Sequence record: OQ850289
From: Escherichia phage vB_EcoM_ULIM3
DNA length: 64,000 bases
Strand: one strand, 5' to 3'
Shown here: piece by piece, positions 1 through 64,000 of the stretch
How positions within the stretch are numbered: the stretch's first letter is position 1
Layout of the letters: every line of letters begins with the position of its first letter
The notes under the pieces: generated by a model
What the model saw: only the letters and a program-made list of their open reading frames with translations
What the model was told of the DNA's origin: nothing
The model's database searches: none
Made by a program: the position numbers and the translations under genes

Positions 1-5276
<5,276 letters not shown>

Positions 5277-5278
5277 TA

Positions 5279-6451
5279 ATGGCAGTAGGTGAAATTCAAA
5301 TTAGTGCCTTGCCTCAAGCATCCTTACCAATTGACCTTAGTGATATCTTCCATCTTAAGCAGGGTATTGAGGATAAGAGGTGTACTCTTGAGCAATTACT
5401 TGCTCCACACGCAAGCCTAAGAAATAACCCTCATGGTGTTACTAAAACACAAATTGGTTTAGATAATGTTATTAATGCTCTTCAGTTAGTCGCTGAAAAT
5501 AACTTATCAGATATTGTTAATGTAGCTGAGGCAAGAGCAAATCTACAGATTATGTCTTCAGAAGAGGTTAATAACCTTGTCCAGCAACATATCAAGGACA
5601 AGAGTAACCCACACAATACAACTAAGGCACAGGTTGGTTTAAGTAATGTTCAGAACTGGACAACATCTAATCTGTATAACGAAGATGCAGATAAGTATGC
5701 TACAGCAAGAGCAGTAAATAACTTGTACAAGGCTGTTCAGGCTTCTTATCCAGTAGGTACTATCCATCTTTCTATGAACTCTGCAAACCCTTCCACATAC
5801 TTAATTTGTGGAGGTACTTGGGAGTTAGTTTCAAAAGGCAGGGCATTGGTTGGCTATGACTCTGATACAAGACCAGCAGGTTCTGTATTTGGCGCTTCAA
5901 CTGTCACTTTGTCAGTTAATAACATACCTCAGCACTCCCACTCTGTGTCTCTTAGCGGTGGTGGTCACACTCATAATGCAACTGTGTCAATTTCAGCTTT
6001 TGATTATGGGACTAAGACTACAAACTCTTTTGACTATGGGACAAAAGCTACTAACACAACTGGTAACCATACACACAGTGTGTCAGGTAACACTAGCACC
6101 AATGGTACTCACAACCATGATGTGTATCCTAGAGAAAATGATGGCACTGGTAATGCTGTGGCTGACTCTGATGGTGGTGGTGCAAGAAGGACATCAAGGA
6201 CTTCTAGTGATGGTGCGCACTCACACAGCTTTAACGTCACATCTGGTGCATCAGGTGACCACAGCCACACGGTTGGTATTGGTGCTCACAGTCATACAGT
6301 TGGTATTGGTTCACATACGCATAGTGGCACTGTAACAGTTTCTTCTTCTGAACATACACATAGTGGCAATACAAATAGTGTTGGTGGAGGTCAGGCAGTT
6401 AATATTGAACAGCCATCCTTCGTACTGTATGTATGGCAGAGAACAGCTTAA
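5279..6451 (+). CDS. tail fibre protein with C-terminal HxH repeats
   Basis: 390 aa; C-terminal third has repeated H-x-H motifs (HTHS, HSHT, HNHD) and FDYGTK repeats; terminator follows. Confidence 0.75.
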   Translation: MAVGEIQISALPQASLPIDLSDIFHLKQGIEDKRCTLEQLLAPHASLRNNPHGVTKTQIGLDNVINALQLVAENNLSDIVNVAEARANLQIMSSEEVNNLVQQHIKDKSNPHNTTKAQVGLSNVQNWTTSNLYNEDADKYATARAVNNLYKAVQASYPVGTIHLSMNSANPSTYLICGGTWELVSKGRALVGYDSDTRPAGSVFGASTVTLSVNNIPQHSHSVSLSGGGHTHNATVSISAFDYGTKTTNSFDYGTKATNTTGNHTHSVSGNTSTNGTHNHDVYPRENDGTGNAVADSDGGGARRTSRTSSDGAHSHSFNVTSGASGDHSHTVGIGAHSHTVGIGSHTHSGTVTVSSSEHTHSGNTNSVGGGQAVNIEQPSFVLYVWQRTA

Positions 6452-6497
6452 TTTCTTTACAGGGGCTTTATAGCCCCTTTTAAGAGGAAAATTTATA

Positions 6498-8852
6498 ATG
6501 GCAGATTACAAATTGAGTGAGCTAAACTCAATCGACACAATCCGTTCAGATGACCTTCTTCATGTCAGAGTTAAAAAGAGACCTGAAATGCTGGGTGATG
6601 AAGACCGTCGAATGACCTATCAAGATTTCTTAGCATCTTTTAAGCTTGAAAGATTTGTTCAGATTGCTGGTAGCACTATGACGGGTGACTTAGGAATTGT
6701 TAAGCTACTTTACGGTGGCAAGGCTGTATTCGACCCCACAGGCTCTTCTGAGATTACTGTTGGTGATGTTTTAAAGACTTTTAAAATCAACGCAAACGGC
6801 CTTAAACTAACTATTGCAGACGCTTCAAGGTCGGCAACTGTTTATCATACTTTGAATAAGCCAAGCCCTAATGAACTTGGGATGAGAACTAATGAAGAGA
6901 ATGACGCAAGGTATGCAAGACTAGCCGTGAATAATACCTTTAGAGGTACTCAAGCTATCCTCTCTGACAATGAAGCGCTCATTATTAAAAATATCACTCA
7001 AGGTGCTCCACTCTATCTTCGTGGTCAAGATGCAGATGGTACTAACAGATGGTATCTAGGTAATGATAATAGGGGTACAAATAATCTTGTATTGAAGAAT
7101 GTAAAGTCTGACGTTTCAATTGCTATTTTAGAGAATTTGGTGACAGTCAACAGAACTCTTCAAATTGCTGGCCAAGTTCAGCCTTCAAGTTTTGCTAACT
7201 TAGATGCTAGGTATTTTACCCAGACAGCAGCTAATCAGAGATTTGCGCAGTTAGCTGGCAATAATACATTTAGTGGTTCTAATATTTTCACTAATTTTGT
7301 TATTAAGAAGAATGCTAATGCTATTACTATTCAAAATGTAGATACAACTGCGGCTTTGTATATCCAAGCAAGGAAATCAGATGGAACTAATAAGTGGTAC
7401 ATTGGTAATGATGGTGATGAAAACATTGTAAACATCTATAACTATTTAGCAAAAACACAAATCTCATTAGGTAACACCATTACCATGAGCAGAACAGTCC
7501 AAATTGGTGGTCAAGTACAACCTTCTGATTGGACTAACATTGATTCTAGATATATTCCGGCAGCCACTTTGAGTAATCTCCCTAAACTTAATGTGTCTAA
7601 TACTTTTACAAATGTGCAAACTATTGTATCTAACAACGAGGGTTTGGTATTAAGGAACTTGACACAGGGGCAGCCACTATATATCCGTGGTGTTGATACT
7701 GAGAATGTTTCTAGATGGTGGTTAGGTGTAGGTGGTCCAAACTCTAATGTGGTAACACTTAACAACAACTATTCTGACACTAAAATCTCACTTGGTGGCT
7801 CATCAGTAATGACTAATAAGAGCTTAGCTATTACTGGTCAAGTACAACCTTCTGACTTCTCTAACTTAGATGCTAGATACTATACCCAAGCTGCCGCAAA
7901 CGCAAGATATATGCTTGCAAGCATCACTGGTTCGGCTTCTGAAGCAGATGGTGGTGATGGTGTTGCATGGGATGCAAAAACAGGTCTTTATAAGGTTACT
8001 AACACCACTGGACAGTCTTCTTCACTTGTATATCACATGTTTTTAGGGACTAGTTCTACACCATCTGCACAATTAAAGTTTTCGTTTAAAAATGGTGGGA
8101 TGTGGTATAGAACATCAAGAGATGCCTATGGCTTCGAAGTTAATTGGTCTAAAGTTTACACGGAAGCACAAAAACCAACCCCTTCAGAGATTGGTGCATA
8201 CACTAAAGCTGAAACTGACCAGAAAATTGCAACAGCAATTAGTGACTCTACAGACCTTAACAAAATCTATCCAGTTGGTATTGTAACGTGGTTTAACAGT
8301 AATGTTAACCCTAATACAGCACTCCCTGGTCTAACTTGGACGTACCTGAATAATGGTGTTGGTAGAACTATCAGAATCGCAGCAGCAAACGGTTCAGATG
8401 TTGCTACAACTGGTGGTTCAGATTCTGTGACATTAGCTGTTGGTAACTTACCATCACACACTCACAGTTTCTCTGCTACCACTTCATCTTTTGATTATGG
8501 TACGAAGAACACTAACAGTACTGGTGCACATACCCATTCAGTTAGTGGTACTGCTGCATCTGCTGGGCAACACGCACACAGAATTTCACAGGGTGACAAC
8601 GCTAACGTTTCATCAGGTAGAGTCGCATCTTCAAACTCTGCTCAGACCCATGTTGGTTGGACTGAAAATGATGGTGTTCACACCCACTCAGTTAGTGGTA
8701 CTGCTGCATCTGCTGGTGGACATGCTCACTCTGTAGGTATTGGTGCTCATAGCCACACAGTTAGTGGTAACACTGGTGGTACAGGTTCTGGTTCAGCATT
8801 TAGTGTTACTAACCAGTTCTACAAGTTAATGGCTTGGGTAAGAACTGCTTAA
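6498..8852 (+). CDS. long tail fibre protein with triplicated shaft repeat and HxH tip
   Basis: 784 aa; three ~110 aa internal repeats each ending GQVQPS(D/S)(F/W)xN(L/I)D(A/S)RY; C-terminal FDYGTK and HxH repeats shared with 5279-6451. Confidence 0.8.
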   Translation: MADYKLSELNSIDTIRSDDLLHVRVKKRPEMLGDEDRRMTYQDFLASFKLERFVQIAGSTMTGDLGIVKLLYGGKAVFDPTGSSEITVGDVLKTFKINANGLKLTIADASRSATVYHTLNKPSPNELGMRTNEENDARYARLAVNNTFRGTQAILSDNEALIIKNITQGAPLYLRGQDADGTNRWYLGNDNRGTNNLVLKNVKSDVSIAILENLVTVNRTLQIAGQVQPSSFANLDARYFTQTAANQRFAQLAGNNTFSGSNIFTNFVIKKNANAITIQNVDTTAALYIQARKSDGTNKWYIGNDGDENIVNIYNYLAKTQISLGNTITMSRTVQIGGQVQPSDWTNIDSRYIPAATLSNLPKLNVSNTFTNVQTIVSNNEGLVLRNLTQGQPLYIRGVDTENVSRWWLGVGGPNSNVVTLNNNYSDTKISLGGSSVMTNKSLAITGQVQPSDFSNLDARYYTQAAANARYMLASITGSASEADGGDGVAWDAKTGLYKVTNTTGQSSSLVYHMFLGTSSTPSAQLKFSFKNGGMWYRTSRDAYGFEVNWSKVYTEAQKPTPSEIGAYTKAETDQKIATAISDSTDLNKIYPVGIVTWFNSNVNPNTALPGLTWTYLNNGVGRTIRIAAANGSDVATTGGSDSVTLAVGNLPSHTHSFSATTSSFDYGTKNTNSTGAHTHSVSGTAASAGQHAHRISQGDNANVSSGRVASSNSAQTHVGWTENDGVHTHSVSGTAASAGGHAHSVGIGAHSHTVSGNTGGTGSGSAFSVTNQFYKLMAWVRTA

Positions 8853-8931
8853 TCCCTTGTTGACTGATTGTTAAGATGGTGTTAATATTCTTTATGGGTA
8901 TTCTCACCATCTTGGCTGATGAGGTGATTAA

Positions 8932-9129
8932 ATGCCTACAATCCTAGCAATTCTTCTAAAAAATCTAGGCAGCTTCTTCTGGAAACTCATTTTATCCCTT
9001 CTAAGTGAATACATGATTGAGAAAGTGTTCTTTAAGCTTGCAAGATACCTTGCGAGTAAAACAGACACACCTATTGATGATGAGTTCGTAGATAACTTAG
9101 AAAAAGCTTTTAAGGGGGAGAATAAATGA
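8932..9129 (+). CDS. small hydrophobic protein
   Basis: 65 aa ORF with hydrophobic N-terminus, after the tail-fibre genes. Confidence 0.4.
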   Translation: MPTILAILLKNLGSFFWKLILSLLSEYMIEKVFFKLARYLASKTDTPIDDEFVDNLEKAFKGENK

Positions 9130-9497
9130 AGTGGCTAGAGGAAGCTTTTAAAAATAATATTGGTGCAATTGTAGTTGGTATTTTTAGTGTTATTGGGATG
9201 TATACCACGATGCAAGTTTCAAGTGGTAAACAAGAAGTGTCTGTCACAACAAAGTTACAGCAGCTAGATAATTATTCCAAAAGTAACTATTCAGCTATTC
9301 GTGATTTACAGTCTGACATGAGACTGATTCAGCTAGGGATGGAGAACCAGAAAGTTCAGTTAGAGAATGTTAAGGGTGAAAACGCAAAACTTACCAAAAC
9401 TCTTGATAAATTCTCTGACAGTGTGAACAATCTGGCTCAATCAGTATCAGCCTTGCAAGCTATTACTGAGAAGAACACAAAGAATACTGAAAAATAA
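9126..9497 (+). CDS. membrane-anchored coiled-coil protein
   Basis: 123 aa; N-terminal TM segment (IGAIVVGIFSVIGMY) then coiled-coil-like sequence; ATGA overlap with upstream ORF. Confidence 0.5.
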   Translation: MKWLEEAFKNNIGAIVVGIFSVIGMYTTMQVSSGKQEVSVTTKLQQLDNYSKSNYSAIRDLQSDMRLIQLGMENQKVQLENVKGENAKLTKTLDKFSDSVNNLAQSVSALQAITEKNTKNTEK

Positions 9498-9503
9498 AAT
9501 TTT

Positions 9504-9535
9504 AAGGCTCCTTTTTACGGGAGCCTTTTTTGTTT
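9504..9535. terminator. bidirectional intrinsic terminator between convergent units
   Basis: Hairpin AAGGCTCC-TTTTTAC-GGGAGCCTT with T-run on + and A-run upstream (T-run on -). Confidence 0.7.
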
Positions 9536-10434
9536 TACTTGCCTACTGACAGAGGTGCTTCAATCTTCCCTGCATGTTGGTAGTTGTTAATACCACCAAT
9601 AAAGTCACTTGCAGTAAGGTGTTTTAGGTCACTTAGTGTGTTAAGCTGCACACCAATCTCAAAAGTAGGTGCATGGAACTCTTTATTGTTCATCAGTTCA
9701 TAAACCTGCTTCATATGATTCTGATAAATCTGAGTGTCTCCAAAGACACCTATCAAGTATCGTGGAGTGTATCCAGTCATCTTACAAAGAACTTCTAAGA
9801 TGAAGCCATAAGACGCAATATTAAACGGAAGCCCTAAAAAGGTGTCTACAGAACGTTGATACCATTGCAAATCCACTTCACCTTCGTTAGTGATATAAAT
9901 CTGAAACAGTACATGACAAGGTGCTAAAGCCATCGAATTAGCTGCAATATCTGCTGCATTCCAAGCATTAACAAGCATGTAGCGGTCTGTGATATCACCT
10001 TTCATCTTCGTTACTAAGGTTTCTAACTGGTCTACAACACAACCATTATGACCTTCAAAGTTTCTCCACTGAACCCCGTAGATTCTCCCACCTGCATCTT
10101 CTAACCAGTCTTGTTCAGAAGAATAGTTAGAGCTTAACCAGCGTTTAAAATCATCTGACCAGATAGTCCAGCGTTCCCCATCATTTTCACCCCAAGTACG
10201 GTAACGGAGTTCACCAAGTTTATTCTCACCGTTCAGGAACCATAAAGCTTCCCCAATAACTTGCCGTGTAAACACCTGTTTAGATGTTAAGAGTGGGAAA
10301 CCAGTTCTCATATCAAAACGAAATTGTGGTGGAGCAAATGCAGAGATAACGTCTCCAGTTCGTGTAGTACGCAGTTCACCAACGGATAGAACATGGTTCA
10401 GAATATTTTTGTAACTTGAATCTGCTTGTGACAT
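9535..10434 (-). CDS. thyA: thymidylate synthase
   Basis: 299 aa; ThyA motifs ALWFLNG, MALAPCH, LGLPFNIASY, DTQIYQNHM. Confidence 0.9.
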   Translation of the reverse strand: MSQADSSYKNILNHVLSVGELRTTRTGDVISAFAPPQFRFDMRTGFPLLTSKQVFTRQVIGEALWFLNGENKLGELRYRTWGENDGERWTIWSDDFKRWLSSNYSSEQDWLEDAGGRIYGVQWRNFEGHNGCVVDQLETLVTKMKGDITDRYMLVNAWNAADIAANSMALAPCHVLFQIYITNEGEVDLQWYQRSVDTFLGLPFNIASYGFILEVLCKMTGYTPRYLIGVFGDTQIYQNHMKQVYELMNNKEFHAPTFEIGVQLNTLSDLKHLTASDFIGGINNYQHAGKIEAPLSVGK

Positions 10435-10435
10435 A

Positions 10436-10981
10436 TCAAAAGTGTCCTTTTACTTGTGGAACATAAATTTCAAAGGTTGCTTTACCATCATCTGAGGGTC
10501 TTGACTGCACCTTTGCAAATACACGGCTATCATACAATTTATCGAAGAAGTTTTCAAAAGGTAAATACACAGTGGCCTCTTCAGTGACTTTATGGAAAAC
10601 TGTATGGAAAACCACACCAGCATACGGCAAAGCATCGACAAGAACACCTGCACCACCAATTACAAAGACATCTTCATCAATAGAGCTGTCAAGATACTTC
10701 AAAAATGCTCCAAAGGATTCTTTACTAGCCTTAGCATACATTACATCGTCTTTGTCAAAGTCTATACCCAAATATGGAACAGAGTTCGTTAAGACGAGGT
10801 TTGTACGTTCTGGTAATGGTTTGCTACCCAGAGTCTTAAAAGTTTCATTACCCATGACTACTAAGTTATCTTTAGTGAGTCTCTTAAACTCTTGCATATC
10901 CTGTTTATGTCGAGGCCACGGCATACCAGTTGGAGTACCAAACTCCCCATTTTCACCACTTGCAAAGATTAATTTAATCAT
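10436..10981 (-). CDS. frd: dihydrofolate reductase
   Basis: 181 aa; DHFR-like N-terminus (IFA..GxPW, VVMGNETFKTLG, NLVLT); adjacent to thyA as in T4 frd-td. Confidence 0.8.
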   Translation of the reverse strand: MIKLIFASGENGEFGTPTGMPWPRHKQDMQEFKRLTKDNLVVMGNETFKTLGSKPLPERTNLVLTNSVPYLGIDFDKDDVMYAKASKESFGAFLKYLDSSIDEDVFVIGGAGVLVDALPYAGVVFHTVFHKVTEEATVYLPFENFFDKLYDSRVFAKVQSRPSDDGKATFEIYVPQVKGHF

Positions 10982-11238
10982 TTTGTAAATCCTTTCTTAA
11001 TGAACCAGTTGATAACACTCTTCACAGCTTTATTGCTATGGTAGATTAAGTGTGGTGTAGGTTGGTATGAACCATAAGCCCAGAAAGCAATGATTTCATT
11101 ACATCCTGTACACCTTGTACTCTCTTCAGCAATATGACCGTTGACTATTTCACTTACCTCGCCTTGTAAGTCTGTACACCCACAATGTGGACATCGGATA
11201 GGTGTTCCATCAGACTCATAGCAGTGTTCAATTTTCAT
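10978..11238 (-). CDS. small zinc-ribbon protein
   Basis: 86 aa with CPHCGC ... CTGC cysteine pairs. Confidence 0.5.
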   Translation of the reverse strand: MKIEHCYESDGTPIRCPHCGCTDLQGEVSEIVNGHIAEESTRCTGCNEIIAFWAYGSYQPTPHLIYHSNKAVKSVINWFIKKGFTK

Positions 11239-11755
11239 CTATTTAACCTCAAAAACTGGCTCAAGAACCAATATAAAGTCTACACAGTCATCTTCTTCAT
11301 CCAGAATACCATCAAAGTTCTTAGGAACGAAGTCGAAGAGGCTCATAACAAAACAGTCAGAAGTGACCTTAATAGTTCCTCCCATGTTCTCTACAGTTAA
11401 CACTGTACGACTTTCTTTTACCTCCCTCAGAAGATTACCCACAAAGTCATCTAAGAAATACTTCATCAGTGACTTGAAACCTTTAGGGTAATCTGTACCA
11501 GAGTATGTTTCAATCTGAGGAACAAGTTTAACATTTATACTCGTCTTTGTTAAGAACGTGCTAGAGAACATACTATCAGGTAACTTACAAACAGTCTTTC
11601 CAGTACCTTCATGCTCAATCTCAACAAAACCAGCTTCATCGCCACATGTAACTATTTTAAAAGATGCTTCATTCTCATACTGTGAAGCCATAAACTTTTT
11701 AAGCATCTCTTTAAGGAAATCTGCATGAGCATCTTGTAAGTAGATATCAATCATA
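11239..11755 (-). CDS. hypothetical protein
   Basis: Track ORF 11239-11856; shortened to ATG (MIDIY) preceded by AGGTG, which removes overlap with the upstream gene. Confidence 0.5.
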
Positions 11756-11767
11756 GTTAAACACCTA

Positions 11768-12127
11768 TTATGGGAACAGACACTTAATGTCATCGTTTTT
11801 GAAAACGAAGCTTGTGTAGTTGTGACCATCAACATCCAACCAAACAGCCTGAACATCTACACCATCAAGATTCTGGTAAAGCTCTTTGATGAAGTGGTCT
11901 TTCACAATCTGACTGCTAGTTGTTTCCAGCTTAATGTTCGAGATTGCTGAACCTACAGCCATATAGCCCATGACACGTTTCTTCTCAGTATGCTTAATCT
12001 TACCATCTTTGTAAGCCATAATGAGATTGGAGAGAATCTTCACACCATAATACTTTTCAAGGTGAGTTGGTACGCCATAAAAGCCTAATGCGAAGTTTTC
12101 AGAGTGGATAATGTTTTCACGTTTCAT
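11768..12127 (-). CDS. hypothetical protein
   Basis: 119 aa ORF. Confidence 0.5.
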   Translation of the reverse strand: MKRENIIHSENFALGFYGVPTHLEKYYGVKILSNLIMAYKDGKIKHTEKKRVMGYMAVGSAISNIKLETTSSQIVKDHFIKELYQNLDGVDVQAVWLDVDGHNYTSFVFKNDDIKCLFP

Positions 12128-12128
12128 A

Positions 12129-12458
12129 TTAATCTGCCAACCTTAAATTGAAATTAACACCAAATTTTTCACATACTTCCAACATATACTCAAGGGAGAC
12201 GTTACCAGTGAGATGGATTATGTTGGATACACGAGCCTGAGAGATACCACAAATTTTAGCAACTTGCTCTTGAGAAAGGCCTCTGGATTTAATCTCTCTC
12301 TTAAAACGATGTGCAACGAAGTCTCTCATTTCGTCTACATCCATTGGACAAATATAACTCTCCATTTCAGCCTCTCTATCAGCCTCCCAATCATCTTGTG
12401 GGGCATAAGGGTCAAAAACCTCATTCATCTTTCTTCTTCCGTTTGCGTGAAGTGTCAA
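12129..12458 (-). CDS. putative HTH DNA-binding protein
   Basis: 109 aa; helix-turn-helix-like segment LSQEQVAKICGISQARVSNI; start may be the internal Met (MNEVF). Confidence 0.55.
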   Translation of the reverse strand: MTLHANGRRKMNEVFDPYAPQDDWEADREAEMESYICPMDVDEMRDFVAHRFKREIKSRGLSQEQVAKICGISQARVSNIIHLTGNVSLEYMLEVCEKFGVNFNLRLAD

Positions 12459-12633
12459 TCAATGAATCTATGTTTGTAGCCCTAACCTTTTCACGTTCAT
12501 CATTAAGATAATCATCAAGAGCCTTTTCAATCTGTGAATCATCTTGACAGATAACTGTAAAGACTGTAAATCCGTCTGTATCGTCAATTATCTTACCATA
12601 ACCGCTTCTGGGATGTAACTTTTTAAGAGCCAT
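12421..12633 (-). CDS. hypothetical protein
   Basis: 70 aa ORF. Confidence 0.4.
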   Translation of the reverse strand: MALKKLHPRSGYGKIIDDTDGFTVFTVICQDDSQIEKALDDYLNDEREKVRATNIDSLIDTSRKRKKKDE

Positions 12634-12634
12634 A

Positions 12635-13018
12635 TCAAATACCTGTGCAGCTTCTGTTTTCTAAGAAATACTCCACACCATACATAGCTTTTTGCATTAA
12701 ATCTTCTTTAAACTGGATACGATGATTGAGCATAGCCTGTACATCAATATCATCAGGGTGCTTCTCTTTAATGTTTGCAGATTGCAGGAAGTACTCTGCA
12801 AGAACGCGATACTGGTAGTCAGTCACCTTATCAGTCATCTCTGTCAAAGACTCTTCAGAGATGGGTTTAAGTAACTCACCATTAGCTAGAGCAACACCTT
12901 TTACAATCTGGCAAGTGTCTTCTGGAACACCTGATAAGTCCACATTTGGAAGTTCTGTTGCATTGACTGGTAAATTCATTGCCATAACCATTGCAGCAGC
13001 TAATAAAATCTTTTTCAT
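12635..13018 (-). CDS. secreted/periplasmic hypothetical protein
   Basis: 127 aa; N-terminal signal-peptide-like MKKILLAAAMVMAMNLPVNA. Confidence 0.55.
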   Translation of the reverse strand: MKKILLAAAMVMAMNLPVNATELPNVDLSGVPEDTCQIVKGVALANGELLKPISEESLTEMTDKVTDYQYRVLAEYFLQSANIKEKHPDDIDVQAMLNHRIQFKEDLMQKAMYGVEYFLENRSCTGI

Positions 13019-13068
13019 AATGACCTCAAAGTTATATTAAATTTTGTATTACATTGAGTATAAAAATA

Positions 13069-13107
13069 AGCTATAACACCTGACTTGTCAACAGATTTTA
13101 TAGCTTA
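13069..13107 (-). promoter_or_regulatory. palindromic operator-like site overlapping a TTGACA -35 element upstream of 12635-13018
   Basis: AAGCTATAA ... TTATAGCTT 9 bp inverted repeat with TTGACA in the 21 nt spacer (minus-strand reading). Confidence 0.4.
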
Positions 13108-13139
13108 TTTGGCAGATTTTTTATAAGGCTACTGCCATC

Positions 13140-13480
13140 CTTCCATACCAAACCTCACCTGACCTCGCCTAACCCTACCTTACTCCACCATACAGCACCT
13201 TATTAAAACACCCTGTTTAAAGACCTTTTAAAAAGGTAAGTCTCATTTTAATGTAGCTGAGACTAACTACCCATACCTCACCCTACCAGACCCTACCGAA
13301 CATCACTTAAAAACCCTCTTAGAAGACTCTTAAGTGATGTAATCGAATTTTAATGTAGCTCCGATTAACTACCCATACCTCACCTCACCCAACCATACCA
13401 TGCCTTGCCAGACCGCACCTTACCTCATTAAAAGACCCTCTTAAAAGACCTTTTAAAAAGGAGCCTCCGAAGAGGCTACC
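13140..13480 (-). repeat. non-coding repeat region (purine/GGT-rich on - strand) with conserved ~150 bp element
   Basis: No ORF; contains 7 bp inverted repeat AGTCTCA..TGAGACT and 10 bp inverted repeat CATCACTTAA..TTAAGTGATG; element recurs at 14720-14895. Confidence 0.6.
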
Positions 13481-13488
13481 TAGTCAAC

Positions 13489-13929
13489 TTAGAAAGGTTT
13501 TCTACGTTGCTTGTTAATGTTAGCTTTCATAGCAGCTAAATGGTTTTGCTGTTCAATCAGTCGTGAACGTTCTTGATGACTAAGCGCCATAGTGTTCACA
13601 TTCTCAATTGCTTGAGTGGCTTGCTTTAAAGCTCGACCAATCTTACCAGACATTTTGCGTTTTGCAATAGTTGCTTGATGCTTAGGTTCAACCACACGAT
13701 AACCAACACCCATTGAAGCAACCAGATAAATCTTCTCTTCTTTAAGAAGCTTTTCAATAAACTTCTCAAGTCGGTTTAGACGTGTAAGTGCATAAGCCTT
13801 CATTTCATCTTCGTACTTAACAATGTCACCTTGATAAGTTGGCTTCACAATACCTAAGAAGGTGTCCATCTCGGAATGTGATACAGTGTCGCCGTAACTA
13901 AACTTTGCTGCTAATGCTTTTGTATTCAT
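13489..13929 (-). CDS. hypothetical protein
   Basis: 146 aa ORF flanked by repeat regions. Confidence 0.55.
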   Translation of the reverse strand: MNTKALAAKFSYGDTVSHSEMDTFLGIVKPTYQGDIVKYEDEMKAYALTRLNRLEKFIEKLLKEEKIYLVASMGVGYRVVEPKHQATIAKRKMSGKIGRALKQATQAIENVNTMALSHQERSRLIEQQNHLAAMKANINKQRRKPF

Positions 13930-13931
13930 AA

Positions 13932-14537
<606 letters not shown>

Positions 14538-14589
14538 TTAGTTGATTGTTAAGTTGTTTGTAAAGAACCCTCAACAGAAGACTCTTTAG

Positions 14590-14900
14590 AAACTTGGTAG
14601 ATTTTTAACGTGGCTACTACCATCCACCCATACCTCACATCACCATACCATACCATACCATACCATACCATACCTGACCGGACCTAACCAAACTCCACAG
14701 CACCATACATCACATCACACAACCTTATTAAAAGACCCTGTTTAAAGACCCTTTAAAAAGGTAAGTCTCATTTTAATGTAGCTGAGACTAACTACCCATA
14801 CCAAACAGCACCGCACTATGCCTTACCCCACCTCACCGAGCCTCGCCCCACATCACTTAAAAACCCTTTTCAAAGACTCTTAAGGGATGTTGGTGAGTAC
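14590..14900 (-). repeat. non-coding repeat region, second copy of the conserved element plus (CATAC)6 microsatellite
   Basis: No ORF; 14720-14895 near-identical to 13195-13345; pentanucleotide CATAC x6 at 14644-14673. Confidence 0.6.
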
Positions 14901-14954
14901 CCGTTGGTTTATGCTGCTCAGTATACTCACCAAATTTTCTATGTCAACAACTTT

Positions 14955-16055
14955 TTACTCATAATCCCTAATAACTAACCCAACAGGGAACTGTAAAGAC
15001 CCCTTACGAGTCATCTTCTGGAACTGAACCGTTAAAGGCTTCCCGATAAACTCTTCAGGATGCTCAGCCAGATACTGCTTTTTCTCATGAGTGGTTTTCC
15101 ATGAGACATCTACAAAGACGTTAGGAAGAGTCTCTACAACGAACTTACCATGACCACGTTTATCAGTCTTTACACCAGTTACTTTAAACTCTTCAGTGTG
15201 CATCTTCTTGTGCTTAATCAAGAAGTATGAACGGTGACAACACTCATAGAAGGAGTCTTCAGAGATTGAACGGTACATTGCACCTTCAAACTTAGCTTCA
15301 ACCCACTTATCATGAGCTTCATCAAATTCTTCCCAAGAATTTACACGGATAGTCTGCACAGGAACAACTCTACAGGTATCCCCAAGCTCAACAATAGGTG
15401 AGTTATCAATAACTTCACGACGCTCAGGCCAAGATTTTGAATTGTCACAGATATCATACCAGTAGAATTTAAGAAGGTGACGGTCTGGATTGTCAGCATT
15501 CTTAATCATAGACACAATATCTTCTAAGTCCCAACCATGAGCATAAATCTCTCCATCAAAGTCTTCAACTTGCGGATGTAATTTAAGCAACAAAAGTAAG
15601 TCTGGTATTAGTTCTGCTGGAACGTTGTAAACAGTATTCTCACGAGAATAAGCTGTGAAACCGACTGAATCAGCATCTCTTGAAATTCTACAACGTACAC
15701 CATCCAGTTTCGGTTGAGCATCAGCAGGGAACTTCAGATACTTTGCATGACTAACCTTTGCAGCATCATGAGCAAGCTGTACACCTACCTTCTCAGTATT
15801 CTGTGCAGACTCTTTTGTGTAAGCATACCCTTTACGGTCAACTTGCTTTTTATACTTAGCAGCAACTTCAAAGAGAGCTTGCTGTTCAGCATTACGCTCA
15901 TTCTTTTTACCGATGTTTTTAGGTTCTGCTGTATACTCTTCAAACATCATCTTGCCATTTTCTTTGCCATAGGTTGTAATAACCTTGTCACCTACAGCAG
16001 TACATGACCAGATGTTAAAAGAGCCATCTTTATTTTGTTTGTACAGTATTGTCAT
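14955..16055 (-). CDS. ATP-dependent DNA ligase
   Basis: KLDGVRC adenylation motif (KxDG), EGAMY and LIKHKK downstream motifs; start set to ATG 16055 (MTILY) with GAGGA SD. Confidence 0.8.
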   Translation of the reverse strand: MTILYKQNKDGSFNIWSCTAVGDKVITTYGKENGKMMFEEYTAEPKNIGKKNERNAEQQALFEVAAKYKKQVDRKGYAYTKESAQNTEKVGVQLAHDAAKVSHAKYLKFPADAQPKLDGVRCRISRDADSVGFTAYSRENTVYNVPAELIPDLLLLLKLHPQVEDFDGEIYAHGWDLEDIVSMIKNADNPDRHLLKFYWYDICDNSKSWPERREVIDNSPIVELGDTCRVVPVQTIRVNSWEEFDEAHDKWVEAKFEGAMYRSISEDSFYECCHRSYFLIKHKKMHTEEFKVTGVKTDKRGHGKFVVETLPNVFVDVSWKTTHEKKQYLAEHPEEFIGKPLTVQFQKMTRKGSLQFPVGLVIRDYE

Positions 16056-16056
16056 T

Positions 16057-16248
16057 TTATTCCTCTGAGTGATACCAAGTATTGCAAGCATTACATGCGT
16101 AAAGCTCTAAATCATTTTTATCTGGTTTATGAAAACAGTTTGCTCCGCAGTGGCAACGAAACGGTTTTCCACCAACTGTCAGGATGAAGGATTGAACCTT
16201 TCCATCAGGAGTTCGTACAGCATTTTTATGCTTATCTTCTTTGTTCAT
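16057..16248 (-). CDS. small zinc-finger protein
   Basis: 63 aa; CHCGANC ... CNACN cysteine pairs. Confidence 0.5.
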   Translation of the reverse strand: MNKEDKHKNAVRTPDGKVQSFILTVGGKPFRCHCGANCFHKPDKNDLELYACNACNTWYHSEE

Positions 16249-16451
16249 TTTCTCTTACCACCAATCTCTACGTCAATCACTTGAACATCACCAGCAACAT
16301 CGAACTTATGAATGATGCTTTCCACAGTGTAAGTCCAACCCTCGATTCGAACCAACTCACCTTCTCGTGGAACTATTGGATTACGTTGAGCTACGGTTGT
16401 AGTGGAGTGAACAACATCATAACAGTAGATATAGTTTACTAGGACTTCCAT
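16245..16451 (-). CDS. hypothetical protein
   Basis: Track ORF 16245-16550 trimmed to the internal ATG (MEVLV) with GGTGAGGTG SD, avoiding overlap with the lipoprotein gene. Confidence 0.4.
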   Translation of the reverse strand: MEVLVNYIYCYDVVHSTTTVAQRNPIVPREGELVRIEGWTYTVESIIHKFDVAGDVQVIDVEIGGKRK

Positions 16452-16461
16452 CTTGAGCACC

Positions 16462-16719
16462 TCACCCAATAACAGTAGTGTGTGATTGACCATTTTTGCC
16501 ATAGCTATAAGATGTTGTTGTTTGAGAGTTTGGACACCTGACAACAACAATGTCTCTGCTTATGGCATCACCATGTAACTTATAGACTCTGCAATCTTGC
16601 ATCTCTGGTGGGAGGCTATAAGAAGCGTTTTTGTCCTCGTAAGAGGGATTACAGCCAGATAGAAAAATTACTCCAAGTGCAACCATTGCTTTCACACAAC
16701 TCTCAACCTTATTGTTCAC
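16462..16719 (-). CDS. putative lipoprotein
   Basis: 85 aa; signal peptide ending in lipobox-like LSGC. Confidence 0.55.
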   Translation of the reverse strand: MNNKVESCVKAMVALGVIFLSGCNPSYEDKNASYSLPPEMQDCRVYKLHGDAISRDIVVVRCPNSQTTTSYSYGKNGQSHTTVIG

Positions 16720-16851
16720 GATAGTCTACCTCTCTGTATGTTTTTAAATAGTGAGTGATGAGTTCTGGTAATTCACTACGTTTAACGTTTGAACGAAGAA
16801 GTGTCCAGTCAAAACCTTTACCAACCCTTCCCCAGAGACTGTACATTTTCT

Positions 16852-17085
16852 TCATAGCAACTCCAGAATATCAATACGTTCACCTTTGAGTACTCCAGTA
16901 CGGTCTTTTGCAATCTTACCTTCAACAATAAGAATGTGTGCAGACCTTAAAGTGTCACTGTTAAAGGCTTTTACGAACTTGCTAGGCATCACTACAATAC
17001 ACATCTCCTGAATCAACTCTGGAGTATAGCAATTGTCGTGAAGTTGCTGAATAACGTCTGCAAGTGTCATTTTTGATGTCTCCAA
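16852..17085 (-). CDS. small protein, paralogue A
   Basis: 77 aa; shares the motif GKIAKDxTGxLKGERxxIxxLL with 17273-17491. Confidence 0.55.
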   Translation of the reverse strand: METSKMTLADVIQQLHDNCYTPELIQEMCIVVMPSKFVKAFNSDTLRSAHILIVEGKIAKDRTGVLKGERIDILELL

Positions 17086-17276
17086 TACTCAATATCAATA
17101 AGTTCTTGTGCAATGCTTTTCAGATTACCTTTCAAGAAAACCTTCTCAGAACCTGAAAGAGATGAATTGTCAATTAACCTGTTCATTCTCTCAAACAACT
17201 TCTGCTTACGATTCTTGATAGTTTCCTTTGAAGCACCTTTCATCATCGCTGCATGGGTTCTTCCACGGTGGCTCAT
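17067..17276 (-). CDS. small basic protein
   Basis: 69 aa ORF between the two paralogues. Confidence 0.45.
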   Translation of the reverse strand: MSHRGRTHAAMMKGASKETIKNRKQKLFERMNRLIDNSSLSGSEKVFLKGNLKSIAQELIDIEYWRHQK

Positions 17277-17491
17277 AGTAAACTCTCAATATTTACACGC
17301 TCACCTTTCAAGTATCCTGTCTTATCTTTTGCGATTTTGCCTCCAGCGATAAAGATATCTACTCTACGTAGAACTTCAGGGTTTACCTTCAAATTCCTAC
17401 AGCTACTGCAAAGAACAATAAACAGCCCTTCAATCTCTTTTTGAGAGTAACCAGCACATTGCAACTGGACTTCAATTTCTGAAAGTGTCAT
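17273..17491 (-). CDS. small protein, paralogue B
   Basis: 72 aa; C-terminal motif shared with 16852-17085. Confidence 0.55.
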   Translation of the reverse strand: MTLSEIEVQLQCAGYSQKEIEGLFIVLCSSCRNLKVNPEVLRRVDIFIAGGKIAKDKTGYLKGERVNIESLL

Positions 17492-17552
17492 GTGACCTCC
17501 TATACAAGATACAGTATAAGGTACTCTTCCATGAGCACCTTGTCAATACTAA

Positions 17553-20252
17553 TTAGTGTACTTCAAGCCAGCTTTTACCAACCTTACCAGTACCTGTAAC
17601 AAGCGTTTCTTTCTTAAGGCCTAAGTTCTTAGAAGCTTGTCCATAATACCAGTCAGTAACTGCTTTCACTTCTGCCGTCATACTTTCTGGGCATTCCCAA
17701 CTCGTCTCATCGTGATATGCGCAGAGTAAGCGAGCACCAATAGCTGGTTGACGACCATTCAACTTCATCAAACCTTCGTCAATCATACGACGACAAGCAA
17801 GGTTAATTGCCTCATTTTGAATCTGAGCCTCTGAACCCATCAAAAGATAGTTCAATAATTTGTGTGGAGATTTACACCACAACCAAGCTCCAGCAACCTT
17901 TACAAAGCCCCCTTTAGAAATTGCAGCAGTCTTACCAAACACCTCTTCAAGAGCCTTTTTAGTTGCTTTGTAGTCAGCTTCCAAGTCATCTAGTAGCTTC
18001 TTAATTTTAGGCAAACGGATAAAGTAAGTCTGTTTAGTCAGCGCACCTTCCTGAGTAGTCGCAGCTTTAATCGTCTTAGCAAACTTCTCATCACCTGCAC
18101 CGAATAGCAGTGCATAGATACCATTCTTAGCTTTCTTACGACCTTTGCTAATCTCATGAAGAAGATTCTCATCCTGAGTAGCTCGACAAGTCAAGATGTC
18201 CTGCTCATCGTTCAAGCTAAAGTAGATACTGTTCAGTGTATGTGCATCAGTCCCTGAATAGACAACGTACAGGTCATTCTCAGAGTCATAGCGAAGGTAC
18301 TTATCAATCTCTGGGTTTAGGTACTCATCAAAATGTTTGCAGTAATAGCGTCCATCTTCTTGACGAATGAACTCAATCTCTTCTTTACCTTGCGTTACCG
18401 CTTTGGTGAAGTCTTTGTCACCCATAAAGTTACAAAGGAGAACTAGCTGGGCTGAGTTCATGTCTACAGAGACAACGTTAGTACCTTCTTCACAAATCCA
18501 CACTGCCCTCATTGGTTCCCCATAGACAGCAGCACCAGATGGTACGTTTACAATACCATATTGTGTCATACGTCCAGTTGAAGTACCAAACACCATTGCA
18601 CCAGCACTAAGGCGACCATCGGGACGAATCTGGTTCAACCAACCTTTTTCATCATCCTTTGAGTTCTCAATAGTTCTGCGTCGGTGCATCAAAGTATAGT
18701 ACTTAGCAATCTTCTGTCCAAGTTCACCTTCAATCGTATCATAAGATGATTCAGTAAGTTTTGGTGAAGTACGGATTAAGCAAGGCTCAAGCAAATCTGT
18801 GTATTTCTTCACAGACCAGTTATGCTCAATGTACTGGACACCTTCATGTTCAACATAACTTAAACCACATCGTTCCACCATTTCCTGCCACTTAGGATGT
18901 TTTGTAATCATCTTTTTATTGTCTTTGAAACGACAAACTTTGACAGGGCGACCGTCTGAGTCTTTCTTGTAGTTCCAGTCATCTGGAATCCAACCAACTG
19001 ATTTCAAGTAGTCTTTAACAACTGCTACCTGAGTCATACGAGAAACTTCAAACTCAATTGGTGTATATGGTGCATCAATCAAACCTGTGTAGCGACTTGA
19101 CTCAAGTTCAAAGTGGTTAACAACGTGGCTGTTATAGTACTTCACAGTTTTGACTGTTTTTACTGGCTTCCAGTCTTTGCACTTCTTACCAATCTTTGCA
19201 TTCAACTCATTGCAAATTGCACGAGCATCCTTCATTGCTACAAAACCTTCCTTGTACTCTTCACCAGTTACAGAGTTGGTTGGTGTATAGCAATTTCTCT
19301 TTTCAATGTTAAAAATCTTCGTAGTTGGCTTACCAAATGGTTTGATTTCGTATGTCTGCATCTCACCATTACGTACCTGCTGACGATACTTTGTCTTAGG
19401 GTACTTGGTAATTCTTTTCAGTCCATCTGCATGACCAAATGTTTCAACATACTCATTCCAAGCTTTTGCAAACTCTTCTCCAGTGACTTTACCTTTGGTC
19501 TTAATAGTTGGAGGTAGATGTGGTTCAACCTCTGAAGCAAGCTCATTAGTCAACTTGTCAAGTTCCTTTACATGGAACTCCATAAGCTCTTTATCAGCTT
19601 TCCAACCATTGATAGCTTGCTGGCTCATCCAGAAAGATGTCTCTTTAGCTCGCATGTAGGTTTCATAAGTGTCTATGCCACACTTCTTAAGCTTGAGATA
19701 CTCGTTATCAAGTGCCCGTTTAGTTTTGGCGTTAATACGGATATCTTCTACAACACGAGTGAAGATTTCTGCATTCCACACACCCCAATGCTCAATCTCT
19801 GGCTTACGAACACCAACACGAGCACCCCATGCAGCCAAGCCATGAGCACCTTTATAACCCTTTGGAGTTGGTCTATCCATCCACTGAACACGAGACTGGA
19901 TAAGAGAATCCTGAAAGAAATTACTCCACGGCTTACACTTTGGATTATCAAAGTTCCATAAATCAGGTGCAATGTGATTAAAAACCCACCAGTCATAACC
20001 GAGACCGTTATGGATGCAAAGACGTTTCGCCTTTAATGCAAACTCAATACCTTCACGCAAACCACCCTTAATGTACTTGGTGTACTTGTGACCGAGGATA
20101 GGCTCATCTGTAAAAACCCATACAGGTGGCTCTTCATCATCAGATTTATAGTCTGCGAAAGCCATTACGTGCACTTTAGTGAACTCAAGGAGTAAACCAT
20201 CAGTTTCTGTATCACCAACTAAATGTAAGTTTTTAAAATCTACGTTTTCCAT
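17553..20252 (-). CDS. DNA polymerase, family A, with 3'-5' exonuclease domain
   Basis: N-terminal exo motif GDTETDG; motif A (VVSVDMNSAQL), motif B (KxxxYALLFGAG), motif C (YHDE); start moved to ATG 20252 (MENV) with GGGAG SD. Confidence 0.85.
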   Translation of the reverse strand: MENVDFKNLHLVGDTETDGLLLEFTKVHVMAFADYKSDDEEPPVWVFTDEPILGHKYTKYIKGGLREGIEFALKAKRLCIHNGLGYDWWVFNHIAPDLWNFDNPKCKPWSNFFQDSLIQSRVQWMDRPTPKGYKGAHGLAAWGARVGVRKPEIEHWGVWNAEIFTRVVEDIRINAKTKRALDNEYLKLKKCGIDTYETYMRAKETSFWMSQQAINGWKADKELMEFHVKELDKLTNELASEVEPHLPPTIKTKGKVTGEEFAKAWNEYVETFGHADGLKRITKYPKTKYRQQVRNGEMQTYEIKPFGKPTTKIFNIEKRNCYTPTNSVTGEEYKEGFVAMKDARAICNELNAKIGKKCKDWKPVKTVKTVKYYNSHVVNHFELESSRYTGLIDAPYTPIEFEVSRMTQVAVVKDYLKSVGWIPDDWNYKKDSDGRPVKVCRFKDNKKMITKHPKWQEMVERCGLSYVEHEGVQYIEHNWSVKKYTDLLEPCLIRTSPKLTESSYDTIEGELGQKIAKYYTLMHRRRTIENSKDDEKGWLNQIRPDGRLSAGAMVFGTSTGRMTQYGIVNVPSGAAVYGEPMRAVWICEEGTNVVSVDMNSAQLVLLCNFMGDKDFTKAVTQGKEEIEFIRQEDGRYYCKHFDEYLNPEIDKYLRYDSENDLYVVYSGTDAHTLNSIYFSLNDEQDILTCRATQDENLLHEISKGRKKAKNGIYALLFGAGDEKFAKTIKAATTQEGALTKQTYFIRLPKIKKLLDDLEADYKATKKALEEVFGKTAAISKGGFVKVAGAWLWCKSPHKLLNYLLMGSEAQIQNEAINLACRRMIDEGLMKLNGRQPAIGARLLCAYHDETSWECPESMTAEVKAVTDWYYGQASKNLGLKKETLVTGTGKVGKSWLEVH

Positions 20253-20424
20253 TTTTACTCCCTCTAAAATCATTAACCTCATACATTACTGCAAAAAATT
20301 ATAAAAAGCAAGTTGACAATGTACTTGACAAGGTGTTAATCTTTGCGAAGTGGGTTTTTACTTAAAAGGTTACTTAACAGTTTAACTATACAGATACTTT
20401 AAAACTCTTAAAAGATTATTTAAT

Positions 20425-20465
20425 AGCTTTTAAAAAGCTTTAAAGTATAACGTATAGAATACGTT
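20425..20465. promoter_or_regulatory. two palindromes in the divergent intergenic region
   Basis: AGCTTTTAAAAAGCT (15 bp) and AACGTAT-AGA-ATACGTT in AT-rich spacer between polymerase and 20510 ORF. Confidence 0.4.
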
Positions 20466-20509
20466 AAGATAAAAGATTAAAACTTAATAGTTACTTAAAA
20501 GAGGCTTAC

Positions 20510-20932
20510 ATGCAGAAAATGTTTGTTCACCCAGACATAGCTGACTTTGTTAGAGCTTTGCAGAAGTTGGAAGAACTTGACATTGCTGCTCAACGGGAAT
20601 ATGCTCACCATCACAGGAGAATGGTTGATATACAACATGAAATAGAGTTGTCTGAAAACTATGAAGATGACTTAAAATGCTCTGTATTTGAGCATATGAA
20701 AGATGTTGCTACAGCTAGACGTAAAGCTAAAGACACAGTTGCTTTACTAGATTCTCTTAAAAAGAGGTTGCAAAGTGGTACAGACCTGTGTAATCTAGCG
20801 TCACTGATTAATGATGTTGAAACTTCTTGGGATAGACATTACTATCCACGTTCTGAAAAGACACTTGACTTTTCTTCATCCGAAAACTTAAAATGTTCTA
20901 GAAAGAAACTTAACCAACTGAGAGAGAAATAA
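20510..20932 (+). CDS. hypothetical protein
   Basis: 140 aa ORF. Confidence 0.55.
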   Translation: MQKMFVHPDIADFVRALQKLEELDIAAQREYAHHHRRMVDIQHEIELSENYEDDLKCSVFEHMKDVATARRKAKDTVALLDSLKKRLQSGTDLCNLASLINDVETSWDRHYYPRSEKTLDFSSSENLKCSRKKLNQLREK

Positions 20933-20933
20933 T

Positions 20934-21746
20934 ATGAATATCAATGTAGAACAAATGCTTGAAGAAAAAGGTATTGACGAAGCATTCTTAATCAATGCCG
21001 TAGAAAGCATGGCTATGATTCTTCGTGGAAACAACTATACAGAACAGTTTATGCCTGCAAGCTATAACCTGCCTAAAGACAAGTCTGATAACGGTGCTTT
21101 TGCAGAACAGGTTAATATGATGCTGTGTGACAAAACACTTGCTTTAGCATCTATTGTTGTAGGTGTTGATGCTCTTGCAGAGTTCATTTTTTATGAGATG
21201 CAGAAAAATGACTATATCGCCATGACCTCTGAAGAAAAAGACTCGCTACTGCTCTTAGGTTATGATGAGCTAGTTAACCTATTAATTTCGTCAACGAGTG
21301 CTGTTATGGCTGCTCTTGAGAAGCGCATGGAAGAGAAGCTGTCACGATATGGAAAACTTGATTGGGGTGTAGAGGAATTAAACCCACGAATCAAAGAGAT
21401 TATCCAGCAAACCAAAGATTCTTTGGAAGAAGCTGTAAAAAATGATTCTGTAGCTGACATAGAGCCACTTCAGGTGAAAGTTGCATTGATGATTCCAGCC
21501 ATCTCCACGATGATGAATATCGTTGCACTAATCCAGCTTTCACAGATGATGGGCACAAGCATTGAGTTCATTGAGAGTATGACTGGTGGTGTGAGTATGC
21601 AAGCAATCAATGATGTTCTGGTGAGCATTGGTGCTTCAATCATTGAAGAGAAGCTGCGCATTAACTTTGGTGATGATTTTGTGAAGCAAATCTCAGCTAT
21701 GGCTGAAAAAGAGTATTCACAGACTAATACTGACCAACTGCACTAA
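20934..21746 (+). CDS. hypothetical protein
   Basis: 270 aa ORF followed by terminator. Confidence 0.55.
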   Translation: MNINVEQMLEEKGIDEAFLINAVESMAMILRGNNYTEQFMPASYNLPKDKSDNGAFAEQVNMMLCDKTLALASIVVGVDALAEFIFYEMQKNDYIAMTSEEKDSLLLLGYDELVNLLISSTSAVMAALEKRMEEKLSRYGKLDWGVEELNPRIKEIIQQTKDSLEEAVKNDSVADIEPLQVKVALMIPAISTMMNIVALIQLSQMMGTSIEFIESMTGGVSMQAINDVLVSIGASIIEEKLRINFGDDFVKQISAMAEKEYSQTNTDQLH

Positions 21747-21764
21747 GTCTTTATAAACCTTACA

Positions 21765-21789
21765 AGCCTCCTTAGTTGGGGGCTTTTTA
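21765..21789 (+). terminator. intrinsic terminator
   Basis: AGCCTCC-loop-GGGGGCT followed by TTTTT. Confidence 0.6.
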
Positions 21790-21807
21790 GTAATTAAGGG
21801 AGATAGA

Positions 21808-22551
21808 ATGAGTAATATTATCGCATTTACTGGAAAGGCACGTTCTGGAAAAGACACCTCATGTTCTATTGTTAAGAATATCCTAGAAGATGAGTATGGC
21901 TACAATGTTGCAGTAATGGCCTATGCAGACAACCTTAAACTCTCTGCATCAAGGATATTTGACTTGACTTGGAATGACCTGTACGGTGAAACTAAAGAGA
22001 CTCCACAGGTTTTTGATTTATCATACTCTGAACTGATGTTCAAGGTCACAGAAGCTATGGAGTTTACCTTCAGAGGCGAACGTTATCATACGGACTTCAA
22101 ACTCATGTCAGAGTTAACCGGACGATTAATTATGGAACTAAAGAAGGTTGCTAAACCGACTCTATTAACACGTCTGGGATTTAGTAAAAAGTATAAATTT
22201 TCATCAAGACAGATTCAACAGATTTGGGGTACTGAAGTTATCCGTAAAGTTATGGGTGACAAATTCTGGGCTAAAGACCTCGAAAAACGAATGGTAAATT
22301 TCTTTGACGTTTGCTCACTTAAGAATCAGGACGGTGTTGTTTTAATCAGTGACTTAAGGTTTGACTCTGAAGCTGAGTGGCTGAGCAGATTTGCACACCA
22401 AACTATTGAAGTAAAAAGAGACAATGTGGATAAGGTTTCGTCACATGTTTCAGAAAATGGGATTTCTACCAAATATGCGCGTGACATTATTCATAATAAT
22501 GGTACTCTTGCAGACCTTGAAAGCAAGTTAAGAGCTATCCTGAAAATTTAA
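21808..22551 (+). CDS. putative deoxynucleoside monophosphate kinase
   Basis: 247 aa; N-terminal P-loop IIAFTGKARSGKDT closely resembles T4 gp1 (LSGVKRSGKDT). Confidence 0.65.
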   Translation: MSNIIAFTGKARSGKDTSCSIVKNILEDEYGYNVAVMAYADNLKLSASRIFDLTWNDLYGETKETPQVFDLSYSELMFKVTEAMEFTFRGERYHTDFKLMSELTGRLIMELKKVAKPTLLTRLGFSKKYKFSSRQIQQIWGTEVIRKVMGDKFWAKDLEKRMVNFFDVCSLKNQDGVVLISDLRFDSEAEWLSRFAHQTIEVKRDNVDKVSSHVSENGISTKYARDIIHNNGTLADLESKLRAILKI

Positions 22552-22559
22552 AAGAGAGA

Positions 22560-22760
22560 ATGAAGATGAGAGTAAAAGATAATTTTAAAGTTATTGACCA
22601 TCGTTTAGTGGAACTCTCATCTCTTTCCAATGAGGTAATGATTGAACGTCTTAAGAGAGTTGAATCACGAAGGAAAGAGATTGCAGATGAGATTCATGAA
22701 CTGGACAAGATTGAAAATGGATTGAAGGCAGAACTACAACGAAGAGGTGCTAATGTCTAA
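22560..22760 (+). CDS. hypothetical protein
   Basis: 66 aa ORF, coiled-coil-like. Confidence 0.4.
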   Translation: MKMRVKDNFKVIDHRLVELSSLSNEVMIERLKRVESRRKEIADEIHELDKIENGLKAELQRRGANV

Positions 22761-24738
22761 AGGTCGTAAATTGAAAGAGGCTGGTCAGTTTGTTGGTCAT
22801 TGTGCATGTCCACGTTGTGGTTCATCAGATGCTGGTTCAATCTACCATCACGACGATGATTCTTATTCAATGACTTGCTTTAGTTGTAATAAAGGTTTCC
22901 CAGAGTGGGATTTTGATAAAGGACAAATTGTGAGCACTTATTCTACTGGTTCAGATAATAAAAACCGTACTTTCCGTGGGATGGATTTAGACGATGTAAA
23001 AGAAAACCTTGAAGCAATGGACTTGAAAGACAGGAAGATTCCTGCAAAAGTTCTTGAACGCTTAGGTATCAAGGTTGACATTGACAGTGATGGTGAAATT
23101 GATGCACATTTCTATCCGACTTACAAACGTAATGAAGATGGCAAACTAGAACATGTTGGCTACCGTGTTCGTCACCGTTACCCAGAGGACCATCCAAAAG
23201 AACACCTACGTGGTAAGCTAAAAGACTTTTCAGGTGGTGTTGGAGACATTAAAGGTGAACTGGCAATGTTCGGTTCATGGATTGCTCCAGAAGGTGGCAA
23301 CCGTCTATTCATCTGGGAAGGTGAGATGGAATGTGCTACGGCAATCTACATGACTTCTCTGGCAATTAAAGATAAGTCTCGTCGTAAGAACTACTGTCAC
23401 GTATCTGTTCCATCAGGTGCAAACATTAAGTCTATCAAAGACAACTATCAGTACATTACATCATTTGATGAGATTTACTTGTGCTTTGATAACGATGAAG
23501 CAGGTGCTAAAGCAACAAAAGAGGCTGCTGGCATCCTACCTATTGAGAAGGTTCGTTTATTCCAGTATCCAGAAGGTGTAAAAGACCTTAATGAATGGTG
23601 GACAAAGTTCTATAAAGAGAAAGATACAGTTCTGGAAGGGTTTAAGCAGCGTATCTACAATGCACCTCGTTACTGCCCTGCTGGTATCAAGAACTTTGCA
23701 GACGGTTTTGAGGCAATGAAGAATCGTGGTCAGATTCCATTGATTCCTTTTCCAGAATCTTTCGGAGACTTGAACAGGCTAACTTACGGTGGTTACGGTT
23801 TAGGTGAGATTACGACTATTGCAGCACCATCTTCAGTAGGTAAGTCAGCTTACACTCGTGAGATGATTTATTCAGCTTGGAAAGAAACTGATTATAATAT
23901 CGGTGTAATTCCTGTAGAAGATACCTATGAAGAGTTGATGGAAATGCTCTGTGCAATCCACCTGAGCAAACAGATTTCTGAGATTCCTTATGATGAACGG
24001 GATTGGGATGAATTAAAGGGAGCACACGCAGAGCTTTCAAAAGGTCGTCGCATCCATATCGTTGACCATCAAGGGGCGATTGACCAAGATAACCTGCTGG
24101 AGTTTGTTGACTATCTTGTTAACAGTTTAGACTGTAAGATTATTATTCTTGACCCTATTACATTGGCTCTGTCACGTTCTGATACGGATGAAGAGGAAGT
24201 CTTGTCTGAACTATTGCGTCGTTGCAAACGCTACCAGTATGCACAGGTAAACGTTTGTCACGTTCGTAAGAGTGCAGGTGGTCAGAAAGCTAACTCTGAA
24301 GGTGGAGATATCTCTGAAGAGGATATTAAGGGTTCTGGTGCGTATTTCCAGATTTCCATGAACAACATTCTGTTAATGCGTAACAAGGTTGACCCAGACC
24401 CTGTTAAGAAAAACTTGACAAAAATCAAGTTAACTAAGTGTCGTCGTCATGGTAAGTCAACAGGTATTGCTGGTCATACTTGGTACAATCCAGACACAGG
24501 ACGTCTTATCAAAGCTTCTGGATGTGGTGTTGACATTGATGGTGCAGCAGAAAATATTCGTCAACAGTTTGGTATTGGTGAAGCTGAAGACCATTATGAC
24601 GACTCTTTACCTCATTATGAGGATGAAGTGTTTGACCGTGAGACTGGTGAAGTCTATACTGAAGAACAGCGTCAAAGCTCAACGATTCCACCTGTATTAA
24701 GTGAGGATGCAGATGACTGCCCGTTTGAAACTGAGTGA
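22747..24738 (+). CDS. DNA primase-helicase
   Basis: 663 aa; N-terminal zinc ribbon CPRCGSSD..CFSCN, TOPRIM-like LCFDNDEAG, Walker A APSSVGKS. Confidence 0.8.
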   Translation: MLMSKGRKLKEAGQFVGHCACPRCGSSDAGSIYHHDDDSYSMTCFSCNKGFPEWDFDKGQIVSTYSTGSDNKNRTFRGMDLDDVKENLEAMDLKDRKIPAKVLERLGIKVDIDSDGEIDAHFYPTYKRNEDGKLEHVGYRVRHRYPEDHPKEHLRGKLKDFSGGVGDIKGELAMFGSWIAPEGGNRLFIWEGEMECATAIYMTSLAIKDKSRRKNYCHVSVPSGANIKSIKDNYQYITSFDEIYLCFDNDEAGAKATKEAAGILPIEKVRLFQYPEGVKDLNEWWTKFYKEKDTVLEGFKQRIYNAPRYCPAGIKNFADGFEAMKNRGQIPLIPFPESFGDLNRLTYGGYGLGEITTIAAPSSVGKSAYTREMIYSAWKETDYNIGVIPVEDTYEELMEMLCAIHLSKQISEIPYDERDWDELKGAHAELSKGRRIHIVDHQGAIDQDNLLEFVDYLVNSLDCKIIILDPITLALSRSDTDEEEVLSELLRRCKRYQYAQVNVCHVRKSAGGQKANSEGGDISEEDIKGSGAYFQISMNNILLMRNKVDPDPVKKNLTKIKLTKCRRHGKSTGIAGHTWYNPDTGRLIKASGCGVDIDGAAENIRQQFGIGEAEDHYDDSLPHYEDEVFDRETGEVYTEEQRQSSTIPPVLSEDADDCPFETE

Positions 24739-24994
24739 TAGTTACAAAAGAGAGGGGTTCATACCCTTCTTTGAAGAAAAAAGTTTAAATGAATTTCAGG
24801 AAGAGTGTTTGACAAAGGTTGATAGGTTCTATAGAATGCTCTACATGAAATGTGATGGAGGCGTTGAGGTAGAAGAAAAGTTCCATCACAGTATGATAAC
24901 AGTCACTATTACTATACCTCGACATAATATTGGTTGGCTGTTTATAATTAAAGAAAATGTGTTTGAATATCAAGTATATCGGAGAATATCATGA
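24701..24994 (+). CDS. hypothetical protein
   Basis: 97 aa ORF overlapping the 3' end of the helicase gene; weak. Confidence 0.3.
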   Translation: MRMQMTARLKLSDSYKREGFIPFFEEKSLNEFQEECLTKVDRFYRMLYMKCDGGVEVEEKFHHSMITVTITIPRHNIGWLFIIKENVFEYQVYRRIS

Positions 24995-25140
24995 AACACT
25001 CTAAAGCATTTGAACAAGTTTTTGGGGATTCCTTAAAAGCCACTGCTGGTAAACCAGCAAAATACTATGAAGAGAAGCGTGTAAGAACTGGAAAAACTGC
25101 ACGTAAAGCAGCTTCTAAAGATAAGCACAACTTCCAGTAA
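24991..25140 (+). CDS. small basic hypothetical protein
   Basis: 49 aa ORF not in track; GGAG SD 7 nt upstream of ATG; lysine-rich. Confidence 0.3.
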   Translation: MKHSKAFEQVFGDSLKATAGKPAKYYEEKRVRTGKTARKAASKDKHNFQ

Positions 25141-25146
25141 TTAATG

Positions 25147-25175
25147 TTTGACAATAGAGTATCAACAAATTAGAA
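25147..25175 (+). promoter_or_regulatory. sigma70-type promoter upstream of SSB-like gene
   Basis: TTGACA - 17 nt - TAGAAT. Confidence 0.55.
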
Positions 25176-25212
25176 TTGGTACTCTTCATAAATTGAGATA
25201 GAGGTTTAAATA

Positions 25213-26070
25213 ATGTCTAAAGTTGTTAAAATGAAAGCTCCGGTAGAGAAGTACAACGGCACTGAACGTCAAACTCTGCGTTACCTTCTGAAAGATGTCT
25301 GGTTTTATTACCTGAACACTTCACCACGTCCGGGAAAAGGTAAATCTATTGATAAGAAATTCCCAGGCAAAGACTGTAACTACAGCGTATCAATTCTGGC
25401 AGAAGACGGTAACAAACTTTTTAAAGAGTTTACTAAGTCTAAGAAAAATCCAGAAGGCTGGGATAAAGTTACTACTGAAGCAGTTGATGCAGATGACTTC
25501 GAAGAGAAGTTTGGTTGTAAACCACCTTTTGAAGCAGACACTTACTACATCTTGAAAGTAAGTCGTGCAGCAGCTTATAAAGATGGTGCTGTATGGACAG
25601 CTAAACAGTCATTCCCTGTAATGCTGATTGAAGAAGTAAATGGTAAGCGTGTAGCTGTTAAACAGCCGATGAAGAAAATCAAAGCTCAAGCATCTGATAA
25701 ACATGAAGATGACAAGAACTATGATGTAATTCATCCAGATATTGCAGTTGGTAACGGTTCTTTCGGTAGTGTGATTCTCTCTACTCACTTCTACACTTTT
25801 GAGAACAATGTTCTGACAAAACCTATTCAGGAACAGTTTATCATTGATACTCTTGTACCTTACACTGGTGGTAACGGTGCTAATGGTGAACCTGAACTGG
25901 ATGAAGATGAACTGGCTATGCTTGGCCTTGACGGTGTTGAAGATAACGGTGAAATCACTGAAGAAGACGCAACAGACCACAAACCTTCGAATAATTCTGA
26001 TGATGGTGACGATGAAGACTTGCCAGACCCAGATGACGAAGAAGATGAAGACTTCGATACAGAAGACTAA
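25213..26070 (+). CDS. putative single-stranded DNA-binding protein
   Basis: 285 aa; highly acidic C-terminal tail (DDGDDEDLPDPDDEEDEDFDTED); located between helicase and exonuclease. Confidence 0.5.
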   Translation: MSKVVKMKAPVEKYNGTERQTLRYLLKDVWFYYLNTSPRPGKGKSIDKKFPGKDCNYSVSILAEDGNKLFKEFTKSKKNPEGWDKVTTEAVDADDFEEKFGCKPPFEADTYYILKVSRAAAYKDGAVWTAKQSFPVMLIEEVNGKRVAVKQPMKKIKAQASDKHEDDKNYDVIHPDIAVGNGSFGSVILSTHFYTFENNVLTKPIQEQFIIDTLVPYTGGNGANGEPELDEDELAMLGLDGVEDNGEITEEDATDHKPSNNSDDGDDEDLPDPDDEEDEDFDTED

Positions 26071-26089
26071 TCTCTAAAAAGTTACTTTA

Positions 26090-26117
26090 AAGCCCTGTAC
26101 TTAGTATGGGGCTTTTT
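26090..26117 (+). terminator. intrinsic terminator
   Basis: AGCCC-loop-GGGCT hairpin followed by TTTTT. Confidence 0.5.
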
Positions 26118-26133
26118 CATATGGAGAGCCATA

Positions 26134-27174
26134 ATGGAGAAGTACACATTAACAAAACTTCCCGATTCAGTTACACATGTTTTTATTGACTCTGACAGTA
26201 TTGCCTATAAAGGTGCTTGTGTAGTTGAGAAAGCAAAATATAAATATGTCAATAAACTCACAGCAGAGGAATCTGATTCGTTTGATAATGCAAAAGATGC
26301 TGCAAGATGGTTAGCAGACCAGAGAATCCTTGTGGAAGAGCTTGGCCTGACATTTGATGAAGATGAATGGGAAAGACAGACTTGGAAAGAAGCTAAGAGT
26401 GAGAAAGAAGCTATCATGGCGACTCAACAGGTGCTTCAGGAATGGCTTAAGGTTGTTGGTAAAGAAAGAACTTGGGTGGGTTATTTAACAGAGAAAGGTG
26501 TGCATAAGCATAAAGACATTAAAGGTCTTGAGCACCAATATCAAGGTAACCGTAAAGATGCTGTCACACCAACACACTTAGTTGCTTGTCGTGAATATCT
26601 TCTGTCAAGACCAGAGTTCAAACTCTTAAGGGGTGGCTTCGAAGCCGATTCAATCGTAATTGCTAAAGCTGAAAAGATGGGTAAGAAAGCTGCTCTTATG
26701 AGTATTGACAAAGACCTTCGACAAGCTGAAGGGACTTATTGTATTGATATGACTTATGAAAAGTCACCACTGATTTTTATTGCTGACAACAATGTTGGTG
26801 ATATCTGGGATTGCCCTATCAAATCAAAACCAAAAGCTGCAAAAACAGTTGGTGTAGGTTTTAAATTCTTGTGTTATCAGGCTGTTGCTGGAGATAATGC
26901 AGACAACTACTTTGGCCTTAAAGGTGCTGGTAAAGTAGCTGTGATGAATGCTTTAGATGGTAAAGAGACCTACAAAGAGTGTCTTGATGCTATCTATGAA
27001 CTCTATGCTAAAAAAGAGTCTTACACCTATGTGTCATGGGATGGACAGACTGTTACCAAAACACCATTAGAGTTAATGGAACAACATTTCTGGGTAGCAT
27101 ATCAAGAGAGAAATCCAAAAGATAATTTCTCTTTTAAGAAATATAATTGGGAGCCGTGTATGAATGAAGATTAA
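26134..27174 (+). CDS. putative 5'-3' exonuclease / RNase H (FEN family)
   Basis: 346 aa; acidic clusters THVFIDSDSIA and FEADSIVIAKAEK...MSIDKD resemble T4 RNase H. Confidence 0.55.
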   Translation: MEKYTLTKLPDSVTHVFIDSDSIAYKGACVVEKAKYKYVNKLTAEESDSFDNAKDAARWLADQRILVEELGLTFDEDEWERQTWKEAKSEKEAIMATQQVLQEWLKVVGKERTWVGYLTEKGVHKHKDIKGLEHQYQGNRKDAVTPTHLVACREYLLSRPEFKLLRGGFEADSIVIAKAEKMGKKAALMSIDKDLRQAEGTYCIDMTYEKSPLIFIADNNVGDIWDCPIKSKPKAAKTVGVGFKFLCYQAVAGDNADNYFGLKGAGKVAVMNALDGKETYKECLDAIYELYAKKESYTYVSWDGQTVTKTPLELMEQHFWVAYQERNPKDNFSFKKYNWEPCMNED

Positions 27175-27661
27175 AGGATTTGGCAATTGCCCCACCTATG
27201 GTCATTGGGTATCTTTGTGTGGGGAAGTTGACCCCACTAAACATTTTGGCTTTGTCTATTTAGTATACTGTAAGAAAACCGGACAATATTATATCGGAAA
27301 GAAACAGCTTAATAGTGTGACCAAAAGAAAAGTTGCTGGCAAGACTCGGAAGAAGGTAGTCACTAAGGAAAGTGATTGGATGACTTATGAGACTTCTTCT
27401 GAGTATATTAAAAAAGATATTGAGAGCTTTGGAAAAGAATTTTTTGACTTTTATATTATTCAAACCTACCACACAAAAGGTGGTCTAGTTTATGGTGAAG
27501 CAAACCTTCAACATAAATTCGATGTAATGACAAAAAGGATTGACTCTAAGCTCAGACTCTTCTACAATGCCAATATTGCAGCAATTAAGTTTATTACTAA
27601 AGAAACTTATGAAGATGCTGAAAAAAGAATCCATAAGGTAATGAAAGCAAACTGTGCTTGA
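27164..27661 (+). CDS. putative GIY-YIG endonuclease
   Basis: 165 aa; motif FVYLVYCKKTGQYYIGKK (GIY..YIG). Confidence 0.55.
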   Translation: MKIKGFGNCPTYGHWVSLCGEVDPTKHFGFVYLVYCKKTGQYYIGKKQLNSVTKRKVAGKTRKKVVTKESDWMTYETSSEYIKKDIESFGKEFFDFYIIQTYHTKGGLVYGEANLQHKFDVMTKRIDSKLRLFYNANIAAIKFITKETYEDAEKRIHKVMKANCA

Positions 27662-27667
27662 TAACTA

Positions 27668-27931
27668 TTGAGAGAGAATAAAATGTTTAACAAAAGTAAA
27701 GCTGTGAGTCATGTAGCAAAAGTTGACAGCAAGATTGAAGAACTTGAGCGCATTCTTGCAAATGCCAGAGAGTCAATAATTAAAGAGGTTGAAGCTGTTG
27801 AATCTCAAATGCAGCACCTAATGCTTAAACGTCAAGAGCTACGTGAGCATCTGGAATATATTGAAACACGAGAGCTAAAGGTTAACAGATATTTTAAGGA
27901 GTCAGAATGTTTAACTCAAGAGAATCAGTAA
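27668..27931 (+). CDS. hypothetical protein
   Basis: 87 aa ORF. Confidence 0.45.
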   Translation: MRENKMFNKSKAVSHVAKVDSKIEELERILANARESIIKEVEAVESQMQHLMLKRQELREHLEYIETRELKVNRYFKESECLTQENQ

Positions 27932-28662
27932 AAAACTGGAATCTTCGTTGTGGAAACACTCAAAAGCAACCCTACAGCAATGAGTATTGGGAATCTTTGA
28001 AATCTCAATCTCTATGTATGCTTGAAGAAGCAAAAGAGCTTGTAAAAGCAATTGAAGAGAAAGACCCCATTGAGACACTGGATGCTCAGGCAGATTTGCA
28101 ATATGTTCTTGACGGTTTGATTTACCTGTCACAACATGACCATAATGGTGCTATGGAAGCTGTTTGCCATAACAATGACCTAAAATACACAGACAACTAT
28201 GAAGAAGCTTTAAAACGTCTTGCAGATATTGAGAAGCGTACTGGTCAAGAGTGTATCATCAGAATGTCAGTAGTTGATGGCAAAGAATGGTATGCAATTG
28301 TTCGTGCAGCCGATGGGAAGATTATGAAGCAATCTAATCTCCCTAAAGTTCAGCTTGGTGAATACATTGTAGAACTTGAAAGCCAAGAACTTTTTGTGGT
28401 AGTATCTGAGACATGCGTTATCTGCAAAGGTATTGTATGTAGCTTAAAGGATTTGGGTGTAGATGGTTTTGTAGAAGTTAATCCAATTACCTCTAAAGCA
28501 GATAAAGATTTCTGTAAAGAGAATGGACTATGGATTGCAGATATTGTCTACTATGATGGTGAGCAGTTCCATGTAACCTCATACCCAAAACTGAATTATG
28601 ATGCTAATAACCTGAAGTGCTGGTTAAAAGGGGTTGGTTATAATGGATTCACAGAACATTAA
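27907..28662 (+). CDS. hypothetical protein
   Basis: 251 aa ORF. Confidence 0.55.
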   Translation: MFNSRESVKNWNLRCGNTQKQPYSNEYWESLKSQSLCMLEEAKELVKAIEEKDPIETLDAQADLQYVLDGLIYLSQHDHNGAMEAVCHNNDLKYTDNYEEALKRLADIEKRTGQECIIRMSVVDGKEWYAIVRAADGKIMKQSNLPKVQLGEYIVELESQELFVVVSETCVICKGIVCSLKDLGVDGFVEVNPITSKADKDFCKENGLWIADIVYYDGEQFHVTSYPKLNYDANNLKCWLKGVGYNGFTEH

Positions 28663-28966
28663 TAAAGAAGGTGTGGCTCAGAAGAGCCACTTCTCAAACT
28701 ACAATATCTCTATGACGGTGTTTATGAATGACCCGTTACTTGAGAAGTATGGTGAGACTCCAGATACACTTCTGGATAATGAACAAGTTTTAAAAGCAGT
28801 TCTGTACAAATACGGGATTGATATTGAGAAAGAGTATTCTTTTGAAATCTGTCAACACAGGAATACTTTTGGTAAAGTTGTAATGGCTCCACTCTTCATG
28901 GGTGTAGAAAGAACTGACTATGGTTGGTTATATCTAAAAAGAAACTTGGAGAAATACCGTGTCTAA
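28634..28966 (+). CDS. hypothetical protein
   Basis: 110 aa ORF. Confidence 0.45.
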   Translation: MVIMDSQNINKEGVAQKSHFSNYNISMTVFMNDPLLEKYGETPDTLLDNEQVLKAVLYKYGIDIEKEYSFEICQHRNTFGKVVMAPLFMGVERTDYGWLYLKRNLEKYRV

Positions 28967-29291
28967 AGCAAAAAAGCTATCTTATGATGACATTATCTCA
29001 GGTGCTAAATTAGGTGTTGATAGTATCGGACAAGATGTTAAGCACGGGGACACAGTCATGTACTGTGACGACAGAAGAGGCAGAAGTGCAATCTTGTTTG
29101 GAAGAGTTGTGTGCAAGATGCGAGGTAATTACGTTGTTGAAGACATGAATGTGGATGTCACAAAACAGCTTGAAATAATTATGAATAGTAATATATCATG
29201 GTTCGTGAATTGTATGCACACCTCTTCAGTCACAAAGGTAAGTGATAAGTTTTACGATATGTGGCAGAATGAGCAAATTTTCAAGATTTAA
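28959..29291 (+). CDS. hypothetical protein
   Basis: 110 aa ORF followed by terminator. Confidence 0.5.
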   Translation: MSKAKKLSYDDIISGAKLGVDSIGQDVKHGDTVMYCDDRRGRSAILFGRVVCKMRGNYVVEDMNVDVTKQLEIIMNSNISWFVNCMHTSSVTKVSDKFYDMWQNEQIFKI

Positions 29292-29295
29292 ACTA

Positions 29296-29321
29296 GGGAG
29301 CCTCTTCGGAGGCTCTTTTCA
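29296..29321 (+). terminator. intrinsic terminator
   Basis: GGGAGCCTC-TTCG-GAGGCTC followed by TTTTC. Confidence 0.7.
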
Positions 29322-29337
29322 TCTGTAGGATTCAAAA

Positions 29338-31572
29338 ATGATTAAGACAATTAAAAAATCAAACGGTACAGTAGTAAGCTTTGACCCAGAAAGACTGAAT
29401 AAGTGGGCATCATGGGCAGATAAGCGTGGAATCATCTGGTCAGAAGTCACTATGGAAGCCATGAAACGTGTCTATGAAGGTTGCACTACAAAAGAGATGC
29501 ACCAAGCTATGATTGATGTTTGTGTTGATAAACAAACTCAAGAGTACTCAGACATGGCTGGGCGGCTACTTCTGGGGATTATCTACAAAGAAGCCTTTGG
29601 GGGCTTTACTAAGGTTCCTACGCTGATTACCTTCGTTAAAAATATGGAGAGAGCAGGACTTTGGGAGAAGATGGATTATTCACAGGAAGAGCTTGAATAC
29701 CTGCAAGGTTACATCGTGCACTCAAAAGATATCTCTTACGGTTATGCAGTCTTGAAACAGTTCAGAGACAAGTACGGCATCCGTGATATTAAAACGGGAA
29801 GACTGTTTGAGTCACCACAATTTATGTTTATGGGTATGGCTATGAAAGCCTTTGAGAAGCAACCAAAGCACCGTAGACTGCAAGATGTTATCAAGCTGTA
29901 CACTTACCTATCTGACCTGAAGATTAACGCTCCTACGCCTTATTTAAACGGTTTAAGAGCCACCAAGTCAGGCTATGCGTCATGCTGTTTGATTAAGGCA
30001 AATGATACTGCTGAATCACTTGGTATTGCTGCAAAGGTTGCTTATGATATGACTACAAAGCAAGCTGGTATTGGTATGCTGATGGAGACTCGCACTATTG
30101 GTGATGGTATCCGTCAAAATACTATTGAGCACATGGGTAAACTACCTTATTACAAGCTTGTACGTTCATCTGTAGAGGCAAACAAACAGAAGAGTCGTGG
30201 TGGTTCAGCTAATAACTTCTACACTGCTCTAGACCCGCAGATTGAAGATTTACTGCGTTTGAAGCACCCTACAACGGTTCCTTCTAAACGTATTAATGAG
30301 ATGGACTACTCATTCGGCACAAACGATTATTTCTGGCAGTGTGTTCAGTATGATACAGATTGGTTGCTATTCTCTTACAAAGATGCACCAAAACTCTATG
30401 ATATGTTCTACACAGCATCTGCTGATGAGTTTGCTATGGCAGTTGGTCACGCAGTACATTCAGGAGTTAAGCACAGACGAGTCAAGGCTCGTGAAATTGC
30501 TAAGCTGTTTATTCAACAGCGTTATGCTACAGGTCGTGTGTATCCATTCTTCACTAACAACGCAAACACACATACACCATTTAAAGAACCATTGAAGATG
30601 TCAAATCTTTGTATGGAAATTGTATTGCCAGTGTATGGTTTTGAGAAAGAGACAGACCTTTACAGAGACGATGCTGTGAAAGAGGATGGTGAGGTGGCTC
30701 TTTGCTTCCTAGCTAGTTTGGTTGCAGGGAGAATTTCAGAAGATGAATACGCTGACGTTGCTTATTATGCTCTTGCAATGGTTGACTCCGTTATTGACCT
30801 TATGGATTATCCGTATCCGTCGATGCGTAACCATGTTCAGAAGCGTCGTTCTGTTGGGATTGGCCTTACAAATGTGGCTCATTACCTTGCGAAGAACTAC
30901 GTGAACTACTCTTCACGAGCAGGTAAAACGAAACTTCATGAACTTGCAGAGATGCACTCTTACTATCTGCATGAAGCCTCGCTGAGACTTGCTAAAGAAC
31001 GTGGCGTGCCAGAGTACATGAAGTTCACTAAGTATCCTGAAGGCTGGGTTCCTCCAAAGACAGCTAACAAGAAGATTGATGAAAAGCATGATGCAAAACT
31101 ACGATATGATTGGGATGACTTAGCACAACGTATCAAAGAAAATGGTGGAATCCGAAACTCTGTATTAGAAGCTTACATGCCTAATGAGAGTTCTTCACTA
31201 GCAACTAATACGACAAATGGCTTGTACCCAATTCGTGACTTTATTTTAACTAAAAAGTCTGCAACTGGTAACGTGCTGTTTATTGTTCCAGATTATGAAG
31301 AGTTGAAGTATGTCTATGAAATTGCTTGGGGTATTGACACCTTTGACCTGATTGATTGTTATGCAATTGTTCAAAAGTTCACTGGTCAAGCTATCTCTTC
31401 AGATTTCTATGTTGACTACGCAAAAGCTAAGAAGGTATCATTGGCTCAAGCTTTGAAGTACATGATTTATGCCAACTCGGTAGGTATGAAAACCATGTAC
31501 TACCTTAACAGTCGCATTGGTGTAGGTAAATCTGCACTGCAAGATGCTTATTGCGAGGGTTGTGGTGTTTAG
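29338..31572 (+). CDS. nrdA: ribonucleotide reductase class I alpha subunit
   Basis: 744 aa; N-terminal ATP-cone-like region (VVSFDPERL), large-subunit size, immediately followed by nrdB and glutaredoxin. Confidence 0.85.
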   Translation: MIKTIKKSNGTVVSFDPERLNKWASWADKRGIIWSEVTMEAMKRVYEGCTTKEMHQAMIDVCVDKQTQEYSDMAGRLLLGIIYKEAFGGFTKVPTLITFVKNMERAGLWEKMDYSQEELEYLQGYIVHSKDISYGYAVLKQFRDKYGIRDIKTGRLFESPQFMFMGMAMKAFEKQPKHRRLQDVIKLYTYLSDLKINAPTPYLNGLRATKSGYASCCLIKANDTAESLGIAAKVAYDMTTKQAGIGMLMETRTIGDGIRQNTIEHMGKLPYYKLVRSSVEANKQKSRGGSANNFYTALDPQIEDLLRLKHPTTVPSKRINEMDYSFGTNDYFWQCVQYDTDWLLFSYKDAPKLYDMFYTASADEFAMAVGHAVHSGVKHRRVKAREIAKLFIQQRYATGRVYPFFTNNANTHTPFKEPLKMSNLCMEIVLPVYGFEKETDLYRDDAVKEDGEVALCFLASLVAGRISEDEYADVAYYALAMVDSVIDLMDYPYPSMRNHVQKRRSVGIGLTNVAHYLAKNYVNYSSRAGKTKLHELAEMHSYYLHEASLRLAKERGVPEYMKFTKYPEGWVPPKTANKKIDEKHDAKLRYDWDDLAQRIKENGGIRNSVLEAYMPNESSSLATNTTNGLYPIRDFILTKKSATGNVLFIVPDYEELKYVYEIAWGIDTFDLIDCYAIVQKFTGQAISSDFYVDYAKAKKVSLAQALKYMIYANSVGMKTMYYLNSRIGVGKSALQDAYCEGCGV

Positions 31573-31627
31573 TTTTAACAACTATGAGGGTCGTAAAAGA
31601 CCCTCTAAAAATAACTTTGGAGAGACC

Positions 31628-31885
31628 ATGAAAGATTTAATAGAAAAACATGAGCGACCAATATACTTGCTCTACAAACCCCGCAAAACATTGTACTATG
31701 TGAGCAGCACAGGTATCATGATAAAGCAGAATGATGACTTATGGGTCACTGGAGCATCTTACATCTCTACAGCAGATGGTAAAATCTACGCAAGACCTTA
31801 TGAGATGTTTAACAAAGAGAATTGGGAAGTTTTAGACAGAAAACAAGCCTTAGAAATGATAAAGAAAGGAGAAATCACGCTATGA
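31628..31885 (+). CDS. hypothetical protein
   Basis: Track ORF 31544-31885 trimmed to ATG 31628 (MKDLIEK) with GGAGAG SD. Confidence 0.4.
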   Translation: MKDLIEKHERPIYLLYKPRKTLYYVSSTGIMIKQNDDLWVTGASYISTADGKIYARPYEMFNKENWEVLDRKQALEMIKKGEITL

Positions 31886-32955
31886 TTAACCAGCACCCAA
31901 TCTTTTTAGGTGGTGAGAGAAAAACTTTTGACTCACTTAATAAGCACTACCCAAAAATCTTCGAACTTTATAAACAACAAAAAGCACAAGACTGGTCAGA
32001 AGATGAGTTCCCTTTTGAACAATCACGTCTTGATTTTGAGAGTGTCCCAGCATCAATGTCAGGTGTAATGCTTGAGATTCTTAAGTGGCAGTGGGAAGCA
32101 GACACTCAAGTTGCTAAGAGCTTGGCATTTGCCTTTGCACCCTTTATCTCTGATGACATCTATGCAACTGCAATTATGAAGCAGTCTGAGATTGAAAACC
32201 TACACGCTCTTACTTACTCAGAGATTGTAAGACAATGTATTAAAAACCCTGAAACAATCTTAGATGAGATTAACCAGAATGTTGCTGTACAAGACCGATT
32301 AAAAACTGTGAATCGTGTTCTTGAAGAATTACTGGATGAAGGTATAAACTATCGTCTGAGTTATGTGCGTGACTCACTTCTGGACAAAGACCCTTTACAC
32401 TTCCATAAAGTGATTCTAAAAGGTCTATTTGCAGTGACTGCACTTGAAGGTATTTCTTTTATGGCATCTTTTGCATGTACTTTTGCACTTGATGCTCAAG
32501 ATAAATTTCAAGGTATTGCTCAAGCTGTCCAGAAAATTATGCTTGACGAAATCCTTCACACTAAAATTGATATTGAAGTTTTAAAAGAAACTTTAAGAGA
32601 TGATGAGTGGCAAAAAGCTTTCCAACAAATTCTTCCAGAGATTAAAGTAATCTTAGATGAAGTAGTTGAAAGTGAAGAGAAATGGTCGTATTATATCTTC
32701 TCCGAAGGACGTGCTGTAGTTGGGTTAAATACAAAGCTTCTTCATGAGTGGGTTTACTATAATGCTGCCCCACTGTATGATATGTTTGGCATTCCCAGAG
32801 ATTTTGTAGCTCCTAAAGAACCACCTTTGAAGTATATGATTAAGAAGATGGAAATTGATAAAGAGCAGAATGCTAATCAGGAGCAACAGAACGGTGCGTA
32901 TTTATTGAATACTATTGTAGATGATTTGAATAGTGGATTTTTAGAGGTTCCTTAA
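31882..32955 (+). CDS. nrdB: ribonucleotide reductase class I beta subunit
   Basis: Start set to ATG 31882 with AAGGAG SD; small-subunit size, directly after nrdA. Confidence 0.8.
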   Translation: MINQHPIFLGGERKTFDSLNKHYPKIFELYKQQKAQDWSEDEFPFEQSRLDFESVPASMSGVMLEILKWQWEADTQVAKSLAFAFAPFISDDIYATAIMKQSEIENLHALTYSEIVRQCIKNPETILDEINQNVAVQDRLKTVNRVLEELLDEGINYRLSYVRDSLLDKDPLHFHKVILKGLFAVTALEGISFMASFACTFALDAQDKFQGIAQAVQKIMLDEILHTKIDIEVLKETLRDDEWQKAFQQILPEIKVILDEVVESEEKWSYYIFSEGRAVVGLNTKLLHEWVYYNAAPLYDMFGIPRDFVAPKEPPLKYMIKKMEIDKEQNANQEQQNGAYLLNTIVDDLNSGFLEVP

Positions 32956-33197
32956 TGACTTATGTAATTTACTCCAAAACTGGATGCCCTCAGTGTGAGA
33001 CTGCAAAGAATTTTGCGAAAGCTCGTGGTATTGACCATGTTGTGAGAATGTTAGGGCAGGATTATGAACTGCCAGACCTGATGGATATTGCACAGATGCC
33101 AGTTCGTCAGATGCCATTCATCATGAAAACTGACGGTCAAAACCTAAAACCTGTTGGGACGCTACAGAATTTTATGGCAGAGGTGAATAATGCTTAA
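32955..33197 (+). CDS. glutaredoxin-like protein
   Basis: 80 aa; N-terminal CPQC redox motif (YSKTGCPQCETAK). Confidence 0.75.
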   Translation: MTYVIYSKTGCPQCETAKNFAKARGIDHVVRMLGQDYELPDLMDIAQMPVRQMPFIMKTDGQNLKPVGTLQNFMAEVNNA

Positions 33198-33396
33198 ACG
33201 CATTTGGGAAGGTTTGGTTGTTGATGCACCAGCTATTGTGATTGGTATGCTGATTGTTAACCTATTTACTGACTTTGAACAAGGTTCATTGTTTGGAGCC
33301 ATGTTACTATGGGTTATCTTCGAAATATTAGAGATACAGCTAGGCATCACTGAAAAACTAAGAAAACTCGTTTCAAAGTTTTCTAAAAAGATTTAA
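33190..33396 (+). CDS. small membrane protein
   Basis: 68 aa hydrophobic ORF. Confidence 0.4.
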   Translation: MLKRIWEGLVVDAPAIVIGMLIVNLFTDFEQGSLFGAMLLWVIFEILEIQLGITEKLRKLVSKFSKKI

Positions 33397-33401
33397 AATG
33401 A

Positions 33402-33425
33402 AAGGGTCTCTTCGGAGACCTTTTT
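33402..33425 (+). terminator. intrinsic terminator
   Basis: GGGTCTC-TTCG-GAGACC followed by TTTTT. Confidence 0.7.
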
Positions 33426-33444
33426 AGCATGTAAAGGTGCAATA

Positions 33445-35589
33445 ATGAACAAAGTACAGATTATTAAAAAGAATGGCTCACTTGAAGAACCTGATATCAA
33501 AAAAGTTTTAGCAGCAGTAACTAAGTCAGCTAACAGGGTTGGATATAAAGAACTCCCACCAGATGTTACCCAAGCTCTTGAGTCAGCATTCATGAGGATT
33601 CTGGTAAAGTCCACTAAGCAGAATAATTTACTCATCTCAGTCAATGATATTCACAGCATTGTTGAGGGTGCTTTGGCAGAAGTCAATCACGAGATTTATG
33701 AGTCTTACTCAACATACAGAAATTACCGGAAAGAGGTTGCTCAAAATTGGGATGAGCTTTACCAAAAGACTAGAGACACGCTCTTCTTAGGTGACCGTGA
33801 AAACGCTAACTTTGACAGCAGTTTAATTTCTACAAAAGGTTCAATTATTCGTGGTTACCTGACTAAAGAAATCTTTAAGCAGTACCATTTAACACCAGAG
33901 GAACTTGAAGCCATTGAAAAAGGGTTTATCTACATCCATGACTTAAGAGACCTGATTTTTGGCGGCATTAACTGTTGCTTGTTTGACATTGGTAAAGTAC
34001 TGAAAGGTGGCTTTGAAATGTCTGGCATCGAATACTGTGAACCGAAGTCTGTACTGTCAGCCTTACAGGTTATTGGTGATGTAGTTCTTTCAGCAACTGC
34101 ACAGCAATTTGGCGGCTTTACTTTAGCAGAGATTGATAAGGTACTTGTACCGTATGCTAAGAAGTCTCTACGCTACCATGCTGAGAAAGCAGCATCTTAT
34201 GGTATTCCTAAAGAACATTACCATAATTATATCATGGAGCAGCTACAGATTGAATTAACTCAAGGTTTTCAGTCACTTGAAATGAAACTGAACACTGTAC
34301 CTTGCAGCCGTGGTGATTTCGCATTCACAACTTTAACATTTGGTTTACTTGACTCAGATATGTCTAATGAAGACAACCGACTACAATACATGATTGCAAG
34401 TACTCTCCTAGATGTTCGTATGAATGGACAAGGTAAGAGCAAAAAACCTGTTGTATTCCCTAAACTTGTTTATATCTACGACCAGAAGAGACATGATGAA
34501 AATATCTGTCAAGGTCACCTGTACAGTAAAGCTATTGAGTGTTGCTCTAAAGCAATGTATCCAGATTTCTTAAGTGTATCTGGTCATGGTGCTGTAGCAG
34601 AGGCTTTTGAGCGTTCTGGTAAGGTGATTTCACCGATGGGTTGCAGAGCCTTCTTATCTCCATATCTTAATGAGGATGGGGAAGAGTTCTATGTTGGTCG
34701 TGCTAACATTGGTGCTGTATCTTTGAACTTGCCAATGATTTACCAGTATTCTAAAGAGAATGGTTTAGATTTCTGGAAAGAGCTTGATAAGTACCTAGAG
34801 ATGATTCGCAGCTTCCACAAGAAACGCTACGAAATGATTGCTAATATGCCAGCAAGTTCTAACCCTCTTGCATTCACACAAGGTGGTTTGTACAAAGGTA
34901 TTAAGAAACCTACTGATAAGGTTGGTTGGGATATTGTGAAGTCCTTCACAGCTTCTTTTGGGGTTACCGCACTGGATGAGTTATCTGTTCTTGCTGAAGG
35001 TAAACGGCTGCATGAAGCTGGGAGCTATAGTTTTGCATACGATGTTCTGGCATACATTAACATGAAAACTGAAGAGTTTAAAAATGAAGATGGCTTCTTA
35101 TATGCTGTCTATGGTACTCCAGCAGAATCACTTTGTGGAACTCAGCTAAAACAGTTCAGAGAAATGTTTGGTGTTATTAAAGGCGTTTCTGACAAGGAAT
35201 ACTTTACAAACAGTTTCCATATGAATGTTACGGCAGACATCTCACCATTTGAGAAGCAGGACTTAGAAGAGCCATTCTTCCATATCTGTAGAGGTGGCAG
35301 AATCCAGTATGTAAGGGTAGCTAACCCAGAAAACTTAACAGCACTTAAAAGTTGTATTACCAGAGGGATGTTGAAGGGTTTTTATCAGGGACTTAACTTT
35401 GACTTAGCAATCTGTGAGCATTGTGGTAACAGACCAAAGGCTGATGTTGAAGAATGTGAGGTTTGCCATTCACATGATATCTCTGTGATTAACAGGGTGT
35501 GTGGGTATCTTGGGTGGACTAAGATTAAAGGCGAATCCCGAATGAACGATGCAAAAATTGCTGAGATTCGTGACAGAATCTCTATGTAA
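33445..35589 (+). CDS. nrdD: anaerobic ribonucleoside-triphosphate reductase
   Basis: 714 aa; C-terminal Cys cluster CEHCGN..CEVCH and glycyl-radical motif RVCGYLG. Confidence 0.85.
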   Translation: MNKVQIIKKNGSLEEPDIKKVLAAVTKSANRVGYKELPPDVTQALESAFMRILVKSTKQNNLLISVNDIHSIVEGALAEVNHEIYESYSTYRNYRKEVAQNWDELYQKTRDTLFLGDRENANFDSSLISTKGSIIRGYLTKEIFKQYHLTPEELEAIEKGFIYIHDLRDLIFGGINCCLFDIGKVLKGGFEMSGIEYCEPKSVLSALQVIGDVVLSATAQQFGGFTLAEIDKVLVPYAKKSLRYHAEKAASYGIPKEHYHNYIMEQLQIELTQGFQSLEMKLNTVPCSRGDFAFTTLTFGLLDSDMSNEDNRLQYMIASTLLDVRMNGQGKSKKPVVFPKLVYIYDQKRHDENICQGHLYSKAIECCSKAMYPDFLSVSGHGAVAEAFERSGKVISPMGCRAFLSPYLNEDGEEFYVGRANIGAVSLNLPMIYQYSKENGLDFWKELDKYLEMIRSFHKKRYEMIANMPASSNPLAFTQGGLYKGIKKPTDKVGWDIVKSFTASFGVTALDELSVLAEGKRLHEAGSYSFAYDVLAYINMKTEEFKNEDGFLYAVYGTPAESLCGTQLKQFREMFGVIKGVSDKEYFTNSFHMNVTADISPFEKQDLEEPFFHICRGGRIQYVRVANPENLTALKSCITRGMLKGFYQGLNFDLAICEHCGNRPKADVEECEVCHSHDISVINRVCGYLGWTKIKGESRMNDAKIAEIRDRISM

Positions 35590-35598
35590 AACTTGACA

Positions 35599-35639
35599 AG
35601 GTGATGTGGGTGTTGATAGGCTTACATCACCTTTTTTAT
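35599..35639 (+). terminator. intrinsic terminator
   Basis: AGGTGATGT-loop-ACATCACCT followed by TTTTTT. Confidence 0.6.
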
Positions 35640-35743
35640 TGGATGTTAGACATGGCAGAGAGTATTATTGGGTTGTTCATAGGTTCTGTCTTACTAGGGT
35701 TCTTTTTAGGACTCTCTTATTGTGAGTTGAGAGATAAGTTAAA

Positions 35744-35944
35744 ATGTTTAAAATACCAAAAACGTTGATATACATACTACATATTCTAGTCTTCTTCTTT
35801 GGGGTTAGTGTTATGGTATGGGGTTTCTCAGACCCACAATGGAGTTTTGCATATCATGGTCAGATGGATTTATGGTCATGCTTCAAACCATTTTTAGGGT
35901 TAGCTATAGCATTCAGTGCATTGCCAACTAAGGTGAAATTATGA
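35744..35944 (+). CDS. small membrane protein
   Basis: 66 aa, two hydrophobic segments. Confidence 0.45.
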   Translation: MFKIPKTLIYILHILVFFFGVSVMVWGFSDPQWSFAYHGQMDLWSCFKPFLGLAIAFSALPTKVKL

Positions 35945-36336
35945 TTAAGTTGAACCAAAAACAGTTAGAGTGGATTAAAGATTATGCCTCAGAGTGTGGC
36001 TCTTATGAAAAGAATCACGTAAGATACTCAACATTCCACACGACCTTTACATTGTACATTAGTGACAACGTTCTAAGTGATTCCGTAGAAGATTGTGCAG
36101 CGTTGCCTAATGAGTTGCTTGACAAATTAGTTGTAGTCACTGGAACTTGGTCTGAAGAAGACGGCCATGAATTATCTAACGATGTTGTCTTCTACAGTAT
36201 TGATAACATTATGAATCCAGAGTACATTATGTTAATGACTTGTGCACAAGACTGTGTGCCATTGCAAAACTTCATTAAAGAGCACTGTGAAGAGTTTATT
36301 ACTAAACTGGTTCCTTATCAGGTGGTATTTGAATGA
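35941..36336 (+). CDS. hypothetical protein
   Basis: 131 aa ORF. Confidence 0.5.
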   Translation: MIKLNQKQLEWIKDYASECGSYEKNHVRYSTFHTTFTLYISDNVLSDSVEDCAALPNELLDKLVVVTGTWSEEDGHELSNDVVFYSIDNIMNPEYIMLMTCAQDCVPLQNFIKEHCEEFITKLVPYQVVFE

Positions 36337-36395
36337 GTAAAACAATTCGAAGAAAAGGTTTAAATAATATTTATATGTATTGGTGAGGTAACTAG

Positions 36396-36881
36396 ATGAA
36401 TTACATGGAGATTAGGCCATTTGACACAGCTAATGGTGAAGGGGTTCGTGTAAGCCTCTTTGTAGCTGGTTGTAAGCACCACTGTGAAGGCTGCTTCAAC
36501 AGGGAGTCTTGGAAGTTTAATGCTGGTAAAGAGTTTACTTATGCAAACCTCTACGGCATCATTAAGTTAATGGATGATGAGGCCATCAGTGGGTTGTCAA
36601 TACTCGGTGGAGAACCTCTGGATGATAGAAATATTCGGGAGGTCACCAACATTTGTAAACGTATTAAAACTGTTTACCCAGAAAAGTCTATCTGGCTCTG
36701 GACAGGGTTTCAACTACACGAAAAAATTCACTTAGATGTGATGAAATATGTTGACGTGGTGATTGATGGTAAGTATGATTCATCTAAACCAACAGTCAAA
36801 CCTTATCGTGGTTCTGATAACCAAAACCTCTGGAGAAAAGAGTATGGGTGGCAAGGTGATTGTCAATGGCGAGCAGAATAA
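36396..36881 (+). CDS. nrdG: anaerobic ribonucleotide reductase activating protein (radical SAM)
   Basis: 161 aa; CKHHCEGCFN = CxxxCxxC radical-SAM cluster motif near N-terminus. Confidence 0.8.
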   Translation: MNYMEIRPFDTANGEGVRVSLFVAGCKHHCEGCFNRESWKFNAGKEFTYANLYGIIKLMDDEAISGLSILGGEPLDDRNIREVTNICKRIKTVYPEKSIWLWTGFQLHEKIHLDVMKYVDVVIDGKYDSSKPTVKPYRGSDNQNLWRKEYGWQGDCQWRAE

Positions 36882-36962
36882 ATTTAAATGTTGGTGACAG
36901 TATTGTTGGTGTCACTGAAAAGAACTTAAAACATTTTGTGAAAAGATTGAGAGAGATATGAA

Positions 36963-37220
36963 ATGGGACTCTGGAATAGTTTTAAATCAAAAGTAAAAGC
37001 AGCACTAGCTTCATTAGGTATGCTCACTGGTGTTGATGTGGCTCATCTTATGCAGAACTTCAAGATGGATGAGAAGCTGGCTAATGAGATTATGAAAAGT
37101 ATCTATGTAGGCCGTGGTAAAGGTGGTAAGAAACAAGCACATCGACCAACTGGTGCAGCAGCTATTAAACGGGCAGCTAAGAAAGCTCGTAACCGTAAAC
37201 GTAATAAGAAGGCTAAATAA
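36963..37220 (+). CDS. hypothetical basic protein
   Basis: 85 aa; Lys/Arg-rich C-terminus. Confidence 0.45.
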   Translation: MGLWNSFKSKVKAALASLGMLTGVDVAHLMQNFKMDEKLANEIMKSIYVGRGKGGKKQAHRPTGAAAIKRAAKKARNRKRNKKAK

Positions 37221-37222
37221 TC

Positions 37223-37543
37223 ATGAGCAAAGTTTATAACACTCGTAAATTACAGATTTTCGTACTGTGCCAGTTTATGGCTAAAGAGTATAACTACTAC
37301 TACTGTGGCACAGGGTTCATCAGTGACAATGACGGCTCATATCTACCGTTCAAAGAGGCTGTAAAACTCTTCAATGAAGAAGTAAGCTCTAAGAAAGATA
37401 TCGAAAAGGTTAAGCTAACCTACAGTAAGAAAGATAAGAAGATTATCTGCCTAGATAACTTTGTAAAAGTTACTGGAGAAGCAAAAGAGTTTATGGATGA
37501 GAGTGAGATTTCATTCACAAGCATCTTGAAAGTAGCTCAGTAA
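37223..37543 (+). CDS. hypothetical protein
   Basis: 106 aa ORF followed by terminator. Confidence 0.5.
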   Translation: MSKVYNTRKLQIFVLCQFMAKEYNYYYCGTGFISDNDGSYLPFKEAVKLFNEEVSSKKDIEKVKLTYSKKDKKIICLDNFVKVTGEAKEFMDESEISFTSILKVAQ

Positions 37544-37555
37544 ACAGATACTATA

Positions 37556-37581
37556 AGGGAACTGTAAAGGTTCCCTTTTTA
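37556..37581 (+). terminator. intrinsic terminator
   Basis: AAGGGAAC-loop-GTTCCCTT followed by TTT. Confidence 0.65.
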
Positions 37582-37594
37582 TTTTGGAGATAAC

Positions 37595-37945
37595 ATGTAT
37601 CTGTCAAACCTGAAACGTTCTGCTGCAATGTCAGTGTTAAGACTCAGTTTTGATGAGCGTCAAGAGTTTATAGACTCCCACAAATATGACCCTTCAAATT
37701 CTAATCACATGGTTCTTTGGAATCGTGATAACTTCCGTGAAAGAGCACTTGTCCGTTATTACCCACACTACACAATAGATAACCTGTATGAATGGTGTGT
37801 TGTGAAGAACACCATTGCAACACTGAACAATCTTTGCAGGTATACGGGTAAGCAAACATTTACATTAGGTCATCACAAACCTGTTACAAAAGGTGGTGAA
37901 CATCACTGTGCAAACTGGTTTATCCAAACTAAAGCTGATAACTAG
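37595..37945 (+). CDS. putative small HNH-like nuclease
   Basis: 116 aa; C-terminal GHHKPVTKGGEHHCANW resembles an HNH motif. Confidence 0.35.
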   Translation: MYLSNLKRSAAMSVLRLSFDERQEFIDSHKYDPSNSNHMVLWNRDNFRERALVRYYPHYTIDNLYEWCVVKNTIATLNNLCRYTGKQTFTLGHHKPVTKGGEHHCANWFIQTKADN

Positions 37946-38102
37946 AAGCAAGGAGATAGCCTCCTAAGTATCCCTAAGATGACCTATGAAGAGCAAGAGA
38001 AATATATCAAAAATAATATGCCAGATGTGCTTGACAACAACTATACAGATTTGGCAATATCTCTCCTGTTGAAGTTCGAGACAGTTTATAGGGCAACTTA
38101 TA

Positions 38103-38381
38103 ATGGCTAAAGAAAAGTGGGAGATTTTACCATTAGTCAGTGAAGGAGGTAATGGTTGTGAAATGTACATGATACGTGGTCATGTTCCAGAGCCAATTGC
38201 ACTTGAGATGGTAAACAACTTTACAGATGGTTCTTACAAAGACTTAGGCGAACCAACTGTCAAGCAACAATGGGTTAAACCTGTACCAGACAGCACAGGT
38301 AACTGTAGTGTACTTTATCACGTTGTAGACCCTGCAAAATGCAAATCTGCAATGGCAGTAACAAACGTAACTTTTGATTGA
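38103..38381 (+). CDS. hypothetical protein
   Basis: 92 aa ORF. Confidence 0.45.
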   Translation: MAKEKWEILPLVSEGGNGCEMYMIRGHVPEPIALEMVNNFTDGSYKDLGEPTVKQQWVKPVPDSTGNCSVLYHVVDPAKCKSAMAVTNVTFD

Positions 38382-39274
38382 GAGAGAAAACTATGAAAAC
38401 ATCTATCCGTGTCACAATTCATTCACCGACTAAAGGAACTCATGAAGAAGAGTTTAACATAATCCAATTCCCTTCTGGTGAGATTGGTGGCCACTTTTCA
38501 CAAGAGCTTGTTGATTTTACTGCTTATGCAGCATCATCTATTAACAATGTGGTTATGATTGTAAAGGGTTATGACAAAGACACACTGTTTGCTGTGGCAC
38601 TGGCTAAAGAAGCAATTGACGATTTAGTTCCTCATGATTATGCCCTGAAGACTGTCATTTTTTACTACTTGCCAAATGCACGATACGACCGTCACATGTT
38701 TAAAGGCGACGCAGCAGCTTTAAAGGTTTTTGCTAAACAGGTAAATGCAATGGGATTTGGTGCAGTCTGTGCAGTTGACCCTCACAGTTATGTACCAGAT
38801 AACCTGTTTAACTGCTTCCAAAGTATTCCTCAAAAGGAGATTGCAGTCCACTATGCAAATGACCCTCTAATTGATTACTTAGTAGCCCCAGATGCAGGTG
38901 CTTCTAAGAAGATTGCAGAGACTGCTAAAGAGGTGGATAAACCATATATCACAATGTCTAAGGTGCGAAATCTTAAGACTGGAGAAATCACTGGTATGCG
39001 AATCCTTGACGATGTTGATTTGACCGATAAAACCGTCATGATTCTTGATGATATCTGTGATGGTGGTCGAACCTTCGTAGAGGCAGCTAAACACCTACGT
39101 GAAGCAGGTGCAAAACGTGTTGAGCTTTATGTAACACATGGTATCTTCTCTAAAGGTGTTGAAAACCTTCTTGACAACGGTATCGACCATATTTACACTA
39201 CAAACTCTTTAGGCGAAGCTAAAGACCGTGGCTTAACACATTATGGTCAAGTTACTGTAGCAAACATTGATTAG
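38378..39274 (+). CDS. ribose-phosphate pyrophosphokinase family protein (Prs-like)
   Basis: 298 aa; PRTase motif VMILDDICDGGRTF, PHDYALKTVIFYYLPNARYDR and VAPDAGASKK collinear with Prs. Confidence 0.8.
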   Translation: MREKTMKTSIRVTIHSPTKGTHEEEFNIIQFPSGEIGGHFSQELVDFTAYAASSINNVVMIVKGYDKDTLFAVALAKEAIDDLVPHDYALKTVIFYYLPNARYDRHMFKGDAAALKVFAKQVNAMGFGAVCAVDPHSYVPDNLFNCFQSIPQKEIAVHYANDPLIDYLVAPDAGASKKIAETAKEVDKPYITMSKVRNLKTGEITGMRILDDVDLTDKTVMILDDICDGGRTFVEAAKHLREAGAKRVELYVTHGIFSKGVENLLDNGIDHIYTTNSLGEAKDRGLTHYGQVTVANID

Positions 39275-39282
39275 GTAACAGT

Positions 39283-39774
39283 ATGAATAAGGGTTATTTT
39301 GAAAGATACCTAATATATGAACCAGATACAGGTTTATTAATTTGGAGAGTAACCCTTTGCAGTACCGCTATTGCTGGTAATGTGGCTGGCACAAGGTCTA
39401 AGAAGGGTTATATCCAAGTCCAGATAAATAAGAAGAGGTACTATGCACATAATATTGCATGGATTATGTCTGGAGGTGAGATACCAAGTGGATATGAGAT
39501 AGACCACATAGACCTTGATAAATCTAATAATAAGTTGGAGAATTTAAGACTTAGCACAAAGTCACAAAATCAGAGGAACAGGGGTATATACAAGAATAAT
39601 AAAACTGGTGTGAAGGGTGTAAGTTTTTGTAAACAAACAGGTCTTTACAAAGCAAGAGTCATGCTTTACCATAAAGAATACTTTTGTGGAAGATTTAAAA
39701 CGGTAGAAGAAGCAAAAGAAGCTGTAATTAAAAAGCGAATAGAACTTCATGGTGAGTTTGCAAGACATAACTAA
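39283..39774 (+). CDS. HNH homing endonuclease with AP2-like DNA-binding domain
   Basis: 163 aa; HNH region YAHNIAW..IDHIDLDKSNNKLENLRLSTKSQN; AP2-like KGVSFCKQTGLYKARV..FKTVEEA; inserted between Prs-like and NAMPT-like genes. Confidence 0.75.
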   Translation: MNKGYFERYLIYEPDTGLLIWRVTLCSTAIAGNVAGTRSKKGYIQVQINKKRYYAHNIAWIMSGGEIPSGYEIDHIDLDKSNNKLENLRLSTKSQNQRNRGIYKNNKTGVKGVSFCKQTGLYKARVMLYHKEYFCGRFKTVEEAKEAVIKKRIELHGEFARHN

Positions 39775-39788
39775 GAGAGAGATAAAAT

Positions 39789-41570
39789 ATGAGTAAGTCA
39801 CTTTACGCAGTACCAGCAGGTCTTAATGCAGATGCTTACAAGGCATCACATATATATCAGTATCCAGATGCTACGCAATATCTTATGTTGAACCTGACAC
39901 CACGTAGTGACAAATGGTTTAACAGCCCCTTAGCAATTGATGGTGTAGTAGCTTTTGGTATTCAACGTTTCGTTAAAGATTACTTGATAGACCACTGGAA
40001 CGCCACTTTCTTTGAACGTGATAAAAAAGAAGCCATTGATGAAATCTTAGAAGTCATGAATGGTGTTCTGGGTAAAGATGCTATCAGTCGAGAGCATTGG
40101 GAAGCACTTCACGACTTAGGTTATCTACCAGTTGAAGTATACGCTGTAGAAGAAGGTACAGTTGTCCCTATGCGTGTCCCAATGATTGTTTTCCAGAACA
40201 CTGTTTCAGGTTTCCATTGGGTAGCAGGTTATCTGGAAGATGCTTTCTCTGCTGAGATTTGGAAGGCTTGTACCATTGCAACTATTGCATTGCACTACAA
40301 ACGTATCTGTAAGAAGTGGGCTGACCTTACTTGTGACAATGACTTACATTTACCTTATCAGTGCCATGATTTTGCTATGCGTGGTATGTCCGGCTTTACT
40401 GATGACGCATTTAATGCTGTAGGTCACTTAACCAGCTTTAAAGGGACTGATAGCTTCCCTGCTGTGTACACAGCTAAACGCATCTATGGACAGTCCTACC
40501 CAATTTCTGATATTGGTAGTTCTGTACCAGCCACTGAACACTCTGTCATGTGTGCAAACATTGCTTGGGAAGGTGGTAATGAGTTGATTGAAGAGGAAAG
40601 ACGCTTTAAAGGTGAGTTACAAACCTTCCGTCGTTTCTTAACAGAAACTTACCCAACTGGTATTGCAAGTATTGTTTCAGATACTTATAACTTCTGGAGA
40701 ACTGTGTCAGAAATCTTACCAGCACTCCGTAAAGAAATTATGGAACGTGATGGTAAACTGGTAATTCGCCCTGACTCTGGAGACCCTGTACATATTGTCA
40801 CAGGTTATAAAGCAATCCACTTAGAGTGTGCTAAAAAGGCTTATTACGAGCACCTAAGCAAGCTTGAAGCCAGCGACACAATGTTGAATGCTGTTCTGAA
40901 CATGAAGCTTGAAAACATCAACTATGGTGTTGCTGGATGGCTACTGTCAGAAGGCTACGAAATGGTTGTTGACAGAGAAGACTTTGAAGTTGCTGATACA
41001 GTGCTGTTGAAAAACGCTTATATGGTTGGCTCTGCAAACGTTGTAACACGTCCTGTAGCGGAGATTGATGGAGCTATCAAGACACTGTATAACATCTTTG
41101 GAGGAACTATCAACTCTAAAGGTTTTAAAGTACTGGATGAGCATATCGGGCTTATTTATGGCGACTCTATCACGTTGGAACGTGCAAACGAAATACTGAA
41201 GCGTTTGTATGAAATGGGTTTTGCAAGCTCTAACGTAGTGTTTGGTGTAGGTTCTTACACTTACCAGTACATGACTCGTGACACCTTTGCATTTGCTGTC
41301 AAAGCAACTCTTGCAAGCATTGGTGGTAAAGAGATTATGCTTGCAAAAGACCCTAAAACAGATAGTGGTGTTAAGAAGTCTGCTTTTGGTGGTGTAGCAC
41401 CTATGTGGGATGGTGAAAATCTGAAAGCTGTCGATGGCTATGGGTTCCAGAGCTTTGCAGATGCACTTGAACACCCAGCTTGTGCTTTACGTCTAGTCTT
41501 TAGCGACTCTGAGCAGTTCGGCTACACGACTCTTGGTGATATTCGAAATAATATTGACAAGCAGCTTTAA
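39789..41570 (+). CDS. nadV: nicotinamide phosphoribosyltransferase family protein
   Basis: 593 aa; size and overall similarity to NAMPT/NadV-type enzymes; gene symbol tentative. Confidence 0.7.
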   Translation: MSKSLYAVPAGLNADAYKASHIYQYPDATQYLMLNLTPRSDKWFNSPLAIDGVVAFGIQRFVKDYLIDHWNATFFERDKKEAIDEILEVMNGVLGKDAISREHWEALHDLGYLPVEVYAVEEGTVVPMRVPMIVFQNTVSGFHWVAGYLEDAFSAEIWKACTIATIALHYKRICKKWADLTCDNDLHLPYQCHDFAMRGMSGFTDDAFNAVGHLTSFKGTDSFPAVYTAKRIYGQSYPISDIGSSVPATEHSVMCANIAWEGGNELIEEERRFKGELQTFRRFLTETYPTGIASIVSDTYNFWRTVSEILPALRKEIMERDGKLVIRPDSGDPVHIVTGYKAIHLECAKKAYYEHLSKLEASDTMLNAVLNMKLENINYGVAGWLLSEGYEMVVDREDFEVADTVLLKNAYMVGSANVVTRPVAEIDGAIKTLYNIFGGTINSKGFKVLDEHIGLIYGDSITLERANEILKRLYEMGFASSNVVFGVGSYTYQYMTRDTFAFAVKATLASIGGKEIMLAKDPKTDSGVKKSAFGGVAPMWDGENLKAVDGYGFQSFADALEHPACALRLVFSDSEQFGYTTLGDIRNNIDKQL

Positions 41571-41584
41571 AAGTATATGATAAG

Positions 41585-41608
41585 AGGCTCCTACGGGAGC
41601 CTTTTTAA
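41585..41608 (+). terminator. intrinsic terminator
   Basis: GAGGCTCC-TAC-GGGAGCCTT followed by TTTT. Confidence 0.7.
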
Positions 41609-41623
41609 TTTCTGGAGAATGCT

Positions 41624-41968
41624 ATGGACAACCTTTCCATATGGTTTAACAAGAAACCTGTGCAACCGAAATACTTACAAGTTGCCTATACAGACATCCT
41701 TGAAGTTCTCGGTAAAGAAAAGTTTGAAAAGTTTTGTGAAGGTATCTACAATCACCACTGCCAATTTGCTACAAAAGAAGGTATGTTTGTCATAGAACAG
41801 TTCTTTGGCAGAGACCCAGATGACTACGAAGAGATTAGCTTTGTAATGAAATACATGATAGAGTATATTGAAAATCGTGGATTCGAAGTTAATCCTGAAT
41901 TTTATGAACATGAGGGTGTGCCTTTAGCAAAAGGTTTTGATGGCATACTCGTTAACTGGACTTGGTGA
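41624..41968 (+). CDS. hypothetical protein
   Basis: 114 aa ORF with GGAGA SD. Confidence 0.5.
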   Translation: MDNLSIWFNKKPVQPKYLQVAYTDILEVLGKEKFEKFCEGIYNHHCQFATKEGMFVIEQFFGRDPDDYEEISFVMKYMIEYIENRGFEVNPEFYEHEGVPLAKGFDGILVNWTW

Positions 41969-42309
41969 AAATTATGAAAATCAAAGAGATGAACATCAAC
42001 ATTGTCTTAGAAGAGCGTTGGGAGAACATCAAGAAACCTGAAAATGGTCATAAGCTCCTTAACAAAATTTTAGTAGCAGCTAAAGAAGAACTGACTGGTA
42101 AGATTGCAGCAGCAATCACAATAAAGGTCTGTGTAAAAGGTCTTCCAGACAATCACCAATTTGCACTTGACGAGTTTAAAGAAAGCTTCTACAATCCAAA
42201 CAAACAGATGCTTGAAAGTAACTTTGCAGTGTCTACAAGTATTGTCCATGACAGAAGCTTTATCCTTTACAAGAATATGAGAGGTGAGTCATGCAAGCAT
42301 ATTGGATAG
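41962..42309 (+). CDS. hypothetical protein
   Basis: 115 aa ORF. Confidence 0.5.
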   Translation: MVKIMKIKEMNINIVLEERWENIKKPENGHKLLNKILVAAKEELTGKIAAAITIKVCVKGLPDNHQFALDEFKESFYNPNKQMLESNFAVSTSIVHDRSFILYKNMRGESCKHIG

Positions 42310-42467
42310 AAATTCTACTGTCACTTGGTAGCGTAGCAGTATTTGTTTATCTTCTTTGTAAGTACTATGCAGAGCACAAAAAATGTGACTACTGTAATGG
42401 AGAAGGTTATACAAGAGCAGGTTGCTGCCCTATGTGTGGTGGTTCTGGTAAAATGTTTAATAAGTGA
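42291..42467 (+). CDS. small membrane-anchored protein with two CxxCxGxG (DnaJ-type zinc finger-like) motifs
   Basis: 58 aa ORF below track cutoff; GAGGTGA SD; TM segment then CDYCNGEG and CPMCGGSG. Confidence 0.4.
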   Translation: MQAYWIEILLSLGSVAVFVYLLCKYYAEHKKCDYCNGEGYTRAGCCPMCGGSGKMFNK

Positions 42468-42495
42468 TTTAACAGTAAACTAAGAGGAAAGTATT

Positions 42496-44862
42496 ATGCG
42501 CATGGTAAACGACCACGCAGAAGTGATTAAGAGTTCAACTTCTTTAGAGACGTCTCAAGCACAGATTACAATGACACCTGAAATGTTCAGCCTTTTGAGT
42601 TCTGGTGTATATACCTTTAAAGAAAGGGCAGTTATTCGTGAACTGTCATGTAACGCAGTAGATGCTCAGAAAGAAGCTGGAAAAGAGAACATCCCATTCC
42701 ATGTGCATTTACCTACTCGTTTTGAGCCTTACTTTGAAGTTCGTGATTTTGGAACTGGATTAACTCATGACAAAGTTATGAGCTTGTACCTAAACTACGG
42801 GGCTTCTACAAAGAATGACTCCAATGACTACATTGGTGCAATGGGTATCGGCTCAAAGTCACCATTTGCAATTGCTCAGTCATTCACAGTATCTAGCTAT
42901 GTTGATGGTGTTGTTAATAAGTACTCTGTTTACCTTGAGAATGGTATCCCTCAAGTAACTAAGCTGACAACTAACCCAACAAAAGAACCTAATGGTTTAG
43001 CTGTACGTGTGGCAGTTGCTGACCACCGTATCTCAAAGTTCTTTGAAGAAGCTGGTAATGTATACTCATACTTTGCTGTAAAACCAGAAAGTAATATTGT
43101 GTACGACGATGTATTAGCAGATATGAACGTCATTGCCCGTGAAGAGGGTGTTTATGATGCCATGATTCATAAGCAAAGTTGGCGTTCTAGTGGTAACAGG
43201 ACAGAGTTTAATGTGGTGATGGGTAACATTGCCTACCCTGTTAACATGGAAGCATTACTTGGTGATGACTTCTTCAAAGTATTGCCAGAATTTTTCCGTA
43301 GGAGCGTAGACCTTGTAAACATCTACATGCCTATTGGTTCAGTTGCTATTGCAGCTTCTCGTGAAGCATTGCAGATGAATGACACGACAAAAAATGTTAT
43401 CATTGAGGCTACTAAAAAGATAACTGAAGCCATTACAAAGGATGTTATCAAGAAAGTTAATAGCCAACCTACACTTATGGATGCTGCACAGGCTTATGCA
43501 GAGTTACGTTTGAACTCACGAGAAATGTTTAATGCTGTGTGTCCAAAGCTAGAGTGGGGAGGTGTTAAGCTTGACTCTCTGGAAGAAGAATTACTAAACA
43601 TTCGTCGTGGGATTATCTACGCAGAAGACGGCTCAGTCATTTATGAACGTGATGGTAAAGGTAATATTAAGGTTGATAGGAACGGAAACAATATACCTAA
43701 AGTGGACTACCTATACAATCCAGTTGCTTATGTCAAGTTCAACTCTTTAGAGAGTAAGATTCGTGCAACAGCACTTTCCTACACTCAAGAGGCAAGTATG
43801 TTCAATATCTTTGGCGCAATGCGTAAAAGCCAAATTGAACAGTTTTTGTTCGTGATTAATGACCGTCGCAATAAAAACGGTACTGAGAAGACTGTAGGAC
43901 GCAATCAAATCTTGCGTGGTGCATGTCGAGACTACGCTAACGAGTCAGGTCTGTTCCACAGATACAATGGTATTGTGTTTGTATTCTCGACTGAAAAAGA
44001 GTTAGATGATTTAATCAATCTACACAAACTTGATAAAAGCTTGTTAAAGATTGTGAAGATGTCTGATAAGGAACATCACTATCAGCGTAAAGAAGCTGTA
44101 AGAGGTGTTGTAAAACTCTGGAAAGCTGTTCCAGCAGAAGGTGTAGCTTCCTATAAAGAGGTTTCAGAGGACTTTGATACAATTGAAGAGCCTCAACTTT
44201 ATATCAAGGCAGTAGGTGACACTGTTGATGGCGAATGTTTTTGCTCATCTCCAGAAGATGTAGCCAAGTCAGTTGCTAATGTTACAGGGAAGACAGTCTA
44301 TGTTTTCCGAAAAGCAAATTGGAAAAAGATACCAGAAGACTGGATTGAAGTAGATGAGAAACTCTTGAACGACAGCTTAACTGATGTTCATTGGATTAAT
44401 CATAACAGGTATATGACACGCATCTACATGAATGGTGTTCTTGACCTTACAAGTAGCTGGATTATTGCCAGAAACTTTACATTCAATAATAGGAAGATTT
44501 CTCGTGGTTATTGCTATTCACGGGATACAAACAAAACTATCTTCCTAGAAGGTAATGAAGAGGCTGTAGAGGCAATGTTCGGTAAAATCCAATACGTTGC
44601 TGCACCGTTTGCATACACTTATACTATTAGTGTATTGAAAACTTTGAAAGACTGTCTTGACAATGATACAAAGCTTTACAAGAAAATTAAGAAAGCTGGT
44701 GACCGTATGGTCATTAAGGTGACAAACTACCTTTCAAAAAGAAAACAAGAAAACTTCTTGCTTTCTCATTTAGATTGGAATAAAGTGTCACCCATCGAAG
44801 TGAGTAAGTTCTTAGGCTTTGATGTAAAATGTGTTCCAGAAGGGACTACAATTTACGATTAA
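42496..44862 (+). CDS. rIIA: rIIA-like protein
   Basis: 788 aa; N-terminal region collinear with T4 rIIA (FSLLSSGVYT, RELSCNAVDA, RDFGTGL, NDYIGAMGIGSKSPF). Confidence 0.85.
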   Translation: MRMVNDHAEVIKSSTSLETSQAQITMTPEMFSLLSSGVYTFKERAVIRELSCNAVDAQKEAGKENIPFHVHLPTRFEPYFEVRDFGTGLTHDKVMSLYLNYGASTKNDSNDYIGAMGIGSKSPFAIAQSFTVSSYVDGVVNKYSVYLENGIPQVTKLTTNPTKEPNGLAVRVAVADHRISKFFEEAGNVYSYFAVKPESNIVYDDVLADMNVIAREEGVYDAMIHKQSWRSSGNRTEFNVVMGNIAYPVNMEALLGDDFFKVLPEFFRRSVDLVNIYMPIGSVAIAASREALQMNDTTKNVIIEATKKITEAITKDVIKKVNSQPTLMDAAQAYAELRLNSREMFNAVCPKLEWGGVKLDSLEEELLNIRRGIIYAEDGSVIYERDGKGNIKVDRNGNNIPKVDYLYNPVAYVKFNSLESKIRATALSYTQEASMFNIFGAMRKSQIEQFLFVINDRRNKNGTEKTVGRNQILRGACRDYANESGLFHRYNGIVFVFSTEKELDDLINLHKLDKSLLKIVKMSDKEHHYQRKEAVRGVVKLWKAVPAEGVASYKEVSEDFDTIEEPQLYIKAVGDTVDGECFCSSPEDVAKSVANVTGKTVYVFRKANWKKIPEDWIEVDEKLLNDSLTDVHWINHNRYMTRIYMNGVLDLTSSWIIARNFTFNNRKISRGYCYSRDTNKTIFLEGNEEAVEAMFGKIQYVAAPFAYTYTISVLKTLKDCLDNDTKLYKKIKKAGDRMVIKVTNYLSKRKQENFLLSHLDWNKVSPIEVSKFLGFDVKCVPEGTTIYD

Positions 44863-44867
44863 AGTGT

Positions 44868-44897
44868 TTGACAAGGGGCTTCAAAGCCCCTTAAAAT
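44868..44897 (+). promoter_or_regulatory. TTGACA element with embedded stem-loop between rIIA and rIIB
   Basis: TTGACA-AGGGGCTTCAAAGCCCC-TTAAAAT; hairpin lacks a T-run, so terminator function is uncertain. Confidence 0.35.
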
Positions 44898-44941
44898 AGC
44901 ATCACAAAATGATTTATTAACTAACAAGAGAGAGTAATAAG

Positions 44942-46051
44942 ATGACTACTAAAACTAAAGCACAGATTGACGCAGAAATTTACAAACTGGTTAAAGAGGG
45001 CAAGCTGACTAAAACCGCTATTGCACAGAAATTTAACACCTCAACCCGTTCAGTCGGTCGTGCTGTAGAGCGTCATGAAGCAACCTTAAAAGGGAATAAG
45101 AAGGTGACTTCTACACCAGCTACGAAGACTTTGAAGCAAGTTGCTAAGACCTTTAAAAAGAAAGCTGACAAACCAGTTGAAAAGGTTGTTAAAGATGCTG
45201 TACAGAAAGCTCCGGTAAATAAACTGCATGAAGCTATGCAGAAAGATGACAAGATTGAGTACATGATTACTGGTGACTCTGTAATTATGACTTACGGTTC
45301 AGAATCTGAAATTGTTGAGTCTACTCATCCGAACTATCAAGAGATTGTAGTTCATGTTGTGAAAGGTGAGTTCAAAAAAGCCTTTGAACTGATGAACATT
45401 CGCAAGTCTATCGAAAACTTCACTCAGGGCGCTATCACAATCAAAGGTGACAAGTTATTCTACGGTGCTGTTGAGATGCGTTCTACTCTGGTTGACCGTA
45501 TTCTTCACATGATGAAGACTGGTGATAAAGGTTTTGAACGACTTGTAATGTTCTTCGAAAAACTGATGGAAAACCCATCTAAAGATTCCGTAGAACAACT
45601 TTGGGGCTTCGTATCTCACCTTGATGTTGAAATTGATGAAGAAGGCTACATCATTGGTTGGAAGAAAGTATCTACTCGTGAAGGCAAGCTGGTTGACTCC
45701 CACACCTACAGAGTACCTAATGATTTGGGTAACATTGTAGAAATGCCACGTTGGATGGTTGATAATAACCGTAACGTGACTTGCTCTCAAGGTCTTCATG
45801 TTGGTGCTTGGGATTATGTTCGTTGTTTCTCAGGCGATACAATTCTGAAGGTTCGTGTCCATCCACGAGACGTTGTATCCGTACCAACTGATTACAACGA
45901 TATGAAGATGCGCTCGTCTCGTTATGAAGTTGCAGCAATCGTTGATAATCAACGTAAAGTGCTGAAAGCATGGGATGGTAAGACTGAAGCTTTACATGTC
46001 ATCGTCGGTACTGCTGGAGAACTTATCTCCCAACGTAAACGTGAAATCTAA
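44942..46051 (+). CDS. rIIB: rIIB-like protein
   Basis: 369 aa; collinear with T4 rIIB (LFYGAVEMRSTLVDRIL, FFEKLMENPS, VHPRDVVSVPTDYNDMKMRSSRYEV). Confidence 0.85.
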   Translation: MTTKTKAQIDAEIYKLVKEGKLTKTAIAQKFNTSTRSVGRAVERHEATLKGNKKVTSTPATKTLKQVAKTFKKKADKPVEKVVKDAVQKAPVNKLHEAMQKDDKIEYMITGDSVIMTYGSESEIVESTHPNYQEIVVHVVKGEFKKAFELMNIRKSIENFTQGAITIKGDKLFYGAVEMRSTLVDRILHMMKTGDKGFERLVMFFEKLMENPSKDSVEQLWGFVSHLDVEIDEEGYIIGWKKVSTREGKLVDSHTYRVPNDLGNIVEMPRWMVDNNRNVTCSQGLHVGAWDYVRCFSGDTILKVRVHPRDVVSVPTDYNDMKMRSSRYEVAAIVDNQRKVLKAWDGKTEALHVIVGTAGELISQRKREI

Positions 46052-46066
46052 TAAGTAATTTCTTAA

Positions 46067-46092
46067 AAGGCTGCTTCGGCGGCCTTTTTTAT
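46067..46092 (+). terminator. intrinsic terminator
   Basis: AGGCTGC-TTCG-GCGGCCT followed by TTTTTT. Confidence 0.65.
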
Positions 46093-46151
46093 TTGTATTT
46101 TGTGCAGAGTGCTGTATAATTGTTGTCACGATAAACTAAACAGGAGAACCA

Positions 46152-46700
46152 ATGAAGAAATTGATTCTAGGTTTGTGCTTAATGTTTACAGCACACTTAT
46201 CTTATGCAGTTGACTGCCCAGAGCTATCAATTAGCCAAAAAGTAAACATGTTAAAAGCTTACCAGTATGGTGAGAATAACATGGGTAAAGGTTGGGGTAT
46301 CACTCTAGCTGCTATAGCCTTACAAGAGTCAGAGTTAGGTCTGAAGGTAGAGAATAAAAAGACACATGATTATGGTATTTTCCAGAATCACTTGAAGACT
46401 GTTGTAAAGCGTAACAAAATTAGCCCTAATGTGGCTAAAAAGAAACTCTTAAGAGACTTTGATTATGCTGCGAAGGAAACTCACAAAGAGCTTGAGTTTT
46501 GGACAAAGGTGCATGGTCAGCCAAAGTCAAAGAAGACTTTACAAAAAGTTTTAGCATCATATAATGCTGGGTATTCGTACAGAATCCCTAAAGCTAAGAA
46601 GTATTCTCAAGATGTCTATAACAACATGAAAGTAATTGCTCAATGTGAATTTGCAACAAACATTTCTAAGGTAAATCATGAAAAAATTAAGAAAGTCTGA
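46152..46700 (+). CDS. putative secreted lytic transglycosylase-like protein (candidate endolysin)
   Basis: 182 aa; signal peptide MKKLILGLCLMFTAHLSYA; SLT-like AIALQESE and DYGIFQ motifs. Confidence 0.45.
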   Translation: MKKLILGLCLMFTAHLSYAVDCPELSISQKVNMLKAYQYGENNMGKGWGITLAAIALQESELGLKVENKKTHDYGIFQNHLKTVVKRNKISPNVAKKKLLRDFDYAAKETHKELEFWTKVHGQPKSKKTLQKVLASYNAGYSYRIPKAKKYSQDVYNNMKVIAQCEFATNISKVNHEKIKKV

Positions 46701-47373
46701 TGAAGTACTGTGTCATGCTTATGACTTACATCCTCATGAGTTAGGTCTTGATTCCTGTGTATGGACTCCAGAACAGTGTAGGGATTTTGAAGACACTGCA
46801 AGAGAAGTTGTATGTTCACTAGAAGAGTTTCACACATCAGAGCCAATTGTGAATGTTGTAGATAAAGAGACTGGACAAACTATAGGTGTAAGTCGTGATA
46901 GCTTAGTCATAGTCAATAAAGACCTTGTAGAAAAAGGGAATCTCATCTTAGCAGATATTGATGGTGTTCTTACAAATTTTAATCACGAAGATTGTTCAAC
47001 GGAATTGACTGACGGTTCATTCTCGCAGTACACTAATCTTCTTGACTCTGTAAGAGCAAAACCAACGTATGTTTTCAATATCATTGATGCAATTGCTAAT
47101 CATGCTGCTGTTGGACTCTTGACAGCGAGAGGTGAATCTCAGAGAATACCTACTGAGATGTTTTTAAGGCATAACACAGAGCATGACTACATGCTTTTTA
47201 TGCGTGGTTTTGGGACTAACTCTATAAGTGCAGAAAGTTTGAAAGTGAGGATGATTCAGTCTTGCATTCTGCCTTACTTTAATATAGTATGTTTTATAGA
47301 AGATACAGAGAAGAATGTTCAGAAGGTAAACAGAATCCTTCCACACATTAAAACCATGTTAGTTAAACATTGA
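46678..47373 (+). CDS. hypothetical protein, possible HAD-like hydrolase
   Basis: 231 aa; LILADIDGVLTNF resembles HAD motif I (DxDG); weak. Confidence 0.35.
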   Translation: MKKLRKSDEVLCHAYDLHPHELGLDSCVWTPEQCRDFEDTAREVVCSLEEFHTSEPIVNVVDKETGQTIGVSRDSLVIVNKDLVEKGNLILADIDGVLTNFNHEDCSTELTDGSFSQYTNLLDSVRAKPTYVFNIIDAIANHAAVGLLTARGESQRIPTEMFLRHNTEHDYMLFMRGFGTNSISAESLKVRMIQSCILPYFNIVCFIEDTEKNVQKVNRILPHIKTMLVKH

Positions 47374-47849
47374 GAGAAGAACTTATGAACAATATCATTA
47401 CGGTAGCACTGGACGATACGGCAAACAAATCTGAAGTAGTTCGTAAAATGATTCAAGGTAACTTTGAAGGTAAAATTTTCCGTGCTGTTAATGTAAAAGC
47501 TGATGGTAGCATTCGTGAATATCGTGCATTGTTGAACGTTAAGAAGCACGTAAAAGGTGTTGGTTCAACGACTGCACACAAAGAAAACCTGATGACTATC
47601 TATGATATGGGTAAGGCTTCAGAGTTAGGTGCTGAAGGTATCGTTAAAGAAGGTGCTCCGTATCGCTCTTTCAATCTGGAAACTACTCTTATGCTTTCCT
47701 TTACAAGTGGTTCTAAAACAATCACTTATCTCTTTACTGATGCTGCAACGGTATCTGCTATTAAGGATAGCACTGTCAAAGCTGGCGTAGTTGCTGCTGC
47801 AAAAGCTTCTTCGATGGCTGCGAATATCCTTGCTAAAGTCCTCGGTTAA
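47370..47849 (+). CDS. hypothetical protein
   Basis: 159 aa ORF followed by terminator. Confidence 0.5.
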   Translation: MREELMNNIITVALDDTANKSEVVRKMIQGNFEGKIFRAVNVKADGSIREYRALLNVKKHVKGVGSTTAHKENLMTIYDMGKASELGAEGIVKEGAPYRSFNLETTLMLSFTSGSKTITYLFTDAATVSAIKDSTVKAGVVAAAKASSMAANILAKVLG

Positions 47850-47859
47850 GGTTAAGATA

Positions 47860-47883
47860 CAGGCTCCTTCGGGAGCCTTTTTC
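47860..47883 (+). terminator. intrinsic terminator
   Basis: AGGCTCC-TTCG-GGAGCCT followed by TTTTT. Confidence 0.7.
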
Positions 47884-47901
47884 ATTTCAGGAGATTGTTA
47901 A

Positions 47902-48249
47902 ATGACATTTAAAGAGTTCTGTCAAGCTACTTTCATAATTGTTTTCTTAGTTGGGGTAGGTGTCTGGGGAGGATACTCTTACAGAGACTATCAAGTTGCT
48001 GAAGCTGAGCTAAATAATGAGAAACTAATAAGTGTTGCCAAAGATGCTTATCAGGAAGGTTTAGTCACACTCAGCACCAATTACAAAAATGATTTGAAAG
48101 ATGTGCTTGCTAAGAATAAGCACACAAAAGAGGTACTAACATATGAAAAAACTAAGCCAGAGTTTTATAATGTTTGTGTTACTGATAACTATGTCAGGGT
48201 GTTCAACGAACAAAGTGAGCAGTACATTCAAAAACTCCCAAGTAAGTGA
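47902..48249 (+). CDS. putative i-spanin-like protein
   Basis: 115 aa; N-terminal TM (FIIVFLVGVGVWGGY) then coiled-coil-like domain; 3' end overlaps a lipoprotein ORF in another frame. Confidence 0.45.
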   Translation: MTFKEFCQATFIIVFLVGVGVWGGYSYRDYQVAEAELNNEKLISVAKDAYQEGLVTLSTNYKNDLKDVLAKNKHTKEVLTYEKTKPEFYNVCVTDNYVRVFNEQSEQYIQKLPSK

Positions 48250-48412
48250 GAGTGATAAGTACACTCAAGAAGACTCAAGATTCACTATTAAAGGTAATAC
48301 TGGTAGTGATGTGGCAGCAGCCCTTGAGTTCTATCGTGATGGGTTTTACCAGTGCACAATCAAAGCTAATAACCTTATTGATATGATTTTATTAGGAAAT
48401 AAACAGCAATGA
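48143..48412 (+). CDS. putative o-spanin-like lipoprotein
   Basis: 89 aa; signal peptide with lipobox-like ITMSGC; start embedded in 47902-48249. Confidence 0.4.
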   Translation: MKKLSQSFIMFVLLITMSGCSTNKVSSTFKNSQVSESDKYTQEDSRFTIKGNTGSDVAAALEFYRDGFYQCTIKANNLIDMILLGNKQQ

Positions 48413-48678
48413 CAGAGAATGAAGATACTTTTTACGTAGAGGGGTACTTACTGTTACCGCGACCAAAAGAAACTTATATGCGAATCGACTTCATACCAAC
48501 CATTATGGATAATGTGATGTGTCATATCTTTATGCAGGGTGTCACAGCACAGCTTAAGCATGTTGGTAAAGACTGCAAAATAAAGGTTGACACTCATCCA
48601 GAAATCAAAGAGAATCACTACACATGGTTCTTACCAGACTCTAAAGAAATCTTAGCAATTCTTAAAACGAGGAAATGA
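48409..48678 (+). CDS. hypothetical protein
   Basis: 89 aa ORF. Confidence 0.45.
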   Translation: MTENEDTFYVEGYLLLPRPKETYMRIDFIPTIMDNVMCHIFMQGVTAQLKHVGKDCKIKVDTHPEIKENHYTWFLPDSKEILAILKTRK

Positions 48679-48989
48679 TTATGCAATTCCAGCCAACAAA
48701 TCGTGGATTTTCTTATGCAGAATTTAAAGATGCTAAAGGGGAAGTTTGTACTTTACAAGAGAGTTCATCATACGAACCATGTGTCTGGTTAGGTGCTAAA
48801 GAGGTCTCTGTTCAGTACCTAGATGGTGGCTGGAAAACACTTGATATCCCAGCATTAGTAGGTAAAGATTTTGTAGGTAACCAAAGAATGAAACTCAATC
48901 AAGAACAGGTAAAAGAACTGTTGCCGTACCTTCAATACTTTGCTGAAAATGGTGAATTGCCAACAGAGGAACTTACAAATGCAGATTAA
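48675..48989 (+). CDS. hypothetical protein
   Basis: 104 aa ORF. Confidence 0.45.
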   Translation: MIMQFQPTNRGFSYAEFKDAKGEVCTLQESSSYEPCVWLGAKEVSVQYLDGGWKTLDIPALVGKDFVGNQRMKLNQEQVKELLPYLQYFAENGELPTEELTNAD

Positions 48990-49305
48990 TGGAAGAGACT
49001 TTGTAGCCGTTTACTATGAGAAAGGTAAAGAAGTTGGCGTAGCACAATTGTCTTATGGCAATGGTAAGTGGTTATATGGAACAATCGCAGTAGTCGGGAC
49101 AAGAAGTGATACAAAAACCTTTAAAGATTGTGTTGAGCTTCTTGAAGAATCCATCCAGAATCATTGGTGTCTGATATGGATGACTGACAATGAAGTGATG
49201 GAACGTTTCAAAAAGATTGATATCAACATTGATAGTATTGAGCATGTTGATTTATATGAACTGACTGAGAAGGTAAATTATGAGAGTAATTCTAGCCAGA
49301 GATAA
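48979..49305 (+). CDS. hypothetical protein
   Basis: Track ORF 48940-49305 trimmed to internal ATG (MQINGRDF) to reduce overlap. Confidence 0.4.
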   Translation: MQINGRDFVAVYYEKGKEVGVAQLSYGNGKWLYGTIAVVGTRSDTKTFKDCVELLEESIQNHWCLIWMTDNEVMERFKKIDINIDSIEHVDLYELTEKVNYESNSSQR

Positions 49306-49507
49306 AAAGACACGGAAAATTATCCGGTCAGCAGTATTCATTGGAAGAAATAAAGTGATTCCATTTACAGCAAATGATGTGATAGCCTACAGGGAAAAAT
49401 TAGCATTTAGTTATTGCTTGCGTGGCTTCATCTCACAACCATTGGAAGACTTCAAAAGTCGTTGTGGTAAAGGTATCATCATTCAAGAGGCAATTATCAA
49501 TGGCTGA
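49280..49507 (+). CDS. hypothetical protein
   Basis: 75 aa ORF. Confidence 0.4.
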   Translation: MRVILARDKKTRKIIRSAVFIGRNKVIPFTANDVIAYREKLAFSYCLRGFISQPLEDFKSRCGKGIIIQEAIING

Positions 49508-49700
49508 CTTCTGCAAAGACTGTTCTATTGAAATGTTCGGACGTGATACAGGTGACTTAAAAGGTCTCATCACTGAAGATGACTTTAAAGCTGGTTATGC
49601 AATGCCAGTAATCTGTGAAGGCTGTGGGTGTATCTGGGTAGACCACGAAGGACAGCGTGTAAAACCTTCAGAAGATAAAGAATCTTGGGAGAGATGTTAA
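49500..49700 (+). CDS. small zinc-ribbon protein
   Basis: Track ORF 49422-49700 trimmed to ATG 49500 (MADFCKDC); CKDC ... CEGCGC. Confidence 0.4.
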   Translation: MADFCKDCSIEMFGRDTGDLKGLITEDDFKAGYAMPVICEGCGCIWVDHEGQRVKPSEDKESWERC

Positions 49701-50486
49701 ATGGGTATTGTAAAAATCATCAAAGGTGATATCTTTGATGCCTTTGATAAAGGCAAATTTGATATCATTGGTCATGGTTGCAACTGTATGAATTTCATGG
49801 GTGCAGGTATTGCAGCAACTATTTCTAAGCGTTATCCAAAAGTGTATGATACTGACACAGAAGTTTACCTGTTTGCAGGTGGCATTCGTCACAAACCCTG
49901 TGAAAATTTACTAGGTAATTTCTCTGTAGCACGTTTAAAACAAGGCCGTATAGCTAACCTTTACACCCAACTTCATACTGGTAAAGATGCCCGATACAGT
50001 GCTTTAGAGTCATCTTTGAAACAGCTTAACAGATACTGTGAAGTTAACCAGTTGAAGAAAGTTGGTCTACCTATGATTGGTGCAGGTATCGGTGGGCTTG
50101 ACCCTCAAGCTGTCACAGTTATCATTAATCAGGTGATGAAGAGTGTAGATGTTTATCTGTATGTCTATGAAGCAAAAATGTATAATGAGTTACACTCAGG
50201 TTGGAAAAACTACTGTGAACCAGAATACTTTGCAGGTGTAGTTGTGTTCACAGATAACGAAGTTACCCTCTTCAGACGAAGAAAAGGTAAGATACATCAA
50301 AGTAACCCTCCGGTTGAAAAGATGTCTCTGAGTAACGCTCTAGTTACCCACCTGTCGAAGAGCAATCACAGGATTGCAGTAACATTTGGCAGTGATGCAG
50401 ATACTTATATCTATGCAAGAACTGATGAGGATATCGAGACAGTTTTCTCTTCACCAGAAGTTACCTTCTTAGACGCAAAGAACTAA
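49701..50486 (+). CDS. putative macro-domain protein (ADP-ribose binding/processing)
   Basis: 261 aa; N-terminal IIKGDIFDA ... IIGHGCNCMNFMGAGIAATISKRYP resembles macro domain signatures. Confidence 0.5.
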   Translation: MGIVKIIKGDIFDAFDKGKFDIIGHGCNCMNFMGAGIAATISKRYPKVYDTDTEVYLFAGGIRHKPCENLLGNFSVARLKQGRIANLYTQLHTGKDARYSALESSLKQLNRYCEVNQLKKVGLPMIGAGIGGLDPQAVTVIINQVMKSVDVYLYVYEAKMYNELHSGWKNYCEPEYFAGVVVFTDNEVTLFRRRKGKIHQSNPPVEKMSLSNALVTHLSKSNHRIAVTFGSDADTYIYARTDEDIETVFSSPEVTFLDAKN

Positions 50487-50557
50487 GAAACTCTGTAGAA
50501 TATTCACAATAGACCAAGCCTTTCTTATCTGGTAAATTTTTCAGGTAAGGAGGCTTT

Positions 50558-50753
50558 TTCATTTCAGAATTGTGCAGGTAGATTTCTATAGAGAAACCTG
50601 TAGAGAAAATATTGAACTCCAAAGAGAAAATTCATTTTCAAACTGTGCAGATAATCTCCAAAGAGCTTTTTCATTTTCAAAACGTGCAGACCCCGCTCAG
50701 GTCGGGCAAGAAAAATCATTTTAGATTTGTGCAGGTAGGTTTTTATAGAGAGC
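50558..50753. repeat. four direct iteron-like repeats
   Basis: Core TCATTT(T/C)(C/A)(A/G)A(A/T)(T/C/A)(T/C)GTGCAG(G/A)(T/C) at ~50558, 50631, 50670, 50714; copies 1 and 4 share ~38 bp. Confidence 0.6.
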
Positions 50754-50761
50754 CAGACCAA

Positions 50762-50792
50762 CCCCTCTCCCCCTCTTACTCCCCCTCTCCCC
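50762..50792 (-). other. G-quadruplex-forming motif (C-rich on + strand)
   Basis: + strand CCCC-TCT-CCCCC-TCTTACT-CCCCC-TCT-CCCC, i.e. four G4-5 tracts on - strand. Confidence 0.55.
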
Positions 50793-50914
50793 AAAAGTCA
50801 AGAGAAAAATTTGTAGCGGATTGAAAAATAATTCTTGATTTGTGTTCTGTTTTGTGGTAGTCGTGTGCGCCCGTTTCATTACAGTTTTGCCAAAAATATT
50901 TTTAAAATTTTTTC

Positions 50915-50974
50915 TTGACTCTTTGAACGTGGTTATCTAGTATTTGCATCAACGGGGAGGGAATGACCTTCCCC
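50915..50974 (+). promoter_or_regulatory. early promoter cassette 1 with 5' leader stem-loop
   Basis: TTGACT-17-TAGTAT, then GGGGAGGG-AATGA-CCTTCCCC hairpin and conserved RBS (CTGGAG-9-ATG). Confidence 0.6.
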
Positions 50975-51006
50975 ACTAAATAAAGTCCTAAACTGGAGGT
51001 TCAAAA

Positions 51007-51387
51007 ATGGCATATCGCGCACCTAAATTCATCAATAAAGACAACTTTCGCAACGCACTGGAGAAGTCACTTGATGAAAATTTTAAAGGTAACATTATCG
51101 TTGTTCACGCATTCAATTTTAAGTATGATGTAAACGGGAATAGAATCAACCATTACACGGCAACCATGTTAGATGGTACACTATCAAGTGAAAAAGCCGT
51201 ACTGAATGCACTAGCAGGACGCGGAAAAGTATTAGTAAGATGCGATAAGCGACGTTATCAGGGTGGCGCATATGGTTATGATGATGCTGTTTATCATCTT
51301 GAAAATATGGGCTATAAAGTAGAAAAAGCTGGGGTATCGCAAATCATCGGGAGCGATGGTTATGTAACAATCTTCAAAATTAACTGA
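51007..51387 (+). CDS. hypothetical early protein
   Basis: 126 aa ORF directly after promoter cassette. Confidence 0.55.
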   Translation: MAYRAPKFINKDNFRNALEKSLDENFKGNIIVVHAFNFKYDVNGNRINHYTATMLDGTLSSEKAVLNALAGRGKVLVRCDKRRYQGGAYGYDDAVYHLENMGYKVEKAGVSQIIGSDGYVTIFKIN

Positions 51388-51388
51388 T

Positions 51389-51477
51389 AAAGTACTTTAC
51401 AAGGGGCTTATAGTTCAATAGAGTAAGCCCCAGATAAAGAGCTTTACCACTCAATCCTAAATTGGAGAATCTGAAAA
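51389..51477 (+). promoter_or_regulatory. class B intergenic element, copy 1
   Basis: AGTACTTTACAAGGGGCTTA..TAAGCCCCAGATAAAGAGCTTTACCACT..GGAGA..ATG; hairpin with TTTACA-17-TAGAGT embedded. Confidence 0.5.
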
Positions 51478-51771
51478 ATGGCTATTATCAAAAACGTTGT
51501 AATTACTGCAAAAACTCGTGATGACGCTCGCGTTATGGCTAAAAAGTTATGCGGGAAAGTTGTTGACAATGGGAAAAAATCTGCTGTAAGATGGGGCGTA
51601 AAGGTTGATAAACAGTTGAAGTTAAAAAATTCACCGATAAACCTTTTTACATGTGTAAACACTATCGGGAAGACAAATGTATACACGAAAAAGGCATACA
51701 TTAGACGCGTAGCATTAACATCCCCCATTCGTACAATGAGAGGTTATGCAAAGCTGAAAATTAACAAATAA
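51478..51771 (+). CDS. hypothetical early protein
   Basis: 97 aa ORF after class B element. Confidence 0.5.
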   Translation: MAIIKNVVITAKTRDDARVMAKKLCGKVVDNGKKSAVRWGVKVDKQLKLKNSPINLFTCVNTIGKTNVYTKKAYIRRVALTSPIRTMRGYAKLKINK

Positions 51772-51856
51772 AGTACTTTACAGGGGGCTTAAAAGTTGAT
51801 ATCTTAAGCCCCAGATAAAGAGCTTTACCACTTAATCCTAAACTGGAGATTCAAAA
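51770..51856 (+). promoter_or_regulatory. class B intergenic element, copy 2
   Basis: Same conserved element with GGGGGCTTAA..TTAAGCCCC hairpin. Confidence 0.5.
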
Positions 51857-52369
51857 ATGAAAACTGTAGACGCTACCTTTGAAGTTGTAAAAGAAAAATT
51901 TTCCATCATCTACGAAGCGGTAAATTGCTACGAAGCAAGCCATAATCTTGATAATTGGGAGTTTACAGATGACCATCAAGGCGGTGTGACTGTTAAAAAT
52001 CCTAACTGTCAGCGTAATGATTTTAAATATGCAATCCCTTTGCATTACAGCCTTAAACAGCTTTCAAGTGACTATGCAAAACAAGGCCGGGAAAATCCAT
52101 CAAAAGAGGCTTACGCAAGCTTACAAAAAGAACTAGAAAGAGATTTAGAGGCTTCAGAGTACAACCTTGCCGCGAAAGTTGTGGATGCAAATGGTCAAAC
52201 AATTTTAGACAGTTTTTATATTGGCTACGCTTTTGATTGGTGCTATAGTGACGGCGATGATTTAGAGGATAGACTAAAAGAAGAGGTGAACAATTCAGAC
52301 GCAGAATCTGAAGTATTAGAACGTTTGGAATCACTAAAAGATTCAGTGATGAATATCTTTAAGAACTAA
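51857..52369 (+). CDS. hypothetical early protein
   Basis: 170 aa acidic ORF. Confidence 0.55.
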   Translation: MKTVDATFEVVKEKFSIIYEAVNCYEASHNLDNWEFTDDHQGGVTVKNPNCQRNDFKYAIPLHYSLKQLSSDYAKQGRENPSKEAYASLQKELERDLEASEYNLAAKVVDANGQTILDSFYIGYAFDWCYSDGDDLEDRLKEEVNNSDAESEVLERLESLKDSVMNIFKN

Positions 52370-52374
52370 ATAGA

Positions 52375-52461
52375 TTTCTTTACACGGGGTTATCAAGCTG
52401 GTAGGATAGCCCCAGATAAAGAGATTTATCAAATAAAGCCCTTAAACTAGGAGATTCTAAA
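52375..52461 (+). promoter_or_regulatory. class B intergenic element, copy 3 (divergent)
   Basis: GGGGTTATC..GATAGCCCC hairpin then AGATAAAGAG and RBS. Confidence 0.45.
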
Positions 52462-52758
52462 ATGAAATTATCAAATCAAGTGCGTGAAAATCTAAGCAAA
52501 TTACTCAACAAAATTGATTTCATTGAAACATCAAGGAATAATCATGATGTTATGGAATGGTTACACGGCAAAATAAAAGGCCGTCGTGTAGTGATTTGCT
52601 TATGGAACAGTTGCAGGGAGTATAAAAAACCTGTATTGCAAGTTAATATCTATGATGATACTTTTAAAAGTCCTGTAAAGTCTAAAAGCGATTTATTAGA
52701 ATCCTATGAGATAACTGTAAATGGCAAAGTATCACGTAAAGAGGAAACACCATGTTAA
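52462..52758 (+). CDS. hypothetical early protein
   Basis: 98 aa ORF. Confidence 0.5.
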   Translation: MKLSNQVRENLSKLLNKIDFIETSRNNHDVMEWLHGKIKGRRVVICLWNSCREYKKPVLQVNIYDDTFKSPVKSKSDLLESYEITVNGKVSRKEETPC

Positions 52759-53084
52759 TGACTGGTATCACTGCAATCATTGCCATTTTCGCGCTATATA
52801 AGGCATATAAAGCCTATAATCTAGCAAATAAGGCAATCACACAGCAGGTTAGTAATAGCCTTGTAGAAAGCTTTCTAGGGCGCCTCAGTGATGAGCAAAT
52901 AAAGCGGCTAGAGATGAGCTTCAGATATAAAGCGAAAACCTATCAGATAAGTGACATCTTCAAAGATAATTTTCAGTTAGTTGATGATTATAATTCTCTG
53001 ATAAATGCTTTAAATGTCAGTGACTTAAAAGACTACTACGCTGTAATTGTTCAAGAATTGAGCAAACGAAAACAAAACTGTTGA
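52752..53084 (+). CDS. hypothetical early protein with N-terminal TM
   Basis: 110 aa ORF; hydrophobic N-terminus; stop overlaps -35 of next cassette. Confidence 0.5.
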   Translation: MLMTGITAIIAIFALYKAYKAYNLANKAITQQVSNSLVESFLGRLSDEQIKRLEMSFRYKAKTYQISDIFKDNFQLVDDYNSLINALNVSDLKDYYAVIVQELSKRKQNC

Positions 53085-53140
53085 CACTGGTTTTTAGATA
53101 GATTAAATTACACATCAACGGGGAGGGAATGACCTTCCCC
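53081..53140 (+). promoter_or_regulatory. early promoter cassette 2
   Basis: TTGACA-17-TAAATT then GGGGAGGG..CCTTCCCC hairpin; ~95 bp near-identical to 53942-54037. Confidence 0.6.
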
Positions 53141-53172
53141 ACTAAATAAAGTCCTAAACTGGAGATTCCAAA

Positions 53173-53445
53173 ATGTATACTACTAACAACGGTCGCACCT
53201 TAAACGTAACCCTACGCCACTATGTGAACGGTGTAATGCACTTCGAGGATTTACAAGCTGAACAGCACATTTTGGATTGGCAAGTTGCAGGACTCCAAAA
53301 AACTGCTACAGGATACGGGAAAAAGATTCCAACCAGTTGGAAAGTATACTACGAAGGACGTTTGCGCAGAATTTATCAAGATGTGCAAAGCAATAGCGCA
53401 TCGAGTTACATTATAGTAAAAGGCAAAAAACTGCATTTAATGTAA
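53173..53445 (+). CDS. hypothetical early protein
   Basis: 90 aa ORF. Confidence 0.5.
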   Translation: MYTTNNGRTLNVTLRHYVNGVMHFEDLQAEQHILDWQVAGLQKTATGYGKKIPTSWKVYYEGRLRRIYQDVQSNSASSYIIVKGKKLHLM

Positions 53446-53516
53446 AGTACTTTACAAGGGGCTTATAGTTCGATAAAGTAAGCCCCAGATAAAGAGCTTT
53501 ACTACTCAATCCTAAA
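53445..53516 (+). promoter_or_regulatory. class B intergenic element, copy 4
   Basis: GGGGCTTATAGTTCGATAAAGTAAGCCCC hairpin and conserved flanks. Confidence 0.5.
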
Positions 53517-53936
53517 TTGGAGAACTTAAAAATGGCTATTAATAACCGTGAATTATCAATGTTAAAAGCACGTTTGACCGTTAATCGAATCAACATTATG
53601 ACATCATCAGCGCCTGATGAGACATTGCACAACATTATCGGAAAGATTCAAAGCGTTATTTTAGACGTTGAAAACGTAAAAAGTTCATTGGCTGACGTTG
53701 CAGCAGGTATCACGCTAGACGGTGCGCAATATGAAATGTCCGACATGTTAGGCAAATCAAAGGTAATGAATAAAGAGCTTGATTTAAAGATGTTCCGATT
53801 TGCTGTTAAAGTATGGCTATCCGTCGAGTATGACGCTAATTTTGCAATCGCTGATTTCTTTGCCACTTGGTTACAACGTAATTTGACAAATCACGATTTT
53901 CGTGATGTCTGTGATGCAATTTATGCAGAACTCTAA
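53517..53936 (+). CDS. hypothetical early protein
   Basis: 139 aa ORF. Confidence 0.55.
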   Translation: MENLKMAINNRELSMLKARLTVNRINIMTSSAPDETLHNIIGKIQSVILDVENVKSSLADVAAGITLDGAQYEMSDMLGKSKVMNKELDLKMFRFAVKVWLSVEYDANFAIADFFATWLQRNLTNHDFRDVCDAIYAEL

Positions 53937-53945
53937 AAAATTTTG

Positions 53946-54005
53946 TTGACACTGGTTTTTAGATAGATTAAATTACACATCAACGGGGAGGGAATGACCT
54001 TCCCC
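53946..54005 (+). promoter_or_regulatory. early promoter cassette 3
   Basis: TTGACA-17-TAAATT then hairpin; duplicate of cassette 2. Confidence 0.6.
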
Positions 54006-54037
54006 ACTAAATAAAGTCCTAAACTGGAGATTCAAAA

Positions 54038-54241
54038 ATGGCTATTATTAATGGTTTAACCATTGAAACTACACACATCAAAGATATCAAAGTTGGTGAT
54101 ATAGTCCTTTCCCACGGCGTAGAAAAAACTGTCACTGCAAAGGATATCAAAGAGGATTCTTTCATGGGTAGGACTCTCTTCGGTGATTCTTATTGCTTAG
54201 GCTATCTTGCAGTTTTAAAAGTTGTCAAAAATAACAAATAA
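54038..54241 (+). CDS. hypothetical early protein
   Basis: 67 aa ORF. Confidence 0.45.
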   Translation: MAIINGLTIETTHIKDIKVGDIVLSHGVEKTVTAKDIKEDSFMGRTLFGDSYCLGYLAVLKVVKNNK

Positions 54242-54327
54242 AGTACTTTACAAGGGGCTTAAAAGTTGATAACTTAAGCCTCAGATAAAGAGCTTTACCA
54301 CTAAATCCTAAACTGGAGATTCTAAAA
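54241..54327 (+). promoter_or_regulatory. class B intergenic element, copy 5
   Basis: Conserved element, hairpin with one mismatch (GCCTC). Confidence 0.45.
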
Positions 54328-54576
54328 ATGATGAACTACTTTAACATTCCCGATACCTGTAGATTATTGACACAAGAAGAAAATTTGGGTAAACCTTTCA
54401 TTTACCACATGCCAGATAACACGGCAAAAACTTATAGTTACAATGTTAACCGTTTCACCGCATACGCTGCAAAGAACGGCTATAGGTTGGTTACTCAAAA
54501 AGTAATGCTGGTTACAACTGCTGGCGAGATTCCTACAGTTGCAGTCAAACTAGTTTTCTCAAAGAAAGTTAAATAA
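54328..54576 (+). CDS. hypothetical early protein
   Basis: 82 aa ORF. Confidence 0.5.
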   Translation: MMNYFNIPDTCRLLTQEENLGKPFIYHMPDNTAKTYSYNVNRFTAYAAKNGYRLVTQKVMLVTTAGEIPTVAVKLVFSKKVK

Positions 54577-54661
54577 AGCACTTTACAAGGGGCTTATAGT
54601 CCGATAAAGTAAGCCCCAGATAAAGAGCTTTACCACTAAATCCTAAACTGGAGATTCAAAA
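54577..54661 (+). promoter_or_regulatory. class B intergenic element, copy 6
   Basis: GGGGCTTATAGTCCGATAAAGTAAGCCCC hairpin and conserved flanks. Confidence 0.5.
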
Positions 54662-55204
54662 ATGAAATGTTTTCACGGAACTACTCAAGAAAATTTCCTC
54701 AACCTGATTAATAACGGTGATAAACCATCGGGCGCATGGAATTGTTCGGATATGGACGGCAATTTTTACGTGTATCCAGAAAATAAAATCTATGGCGACG
54801 ATGATGAAGAGATAACATCGGAAGGTATTCAGCAAGCTCTAGGCAATGCCACTATTACGGCGGCCTTCCAGATGAAAACCCAAAATATTGTTATCTTAGA
54901 ACTCGATATTCCAGAGGATGAGCTAAATGATGATTATTCTTGTGATAATATGTCGAGTGTAGCAAGTTTTACAGAGTACTTTGATGTAAATTGGATTAAA
55001 AAGGTCTATACAACAGAGTTTAACGCTATGTATTCGCCTTTTTGTCTTCCTTCACTGGATAACCCAAATATGAACTATCTTGATGAGACATTAGAACTAC
55101 TTGCTAAAAGTGTTCAACAGTCGGACAGTATTCAGGTTTTTTGTGACATCATGGATACACTGACAGGAAACATTGCAGAAGAGGATTTAAAGAGCTTTTT
55201 CTAA
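54662..55204 (+). CDS. hypothetical early protein
   Basis: 180 aa acidic ORF, followed by terminator. Confidence 0.55.
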   Translation: MKCFHGTTQENFLNLINNGDKPSGAWNCSDMDGNFYVYPENKIYGDDDEEITSEGIQQALGNATITAAFQMKTQNIVILELDIPEDELNDDYSCDNMSSVASFTEYFDVNWIKKVYTTEFNAMYSPFCLPSLDNPNMNYLDETLELLAKSVQQSDSIQVFCDIMDTLTGNIAEEDLKSFF

Positions 55205-55235
55205 AAACCTATGCAATAACCTTATAAACACTGAT

Positions 55236-55257
55236 TAGCCCCTCACAGGGGCTTTTA
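55236..55257 (+). terminator. intrinsic terminator
   Basis: AGCCCCT-CACA-GGGGCT followed by TTT. Confidence 0.55.
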
Positions 55258-55270
55258 GAGGGCTTAAATC

Positions 55271-55504
55271 ATGCTTACAACCGTTTACCTTATCCTTTCT
55301 ATTTGTAATGGCCATTCATGTGATTTTAAAGGGCTTGAGGAGTTCACAGGAAGTAAAGAAAATGCTATTCAAGTTTGCCAGATAGCAAGACAAGACTATC
55401 CCGCTAGTGATGATATACAATGTTACTTTAAGACAGAAGATGAAGACGGTATCTATTTTGACAGCGTAGATGGTCAGTATGAAATTATCATTGAAAAAGA
55501 CTAG
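55271..55504 (+). CDS. hypothetical early protein
   Basis: 77 aa ORF. Confidence 0.45.
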   Translation: MLTTVYLILSICNGHSCDFKGLEEFTGSKENAIQVCQIARQDYPASDDIQCYFKTEDEDGIYFDSVDGQYEIIIEKD

Positions 55505-55561
55505 ACAAGCCTGATAAAAATCTGTAAATTGTCAATCAACGGGGAGGGAATGACCTTCCCC
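55502..55561 (+). promoter_or_regulatory. early promoter cassette 4
   Basis: TAGACA-17-TAAATT (TGn extended -10) then GGGGAGGG..CCTTCCCC hairpin. Confidence 0.55.
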
Positions 55562-55595
55562 ACTAAGTACAATCCTTAAACTAGGAGATTCAAAA

Positions 55596-55937
55596 ATGGC
55601 TTATGTAACCGTAATTACCGATAAAGAAAATTCATCTTGGTCAACTCAAGTAAGTGATAAGATGTCACCTATGCAGTGCCTAAAATACTTTGAGCAGTGG
55701 AATAAAGGCGAGGACACAAGCCCCTTTCAAGTGATGCAGATTATCCATGTAGACAACGAAGGGAATAAAACGGTTTTAAATAGTGAGTACTACGCAAGCC
55801 GTTTTGAAACGAGAAGTAAAACAATGAAGCTTTTACGTGAATCCGGTTACTCCCATATCGCCGCGCTAATCTGGGATGACCTGCTAAAAAGTCAGCGTAT
55901 CAGCTATGTAAAACCTGAAAAAATATTCATCAGTTAA
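55596..55937 (+). CDS. hypothetical early protein
   Basis: 113 aa ORF. Confidence 0.5.
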   Translation: MAYVTVITDKENSSWSTQVSDKMSPMQCLKYFEQWNKGEDTSPFQVMQIIHVDNEGNKTVLNSEYYASRFETRSKTMKLLRESGYSHIAALIWDDLLKSQRISYVKPEKIFIS

Positions 55938-56065
55938 TCAATAACTTACAAAAAACTTTTAAAAAAGTGTTGACAATACCCATTGACATTGGTAACTTTG
56001 TTCGAGGGGGTTATCTAAAAGGGATTCACTTAAAAGATTCTTTATAGATAAGCTCAAAAAATTAC

Positions 56066-56124
56066 TTGCAATCAACTATCAAAACAAGTAAATTACTAAT
56101 CAACGGGAAGGCAATAACCTCCCC
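56066..56124 (+). promoter_or_regulatory. early promoter cassette 5 (variant hairpin)
   Basis: TTGCAA-17-TAAATT then GGGAAGG-CAATAA-CCTCCCC hairpin. Confidence 0.55.
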
Positions 56125-56156
56125 ACTAAATAAAGTCCTAAACTGGAGATTCTAAA

Positions 56157-56687
56157 ATGAACAAATTTCAAGCTATCAACTTCATTCGTTCAAATGCTGT
56201 AATGTCTAAGCCTGTAAAAGATACATACGAATTCCGTTGTAATGGGGTACATTTCGCAACAATCACCAAATCAGAAAACGGGGCTTATTACGTTCATCGT
56301 CGTAATGTCTCAACCGTTGTAGTCTCTCACTTTATGCAAGCTGTAGCGGAATTATTACCGTTATTCTTAGAGATTTATCTAGATGAGTGTAAAAACGTTC
56401 ACAACCACGTTAAAAGCCTTTTAAACGGTTATAAAATGGCTTATGAACGCTCTATCAAGTCCTTAAACAAGTTTTACAATGCACCTGCAAATACTGTTTC
56501 AATGGCTTATGATGTAAACGGTGAGTTAGTTAGTCTCTTTAAAGTGGAAGAAATTAAGCTGTATAATTTACGTCCTAGTGGTTACTCTAAGACTCTTGGT
56601 GAAGGTTTATCATTTAATATCAAGAACTTAGAAAAAACTTTAAAAGACATTGAAAAAGATATTGACGAGATAATCAAAAGTCTGTAA
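56157..56687 (+). CDS. hypothetical early protein
   Basis: 176 aa ORF. Confidence 0.55.
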   Translation: MNKFQAINFIRSNAVMSKPVKDTYEFRCNGVHFATITKSENGAYYVHRRNVSTVVVSHFMQAVAELLPLFLEIYLDECKNVHNHVKSLLNGYKMAYERSIKSLNKFYNAPANTVSMAYDVNGELVSLFKVEEIKLYNLRPSGYSKTLGEGLSFNIKNLEKTLKDIEKDIDEIIKSL

Positions 56688-56721
56688 ATTGTCAATCAAC
56701 GGGGAGGGAATGACCTTCCCC
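56662..56721 (+). promoter_or_regulatory. early promoter cassette 6
   Basis: TTGACG-17-TAAATT then GGGGAGGG..CCTTCCCC hairpin. Confidence 0.6.
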
Positions 56722-56753
56722 ACTAAATAAAGTCCTAAACTGGAGTTATCAAG

Positions 56754-57017
56754 ATGGAAAACGTAGAATTAACCACACTTTTACAAATTGCAACTGACAA
56801 AGAAGATGTAGCACTGTTTCACCGTATCGAAAGCGATTTATTCAATGGTGAAATCATCAAAGAATCTTATGAAGTTGTCGGATTCAAAGATGGTAAAGCG
56901 TTTGGCTTTTTTGACCTCGACAAAGGCAACGCTGTCACAAAGTATGATGTTGTATCTTGTGAGATTCTTACAAAATACAACGAAAAAAGGCTTGCAACAT
57001 ACGCCAATATGCAGTAA
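56754..57017 (+). CDS. hypothetical early protein
   Basis: 87 aa ORF. Confidence 0.5.
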   Translation: MENVELTTLLQIATDKEDVALFHRIESDLFNGEIIKESYEVVGFKDGKAFGFFDLDKGNAVTKYDVVSCEILTKYNEKRLATYANMQ

Positions 57018-57049
57018 ATTACTAATCAACGGGAGGCGATAACCTCCCC
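56992..57049 (+). promoter_or_regulatory. early promoter cassette 7 (variant hairpin)
   Basis: TTGCAA-17-TAAATT then GGGAGG-CGATAA-CCTCCC hairpin. Confidence 0.55.
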
Positions 57050-57083
57050 ACTAAATAAAACCCTTAAACTAGGAGATTCAAAA

Positions 57084-57332
57084 ATGGCAACTATCCGCGC
57101 TACTGTCAATGCCTATGGCTGTTATACTCTGGACGTTAAATTCGATATTGGTGGAACTGATGAGTGTTTTTCATTAGTGAAGACAGTTATCAAACAAGTT
57201 ATTCCAGATTATAACCCTACTGATGACTTCTGGAAAGATGCTGTAAAAGAGGCATTAAACGACGAGCATCACTATCATTACTGGGGTGACTTGATTGTTT
57301 CCCTGTACTACAATAAACAAGGTTACAACTAA
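57084..57332 (+). CDS. hypothetical early protein
   Basis: 82 aa ORF followed by tandem hairpins. Confidence 0.5.
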   Translation: MATIRATVNAYGCYTLDVKFDIGGTDECFSLVKTVIKQVIPDYNPTDDFWKDAVKEALNDEHHYHYWGDLIVSLYYNKQGYN

Positions 57333-57342
57333 TCGACGCAAC

Positions 57343-57397
57343 GGGGCTAAATAGCCCCAGATACCTCAACAGCCCCTGTTTAAAGGGGCTTTTTTAC
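57343..57397 (+). terminator. tandem stem-loops ending in an intrinsic terminator
   Basis: GGGGCT-AAAT-AGCCCC then AGCCCCT-GTTTAA-AGGGGCT followed by TTTTTT. Confidence 0.7.
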
Positions 57398-57399
57398 GT

Positions 57400-58940
57400 C
57401 TATTGAATCCTTATACAATCCCTTTCCAGAATCTTATCAGACCTTAAAAGCAATAACTCTATAGTCTACTCTATAACCTCTTATCAAATCAACTTAAATA
57501 AAAGCCAATAACCCCAGAAAGGGGATGGCCCATTTAAACGCTCTATAAAGCTCTATAACAGCCTTATCAACCTAACTTAAGGGATTGCATTACCTCACCC
57601 TAAAAAGCCCTTTATAAAGCTTCTCAGAGCCTTAAAAGAATCTTATAAGGGTGTAAGCTTTATCATCTCATTAGTATTCTTGTGAATAACTAAACAACCC
57701 CTTGATAGTCACTAAAAAGTATGTTATAGGGGGCTTTAAAGTTACTTTGAAGTAGCTTAAAAGTTACGTAAAAGAGGCTATAAAGTTACGTAAATGCTAG
57801 CCCCCTTAACATTTTCTTAACAATTTCTTAACAATCCCTACATAGTTATGCTTTTAAGGCACTTGTTAGCAACTTGTTAGCCCCTTGTTAAATCTCTGTT
57901 AAGACCACGTAAAAGCCTTGTAAGAGTCTTTGACATAGCCTTAAAAGCTCCTGTAAAGCCCTATAAAGAGGTATCTGTACAGTTGGGGGATAGATACTAG
58001 GAAGAGGTTTAAAAGAGGCTATAAAGAGCTATAGAGAGCTTTTAAGAGGTATGTTTAAGGAATCACTAAGAAGCAAAGGGAACGATAAGAAAAGAGTAGT
58101 GACCATGTTAATAGCTTGTTAAAAAGATTAAACACTTGTTAAAAACTTGTTAATTATCTTAACAAAATAACTCTTAAAAATTAACTTGTTAGCTCTTGTT
58201 AGTCATCTGTTAAGAGACTATAAAGACCATGTATCGACTGTTAAGAACTTGTTACAGCCTTGTTAGTTCTGTTAAGAATCTGTTAAGACCTTTGAAGAGT
58301 TGTTAAGAAGATGTGAGAGCTGTTAAGAGATTGTTAAGGATATTTTAAAATTTTGCAAAGTACTTGTAAGGGAGCTGTTAAGGGCTACCAAGCAGATATA
58401 CATCTTCTACAGATATTTTTGAGTTCCTTCAAAGACCCTAAAAAATGACTTGATAGTCCTATTTTATAAAAATTTTAAGATTCTGAATAATTACCTATAC
58501 AGTCTTTTAAAAATACAGGCAGAAACAGGCTTATAAGATACCTTGTTAGTACCGTGTTAGACCTTGTGAGATAAGGTCTGTAAAGATATTCCTGTTAAGT
58601 TTGTTAAAACAGTCTATATAGAGGCTTAGTATTCCCTAGTGAACACCTATAGAGAGTGTCATAGGTAACATAGAGATTAAGAGGTGTATAGGAGCTTCTA
58701 AGAAGGTGTAGAGAGATGGTTAAGGTGATTGTATAGGTTGTTAAGAAGGCTTGTTAGAAGAGTGTTTAGAAGGGCTATACAGAGGGGCTATTAAGACCAC
58801 TAGATAGTTACTAAGATACTATATAGTACTATATAACTATATATAGAGAGTAAGATTAAGAAGGTTGTTAAGAAGGGTAGATATTTTATTCACATATGAT
58901 GGTGACCCAGAGGTTGGGACAACCGATAAAATTTTATAAA
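57400..58940. repeat. ORF-free region dense in short degenerate motifs
   Basis: No ORF >60 aa on either strand; >25 copies of (C/T)TGTTA(A/G)(G) and CTATAAAG-like motifs; purine-rich + strand; between convergent units. Confidence 0.7.
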
Positions 58941-58968
58941 AATTAAAAAGCCCCCGATTAAGGAGGCT
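58938..58968 (-). terminator. putative intrinsic terminator for the minus-strand cluster
   Basis: Minus-strand reading: GAGCCTCC-TTAATC-GGGGGCT followed by T-rich run. Confidence 0.45.
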
Positions 58969-58979
58969 CTTAAGATATT

Positions 58980-59528
58980 TTAAATCAGTGTTTCCAGAAC
59001 TGTTTTTAATGATGACTTGGTTGTCTGATAAAAATGAGTAAATCCATTGTTGTTATCAAATACCTGCATCATGATATCATCTCCCTTGATTGGGTACACT
59101 CGGATATCATAGTGAAAACCATTAAAGACACAAGAACCACTACAGAATGCTCTAAAGTCATCCACTGAGATGTACTCTTCATGACCTGTGATTTTTATAC
59201 AAACACCTTTACTCGGTCTCTTAGGGTTGATATCTTCCATCACAGACATACTCTGTCCACCAAGAGATACCATAGTGACTACTTTACGGTTCTTCTGTCT
59301 AAAGTACATCTTAACTTTCTGCAAAGTGTCTTCATAGAACGGATAAGACCTTTCTACAAAGATTCCTTCAAGTGGCTCTTTACCATTTTCAACTTCTCTG
59401 TTATGCCGTACTGCAAAGATAATTTGTTCGAACCAGTCAAGATTTTCTTCGGAGAGTGCTTCCCGAATATCACTCCAATCAAGAACTAGATAGTTACCTT
59501 CAACTTCTTTTAAGTTATCTTTTTCCAT
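58980..59528 (-). CDS. hypothetical protein
   Basis: Track ORF starts at a TTG codon (59573); first ATG is at 59528 (MEKDNL). Confidence 0.5.
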   Translation of the reverse strand: MEKDNLKEVEGNYLVLDWSDIREALSEENLDWFEQIIFAVRHNREVENGKEPLEGIFVERSYPFYEDTLQKVKMYFRQKNRKVVTMVSLGGQSMSVMEDINPKRPSKGVCIKITGHEEYISVDDFRAFCSGSCVFNGFHYDIRVYPIKGDDIMMQVFDNNNGFTHFYQTTKSSLKTVLETLI

Positions 59529-59541
59529 ATCTATCACACCA

Positions 59542-60006
59542 TTATCGTAAAACTTGGTAAGCTGGAACTGCAAACTTGTTGCCGTTGTTCTTAATGAGGT
59601 CTTCTTCTGTTACTAAGAATGTAATCCCACACAAGTGTGTGTAGTGGCTACCATACTCAAATATTTTAAGTAAGTATTTACCATCGTGATAAACAGATTC
59701 TACTACACCTTTTGCAACAATCTTTCCAGTCTTGAAATCTTTAAGAGGGTATACATTACCAACTTTAGGGACTGTTTTCATCTCAGGTTCTTTTAGCTTC
59801 TCACTAACTTCTACATCACCTAGTAAGTGAGAACTTTCAAACGCTACATATTGCATATAGGCTTCTGAGCATTCCCAGATAAAACAATGTACAAGAACCT
59901 TAGCAGCATGTCTTGAGCAATTTAACTTATCACAAATTTCTTTGTACATTTCGTCTTTAGTTGAGTTGTCAAGCATTGCTTTTTGAACTACTTCTTTAAC
60001 TTTCAT
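59542..60006 (-). CDS. hypothetical protein
   Basis: 154 aa ORF. Confidence 0.5.
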   Translation of the reverse strand: MKVKEVVQKAMLDNSTKDEMYKEICDKLNCSRHAAKVLVHCFIWECSEAYMQYVAFESSHLLGDVEVSEKLKEPEMKTVPKVGNVYPLKDFKTGKIVAKGVVESVYHDGKYLLKIFEYGSHYTHLCGITFLVTEEDLIKNNGNKFAVPAYQVLR

Positions 60007-60424
60007 AAGCTCTCCGAATAACCCTATTAAGCATCTCTAAAGTCAGTTTTCCAGACTCTAAATGTGGCATAACAAGCTTTAAAGCTTTTTCAACATCATG
60101 CACAACATCTATTATACCTTCTGCATAGGCTTCTACAAGGATATCTTTTACATTTTGTGATTTACCTTTTTGTGGTATCACTAGACGCATATCAAACTCA
60201 TTTGCTTGAGGATGGTTCTTACCACGCCAGAAACCGTCCTTATCAAAGCTTATAAAGTTATCCTCATTAAAATTAATACCACAAACAACAAACTTATCTA
60301 GCACTATGCAGTTGAGAGGGTAATCATCACTTGCATCATTCATTCCAAGAAACTTAACAGTAGCTATATACCTCTGTGTCTTTGCATCTACAATGTCAAG
60401 TTCTTTACCTATGTACTCTTTCAT
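59996..60424 (-). CDS. hypothetical protein
   Basis: 142 aa ORF. Confidence 0.5.
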   Translation of the reverse strand: MKEYIGKELDIVDAKTQRYIATVKFLGMNDASDDYPLNCIVLDKFVVCGINFNEDNFISFDKDGFWRGKNHPQANEFDMRLVIPQKGKSQNVKDILVEAYAEGIIDVVHDVEKALKLVMPHLESGKLTLEMLNRVIRRAYES

Positions 60425-60427
60425 CTC

Positions 60428-60700
60428 TTAAATCCTATCAATTTGAAACTCTTCAGGTAACTCAGCCACCACTTTTAAATAGTAAGCATCAGAGATTGTA
60501 TGCTTTGTCTCATAGCTACCATTCTTAATCCAGTTATAATTTTCTGGTATTCCATCATCATTACAAAAACCTGAGTACATAATTGCTCTGTGGATTATAT
60601 TTTTATTAGAGTATGCAACATCTACAATATAGTATGTTTTTTCTTTCCAACCACCTTCAGGTTTACAAATACCTGAGATACCCTCTAATTCTGGTGTCAT
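60428..60700 (-). CDS. hypothetical protein
   Basis: 90 aa ORF. Confidence 0.45.
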   Translation of the reverse strand: MTPELEGISGICKPEGGWKEKTYYIVDVAYSNKNIIHRAIMYSGFCNDDGIPENYNWIKNGSYETKHTISDAYYLKVVAELPEEFQIDRI

Positions 60701-60753
60701 TTCACTACCTTCTAAGTTTCTACAAAGGGGCTATCAAGTAACCCCTTAATCTA

Positions 60754-60978
60754 TTACTCAGACTTTTCAGTCTTCTTATCGGATTTCTTACTGGTCTTCT
60801 TCTCAGCTTTCTGTTCAGGTTCCTTCTCAGAAGTTGCCTTGATAAACATATCAAGAAGCTCTGATAAGTCACTTTTCAGCAAAGTAACAGGCTGCTCATT
60901 GTAGAAGTTTTTGTCAAGATAAACTTTGAACTCTTCTATAGAAGGAAATCCAAAAATTGGTACAGGTGTCTTAATCAT
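60754..60978 (-). CDS. hypothetical protein with lysine-rich C-terminus
   Basis: 74 aa ORF. Confidence 0.45.
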   Translation of the reverse strand: MIKTPVPIFGFPSIEEFKVYLDKNFYNEQPVTLLKSDLSELLDMFIKATSEKEPEQKAEKKTSKKSDKKTEKSE

Positions 60979-61054
60979 TACTTAGTCTCTCCATAGGCAT
61001 CTTTCAAGATTGCCTTGTTAATCATTTCAGCGATTGCAAAACGAACACATACAG

Positions 61055-61588
61055 CTATAATTGTAGGTTGCATTCTTTACTTACCTCTTCAAGTTTAATC
61101 TCCGAGTCCTTAAGTCGTTTCTTATGAACTCTGAATCTTAGTAGTGAGACGATGATACCAGCTAAAGGAACAGCATACAAGTACCAAACATCATATACCT
61201 TTGCAGTAATCTGTGTAATAGTCAAGTCTTGAGCTATGTAGCTGATTGCTGATACGGCTAGTAATGTTGCTAAGAAGAAAACCAGTATCATAGCAATATT
61301 CAGACAACCTCTGGCATGGTATTCATGCTTAATGCACTTATTCTTTTCGTCAACAACCCTGTTGTAGTCATTTGTAAAGTCTCTGTAGAAAGCTTTCAAG
61401 TATTCTTGAGTGTAGCCTTCAAAGCAACCTGTACCGTACCAATAATCACCACCAAAGTGTGCTATGATACCGGTATCCCCATTCGGTTTGGTTACTCTCA
61501 AAGAGGTGTGATGACGAGTATCTTGATAGTCTATTTTGTATCTTTCTTCATAAATCATTTTCCAATCCCTCTCAGTCGTTTGTTCCAC
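61055..61588 (-). CDS. hypothetical membrane protein
   Basis: 177 aa; hydrophobic segments (ILVFFLATLLAVSAISYIA, VPLAGIIVSLL). Confidence 0.5.
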   Translation of the reverse strand: MEQTTERDWKMIYEERYKIDYQDTRHHTSLRVTKPNGDTGIIAHFGGDYWYGTGCFEGYTQEYLKAFYRDFTNDYNRVVDEKNKCIKHEYHARGCLNIAMILVFFLATLLAVSAISYIAQDLTITQITAKVYDVWYLYAVPLAGIIVSLLRFRVHKKRLKDSEIKLEEVSKECNLQL

Positions 61589-61773
61589 TCAATGTCAACA
61601 AGTCTTTGCAGGACTTTCCCTCTAGGTGTTACACCTTTTAAATCTGCATCGTAGCAACGGTAAAAGTCACCTTCAGCGTGTTTACTATAGCATTTTCTGA
61701 TATTCTGACTTCTACGATATTGCTCTAATAGGGACAGCTTGTAGTAATCTTCAACTGTAGTTAGTTTTTTCAT
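61555..61773 (-). CDS. hypothetical protein
   Basis: 72 aa ORF. Confidence 0.4.
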   Translation of the reverse strand: MKKLTTVEDYYKLSLLEQYRRSQNIRKCYSKHAEGDFYRCYDADLKGVTPRGKVLQRLVDIEWNKRLRGIGK

Positions 61774-61856
61774 TCTTTCACCACGTATCTTCTCAAGAAA
61801 CTAAAAAGGGAACTACCTCTCGATAGCTCCCATCATAGTTAATGTTGTATATTTGG

Positions 61857-62438
61857 TCAAGAGTATTTTTTAGGCAGTAATGCACTGCGCTTGTTCCTCT
61901 CTTCACTCAATAGTGCGATAAATTCGTCGCCTTTACCTTTCCACGGGCTGAATGAAGGGATATGCTCACGAATAGCCTCAATAACCGTCTTAAGTGCTGT
62001 ATTTTTCATCCACCAATCAGAATCTGCTGATGCCACTACGTAGAATCCACCTTCATCAGTCAGAATTGGCTCTGAGATACATGGAGAAATCAAAGTTGTG
62101 ACGATTGAACCATTGTTCATGTAGTATGTGCGCTTAATAACCTTTTCAAGAAGCTTGTGGAGGTCACCAAACAGTGTGACAAGCTCTTTATGGTCAATGT
62201 CTTTTTCGAGGCTTGCTCGATACTTCAATAGCGCAGCGTCAACCTCTCTGTCATTAAACTTGAAGTATTGTACTTCATCAACAAGGCAAACACTGATATT
62301 GTTGACATTCATAGTCAACTTACAGACTTTTGCAGGAGAATTGATACTTGGTTGAAAAAGTGCAACACAACCTTCAATGTTCCCAAAATGTTGGACTAGT
62401 GTTACTTGTGGGGTAATATTCTGTTGCTCTTCGGACAT
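61857..62438 (-). CDS. hypothetical protein
   Basis: 193 aa ORF. Confidence 0.5.
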   Translation of the reverse strand: MSEEQQNITPQVTLVQHFGNIEGCVALFQPSINSPAKVCKLTMNVNNISVCLVDEVQYFKFNDREVDAALLKYRASLEKDIDHKELVTLFGDLHKLLEKVIKRTYYMNNGSIVTTLISPCISEPILTDEGGFYVVASADSDWWMKNTALKTVIEAIREHIPSFSPWKGKGDEFIALLSEERNKRSALLPKKYS

Positions 62439-62782
62439 TACAGTTTCCTCATTAAATACTTTTTAAGTTGTGTGTTAGGTTTCTCAAAAACTTCTACAGA
62501 AGATATCTTGACAGCTTCACCACGCATACCTGTGTGTTTGAATATATAGTACTCTAACATCCCTATATACTTTGCTGGTAAGTCATGTTTGACATACACC
62601 GTTACAGAATCTTCAAATTCAACAACCTTTGTACCATCTTTGTAGTTAAACTCTTTAGGATGGTTGTAGTTGTCGATGTCGTACATTAAAAAGAGTCTTT
62701 TCCGTTGCATATCAAGCTTATTGGTTAAAGACTCTTTGATGTCTGAGAAGTTTTTATACACTATGACGTGGAGCTTACTCAT
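62438..62782 (-). CDS. hypothetical protein
   Basis: 114 aa ORF, start/stop coupled to neighbours. Confidence 0.5.
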   Translation of the reverse strand: MSKLHVIVYKNFSDIKESLTNKLDMQRKRLFLMYDIDNYNHPKEFNYKDGTKVVEFEDSVTVYVKHDLPAKYIGMLEYYIFKHTGMRGEAVKISSVEVFEKPNTQLKKYLMRKL

Positions 62783-63068
62783 CGTTAAACTCTCTGACGA
62801 AGAAGTAGTTGACTTTATTATTACCTACCATAAGGTCAAAGCAGGTATTCTCAAAAGGTTTGTTGTAGGCATCATATGAAGTATACGTATCAGCTACTTG
62901 TTTAGTATTGAGCTTTTTACTTGATGGGTTTAAGAGGCCACCATACAGCTTCTTGATAGCCTCTTCTACAACAGACCAGATAATTTCGTCAGTAATTTCT
63001 TCGTACAGGTCAAGTTCACGCTCTAGTGAGAAGTCACAAATAGGGAAGATAACCTGTACTTTACTCAT
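62775..63068 (-). CDS. hypothetical protein
   Basis: 97 aa ORF. Confidence 0.5.
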   Translation of the reverse strand: MSKVQVIFPICDFSLERELDLYEEITDEIIWSVVEEAIKKLYGGLLNPSSKKLNTKQVADTYTSYDAYNKPFENTCFDLMVGNNKVNYFFVREFNDE

Positions 63069-63463
63069 TAACGAATCACCTGTGAGACTTGAATTGCTTC
63101 AGTTACTGACAAGTCACCTACCTTCTCTTCTTTAATAAAAGTGAAGGTAAGTTCAACAGGTTCTTGCTCTTCTTGCTCAACTGGAACACCATTAAGCTCA
63201 TCAAAGATTGATTGAGTTGTCCAGTCTTCTCCACCATCTGGATAGTGGATTGCATAAAGAGGAAACTCTAAATTATACCAAGCGAAAACAGGACAACCAT
63301 CTGCATCATCTCGACATCTGTGGAGATATGTATTCGTACCTTCAAAATGCAAATGAAGATTACCATTCTTCTCAAAGAGAAGAGCATCTTGCAGGTCTAA
63401 TTCTTCATTTTCACTGTAACGACTGACATCAACTTTAACGTGGATATGACTGCTATTATTCAT
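63068..63463 (-). CDS. hypothetical protein
   Basis: 131 aa acidic ORF. Confidence 0.5.
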   Translation of the reverse strand: MNNSSHIHVKVDVSRYSENEELDLQDALLFEKNGNLHLHFEGTNTYLHRCRDDADGCPVFAWYNLEFPLYAIHYPDGGEDWTTQSIFDELNGVPVEQEEQEPVELTFTFIKEEKVGDLSVTEAIQVSQVIR

Positions 63464-63854
63464 AAAAACCTCTCTCTGCTTGTTCGATTTTTGCTCTTAA
63501 AGCTTCACAATGTTGTAAATGATAGTTAGCTTCTTGTTCATGTGTTGCTAACTGCCTTTCAAGAACAGTTTTATAATAACTTGCGAGTTGCTCTTTTGTC
63601 AATGGGTGCTCTGAAATAATATCAAGTCCACTTTCACCAAGAGGATTGAATTGTCCATGTTCGTTGACATTGTAAGTCTCAAACTTGAACAGGCCATTGT
63701 TCACAGACTCAATAGGTGACAATTCAACAAGCTCTACAGTAAACCGTGTATATACCTTGTCACCTCTTGAAACCACATTGTTTCCGACAATGCGTACAAG
63801 CGAGCCATTACGAGTGTACTTAAAAGTACCAAAGTCACTAGCCCAAAGTTTCAT
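63456..63854 (-). CDS. hypothetical protein
   Basis: 132 aa ORF with AAGGAG SD upstream. Confidence 0.55.
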   Translation of the reverse strand: MKLWASDFGTFKYTRNGSLVRIVGNNVVSRGDKVYTRFTVELVELSPIESVNNGLFKFETYNVNEHGQFNPLGESGLDIISEHPLTKEQLASYYKTVLERQLATHEQEANYHLQHCEALRAKIEQAERGFYE

Positions 63855-63873
63855 GGTTTTCTCCTTAGAAAAT

Positions 63874-63903
63874 AAAAAAAAAAAAAAGGCTCCCGAAGGA
63901 GCC
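63874..63903 (-). terminator. intrinsic terminator (minus strand) with long T-run
   Basis: GGCTCC-TTCG-GGAGCC followed on - strand by T14; appears as A14 before the hairpin on +. Confidence 0.7.
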
Positions 63904-63913
63904 TATGAAGATA

Positions 63914-64000
63914 TTACTTTGGATATACACTGTCAAGATAAATGTTAGCTTCCATTCTACGTCTGTTTTTCAGGCCGTTTGAAGTGACCTTCTCACCTTT
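63914..64000 (-). CDS. 3' end of a minus-strand gene extending beyond the window (5' partial)
   Basis: Open reading frame from window edge to TAA at 63914-63916, then terminator. Confidence 0.3.
   Translation of the reverse strand, partial: KGEKVTSNGLKNRRRMEANIYLDSVYPK

What the first reader, a model, noticed from the sequence alone, without database searches (positions are those of the whole stretch)
46152..48412. Candidate lysis cassette with embedded overlapping spanin-like gene pair
A signal-peptide-bearing lytic transglycosylase-like protein is followed three genes later by a TM/coiled-coil ORF (47902-48249) whose 3' part contains, in another frame, a lipoprotein ORF (48143-48412; lipobox ITMSGC). 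This is the classic embedded arrangement of i-spanin and o-spanin genes. No holin was confidently identified.
Basis: inference. Interest (0 to 1): 0.4.

Follow-up and report, generated by a model that had tools for sequence, protein, structure and literature searches.

The report
Known Felix O1-type overlapped spanin genes
The two overlapping genes are the already catalogued inner- and outer-membrane spanin pair of Felix O1-like phages, which breaks the host outer membrane at the end of infection, but they are not part of a lysis cassette because this phage's endolysin and holin lie elsewhere in the genome.

Summary
The window is a Felixounavirus (Felix O1-like myophage), 99.3% identical to Escherichia phage vB_EcoM_ULIM8. 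The ORFs exist exactly as described. 47902-48249 encodes a 115-aa protein with one N-terminal transmembrane helix. 48143-48412, in the +1 frame, encodes an 89-aa lipoprotein precursor (MKKLSQSFIMFVLLITMSG|C, Ser at +2). Both frames are under purifying selection, and the lipobox is conserved in five phage lineages. This is the two-component spanin pair already listed for Felix O1, Mushroom, Moogle and UAB_Phi87 in SpaninDB (family JH2), with the same 348-nt/270-nt/107-nt geometry. Its architecture is "overlapped", not "embedded". The "lysis cassette" reading fails. The intervening genes are a polynucleotide kinase and an unknown protein, and a terminator-like hairpin separates them from the spanins. 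The canonical endolysin lies 15.5 kb away on the opposite strand and is cut by the window end. The holin sits in the tRNA cluster outside the window. The signal-peptide protein at 46152-46700 does have the GH23/SLT fold, but it is linked to rIIB and pnk, not to the spanins, and its role is unknown. The finding is ordinary and already known. One by-product is that many GenBank relatives start the o-spanin at an internal ATG, which removes its signal peptide.

The parts
47902..48249 (+). i-spanin gene (115 aa): inner-membrane anchored, type II, mostly helical periplasmic domain with an invariant C-terminal motif EK..F.N.C....Y....N (E82-N102) and one periplasmic Cys (C92)
   Evidence: ORF. PHROG 1152 Rz-like spanin, 6.9e-42. 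112/115 identical to the Felix01 i-spanin in SpaninDB. Invariant columns in alignment A2.
47917..47973 (+). codons 6-24 of the i-spanin: its single N-terminal transmembrane segment (FCQATFIIVFLVGVGVWGG)
   Evidence: Kyte-Doolittle 19-residue maximum of 1.87, with no other TM-like stretch.
48143..48412 (+). o-spanin gene (89-aa precursor, 70-aa mature outer-membrane lipoprotein), in the +1 frame relative to the i-spanin, starting at 0.69 of its length and ending 163 nt beyond its stop (overlapped architecture)
   Evidence: ORF. PHROG 4180 1e-49 and PHROG 456 Rz-like spanin 1e-4. Same coordinates are annotated as o-spanin with an RBS in Mushroom and Moogle. Third-position variation follows the o-frame, 40 of 60 sites. 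SpaninDB Felix01 entry: ovl, +1 frame, 107-nt overlap.
48143..48202 (+). lipoprotein signal peptide (codons 1-19, MKKLSQSFIMFVLLITMSG) plus the lipidated Cys20; lipobox TMSG|C, Ser at +2 (outer-membrane sorting)
   Evidence: PS51257-type match. Cys20 is invariant and the lipobox is conserved in 8 phages of 5 lineages.
48143..48249 (+). 107-nt dual-coding overlap: encodes the invariant C-terminal motif of the i-spanin in frame 0 and the signal peptide and lipobox of the o-spanin in frame +1
   Evidence: Variability 0.18 against 0.31 and 0.37 in the flanking single-coding parts; no substitution is synonymous in both frames.
47889..47893 (+). Shine-Dalgarno AGGAG of the i-spanin (8-nt spacer)
   Evidence: the same SD is recorded in SpaninDB for Felix01.
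48130..48134 (+). Shine-Dalgarno GAGGT of the o-spanin (8-nt spacer), inside the i-spanin gene. The internal ATGs at 48170 and 48191 have none.
47861..47883 (+). intrinsic-terminator-like hairpin (AGGCTCC-TTCG-GGAGCCT plus TTTTT) just upstream of the i-spanin RBS; it separates the SLT/pnk/unknown genes from the spanin unit
   Evidence: Scan. Conserved in 5 relatives, and hairpins of different sequence occupy the same position in Erwinia SunLIRen and Kuravirus EK5.
46152..46700 (+). Sec-signal-bearing GH23 (SLT / goose-lysozyme fold) protein.
   Evidence: Pfam SLT 1.2e-3, below the gathering score. Family alignment has invariant E59(S60), Q78, Y137-N138-x-G140. Profile hit to EtgA 8urn, 2.4e-4. 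AF2 pLDDT 84. Foldseek top hits are all GH23. The module rIIB-SLT-pnk is conserved without spanins in L014.
46678..47373 (+). polynucleotide kinase/phosphatase (not a lysis gene) lying between the SLT-like gene and the spanins
   Evidence: PHROG 3970, 1e-134; annotated as such in relatives.
47385..47849 (+). conserved protein of unknown function (154 aa from the ATG used in relatives); not an endolysin
   Evidence: PHROG 2267, unknown function. 60% identical to Erwinia SunLIRen gp8, with no similarity to the endolysins.
63917..64000 (-). 3' end (last 28 codons) of the canonical endolysin (Phage_lysozyme type), truncated by the end of the window, about 15.5 kb from the spanins on the opposite strand
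   Evidence: tblastn with the EcoM2 endolysin, residues 127-154: 92.9% identity, E 3.5e-13. Position agrees with EcoM2 and Mushroom annotation.

Best explanation
47902-48249 and 48143-48412 encode the two-component spanin of a Felix O1-like phage. It belongs to the 'overlapped' architectural class, SpaninDB family JH2.

Shown here:
- The first protein has one N-terminal transmembrane helix and a helical, charged periplasmic domain.
- The second, read in the +1 frame from its own ribosome-binding site, has a signal-peptidase-II lipoprotein signal with an outer-membrane sorting residue.
- Both frames are under purifying selection.
- Each protein keeps one invariant periplasmic cysteine inside a conserved C-terminal motif.

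Inferred from the lambda Rz/Rz1 and T4 PseT.3/PseT.2 paradigms:
- The i-spanin is anchored in the inner membrane and the o-spanin in the inner leaflet of the outer membrane.
- Their C-terminal regions bind, probably stabilised by Dsb-dependent disulfides, to form a bridge threaded through the peptidoglycan mesh.
- Once the holin has released the endolysin and the wall is degraded, the complexes are free to move and collapse. They fuse the inner and outer membranes and so remove the last barrier to virion release.

The pair is not part of a lysis cassette. As in T4, the holin, endolysin and spanin genes sit at three separate loci.
For: - Exact ORFs; TM helix, lipobox, +2 Ser and Shine-Dalgarno sequences.
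- PHROG 1152 'Rz-like spanin' at 6.9e-42 and PHROG 456 at 1e-4.
- 112/115 identity to the Felix01 i-spanin in SpaninDB, with identical geometry: ovl, 348 nt, 89 aa, 107-nt overlap, +1 frame.
- Felix01, Mushroom, Moogle and UAB_phi87 are listed in overlapped family JH2.
- Curated CPT records annotate the same pair with RBSs, and many other relatives annotate i-/o-spanin here.
- Codon-position-specific variation in each frame and reduced variability in the overlap.
- Lipobox Cys20, o-spanin C71 and i-spanin C92 are invariant across Felixounavirus, Mooglevirus, Suspvirus, Kolesnikvirus, a Pectobacterium ounavirus, 9NA and Kuravirus at 22-35% identity.
- Homologous pairs lie in a holin-endolysin-spanin cassette in 9NA, and directly downstream of the endolysin homolog in Wc4-1.
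- Lipoprotein signals are rare in the window: 3 loci among 1,296 candidates.
- Scattered lysis genes are documented for the group (PMC4319497; PMC4392139; PMC3185647) and seen in EcoM2 and Mushroom annotations.
Against: - In the papers searched here I found no member of the JH2 family tested experimentally. Function rests on signals, homology and gene context.
- The mature o-spanin has no proline (0 of 70), whereas lambda Rz1 has 10 of 40.
- No long coiled coil is predicted for the i-spanin: Pepcoil 0 and only about 21 heptad-like residues. The detailed mechanics may therefore differ from lambda.
- The single-sequence AF2 model of the i-spanin has low confidence, pLDDT 45.
- There are no Pfam or NCBIfam spanin hits and no BLASTP similarity to T4 PseT.3/PseT.2.
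- The genes lie among early/middle-type genes (rII, pnk, macro-domain), just after a terminator-like hairpin, so timing and level of expression are unknown.
Confidence: 0.88

Rival explanations
1. The whole interval 46152-48412 is a contiguous lysis cassette in which the signal-peptide GH23/SLT-like protein is the phage's (Sec-exported) endolysin and works together with the downstream spanins.
For: - The protein has the GH23 fold and the catalytic E-S, G-x-x-Q and Y-N-x-G motifs and a cleavable signal peptide.
- Some relatives label it 'putative lysin' or 'Lysin' (UniRef names).
- It lies 1.2 kb upstream of the spanins.
Against: - A separate, canonical Phage_lysozyme endolysin exists (gp35 in PMC3185647).
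- The two intervening genes are a polynucleotide kinase and an unknown non-membrane protein.
- A terminator-like hairpin separates them from the spanins.
- In the divergent relative L014 the rIIB-SLT-pnk module is kept with no spanin pair after it. The spanin pair meanwhile associates with the lysozyme-type endolysin in Wc4-1 and with a different endolysin in 9NA.
- There is no holin nearby: no TM protein among the neighbours.
- The literature says the lysis genes are scattered.
Confidence: 0.05
2. The TM protein and lipoprotein form an envelope complex with a non-lytic role, such as superinfection exclusion or receptor masking. Phage lipoproteins such as T5 Llp or Cor do this. Expression with early/middle genes would fit.
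For: - The location is among early/middle-type genes (rIIA/rIIB, pnk, macro-domain protein) and far from the endolysin and holin.
- The o-spanin is proline-free and apparently structured, unlike Rz1.
- No experimental lysis data were found for this family.
Against: - Homologs of both genes, in the same overlapped arrangement, sit as the last genes of a holin-endolysin cassette in 9NA and directly after the endolysin in Wc4-1.
- The experimentally proven T4 spanins are also outside any cassette and next to pnk.
- No other spanin candidate was seen in the 64-kb window or annotated in whole-genome annotations of relatives, yet these phages lyse Gram-negative hosts.
Confidence: 0.05
3. The +1-frame ORF is a chance open frame, and only the 115-aa TM protein is real.
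For: - Several relatives do not annotate it at all (ULIM8, SUSP2, Wc4-1, 9NA).
- Alternative-frame ORFs occur by chance.
Against: - Third-codon-position variation follows the o-frame, 40 of 60 sites.
- The frame, its start, the lipobox Cys and a C-terminal motif are conserved down to 29-35% identity in unrelated phages.
- It has its own Shine-Dalgarno sequence.
- 163 nt of it overlap no other gene.
- Stop-free +1-frame runs of at least 89 codons are 0.4% of runs.
Confidence: 0.01

Closest known systems
Felix O1 p014 / unannotated o-spanin (SpaninDB family JH2, overlapped two-component spanins: Felix01, FO1a, WV8, UAB_Phi87, Mushroom, Moogle, EC6, FSL SP-010/012/107, JH2; the i-spanin family also includes Kuravirus phiEco32, NJ01, ECBP2, KBNP1711)
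   Same: - Same genes: the i-spanin is 112/115 identical.
- Same lengths (115 aa and 89 aa), same 107-nt overlap, same +1 frame, same AGGAG Shine-Dalgarno.
- Same neighbours (rIIB, SLT-like, pnk, unknown).
   Different: Only a few substitutions. This is simply another isolate of the same genus; the closest is vB_EcoM_ULIM8 at 99.3%.
Phage lambda Rz/Rz1 (prototype two-component spanin)
   Same: - A type II inner-membrane protein plus an outer-membrane lipoprotein encoded in the +1 frame of the same DNA.
- Periplasmic cysteines are present.
- Presumed same role: outer-membrane disruption by inner/outer membrane fusion after peptidoglycan degradation.
   Different: - Lambda Rz1 is fully embedded in Rz; here the o-spanin gene extends 163 nt beyond the i-spanin stop (overlapped class).
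- Rz1 is short (40 aa mature) and proline-rich (10 Pro). Here the mature protein is 70 aa with 0 Pro and has a conserved C-terminal motif.
- Rz (153 aa) has two coiled-coil helices; here the protein is 115 aa with no Pepcoil coiled coil.
- No sequence similarity and no Pfam Rz/Rz1 hit.
- The lambda genes are the last genes of the S-R-Rz/Rz1 cassette; here there is no cassette.
Phage T4 PseT.3/PseT.2 (experimentally validated spanins)
   Same: - Similar sizes: 117-aa i-spanin and an o-spanin without a proline-rich region.
- Located away from holin t and endolysin e, among early/middle genes and next to the polynucleotide kinase gene.
- The lysis system is otherwise T4-like: soluble lysozyme, class III holin, rIIA/rIIB (PMC4392139).
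   Different: - T4 genes are 'separated', touching by only 4 nt, not overlapped.
- Gene order relative to pnk is reversed: T4 has spanins, then pseT.1, then pseT; here it is pnk, unknown, then spanins.
- T4 has 0 Cys in the i-spanin and 2 in the o-spanin; here each has one.
- No significant BLASTP similarity.
Phage P2 LysB/LysC (prototype of the overlapped class)
   Same: Same architectural class: the o-spanin starts inside the i-spanin gene in the +1 frame and ends beyond it (PMC6139136).
   Different: - Different sequence families according to SpaninDB grouping.
- The P2 genes are part of a contiguous lysis cassette.
EtgA / specialised small lytic transglycosylases (GH23) and g-type lysozymes; relevant only to the 46152-46700 protein
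   Same: A small (about 160-aa mature) Sec-exported GH23 domain with the E-S, G-x-x-Q and Y-N-x-G motifs. The best solved-structure matches are 8urn (EtgA), 3gxk, 1sly and 4hjv.
   Different: - Phage-encoded and linked to rIIB and pnk.
- No secretion-system partner.
- Below the Pfam SLT gathering score.
- Activity and role untested.

Membership tests
Two-component spanin (i-spanin + o-spanin) | i-spanin: a single N-terminal transmembrane domain with the bulk of the protein periplasmic (type II) | tested here: met
   One hydrophobic stretch, residues 6-24, KD 1.87, and none elsewhere. The remaining 89 residues are 30% charged. Topology itself is not measured.
Two-component spanin (i-spanin + o-spanin) | o-spanin: SPase II lipoprotein signal with lipobox Cys and a non-Asp +2 residue (outer-membrane sorting) | tested here: met
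   MKKLSQSFIMFVLLITMSG|CS matches the PS51257-type pattern. Cys20 is invariant, and +2 is S or T in 8 phages. LipoP and SignalP were not available.
Two-component spanin (i-spanin + o-spanin) | The two genes are adjacent or overlapping, with the i-spanin first | tested here: met
   The o-spanin starts at nt 242 of the 348-nt i-spanin gene, in the +1 frame.
Two-component spanin (i-spanin + o-spanin) | At least one periplasmic cysteine available for intermolecular disulfide bonds (507 of 528 systems have one) | tested here: met
   i-spanin C92 and o-spanin C71 are invariant in alignments A2 and A3. The rule is from PMC6139136. Bond formation was not tested.
Two-component spanin (i-spanin + o-spanin) | Required for outer-membrane disruption; complements lambda Rz/Rz1 defects | not testable with these tools
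   Needs a lysis assay. No experimental report for family JH2 was found in the papers read.
SpaninDB family JH2 (Felix O1-type), overlapped class | Sequence membership (BLASTCLUST family containing Felix01, Mushroom, Moogle, UAB_phi87) | tested here: met
   112/115 identical to the Felix01 i-spanin. 93-97% identical to the Mushroom pair. PHROG 1152 at 7e-42.
SpaninDB family JH2 (Felix O1-type), overlapped class | [quoted passage not shown] | tested here: met
   The o-spanin stop is at 48412 and the i-spanin stop at 48249. The overlap is 107 nt, identical to the Felix01 entry.
Embedded spanin architecture (lambda Rz/Rz1 type) | The o-spanin gene lies entirely within the i-spanin reading frame | tested here: not met
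   163 nt of the o-spanin gene lie downstream of the i-spanin stop.
Embedded spanin architecture (lambda Rz/Rz1 type) | Sequence relationship to Rz/Rz1; proline-rich unstructured o-spanin | tested here: not met
   No Pfam Rz or Rz1 family hit. The mature o-spanin has 0 Pro in 70 residues.
Lysis cassette (contiguous holin-endolysin-spanin module) | Holin, endolysin and spanin genes are contiguous and co-transcribed | tested here: not met
   - The endolysin is at 63917-64000 (-) and beyond.
- The holin has no match in the window and lies in the tRNA cluster in relatives.
- The intervening genes are pnk and an unknown protein.
- A terminator-like hairpin precedes the spanins.
- No TM protein is present among the neighbours.
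- The literature agrees.
GH23 / family-1 lytic transglycosylase (SLT domain), for ORF 46152-46700 | Catalytic Glu-Ser motif plus the G-x-x-Q and (A/S)-Y-N-x-G motifs | tested here: met
   E59 and S60, G75 to Q78, and S136-Y137-N138-A-G140 are invariant or nearly invariant in the 14-sequence family alignment A1.
GH23 / family-1 lytic transglycosylase (SLT domain), for ORF 46152-46700 | Pfam PF01464 match above the gathering score | tested here: not met
   18.9 bits against a cut-off of 21.3 for the window protein. Homologs at 31-39% identity do carry PF01464.
GH23 / family-1 lytic transglycosylase (SLT domain), for ORF 46152-46700 | Goose-lysozyme/SLT fold | tested here: met
   The AF2 model has pLDDT 84.4. 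The top 40 Foldseek PDB hits are nearly all GH23 proteins (3gxk, 153l, 1sly, 4hjv, 6cfc), probability up to 1.00, although E-values are weak at 4e-3 or higher. The profile hit to EtgA 8urn is 2.4e-4.
GH23 / family-1 lytic transglycosylase (SLT domain), for ORF 46152-46700 | Muralytic activity; role as the phage endolysin | not testable with these tools
Gene context argues against an endolysin role.
T4 RegB-like endoribonuclease (label given to this ORF's ortholog in the Mushroom record) | Sequence or fold similarity to RegB | tested here: not met
   No RegB family appears in the Pfam, PHROG or NCBIfam hits. The fold and motifs are GH23, and the protein has a secretion signal.

The most novel reading that the evidence does not exclude
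Felix O1-like phages would carry a second muralytic enzyme besides their canonical cytoplasmic endolysin. This is the Sec-exported GH23 protein at 46152-46700, expressed with the rII/pnk gene block and reaching the periplasm without a holin. It could pre-condition or locally open the peptidoglycan, for example to help the short (115 aa plus 70 aa) spanin complex assemble or act, or to tune lysis timing. A related possibility: the single invariant Cys in each spanin subunit (i-spanin C92, o-spanin C71) forms a heterotypic i-o disulfide. Only homotypic spanin disulfides have been demonstrated so far.
Probability: 0.12. Interest if true: 0.4.

Novelty: already known. Interest (0 to 1): 0.1.

Why it matters
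It matters little beyond correct annotation. The pair is the catalogued Felix O1-type spanin, and the scattered layout of lysis genes in this genus has been published since 2010-2015.

Practical value:
- The best-matching genome (ULIM8) and several others leave these genes as 'hypothetical' or omit the o-spanin altogether.
- Many others start the o-spanin at an internal ATG, which deletes its signal peptide. This is the type of error quantified by Kongari et al. 2018.
- Felixounaviruses are widely used for Salmonella and E. coli biocontrol, so a correct lysis-gene inventory is useful.
- The JH2 spanin family (proline-free structured o-spanin, short i-spanin with no predicted coiled coil) is untested experimentally. 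It would be a reasonable comparison system for spanin mechanics.

Tried and rejected
- **Pfam and NCBIfam scans of both spanins:** only sub-threshold noise (SH3b_T, NAGLU_N, generic lipoprotein N-termini). No curated spanin model covers this family.
- **phmmer of the SLT-like protein against PDB:** no hit. A family profile was needed to get one.
- **Single-sequence AlphaFold of the i-spanin:** pLDDT 45, all-helical. Too weak to support or reject a coiled coil. Alignments built from fetched loci cannot be submitted to the predictor, and no multimer prediction is available, so the i/o complex could not be modelled.
- **Holin search among neighbours:** none of the ORFs between 46152 and 50486 other than the i-spanin and the SLT signal peptide has a TM-like segment. 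The holin of relatives has no tblastn match anywhere in the window.
- **Idea that the 154/159-aa ORF directly upstream of the i-spanin is the endolysin** (because Wc4-1 has an endolysin in that position): rejected. It has no similarity to endolysins and is 60% identical to SunLIRen gp8 of unknown function.
- **'RegB-like endoribonuclease' label for 46152-46700:** rejected.
- **Homology to T4 PseT.3/PseT.2:** none by BLASTP.
- **First fetch of the T4 region** used wrong coordinates and was repeated.


Full report
**Identity of the window.** Megablast of 45900-49400 against GenBank phages finds 257 records, 225 of them covering at least 80% of the query. Nearly all are Felixounavirus or other Ounavirinae. 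The best is Escherichia phage vB_EcoM_ULIM8 at 99.3% identity. The window is therefore a Felix O1-like myophage genome segment of about 38% G+C.

**Observation.**
- 46152-46700 (182 aa) begins MKKLILGLCLMFTAHLSYA|VD.
- 47902-48249 (115 aa) has one hydrophobic stretch, residues 6-24, with mean Kyte-Doolittle 1.87.
- 48143-48412 (89 aa) begins MKKLSQSFIMFVLLITMSG|CS. It matches the PROSITE PS51257-type lipoprotein pattern, with two basic residues in the n-region and Ser at +2.
- The second gene is in the +1 frame of the first, starts at 0.69 of its length, shares 107 nt with it and continues 163 nt past its stop.
- Both starts have good ribosome-binding sites: AGGAG at 47889-47893 and GAGGT at 48130-48134, each 8 nt upstream. 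The internal ATGs at 48170 and 48191 have none.

**Is it more than chance?**
- In six frames of the 64-kb window, only three loci among 1,296 start/ORF combinations of at least 40 aa carry such a lipoprotein signal. Stop-free +1-frame runs of at least 89 codons make up 0.4% of runs inside long ORFs.
- The comparative evidence is more decisive. It uses seven Ounavirinae genomes: the window, momo, Pr103Blw, EcoM2, Mushroom, Moogle and SUSP2.
  - In the i-only segment, 46 of 74 variable sites fall on the third codon position of the i-frame.
  - In the o-only segment, 40 of 60 fall on the third position of the o-frame.
  - The dual-coding 107 nt are about half as variable (0.18 against 0.31 and 0.37).
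  - No substitution in the overlap is synonymous in both frames.
- Both frames are therefore translated and under selection.

**What it is.**
- The 115-aa protein matches PHROG 1152 'Rz-like spanin' at 6.9e-42. The 89-aa protein matches PHROG 4180 (unnamed) at 1e-49 and, weakly, PHROG 456 'Rz-like spanin'.
- Many relatives annotate i-spanin and o-spanin here.
- The two records curated by the Center for Phage Technology, Mushroom and Moogle, annotate exactly a 348-nt i-spanin and a 270-nt o-spanin with ribosome-binding sites.
- The spanin census of Kongari et al. 2018 (PMC6139136) lists Felix01, FO1a, WV8, UAB_phi87, Mushroom, Moogle and others as family 'JH2' in the overlapped class.
- Its supplementary tables give for Felix O1: 'ovl', i-spanin 5330-5678 (348 nt), o-spanin 5571-5841 (89 aa, 70 aa mature), 107-nt overlap, frame +1, SD AGGAG. 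This is identical to the window. The window's i-spanin differs from the Felix O1 protein at 3 of 115 positions.

**Conservation in distant phages.** tblastn with the full 89-aa and 115-aa sequences finds 371 and 406 phage records. Below 40% identity they include Erwinia and Pectobacterium ounaviruses, Salmonella phage 9NA and relatives, and Kuravirus podophages. I extracted the pair from eight of these loci.
- In every case the second frame opens with M-[KR]-[KRN], a hydrophobic core, and [LIMT]-[SA]-[GAS]-C followed by S or T.
- Alignments show invariant Cys20 (the lipidation site), G54, D66, C71, N76 and L78 in the o-spanin.
- In the i-spanin the invariant residues are E82, K83, F88, N90, C92, Y97 and N102.
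- The invariant i-spanin motif is encoded by about 48145-48207. This is almost the same DNA that encodes the o-spanin signal peptide and lipobox (48143-48202).
- Each subunit thus keeps one periplasmic cysteine. This fits the rule that two-component spanins need intermolecular disulfides (PMC6139136).

**Context supports a lysis role for the family.**
- In 9NA the homologous pair follows holin, endolysin and a small membrane protein.
- In Pectobacterium phage Wc4-1 it directly follows an endolysin that is 44% identical to the Felixounavirus endolysin.
- The mechanism is inferred from the lambda and T4 paradigms and is not shown for this family. The i-spanin anchors in the inner membrane and the o-spanin in the outer membrane. 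Their C-terminal regions associate across the periplasm. After the endolysin removes the peptidoglycan, the complexes collapse and fuse the two membranes.

**Corrections to the description.**
- 'Embedded' is the lambda arrangement, in which Rz1 lies wholly inside Rz. [quoted passage not shown]
- 'Coiled-coil' is weakly founded.
  - SpaninDB reports the periplasmic domain as 66% helix but with no Pepcoil coiled-coil segment for Felix O1.
  - My crude heptad scan finds only residues 29-52.
  - A single-sequence AlphaFold model is all-helical, but its pLDDT of 45 is uninformative.
- The mature o-spanin has no proline, unlike Rz1.
- There is no Pfam or NCBIfam spanin hit and no BLASTP similarity to T4 PseT.3/PseT.2.
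- The pair therefore works like Rz/Rz1 but is not a member of that sequence family.

**The 'lysis cassette' is not supported.**
- Between the SLT-like ORF and the spanins lie a polynucleotide kinase (PHROG 3970, 1e-134) and a conserved protein of unknown function (PHROG 2267). The latter is 60% identical to Erwinia phage SunLIRen gp8 and unrelated to endolysins.
- A terminator-like hairpin with a T-run (47861-47883) sits between that gene and the i-spanin RBS. Similar signals at 46065-46088 and 50520-50553 bracket the neighbouring units.
- None of the small ORFs downstream, up to the macro-domain protein at 49701-50486, has a TM segment, so there is no holin candidate nearby.
- The canonical endolysin (154 aa, lysozyme type) is at the far end. 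Window 63917-64000 (-) encodes its last 28 residues at 92.9% identity to EcoM2 and is cut by the window boundary.
- In EcoM2 and Mushroom the holin is a 185-aa protein inside the tRNA cluster. It has no match in the window.
- In Mushroom the three loci lie at 61.9, 70.1 and 84.2 kb.
- The literature says the same:
  - 'holin-lysin cassettes ... were absent' in Felix O1 (PMC3185647).
  - 'a T4-like lysis system' (Mushroom, PMC4392139).

**The SLT-like ORF.** The description 'signal-peptide-bearing lytic transglycosylase-like protein' holds.
- Pfam SLT is just below threshold (18.9 against 21.3 bits), but homologs at 31-39% identity carry PF01464.
- A 14-sequence alignment has invariant E59 (followed by S60), Q78, Y137-N138-x-G140 and Y151. 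These are the family-1 lytic transglycosylase motifs.
- The family profile hits EtgA (8urn) at 2.4e-4, and then goose-type lysozymes.
- The AlphaFold model (pLDDT 84.4) retrieves only GH23 structures at the top of a Foldseek PDB search.
- The 'RegB-like endoribonuclease' label in the Mushroom record is therefore unsupported.
- Nothing links the gene to the spanins. In a divergent metagenomic relative (L014) the order rIIA-like, rIIB, SLT, pnk, and later the unknown protein and the macro domain is kept, but no TM/lipoprotein pair follows. In contrast, the spanin pair travels with endolysins in other phages.
- Its function remains unknown. A holin-independent accessory muralytic role is the most novel reading I cannot exclude, and I rate it unlikely.

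**Comparison with the known, and verdict.** The pair is a member of an already catalogued spanin family in an already described genomic layout.
- The closest functional analogues are T4 PseT.3/PseT.2. They share similar sizes, a non-cassette location, proximity to pnk and a T4-like holin and endolysin.
- P2 LysB/LysC share the overlapped architecture.
- No member of family JH2 appears to have been tested experimentally in the papers I could search, so function is inferred with high but not complete confidence (0.88).
- Novelty: already known. Interest: low (0.1).

**Useful by-products.**
- The o-spanin start is mis-set in many GenBank relatives. They use the equivalent of 48191, giving 73 aa starting 'MSGC...' with no signal peptide.
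- Terminator-like hairpins recur immediately upstream of the spanin pair in several lineages.

Noticed in passing
window 47861-47883 (+); L008 about 2245-2270; L011 about 2230-2255: A GC-rich hairpin plus T-run sits a few nucleotides upstream of the i-spanin ribosome-binding site. It is conserved in momo, Pr103Blw, EcoM2, Mushroom and Moogle. Hairpins of different sequence occupy the same position before the homologous spanin pair in Erwinia phage SunLIRen and Kuravirus EK5. This suggests spanin expression depends on terminator read-through or on a processed or stabilised 5' end.
   Followed up: partly
window 48143 versus 48191: Many GenBank relatives (momo, Pr103Blw, EcoM2, and EK5 in Kuravirus) annotate the o-spanin from an internal ATG. 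This gives a 73-aa product starting MSGC, which lacks the signal peptide and has no Shine-Dalgarno sequence. Others (ULIM8, SUSP2, Wc4-1, 9NA) do not annotate it at all. Only the start at 48143 gives a lipoprotein signal and a GAGGT ribosome-binding site.
   Followed up: yes
window 46152-46700 (+): This is a Sec-signal GH23/SLT-fold protein with conserved Cys22 and Cys165. Relatives label it variously 'hypothetical', 'putative lysin' and 'RegB-like endoribonuclease'; the last label is contradicted by motifs and fold. The gene order rIIB, SLT, pnk is conserved even in a relative whose SLT protein is only 37% identical (L014). Its ortholog should be about ORF 11 in Felix O1 (the i-spanin is p014), and no ORF in that range is among the virion proteins listed in the Felix O1 proteome. 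Its role is unknown.
   Followed up: partly
window 63917-64000 (-): The canonical lysozyme-type endolysin gene is cut by the end of the window, so only its last 28 codons are present. The genes downstream of it on the minus strand (59-63.9 kb) are all of unknown function.
   Followed up: yes
window 16462-16719 (-): This is a second small ORF (85 aa, or 77 aa from an internal GTG) with a lipoprotein-type signal (…MVALGVIFLSG|CNP). It matches PHROG 902 (unknown function, 1e-16) and lies between the DNA ligase and DNA polymerase genes. It could be an exclusion-type lipoprotein. The equivalent interval is not annotated in EcoM2.
   Followed up: partly
window 61055-61588 (-): This 177-aa protein (PHROG 4343, unknown function) has two strongly hydrophobic segments in its C-terminal half. 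It lies about 2.3 kb downstream of the endolysin on the same strand. It is a membrane protein of unknown role near the endolysin.
   Followed up: no
window 49701-50486 (+); L011 2761-3201: A macro-domain ('phosphatase', Appr-1-p processing) protein lies 1.3 kb downstream of the spanin pair here. In Kuravirus EK5 one lies immediately after the homologous spanin pair, and a macro-domain gene also follows the rIIB-SLT-pnk block in L014. The recurrent linkage is unexplained.
   Followed up: no
window 46678-47373 and 47902-48412; L018 4003-5782: A polynucleotide kinase gene and the spanin genes are close neighbours both here (pnk, unknown, i-spanin, o-spanin) and in T4 (pseT.3, pseT.2, pseT.1, pseT). 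The spanins share no detectable sequence similarity, and the order is reversed.
   Followed up: partly
window 47370-47849 (+): The longest ORF starts at TTG 47370 and overlaps the pnk stop. Relatives use the ATG equivalent to 47385 (154 aa), which is the more likely start.
   Followed up: no

What the first reader, a model, noticed from the sequence alone, without database searches (positions are those of the whole stretch)
49701..50486. Macro-domain protein at the entrance to the early region
The N-terminal ~140 aa carry macro-domain-like signatures (GDIFDA, HGCNCMNFMGAGIAA) fused to an uncharacterised C-terminal half. A phage ADP-ribose binding or hydrolysing protein could reverse host ADP-ribosylation-based immunity or toxins, or process ADP-ribose species linked to the NAD+ module 8 kb upstream.
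Basis: inference. Interest (0 to 1): 0.6.

Follow-up and report, generated by a model that had tools for sequence, protein, structure and literature searches.

The report
Phage macrodomain enzyme with orphan tail domain
This Felix-O1-like phage gene encodes an ADP-ribose-removing macrodomain closely related to a phage T4 protein recently shown to defeat the bacterial DarTG2 DNA-tagging defence, joined to a small extra domain that resembles nothing known.

Summary
ORF 49701-50486 (+) encodes a 261-aa protein whose first ~157 residues are a genuine macrodomain: Pfam Macro scores above its cut-off, and the AlphaFold model (pLDDT 90.6) superposes on TARG1 and on DarG macrodomains. The window is a Felixounavirus; the gene is 100% identical to that of phage VpaE1_ev78.

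The macrodomain belongs to PHROG 335. Databases label this family "phosphatase" from an old A1pp motif. T4 Tk.4 is in the same family (35% identity over its whole length, E 5e-24). A 2025 preprint names Tk.4 AdfM and shows T4 needs it to resist DarTG2.

The catalytic Lys of DarG and TARG1 is an invariant Gln here (NLYTQ motif). T4 Tk.4 and SCO6735, an active thymidine-ADP-ribose hydrolase, carry the same Gln.

The most likely function is removal of DarT2's ADP-ribose from thymidines in phage ssDNA.

The C-terminal ~104 residues are a conserved, faster-evolving, β-rich domain. It is found only in Ounavirinae-like phages and has no sequence or fold match.

No link to the upstream NAD+ (NARP1-like) genes is supported. 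Verdict: a new variant of a recently defined kind, of moderate interest.

The parts
49701..50486 (+). Complete CDS, 261 aa plus stop codon: a two-domain macrodomain protein of PHROG 335.
   Evidence: ORF list. 100% identical to the VpaE1_ev78 CDS VUF56924.1. phrog_335 E 5.7e-115.
49687..49693 (+). Shine-Dalgarno-like GGGAGAG, 7 nt before the ATG. The ATG directly abuts the TAA (49698-49700) of the upstream 66-aa Cys-rich ORF (49500-49700), suggesting translational coupling.
   Evidence: Sequence read directly. Upstream ORF annotation. Translation.
49701..50171 (+). Macrodomain, aa 1-157, of the TARG1/DarG-like (ALC1-like) class, Gln-type.
   Evidence: Pfam Macro. NCBIfam DarG E 9e-15 and PADLOC DarG E 6e-15, macro part only. 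Foldseek TM 0.87 to TARG1 and 0.84 to DarG. 35% identity to T4 Tk.4/AdfM. dN/dS 0.02-0.12.
49773..49817 (+). HGCNCMNFMGAGIAA, aa 25-39. Contains invariant Asn28, equivalent to DarG N22 and PhiKZ AdfM N23, and the first Gly-rich phosphate-binding loop.
   Evidence: Invariant columns H25, G26, N28, C29, M33, G36, A38. Alignment with PhiKZ gp104. Catalytic residues as given in PMC13309987.
49956..49970 (+). NLYTQ, aa 86-90. Invariant Gln90 sits where DarG has catalytic Lys80 and TARG1 has Lys84.
   Evidence: HMMER alignments to TARG1. Invariant in 28 phage homologues and in T4 Tk.4. Bacterial relatives have NAYTQ. SCO6735 Gln85 is the equivalent residue and is essential for activity.
50076..50102 (+). 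IGAGIGGLD, aa 126-134: the second Gly-rich ADP-ribose-binding loop.
   Evidence: G127 and G129 invariant; I126 and I130 nearly invariant.
50172..50483 (+). C-terminal orphan domain, aa 158-261: a linker helix, a conserved N-x3-P-x4-G turn (N170, P174, G179), six beta-strands and a short C-terminal helix.
50520..50553 (+). Terminator-like hairpin followed by a T-run, 34 nt after the stop codon.
   Evidence: Consensus scan only. Function not shown.

Best explanation
The gene encodes an AdfM-type anti-defence enzyme, that is, an orphan DarG2-like antitoxin carried by the phage. After infection the N-terminal macrodomain binds ADP-ribose attached by the host toxin DarT2 to thymidines in single-stranded phage DNA. 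It hydrolyses the ribose-thymine bond, so replication and transcription can proceed.

Catalysis would use the Gln-type active site (Asn28, Gln90 and two Gly-rich loops), as in SCO6735, not the Lys-type site of DarG and TARG1.

The C-terminal ~104-residue domain is a lineage-specific accessory module. It is more likely a binding or targeting module than a catalytic one. Possible partners are ssDNA or the replisome, or the toxin itself.

What is shown: macrodomain identity, family membership with T4 Tk.4, the active-site make-up, and the conservation and orphan status of the C-terminal domain. What is inferred: the substrate, the anti-DarTG2 role in this phage, and any role of the C-terminal domain.
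For: 1. The macro fold is established by sequence and by the structure model.

2. The best curated-family hits are DarG models: NCBIfam NF048014 at E 9e-15 and PADLOC DarG at E 5.7e-15.

3. T4 Tk.4 aligns over its full 155 aa at 35% identity, E 5e-24, with the same NLYTQ motif. It falls in the same PHROG 335, at E 1.3e-65.

4. The HIDEN-SEQ preprint (10.1101/2025.11.20.689424) found tk.4 as the single T4 hit against DarTG2. A clean knockout sensitised T4, and the gene was named adfM.

5. Every tested member of the TARG1/DarG/SCO6735 clade hydrolyses thymidine-linked ADP-ribose (PMC12879935). SCO6735 does so with Gln85 at the Lys position, and Q85A abolishes activity (PMC9411070).

6. Asn28 is invariant and is equivalent to DarG N22 and PhiKZ AdfM N23.

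7. The macrodomain is basic, with pI about 9 in all orthologues, which suits nucleic-acid binding.

8. The gene is present in at least 200 Felixounavirus-like records and is under purifying selection in both domains.

9. The architecture and the synteny rIIA-rIIB-...-macro persist in phages only 31-45% identical.
Against: - No experiment exists for any Ounavirinae protein, and no data were found on Felixounavirus sensitivity to DarTG2.
- The T4 evidence is genetic and comes from a preprint. Tk.4's biochemistry has not been reported.
- Identity to Tk.4 is only 35%.
- The score against the DarG equivalog model is far below its cut-off (54.7 against 250 bits).
- The canonical catalytic Lys is absent.
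- Relatives of this family are fused to SLOG and cREC_REC domains. Aravind and colleagues link those domains to soluble ADP-ribose derivatives.
- 485 stand-alone bacterial relatives were found; in the ~70 of the 80 fetched loci that could be analysed there is no DarT neighbour. The family as a whole is therefore not tied to DarT.
- The role of the C-terminal domain is entirely inferred.
Confidence: 0.6

Rival explanations
1. The macrodomain acts on soluble ADP-ribose derivatives rather than on DNA. Candidates are O-acetyl-ADP-ribose, ADP-ribose-1''-phosphate, or ADP-ribose-based immune signals such as His-ADPR or gcADPR. It would either destroy defence signals or toxic metabolites, or release free ADP-ribose that the phage's NARP1-like Prs/NAMPT pair recycles into NAD+.
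For: Database labels for the family are 'phosphatase' (A1pp motif), 'Poa1p_like' and 'O-acetyl-ADP-ribose deacetylase'. The model resembles Poa1p, an ADP-ribose-1''-phosphatase, with TM 0.77. Family members are fused to cREC_REC (P0020) and SLOG (B. thuringiensis plasmids). [quoted passage not shown] A NARP1-like pair is in the same genome.
Against: The labels are motif-based, not experimental. The closest tested homologue, T4 Tk.4, gives a DarTG2-specific phenotype. T4 carries the macro family, but its NAD+-module status was not checked here. The NAMPT-like gene is widespread in phage groups that are not among the listed carriers of this macro family. Eight kilobases and more than ten genes separate the two loci.
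Confidence: 0.15
2. The protein removes ADP-ribose from proteins or RNA. It would counter other host ADP-ribosyltransferase toxins or defences, for example mRNA-modifying CmdT-type or protein-modifying ARTs, or it would tune ADP-ribosylation set by the phage itself.
For: The best PDB sequence and fold match is TARG1, a protein Glu/Asp-ADP-ribose hydrolase. SCO6735 acts on both protein and DNA substrates. Macrodomains are generally promiscuous.
Against: TARG1 and SCO6735 also cleave T-ADPr and prefer ssDNA. No ART gene was identified next to the macro gene, although the whole genome was not screened. The T4 homologue's only reported phenotype is against DarTG2.
Confidence: 0.15
3. The protein is a non-catalytic ADP-ribose binder, acting as a reader or sponge. 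Loss of the catalytic Lys would reflect loss of hydrolase activity, and the C-terminal domain would provide the real effector function.
For: Lys80/84 is replaced by Gln90. Some macrodomains, such as macroH2A, are binders only.
Against: Gln at this position supports full activity in SCO6735 and is essential there. The Gln is invariant across hundreds of phage and bacterial relatives, along with Asn28 and both Gly loops. That is the pattern of a conserved active site. T4 Tk.4 has the same Gln and is functional in vivo. The C-terminal domain has no conserved polar residues that suggest catalysis.
Confidence: 0.05

Closest known systems
T4 Tk.4 = AdfM (anti-DarT factor macrodomain; bioRxiv 10.1101/2025.11.20.689424)
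   Same: Same PHROG (335). 35% identity over all 155 aa of Tk.4. Same motifs: HGCNC..MG.G, NLYTQ, IGAGIG. Both are carried by lytic enterobacterial myoviruses.
   Different: Tk.4 is a stand-alone macrodomain. The Felixounavirus protein carries an extra conserved ~104-aa C-terminal domain. The anti-DarTG2 activity is demonstrated only for T4, and only genetically.
PhiKZ gp104 AdfM (Cell Rep 2026, PMC13309987)
   Same: A phage-encoded, DarG2-like macrodomain that removes DarT2 ADP-ribose from DNA. The Asn equivalent to N23 is conserved.
   Different: Only 25% identity. PhiKZ keeps the catalytic Lys (K78), whereas this protein has Gln90. gp104 is imported into a phage nucleus, which Felixounaviruses lack according to general knowledge. 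gp104 has no C-terminal extra domain.
Bacterial DarG2 antitoxin (T. aquaticus and M. tuberculosis DarG; NCBIfam NF048014)
   Same: Macrodomain fold with TM 0.79-0.84. It is the best curated-profile match. The second loop is the same GGLD-type. The layout is also two modules, a macrodomain plus a C-terminal domain.
   Different: Lys80 is replaced by Gln. The C-terminal domain is unrelated in sequence, since the profile match stops at position 152 of 338, and no DarG C-terminal-domain fold hit appeared. There is no adjacent DarT gene. The score is far below the equivalog cut-off.
SCO6735 of Streptomyces coelicolor (PDB 5e3b; PMC9411070)
   Same: A stand-alone, non-TA macrodomain of the same class with Gln at the catalytic Lys position. 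It is active on thymidine-ADP-ribosylated ssDNA.
   Different: Sequence similarity is very weak (E 0.09). It is a bacterial, DNA-damage-inducible protein with a longer mobile loop.
Human TARG1/OARD1 (PDB 4j5s)
   Same: Top sequence and fold match (TM 0.87). It cleaves T-ADPr DNA as well as protein Glu-ADPr.
   Different: It uses a Lys84/Asp125 dyad. This protein has Gln90 in place of the Lys. TARG1 is eukaryotic and has a single domain.

Membership tests
Macro domain superfamily (Pfam PF01661) | Profile match above the curated gathering score | tested here: met
   30 bits against a 22-bit cut-off, E 5.3e-7, aa 25-141 covering profile positions 2-117 of 118.
Macro domain superfamily (Pfam PF01661) | Three-layer alpha/beta/alpha macro fold | tested here: met
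   AF2 model pLDDT 90.6. Foldseek gives 244 PDB hits at E<=1e-3, and all 50 listed are macrodomains or designs built on a macro scaffold. The top hits are TARG1 (TM 0.87) and DarG (TM 0.84).
Macro domain superfamily (Pfam PF01661) | Two Gly-rich ADP-ribose/phosphate-binding loops and the adenine-contacting Asp after strand 1 | tested here: met
   MGAGIA (aa 33-38) and IGAGIGG (aa 126-132) are invariant or nearly so. G9-D10 is nearly invariant and aligns with TARG1 G19-D20. The role of the Asp is recalled from general macrodomain knowledge.
Macro domain superfamily (Pfam PF01661) | Binds or hydrolyses ADP-ribose | not testable with these tools
   Needs biochemistry.
AdfM, T4 Tk.4 type (PHROG 335) | Full-length homology to T4 Tk.4 and the same PHROG | tested here: met
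   BLASTP E 5e-24, 35% identity, Tk.4 residues 2-152 of 155. Both match phrog_335, at E 5.7e-115 and 1.3e-65.
AdfM, T4 Tk.4 type (PHROG 335) | Gln-type active-site motif N-[LA]-Y-T-Q plus HGCNC | tested here: met
   Invariant in 28 phage homologues and in Tk.4.
AdfM, T4 Tk.4 type (PHROG 335) | Stand-alone single macrodomain of about 150-160 aa | tested here: not met
   The protein is 261 aa, with a conserved extra domain at aa 158-261.
AdfM, T4 Tk.4 type (PHROG 335) | Required for phage growth on DarTG2 hosts; removes T-linked ADP-ribose | not testable with these tools
   Only literature on T4 and PhiKZ exists. Nothing was found for Ounavirinae.
DarG2 antitoxin (NCBIfam NF048014 equivalog) | Score above the curated cut-off | tested here: not met
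   54.7 bits against a 250-bit cut-off. The match covers only profile positions 2-152 of 338.
DarG2 antitoxin (NCBIfam NF048014 equivalog) | Catalytic Lys (Taq K80) | tested here: not met
   Gln90 occupies the position in this protein and in all relatives.
DarG2 antitoxin (NCBIfam NF048014 equivalog) | C-terminal DarT-binding domain | tested here: not met
DarG2 antitoxin (NCBIfam NF048014 equivalog) | Encoded next to a DarT toxin gene | tested here: not met
   The neighbours are small phage ORFs of 66-126 aa, and no ORF of DarT size is adjacent on either strand. The same holds in related loci L003 and L004.
SCO6735-like Gln-type DNA ADP-ribosyl hydrolases | Gln at the DarG-K80/TARG1-K84 position | tested here: met
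   Gln90. The SCO6735 Gln85 equivalence is taken from PMC9411070.
SCO6735-like Gln-type DNA ADP-ribosyl hydrolases | Significant sequence similarity to SCO6735 | tested here: not met
   5e3b scores E 0.09 with the single sequence and is absent at E<=0.01 with the family profile.
Poa1p-type ADP-ribose-1''-phosphate phosphatase (source of the 'phosphatase' label) | Similarity over the whole domain and phosphatase activity | tested here: inconclusive
   Fold TM is 0.76-0.77, but the sequence match covers only the first ~60 residues. Activity is not testable here.
NARP1 NAD+ reconstitution module (Adps + Namat), as an accessory member | Consistent co-occurrence or adjacency with the Prs-like/NAMPT-like pair | tested here: not met
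   The macro gene lies 8 kb and more than ten genes away. The two genes' phage distributions overlap only partly: by genus the NAMPT-like gene is common in Staphylococcus, Mycobacterium and Listeria phages, which are not among the listed macro-family carriers. This is a coarse test based on organism counts.

The most novel reading that the evidence does not exclude
The Ounavirinae-specific C-terminal domain is a second, non-enzymatic anti-defence module. It might bind and block DarT2 or another host immune protein directly, or it might dock the hydrolase onto ssDNA or the replisome. If it binds the toxin, the phage protein would be an independent re-invention of the two-module logic of DarG (eraser plus toxin binder) using an unrelated new fold. 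Its faster evolution (12-53% identity against 41-78% for the macrodomain; dN/dS about 0.12-0.37 against 0.02-0.12) would then reflect an arms race with its host target.
Probability: 0.2. Interest if true: 0.6.

Novelty: new variant of a known kind. Interest (0 to 1): 0.4.

Why it matters
Felixounaviruses are widely used Salmonella and E. coli typing and therapy phages. Their databases still call this gene 'hypothetical' or 'phosphatase'.

Re-annotating it as a probable AdfM-type anti-DarTG2 factor predicts that DarTG2-carrying hosts should not restrict these phages. Such hosts include pathogenic E. coli and Klebsiella.

The two macrodomain Adf reports found here, for T4 and PhiKZ, would also gain a third large phage lineage.

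The Gln-type active site is shared with T4 Tk.4, with hundreds of stand-alone bacterial relatives and with SCO6735. That points to a large, mechanistically distinct branch of DNA ADP-ribose erasers that has barely been studied.

The conserved orphan C-terminal domain is a concrete target for experiments. Comparing full-length and macro-only constructs would show whether phages add toxin-binding or targeting modules to borrowed antitoxin enzymes.

Tried and rejected
1. C-terminal domain homology. Every search was negative or inconsistent:
- Pfam and PHROG scans.
- Pfam scans of each of 13 diverse members.
- A PDB profile search.
- Foldseek against BFVD, which found only its own orthologue.
- An exhaustive hmmsearch of 1.84 billion representatives.

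2. AFDB50 fold search. The library was unavailable.

3. ssDNA-mimic idea for the C-terminal domain, by analogy with the DarG C-terminal domain. Net charge ranges from -4 to +3 across orthologues, so it is not consistently acidic. Not supported.

4. Bacterial origin next to DarT. I analysed about 70 of the 80 fetched genome loci of stand-alone relatives. No neighbour family recurs in more than 5 loci, and none resembles a toxin partner.

5. A conserved partner in the translationally coupled upstream small ORF. It is Cys-rich here and in L003, but the two are not alignable, and it differs in L004. Rejected.

6. A plasmid tblastn to fish out an annotated DarG for direct comparison. It returned only stand-alone or SLOG-fused macro proteins.

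7. Literature on Felixounavirus and DarTG. Nothing informative was found. LeRoux et al. 2022 is not held.

8. Rfam scan of 49-52 kb. It returned only sub-threshold microRNA noise.

Full report
**What is there.** The window is a Felixounavirus (Ounavirinae). The 786-bp stretch is 100% identical to Escherichia phage VpaE1_ev78 and to ULIM8. It is 90-98% identical to about 200 Escherichia and Salmonella Felix-O1-like phage records. In VpaE1_ev78 it is CDS VUF56924.1, 'hypothetical protein', about 7 kb from the genome end and downstream of rIIA and rIIB. Other records call it 'phosphatase'.

The ORF at 49701-50486 (+) encodes 261 aa. Its ATG directly follows the TAA of a 66-aa Cys-rich ORF, and a GGGAGAG Shine-Dalgarno sequence lies 7 nt upstream. 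A terminator-like hairpin (50520-50553) and a 520-bp spacer follow the gene.

**The macrodomain is real.**
- Pfam Macro scores 30 bits against a 22-bit gathering score.
- phmmer against PDB sequences finds TARG1/OARD1 first (E 1.4e-6), then the M. tuberculosis and T. aquaticus DarG macrodomains.
- A profile of the orthologues raises these to E 2e-10 and 1e-8.
- An AlphaFold2 model built on 28 homologues has pLDDT 90.6 and pTM 0.88.
- Foldseek places the model on TARG1 (TM 0.87, normalised to the target), Taq DarG (0.84), Mtb DarG (0.79) and Poa1p (0.77).
- The best curated-family hits are DarG models: NCBIfam NF048014 at E 9e-15 and PADLOC DarG at E 5.7e-15. These match only the macro part and score far below the equivalog cut-off.

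**Family and closest characterised relative.** The protein matches PHROG 335 ('phosphatase') at E 5.7e-115. tblastn finds relatives in 2817 phage records. In T-even phages the hit lies next to the vs gene. In T4 that gene is tk.4, annotated 'phosphatase; contains A1pp phosphatase motif'.

Tk.4 aligns over its whole length at 35% identity, E 5e-24, and belongs to the same PHROG. A 2025 preprint using transposon sequencing of T4 found tk.4 as the single gene needed on DarTG2-expressing E. coli. The authors confirmed this with a clean knockout and named the gene adfM. This explained the earlier finding that T4 lacking adfA and adfN is still DarTG2-resistant.

Independently, PhiKZ gp104 was shown biochemically and genetically to be a macrodomain AdfM. 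That protein is only 25% identical to this one and keeps the catalytic Lys.

**Active site.** In every alignment the residue equivalent to TARG1 Lys84, DarG Lys80 and PhiKZ Lys78 is Gln90, within an invariant NLYTQ motif. T4 Tk.4 has the same motif. Stand-alone bacterial relatives have NAYTQ.

This does not indicate an inactive enzyme. SCO6735 has Gln85 at this position, efficiently cleaves thymidine-linked ADP-ribose on ssDNA, and is inactivated by Q85A. All tested members of the TARG1/DarG/SCO6735 clade cleave T-ADPr and prefer ssDNA.

Asn28, equivalent to DarG N22, and both Gly-rich loops are invariant. The macrodomain is basic, with pI about 9 in all orthologues.

**The C-terminal domain.** Residues 158-261 fold confidently in the full-length model (block pLDDT 81-94). 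The structure is a linker helix, a conserved N170-x3-P174-x4-G179 turn, six beta-strands and a short terminal helix. Modelled alone, the domain reaches pLDDT 80.

I found no relative outside its own family:
- Pfam and PHROG scans gave nothing.
- A PDB profile search gave nothing.
- BFVD returned only the SUSP2 orthologue.
- An exhaustive HMM search of 1.84 billion representatives returned only fused orthologues and fragments, plus two repetitive adhesin artefacts.

The two-domain architecture extends to Citrobacter (Maleficent-type) and Pectobacterium (Wc4-1, Arno162) phages. It also occurs in metagenomic phages 31-45% identical to this one, which keep the synteny rIIA-rIIB-...-PNK-like HAD-...-macro.

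The domain evolves faster than the macrodomain but is still constrained:

| Measure | C-terminal domain | Macrodomain |
|---|---|---|
| Identity to this protein across orthologues | 12-53% | 41-78% |
| dN/dS among four Felixounavirus genes | 0.12-0.37 | 0.02-0.12 |

It has no conserved polar residues suggesting catalysis and no consistent acidic charge of the kind reported for the ssDNA-mimicking DarG C-terminal domain. I therefore regard it as an orphan binding or targeting module of unknown partner.

**Context and the NAD+ idea.** The Prs-like gene (38378-39274) and the NAMPT-like gene (39789-41570) are confirmed. An HNH endonuclease gene splits them, and they look like a NARP1-type pair. 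They are separated from the macro gene by rIIA, rIIB, a PNK-like HAD phosphatase and several small ORFs.

T4 carries the macro family. The NAMPT-like gene is common in Staphylococcus, Mycobacterium and Listeria phages, which are not among the listed carriers of this macro family. The two modules are simply both frequent in large myoviruses, and no specific coupling is supported. A trivial biochemical link, in which released ADP-ribose becomes a NARP1 substrate, cannot be excluded.

**Bacterial relatives.** A scan of 185,579 species' genomes found 485 loci encoding relatives at about 35% identity. In the 80 that were fetched, these are ~151-aa stand-alone proteins. About 70 of those could be analysed, and no neighbour family recurs, so there is no DarT partner. 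Occasional fusions to SLOG, cREC_REC and a GIY-YIG-like segment exist. The Gln-type family is therefore a broad housekeeping or conflict family rather than a toxin-antitoxin component. This tempers the substrate inference and keeps the small-molecule rival alive.

**Verdict.** The most likely function is an AdfM-type eraser of DarT2 thymidine ADP-ribosylation (confidence 0.6). It uses a Gln-type active site and is extended by a lineage-specific orphan domain.

The protein is not a DarG2 family member. It lacks the Lys, the DarT-binding domain and the toxin neighbour, and it scores below the cut-off. It is a member of the T4 Tk.4/PHROG 335 family with a new architecture, so I rate it a new variant of a known kind, of moderate interest.

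Noticed in passing
window 50559-50751 (within intergenic 50487-51006): Four direct copies of a ~19-nt motif, TCATTT(T)..TGTGCAG, start at 50559, 50632, 50671 and 50716, where shuffles give none. Two copies extend to 36 nt at 89% identity. The motif recurs at the same place downstream of the macro gene in VpaE1_ev78, REP5, I14.1 and VSe11. It could be an operator or promoter array at the start of the next transcription unit. There is no Rfam match.
   Followed up: partly
window 50760-50795 and 50915-50943: A C-rich tract (CCCCTCTCCCCCTCTTACTCCCCCTCTCCCC) is followed by a sigma-70-like promoter, TTGACT-17-TAGTAT, in front of ORF 51007-51387.
   Followed up: no
window 38378-41570: A Prs-like gene (Pribosyltran/Pribosyl_synth) and a NAMPT-like gene (NAPRTase plus NAMPT_N) are split by an HNH endonuclease gene at 39283-39774. 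They look like a NARP1-type NAD+ reconstitution pair interrupted by a homing endonuclease.
   Followed up: partly
window 46678-47373: A 231-aa protein matches PHROG 3970 'polynucleotide kinase' at E 1e-134. It is a HAD/PNKP-phosphatase-like protein conserved in the same position in distant relatives L003 and L004. This hints at an RNA- or DNA-end repair function in the same gene block.
   Followed up: no
window 49500-49700: A 66-aa Cys-rich (CxxC...CxxC, zinc-ribbon-like) ORF is translationally coupled to the macro gene. L003 has a different zinc-ribbon-like ORF in the same position, and L004 has an unrelated ORF there.
   Followed up: partly
loci L005-L084 (bacterial genomes): A large, uncharacterised bacterial family of ~151-aa stand-alone macrodomains carries HGCNC and NAYTQ motifs (Gln-type). 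It was found in 485 loci across many phyla. In the fetched loci that could be analysed there is no conserved gene neighbourhood. B. thuringiensis plasmids carry a SLOG-annotated fusion, and P0020 is a Macro-cREC_REC fusion.
   Followed up: partly
L087 (PP892526.1, Escherichia phage vB_EcoM_I14.1): The record's taxonomy line says Demerecviridae/Tequintavirus. However, the 89-kb genome carries the Felixounavirus macro gene at 91% protein identity with the same flanking genes. The taxonomy label is probably wrong.
   Followed up: no
window 1-64000: ARAGORN finds no tRNA genes anywhere in the window.
   Followed up: no

What the first reader, a model, noticed from the sequence alone, without database searches (positions are those of the whole stretch)
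50550..50800. Iteron array adjacent to a G-quadruplex/i-motif tract
Four direct repeats with core TCATTT..TGTGCAG(G/A)T at ~40-45 bp spacing are followed by CCCC-TCT-CCCCC-TCTTACT-CCCCC-TCT-CCCC, which gives four G4-5 runs on the minus strand. The two long ORFs the track draws here (50564-50794 -, 50612-50824 +) are probably artefacts of the repeats. The arrangement suggests an origin-like or regulatory locus at the boundary between the metabolism block and the early-gene block.
Basis: seen in the sequence. Interest (0 to 1): 0.65.

Follow-up and report, generated by a model that had tools for sequence, protein, structure and literature searches.

The report
Conserved repeat array heading early genes
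A non-coding gap in this Felix O1-type phage holds four copies of a ~20-base motif kept in every related phage genus, so it is very probably a docking array for a DNA-binding protein that acts on transcription or replication, while the G-quadruplex tract beside it is real here but missing from most sequenced relatives.

Summary
The window is a Felixounavirus (99.8% to phage ULIM8). The four direct repeats are real: cores at 50559, 50632, 50671 and 50716, + strand, spaced 73/39/45 bp. Their bipartite motif, W5-TCATTTT-N5-YGTGCA, clusters nowhere else in two complete genomes. The array sits in the same gap, after the macro-domain gene's terminator and before the first early promoters, in every Ounavirinae lineage examined. 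Cores stay near-invariant while spacers and neighbouring genes diverge.

The overlapping ORFs are artefacts. No RNA structure, covariation or Rfam family fits. A5 and T5 swap freely in front of the core, which argues for recognition of double-stranded DNA.

The C-rich tract (50762-50792) is the only canonical G4 motif in 64 kb and a near-perfect mirror repeat. It is not conserved: 38 records carry it, 140 carry an unrelated allele. Six of eight lineages share only a C-rich, G-poor (+) strand, which looks rut-like.

No initiator, DnaA boxes or skew switch support an origin, and the spacing is not iteron-like.

Best reading: an undescribed protein-binding array forming a transcriptional boundary/operator element (~0.35). 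An origin is the close rival (~0.25). The binding protein is unknown.

The parts
50520..50553 (+). Intrinsic terminator ending the rightward rIIA...macro-domain transcription unit. Its T-run is the W5 tract of repeat unit 1.
   Evidence: 13-pair stem followed by CTTTTTCATT. wV8 and KhF3 annotate the same terminator. A terminator in front of the array is also found in phiEa104.
50547..50584 (+). Repeat unit 1 (core TCATTTCAGAATTGTGCAG, 50559-50577)
   Evidence: 40.7 bits. Conserved in 31 unique arrays.
50620..50657 (+). Repeat unit 2 (core TCATTTTCAAACTGTGCAG, 50632-50650). Absent in the 3-copy variants (phiWec174, BPS17L1, Si3 type).
   Evidence: (43.6 bits).
50659..50696 (+). Repeat unit 3 (core TCATTTTCAAAACGTGCAG, 50671-50689)
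   Evidence: (39.1 bits).
50704..50741 (+). Repeat unit 4 (core TCATTTTAGATTTGTGCAG, 50716-50734)
   Evidence: 43.3 bits. Nearly invariant over 31 arrays.
50762..50792 (.). Polypyrimidine mirror repeat, C-rich on (+). It is a canonical G4 motif on (-), is H-DNA capable, and is the core of a 78-nt C>G stretch (C 28, G 9). This is the variable 'allele A'.
   Evidence: Allele A is in 38 records and allele B in 140.
50793..50880 (.). Near-invariant 90-bp segment. It contains a degenerate fifth unit (50823-50844) overlapping a rightward promoter-like site (TTGATT 50835-50840, 17 nt, TG-n-TAGTCG 50858-50863). It also contains a leftward -35-like TTGACT (50801-50796 on the - strand) with TAAGAG 17 nt downstream.
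   Evidence: Conservation. Unit-5 similarity: (family D2). The promoter reading is my inspection of the sequence and is not validated.
50915..50943 (+). First consensus-type early promoter (TTGACT-17-TAGTAT). It heads the hairpin/RBS module of the first early gene (ATG at 51007).
   Evidence: The same site is found in Mijalis. Module repeats are shown.
46077..46114 (+). Weak solitary copy of the unit (17.7 bits). It lies directly after the rIIB terminator and overlaps a TTTGTA-17-TATAAT promoter.
   Evidence: The identical site is present in phage H12.

Best explanation
The four units are head-to-tail binding sites on double-stranded DNA for one sequence-specific protein. That protein is not identified; it may be a conserved phage core protein or a host factor common to Enterobacterales.

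The units belong to a composite boundary module kept throughout the Ounavirinae: intrinsic terminator, then the repeat array, then a C-rich/G-poor tract, then promoters.

Proposed mechanism: the protein occupies the four asymmetric sites, each with two conserved blocks about one helical turn apart. This builds a nucleoprotein block at the junction between the long rightward rII/nucleotide-metabolism unit and the terminal early-gene block. The block acts in cis on transcription across the junction. Together with the terminator and a rut-like tract it would back up termination of read-through. Through the degenerate fifth unit, which overlaps a -35 element, it could also control the first promoters.

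Shown: existence, uniqueness, deep conservation, absence of coding potential, absence of RNA structure.
Inferred: protein binding, and the direction and nature of the effect on transcription.
For: Identity and synteny:
- The window is a Felixounavirus. The array sits in the same gap after the macro-domain gene in Felixounavirus, Suspvirus, Mooglevirus, Kolesnikvirus, a Hafnia phage and an IMG/VR lineage, with 3-5 copies always in the same orientation.

Selection on the cores:
- Cores are near-invariant over 31 unique arrays while inter-core spacers vary.
- Between the window and phiEa104 the cores are 14-18/18 identical, whereas the adjacent macro protein is only 44% identical over 154 aa.

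Uniqueness:
- TCATTTT-N5-YGTGC (<=1 mismatch) occurs only at the array in the complete genomes of H12 and phiEa104. 0.6-0.9 chance sites are expected.

A DNA-level element, not RNA or protein:
- A5 and T5 interchange in front of the core.
- Fold z-scores are +1.0 and -0.08. The alignment fold has one compensatory pair and an unfavourable covariation term. Rfam finds nothing.
- ORFs are not conserved.

Link to transcription:
- Unit 1 starts in the terminator's T-run.
- The only extra copy in the genome also abuts a terminator and overlaps a promoter.
- A degenerate fifth unit overlaps the -35 of a highly conserved promoter-like site.
- The order terminator-array-promoter recurs in phiEa104. In Mijalis and Zyzzx the scan found no terminator, and it confirmed the downstream promoter only in Mijalis.
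- A C>G stretch follows the array in 6 of 8 lineages, including ones with no G4 motif.
Against: - No binding protein is identified. The only recognisable phage DNA-binding protein, an XRE-type HTH at 12129-12458 (-), is absent from the Erwinia and Hafnia phages that have the array.
- The other ~14 early promoters carry no copy of the motif. A regulator acting here would control only this junction, which is an odd use for something so deeply conserved.
- Allele B lacks the C>G stretch.
- Intrinsic terminators normally suffice, and no roadblock array of this kind is documented in a lytic phage.
- A single-locus array of direct repeats is also exactly what an origin looks like.
Confidence: 0.35

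Rival explanations
1. Replication origin. The units are iterons for a phage initiator. The flanking promoters and AT-rich stretches provide transcriptional activation and unwinding, and the triplex/G4-capable tract is an accessory.
For: - Single locus per genome.
- 3-5 same-orientation asymmetric repeats conserved across the subfamily.
- Copy number varies without loss of the element.
- Located in a 520-bp non-coding gap in a dense genome.
- AT-rich stretches of 20-25% GC at 50800-50860 and 50880-50940, with promoters alongside.
- Such deep motif conservation fits a binder among the conserved replication proteins.
- Origin architecture follows the review PMC4980987.
Against: - Spacing is 37-75 bp and unphased, not about 22 bp.
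- No Rep/O/DnaA-like initiator appears among 20 proteins scanned. The primase-helicase is T7 gp4-like (Toprim + DnaB_C), a type of replisome that initiates without iterons.
- No DnaA box lies within 6 kb.
- GC skew does not change at 50.6 kb. The cumulative minimum is at about 20.5 kb.
- That minimum coincides with a very AT-rich divergent gap between the DNA polymerase and primase-helicase blocks, with its own TTACTTAA repeats. This is a more conventional origin candidate.
- The C tract is not conserved.
Confidence: 0.25
2. T5-like injection-stop or membrane-anchoring signal. The array marks the inner edge of the first DNA to enter, the right-terminal ~8% carrying the many-promoter early block.
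For: - The direct terminal repeat maps to 57800-58389, so the array lies 7.6 kb from the right end. In Pr103Blw it lies 6.7 kb from the end of an 88.4-kb record.
- The T5 stop signal lies at 7.9% of the genome, in an untranslated repeat region better conserved than the neighbouring genes (Davison, bioRxiv 10.1101/866236).
- In Kolesnikvirus every unit ends in a one-mismatch DnaA box, CTATGCACA or TTATGCACG.
Against: - Two-step entry has never been reported for Felix O1-type phages.
- Which end enters first is unknown.
- The T5 hallmarks (paired DnaA boxes, long inverted repeats, palindromes) are absent here.
- In Felixounavirus the DnaA-like part of the motif is degenerate (ACCTGCACA).
Confidence: 0.06
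3. Tandem weak promoters or a repeat-containing non-coding RNA transcribed through the array, possibly from the leftward TTGACT at 50801-50796.
For: - Units resemble the upstream half of a promoter-like site (family D2).
- Promoter-like matches fall inside arrays: one (-) in the window, two (-) in phiEa104, two (+) inside the Zyzzx units.
- The leftward TTGACT is invariant across both alleles.
Against: - The promoter-like matches differ in strand and register between genera. None is found in the Mijalis array, and counts are within about 1-2 sd of shuffles.
- There is no fold signal, no covariation and no Rfam hit.
- The A5/T5 swap is hard to reconcile with an RNA motif.
Confidence: 0.08
4. 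The non-B DNA tract (G-quadruplex, i-motif or triplex) is the functional heart of the locus, and the repeats merely flank it.
For: - It is the only canonical G4 motif in 64 kb, with G4Hunter 2.36.
- It is 29/31 mirror-symmetric and all pyrimidine but one base (reading).
- It is retained in Suspvirus and Mooglevirus.
Against: - It is replaced by an unrelated sequence in 140 records against 38 that keep it.
- There is no canonical motif in phiEa104, Zyzzx or allele B.
- What is widely shared (6 of 8 lineages, not allele B) is only C>G asymmetry.
Confidence: 0.05
5. Neutral relic of a tandem duplication of the terminator/promoter junction, with no function. Alternatively, a real small protein gene on either strand.
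For: - The units are about 38-bp head-to-tail copies in Erwinia phages, with spacing 37/37/39.
- Several database records annotate ORFs here.
Against: - A relic would not keep the cores near-invariant while the spacers and the flanking protein diverge to 44% identity.
- The annotated ORFs disagree on strand. Frames are broken by -2, -4 and -37 nt indels and by stops, and substitutions run 57/75/75, 55/59/43 and 31/43/42 over codon positions.
Confidence: 0.04

Closest known systems
Iterons of plasmid and lambdoid-phage replication origins (RK2 oriV, F ori2, lambda ori)
   Same: Several asymmetric direct repeats of about 20 bp in one orientation, at a single locus per replicon, next to AT-rich DNA and promoters. 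Copy number is tolerant to change.
   Different: Iterons are contiguous at about 22 bp and helically phased. They come with a Rep/O initiator gene and usually DnaA boxes (PMC4980987). Here spacing is 37-75 bp, no initiator is detectable, there are no DnaA boxes, and the replisome is T7-like.
Bacteriophage T5 injection stop signal region (repeat region 3 of the left terminal repeat)
   Same: An untranslated, repeat-rich region about 8% from a genome end, at the inner edge of a block of host-promoter-driven early genes. It is conserved better than the neighbouring genes (10.1101/866236).
   Different: The T5 region is 1.2-1.6 kb, lies inside a 10-kb terminal repeat, is dominated by inverted repeats and palindromes, and carries eight paired DnaA boxes. 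Here there is a 200-bp array of one direct repeat, outside the 0.6-kb terminal repeat.
Protein-bound polar barrier/terminator arrays (Tus-Ter; TTF-I 'Sal box' repeats downstream of mouse rRNA genes). Cited from my own knowledge; not checked here.
   Same: Tandem, same-orientation asymmetric protein sites placed after the end of one transcription unit and before the next promoter, with one copy abutting the promoter.
   Different: These belong to different kingdoms or act on replication forks. No such system is documented in a lytic phage, and no sequence similarity exists.
Repeated early-promoter modules of Felix O1-like and PAK_P1-like phages (wV8 DR_1-DR_9; 41-nt repeats)
   Same: Short non-coding repeats in the early region of the same phage group. 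Array units share an A-tract and a TGTG with the upstream half of a promoter-like site (PMC4309531).
   Different: The modules are dispersed, one per gene, and carry good -35/-10 hexamers. The array units are clustered, lack consistent hexamers, and have a different motif. They are not listed among the Felix O1 repeats (PMC3185647).
Rho-utilisation (rut) sites, e.g. lambda tR1 (for the C-rich tract only)
   Same: About 80 nt that is C-rich, G-poor and unstructured on the RNA-like strand, downstream of a gene end.
   Different: It lies behind an efficient-looking intrinsic terminator, so transcription into it is unproven. It is absent in allele B.

Membership tests
Iteron-type replication origin | Three or more direct repeats of about 17-22 bp in one orientation at a single locus | tested here: met
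   Four units in the window, 3-5 in relatives, and unique in two complete genomes.
Iteron-type replication origin | Contiguous, helically phased spacing (about 21-23 bp) | tested here: not met
   73/39/45 in the window; 37/37/39 in Erwinia phages; 67/43/54 in the Hafnia phage.
Iteron-type replication origin | Cognate initiator gene adjacent to or containing the repeats | tested here: not met
   The flanking genes are a macro-domain protein and variable small early genes. No Rep/O/DnaA-like domain appears in 20 proteins scanned. Unknown proteins remain possible.
Iteron-type replication origin | Adjacent AT-rich unwinding element, DnaA/IHF sites | tested here: inconclusive
   AT-rich stretches at 50800-50860 and 50880-50940 coincide with promoter upstream regions. 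No DnaA box lies within 6 kb.
Iteron-type replication origin | Strand-composition switch at the locus | tested here: not met
   No change in GC skew at 50.6 kb; the minimum is at about 20.5 kb. This is weak evidence, because skew follows transcription in phages.
Iteron-type replication origin | Initiation of DNA synthesis at the site | not testable with these tools
   Needs marker-frequency sequencing or 2D gels.
T5-type injection stop signal | Conserved untranslated repeat region at the inner edge of the first-entering ~8% of the genome | tested here: inconclusive
   The position (7.6 kb from the right end) and the conservation fit. Which end enters first is unknown.
T5-type injection stop signal | Paired DnaA boxes within long inverted repeats and palindromes | tested here: not met
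   Only Kolesnikvirus units carry near-consensus boxes.
G-quadruplex / i-motif element | Four runs of at least 3 G with loops of at most 7 nt | tested here: met
   50762-50792 on the minus strand; G4Hunter 2.36.
G-quadruplex / i-motif element | Conservation of the folding potential in relatives | tested here: not met
   Allele B is in 140 records against 38 for allele A. No canonical motif in allele B, phiEa104 or Zyzzx.
G-quadruplex / i-motif element | Folding in vitro or in vivo | not testable with these tools
   Needs CD, thioflavin T or chemical probing.
Rho-utilisation site (C tract only) | About 78 nt with C well above G, on unstructured RNA | tested here: met
   C 28 / G 9 in the window, in the top 0.5% of (+) strand windows. 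C 24-30 / G 1-12 in 5 other lineages. Not met in allele B, at 14-16 / 11-12. Fold z = +1.0.
Rho-utilisation site (C tract only) | Transcribed, with Rho-dependent 3' ends downstream | not testable with these tools
   Needs term-seq with and without bicyclomycin.
Sigma-70 promoter array | -35/-10 hexamers at a fixed register in every unit and lineage | tested here: not met
   Matches differ in strand and register between genera, and counts are close to shuffle expectation.
Structured non-coding RNA | Stable fold, covariation or an Rfam match | tested here: not met
Protein-coding gene | Open frame and codon-position substitution bias conserved in relatives | tested here: not met

The most novel reading that the evidence does not exclude
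Felix O1-type myoviruses might deliver their DNA in two steps, as T5 does. The conserved array, 7-8 kb (about 8%) inside the right end, would then be the cis-acting stop or anchoring signal. It would hold back the rest of the genome until products of the many-promoter terminal early block have disarmed the host.
Probability: 0.06. Interest if true: 0.8.

Novelty: new variant of a known kind. Interest (0 to 1): 0.45.

Why it matters
Felix O1-type phages are classical Salmonella typing phages and common therapy and biocontrol candidates. Neither their replication origin nor the way they time gene expression is known; the Felix O1 genome paper says so explicitly (PMC3185647).

This array is better conserved than the neighbouring genes I compared and occurs once per genome. 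It gives a defined 200-bp handle for finding the protein that binds it. It also allows a direct test of whether that protein governs the early-block boundary, replication start or DNA entry.

Practically, many database records annotate spurious 'hypothetical proteins' across it. Engineering projects that use this intergenic gap as a neutral insertion site may hit an essential cis element.

Tried and rejected
- Coding ORFs: rejected.
- Known RNA family or structured RNA: none found.
- Terminal repeat or packaging site: the terminal repeat maps 7 kb away, at 57800-58389.
- DnaA-box cluster: none nearby.
- XRE HTH protein as the binder: absent from the Erwinia and Hafnia phages that have the array.
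- Pfam/PHROGs scans of 20 neighbouring, early and replication-block proteins for an initiator or other DNA binder: only that HTH and a T7 gp4-like primase-helicase were found.
- Host-chromosome or satellite copies of the array: none in Enterobacterales among 185,579 species genomes. All 39 hits were unrelated tandem repeats.
- Wider distribution: viral and metagenome scans returned only Ounavirinae contigs plus unrelated satellites and tandem repeats.
- Consistent sigma-70 promoters within units: not consistent between genera.
- From memory only, I compared the motif with CRISPR repeats (I-E, I-F) and with IHF, Fis, CRP, Fur, OmpR, marbox, ops, boxA, sigma-54/32/E and Ter consensus sequences. 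None fits the two conserved blocks. These are recollections, not tests.
- Literature: neither the Felix O1 genome paper nor the wV8 record's repeat annotation lists this array. The papers on UAB_Phi87, PAK_P1-like phages and the Bas63 essentiality screen, as far as read, add nothing on it. No supplementary data were held for the Bas63 screen.

Full report
**What the window is.** A 901-bp query around the finding matches 291 phage records, best at 99.8% to Escherichia phage vB_EcoM_ULIM8 and VpaE1_ev78. All strong hits are Felixounavirus or other Ounavirinae. The finding lies in a 520-bp gap (50487-51006). Upstream is a 261-aa macro-domain protein (49701-50486, Pfam Macro). Downstream is a 126-aa early protein (51007-51387). 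An intrinsic terminator (50520-50553) closes the upstream unit.

**The observation.** Spacing is 73, 39 and 45 bp. A 38-nt weight matrix built from aligned copies scores 39-44 bits at these four places. The next best site in the window scores 17.7, at 46077. The C-rich tract at 50762-50792 is the only canonical four-run G4 motif in 64 kb. Its G4Hunter score is 2.36, above the maximum of 2.00 in 30 shuffles. By direct reading it is also a 29/31 mirror repeat of pyrimidines, so an intramolecular triplex is as plausible as a quadruplex.

**Conservation.** The 344-bp core region matches 292 phage records, and 241 of them cover at least 80% of it. I read the homologous gap in the following lineages:
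- Felixounavirus: wV8, KhF3, FO1a, JH2, phiWec174, BPS17L1, H12
- Suspvirus: SUSP2
- Mooglevirus: Mijalis, ESh21
- Kolesnikvirus: Erwinia phage phiEa104 and Salmonella phage ST-3
- the Hafnia phage Zyzzx

In every case the array follows the macro-domain gene and is on the same strand.
- There are usually four copies. The phiWec174/BPS17L1/Si3 type has three, and one IMG/VR lineage (L034) has five.
- The shared motif is bipartite: W5-TCATTTT-N5-YGTGC. It is followed by AGGTA in Felix/Moogle/Susp, ATAG in Erwinia phages and L034, and TTATAA in the Hafnia phage.
- The W5 tract is A5 in some units and T5 in others.
- Over 31 unique Felix/Moogle/Susp arrays the cores are almost invariant while the segments between them vary.
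- Between the window and phiEa104 the only nucleotide similarity BLAST detects in the 344-bp core region lies in repeats 2-4 (query positions 145-247). The macro protein next door is only 44% identical over 154 residues.

**Uniqueness.** TCATTTT-N5-YGTGC with at most one mismatch occurs only at the array in the complete genomes of H12 (4 sites) and phiEa104 (4 sites plus 2 scattered). 0.6-0.9 sites are expected by chance. A two-copy pattern scan gave these results:
- IMG/VR: Ounavirinae-sized contigs plus a few unrelated tandem repeats.
- JGI metagenomes: Ounavirinae contigs plus unrelated satellites.
- 185,579 species genomes: no Enterobacterales chromosome.

The array is therefore a signature of this subfamily and is not borrowed from the host.

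**Not coding, not a structured RNA.**
- In the frames of the three ORFs that overlap the array, substitutions fall 57/75/75, 55/59/43 and 31/43/42 on codon positions 1/2/3.
- wV8, SUSP2 and phiWec174 carry indels of 2, 4 and 37 nt. Moogle, Erwinia and Hafnia homologues are full of stops.
- Database annotators disagree on strand.
- Folding gives z = +1.0 for the + strand and -0.08 for the - strand.
- The alignment fold has one compensatory pair and an unfavourable covariation term.
- Rfam gives nothing, even at E <= 10.
- The free exchange of A5 and T5 preserves a narrow minor groove in duplex DNA but not an RNA sequence. This points to recognition of double-stranded DNA.

**The C tract is not part of the conserved element.** A 57-nt probe for the window's allele finds 38 records. 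The probe for the alternative allele (GGTAGGTGGGTGTAGGTGGGGATGTCGCC...) finds 140. BLAST's low-complexity filter may depress the first count.
- Canonical G4 motifs persist in Suspvirus and Mooglevirus.
- They are absent from allele B, phiEa104 (G4Hunter 1.6) and Zyzzx (1.28).
- What six of eight lineages share is a C-rich, G-poor (+) strand over about 78 nt: C 24-30 against G 1-12. Zyzzx has C 28 and G 1 with no G4 motif.
- That is the signature of a Rho-loading site rather than of a quadruplex. Allele B lacks it, and transcription into it is unproven.

**Genome context.**
- The 581-bp terminal repeat annotated in Pr103Blw (PhageTerm; PMC8303462) maps to 57800-58389.
- UAB_Phi87 has an experimentally determined 608-bp repeat (PMC4837284).
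- The array is therefore 7.6 kb inside the right physical end. In Pr103Blw it is 6.7 kb from the end of an 88.4-kb record.
- Between the array and the repeat lie about 15 small genes of unknown function. Most of them have their own promoter/hairpin/RBS module.
- None of those modules carries the motif.
- Downstream of the C tract, 50793-50880 is almost invariant across Felix/Moogle/Susp. It contains a degenerate fifth unit overlapping TTGATT-17-(TG)n-TAGTCG, and a leftward TTGACT. These promoter readings are my own inspection.
- The weak copy at 46077 also starts in a terminator's T-run and overlaps TTTGTA-17-TATAAT.

**Origin hypothesis.**

For:
- a single locus
- same-orientation repeats
- AT-rich neighbours
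- promoters alongside

Against:
- Spacing is unphased and two to three times the iteron norm.
- No initiator was recognised among 20 proteins. The primase-helicase is T7 gp4-like.
- No DnaA box lies within 6 kb.
- Skew does not change at the locus.
- A very AT-rich divergent gap at 20283-20509, with TTACTTAA repeats, sits at the cumulative skew minimum between the polymerase and primase-helicase blocks. It is the more conventional candidate.

I put this hypothesis at about 0.25.

**Boundary/operator hypothesis.**

For:
- unit 1 is fused to the terminator
- the only other copy lies at another terminator-promoter junction
- the fifth unit lies on a -35 element
- the terminator-array-promoter order recurs in phiEa104; the scan did not confirm a terminator in Mijalis or Zyzzx
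- the rut-like tract is widely conserved

Against:
- no binder is known
- the only recognisable HTH protein is missing from the Erwinia and Hafnia phages
- a regulator with a single target is unusual

I put this hypothesis at about 0.35. The general statement that this is a cis-acting protein-binding array I put at about 0.8.

**Other readings.**
- A T5-like injection stop signal is suggested by the ~8% position and by conservation exceeding that of the neighbouring genes (10.1101/866236). The T5 hallmarks are missing and two-step entry is unreported for these phages (0.06).
- Promoter-like matches inside arrays differ in strand and register between genera and are near chance.

**Literature.** The Felix O1 genome paper lists twelve direct repeats of 24 bp or more, none of them this array. 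It states that temporal regulation is unknown. The wV8 record annotates an ORF over the array, and its repeat features (DR_1 to DR_9) are the downstream promoter modules. I found no paper describing the array or an origin for this group.

**Verdict.** This is a real, deeply conserved and apparently undescribed cis element of the Ounavirinae. 'Iteron-like' is a fair description of its form, but origin membership fails several tests. The G4 tract is a striking but dispensable neighbour. Function remains to be shown.

Noticed in passing
window 1-64000: GATC is completely absent from the 64-kb window on both strands. About 182 pattern matches are expected from dinucleotide-preserving shuffles. This is total avoidance of the Dam/MboI/Sau3AI/MutH site.
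   Followed up: no
window 57333-58979 (terminal repeat 57800-58389): The longest stretch without an ORF of at least 75 aa in the window (1.6 kb) contains the ~590-bp direct terminal repeat mapped from Pr103Blw. Rightward early genes and leftward genes converge on it.
   Followed up: partly
window 20283-20509: A very AT-rich divergent gap lies between the DNA polymerase (-) and the primase-helicase block (+), at the cumulative GC-skew minimum. It has three TTACTTAA(A/C)AG repeats and is a conventional origin candidate.
   Followed up: partly
window 46077-46120: A solitary weak copy of the array unit lies directly after the rIIB terminator and overlaps a TTTGTA-17-TATAAT promoter. It is identical in phage H12.
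   Followed up: partly
L004 1198-1335 (Erwinia phage phiEa104): In Kolesnikvirus each unit ends, on the opposite strand, in a one-mismatch DnaA box (CTATGCACA x3, TTATGCACG). In L034 the variable base falls at the N position of the box. Felixounavirus units do not fit (ACCTGCACA).
   Followed up: partly
window 50793-50880: This 90-bp non-coding segment is almost invariant across Felixounavirus, Suspvirus and Mooglevirus, even where the adjacent tract is replaced by another allele.
   Followed up: partly
window 51400-57100: Early genes are preceded by two kinds of repeated promoter module. In one, TTTACA-17-TAGAGT is embedded in a GGGGCTTA...TAAGCCCC hairpin. The other is TTGACA-17-TAAATT followed by a GGGGAGGGAATGACCTTCCCC hairpin. 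They correspond to wV8 features DR_1 to DR_9.
   Followed up: no
L002 2200-2610 (phage KhF3 and about 10 others): A ~480-bp insertion relative to the window adds two small early genes (62 and 73 aa) right after the first early promoter. The array is untouched.
   Followed up: yes
window 12129-12458 (-): The only recognisable DNA-binding protein found is an XRE-type HTH regulator. It is present in 260 Felix/Susp/Moogle records but in no Erwinia or Hafnia phage.
   Followed up: yes
window 27164-27661 (+): A SegE-like GIY-YIG homing endonuclease lies next to the exonuclease gene.
   Followed up: no
L024 6255-6321 (IMG/VR 10-kb contig): An unrelated-looking contig carries two 50-nt tandem units, GGAGGCAATTTAAAAAYCAATCATTTTAACATAGTGCAGTG, whose core resembles the motif, upstream of a promoter and RBS. 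This may be chance.
   Followed up: no
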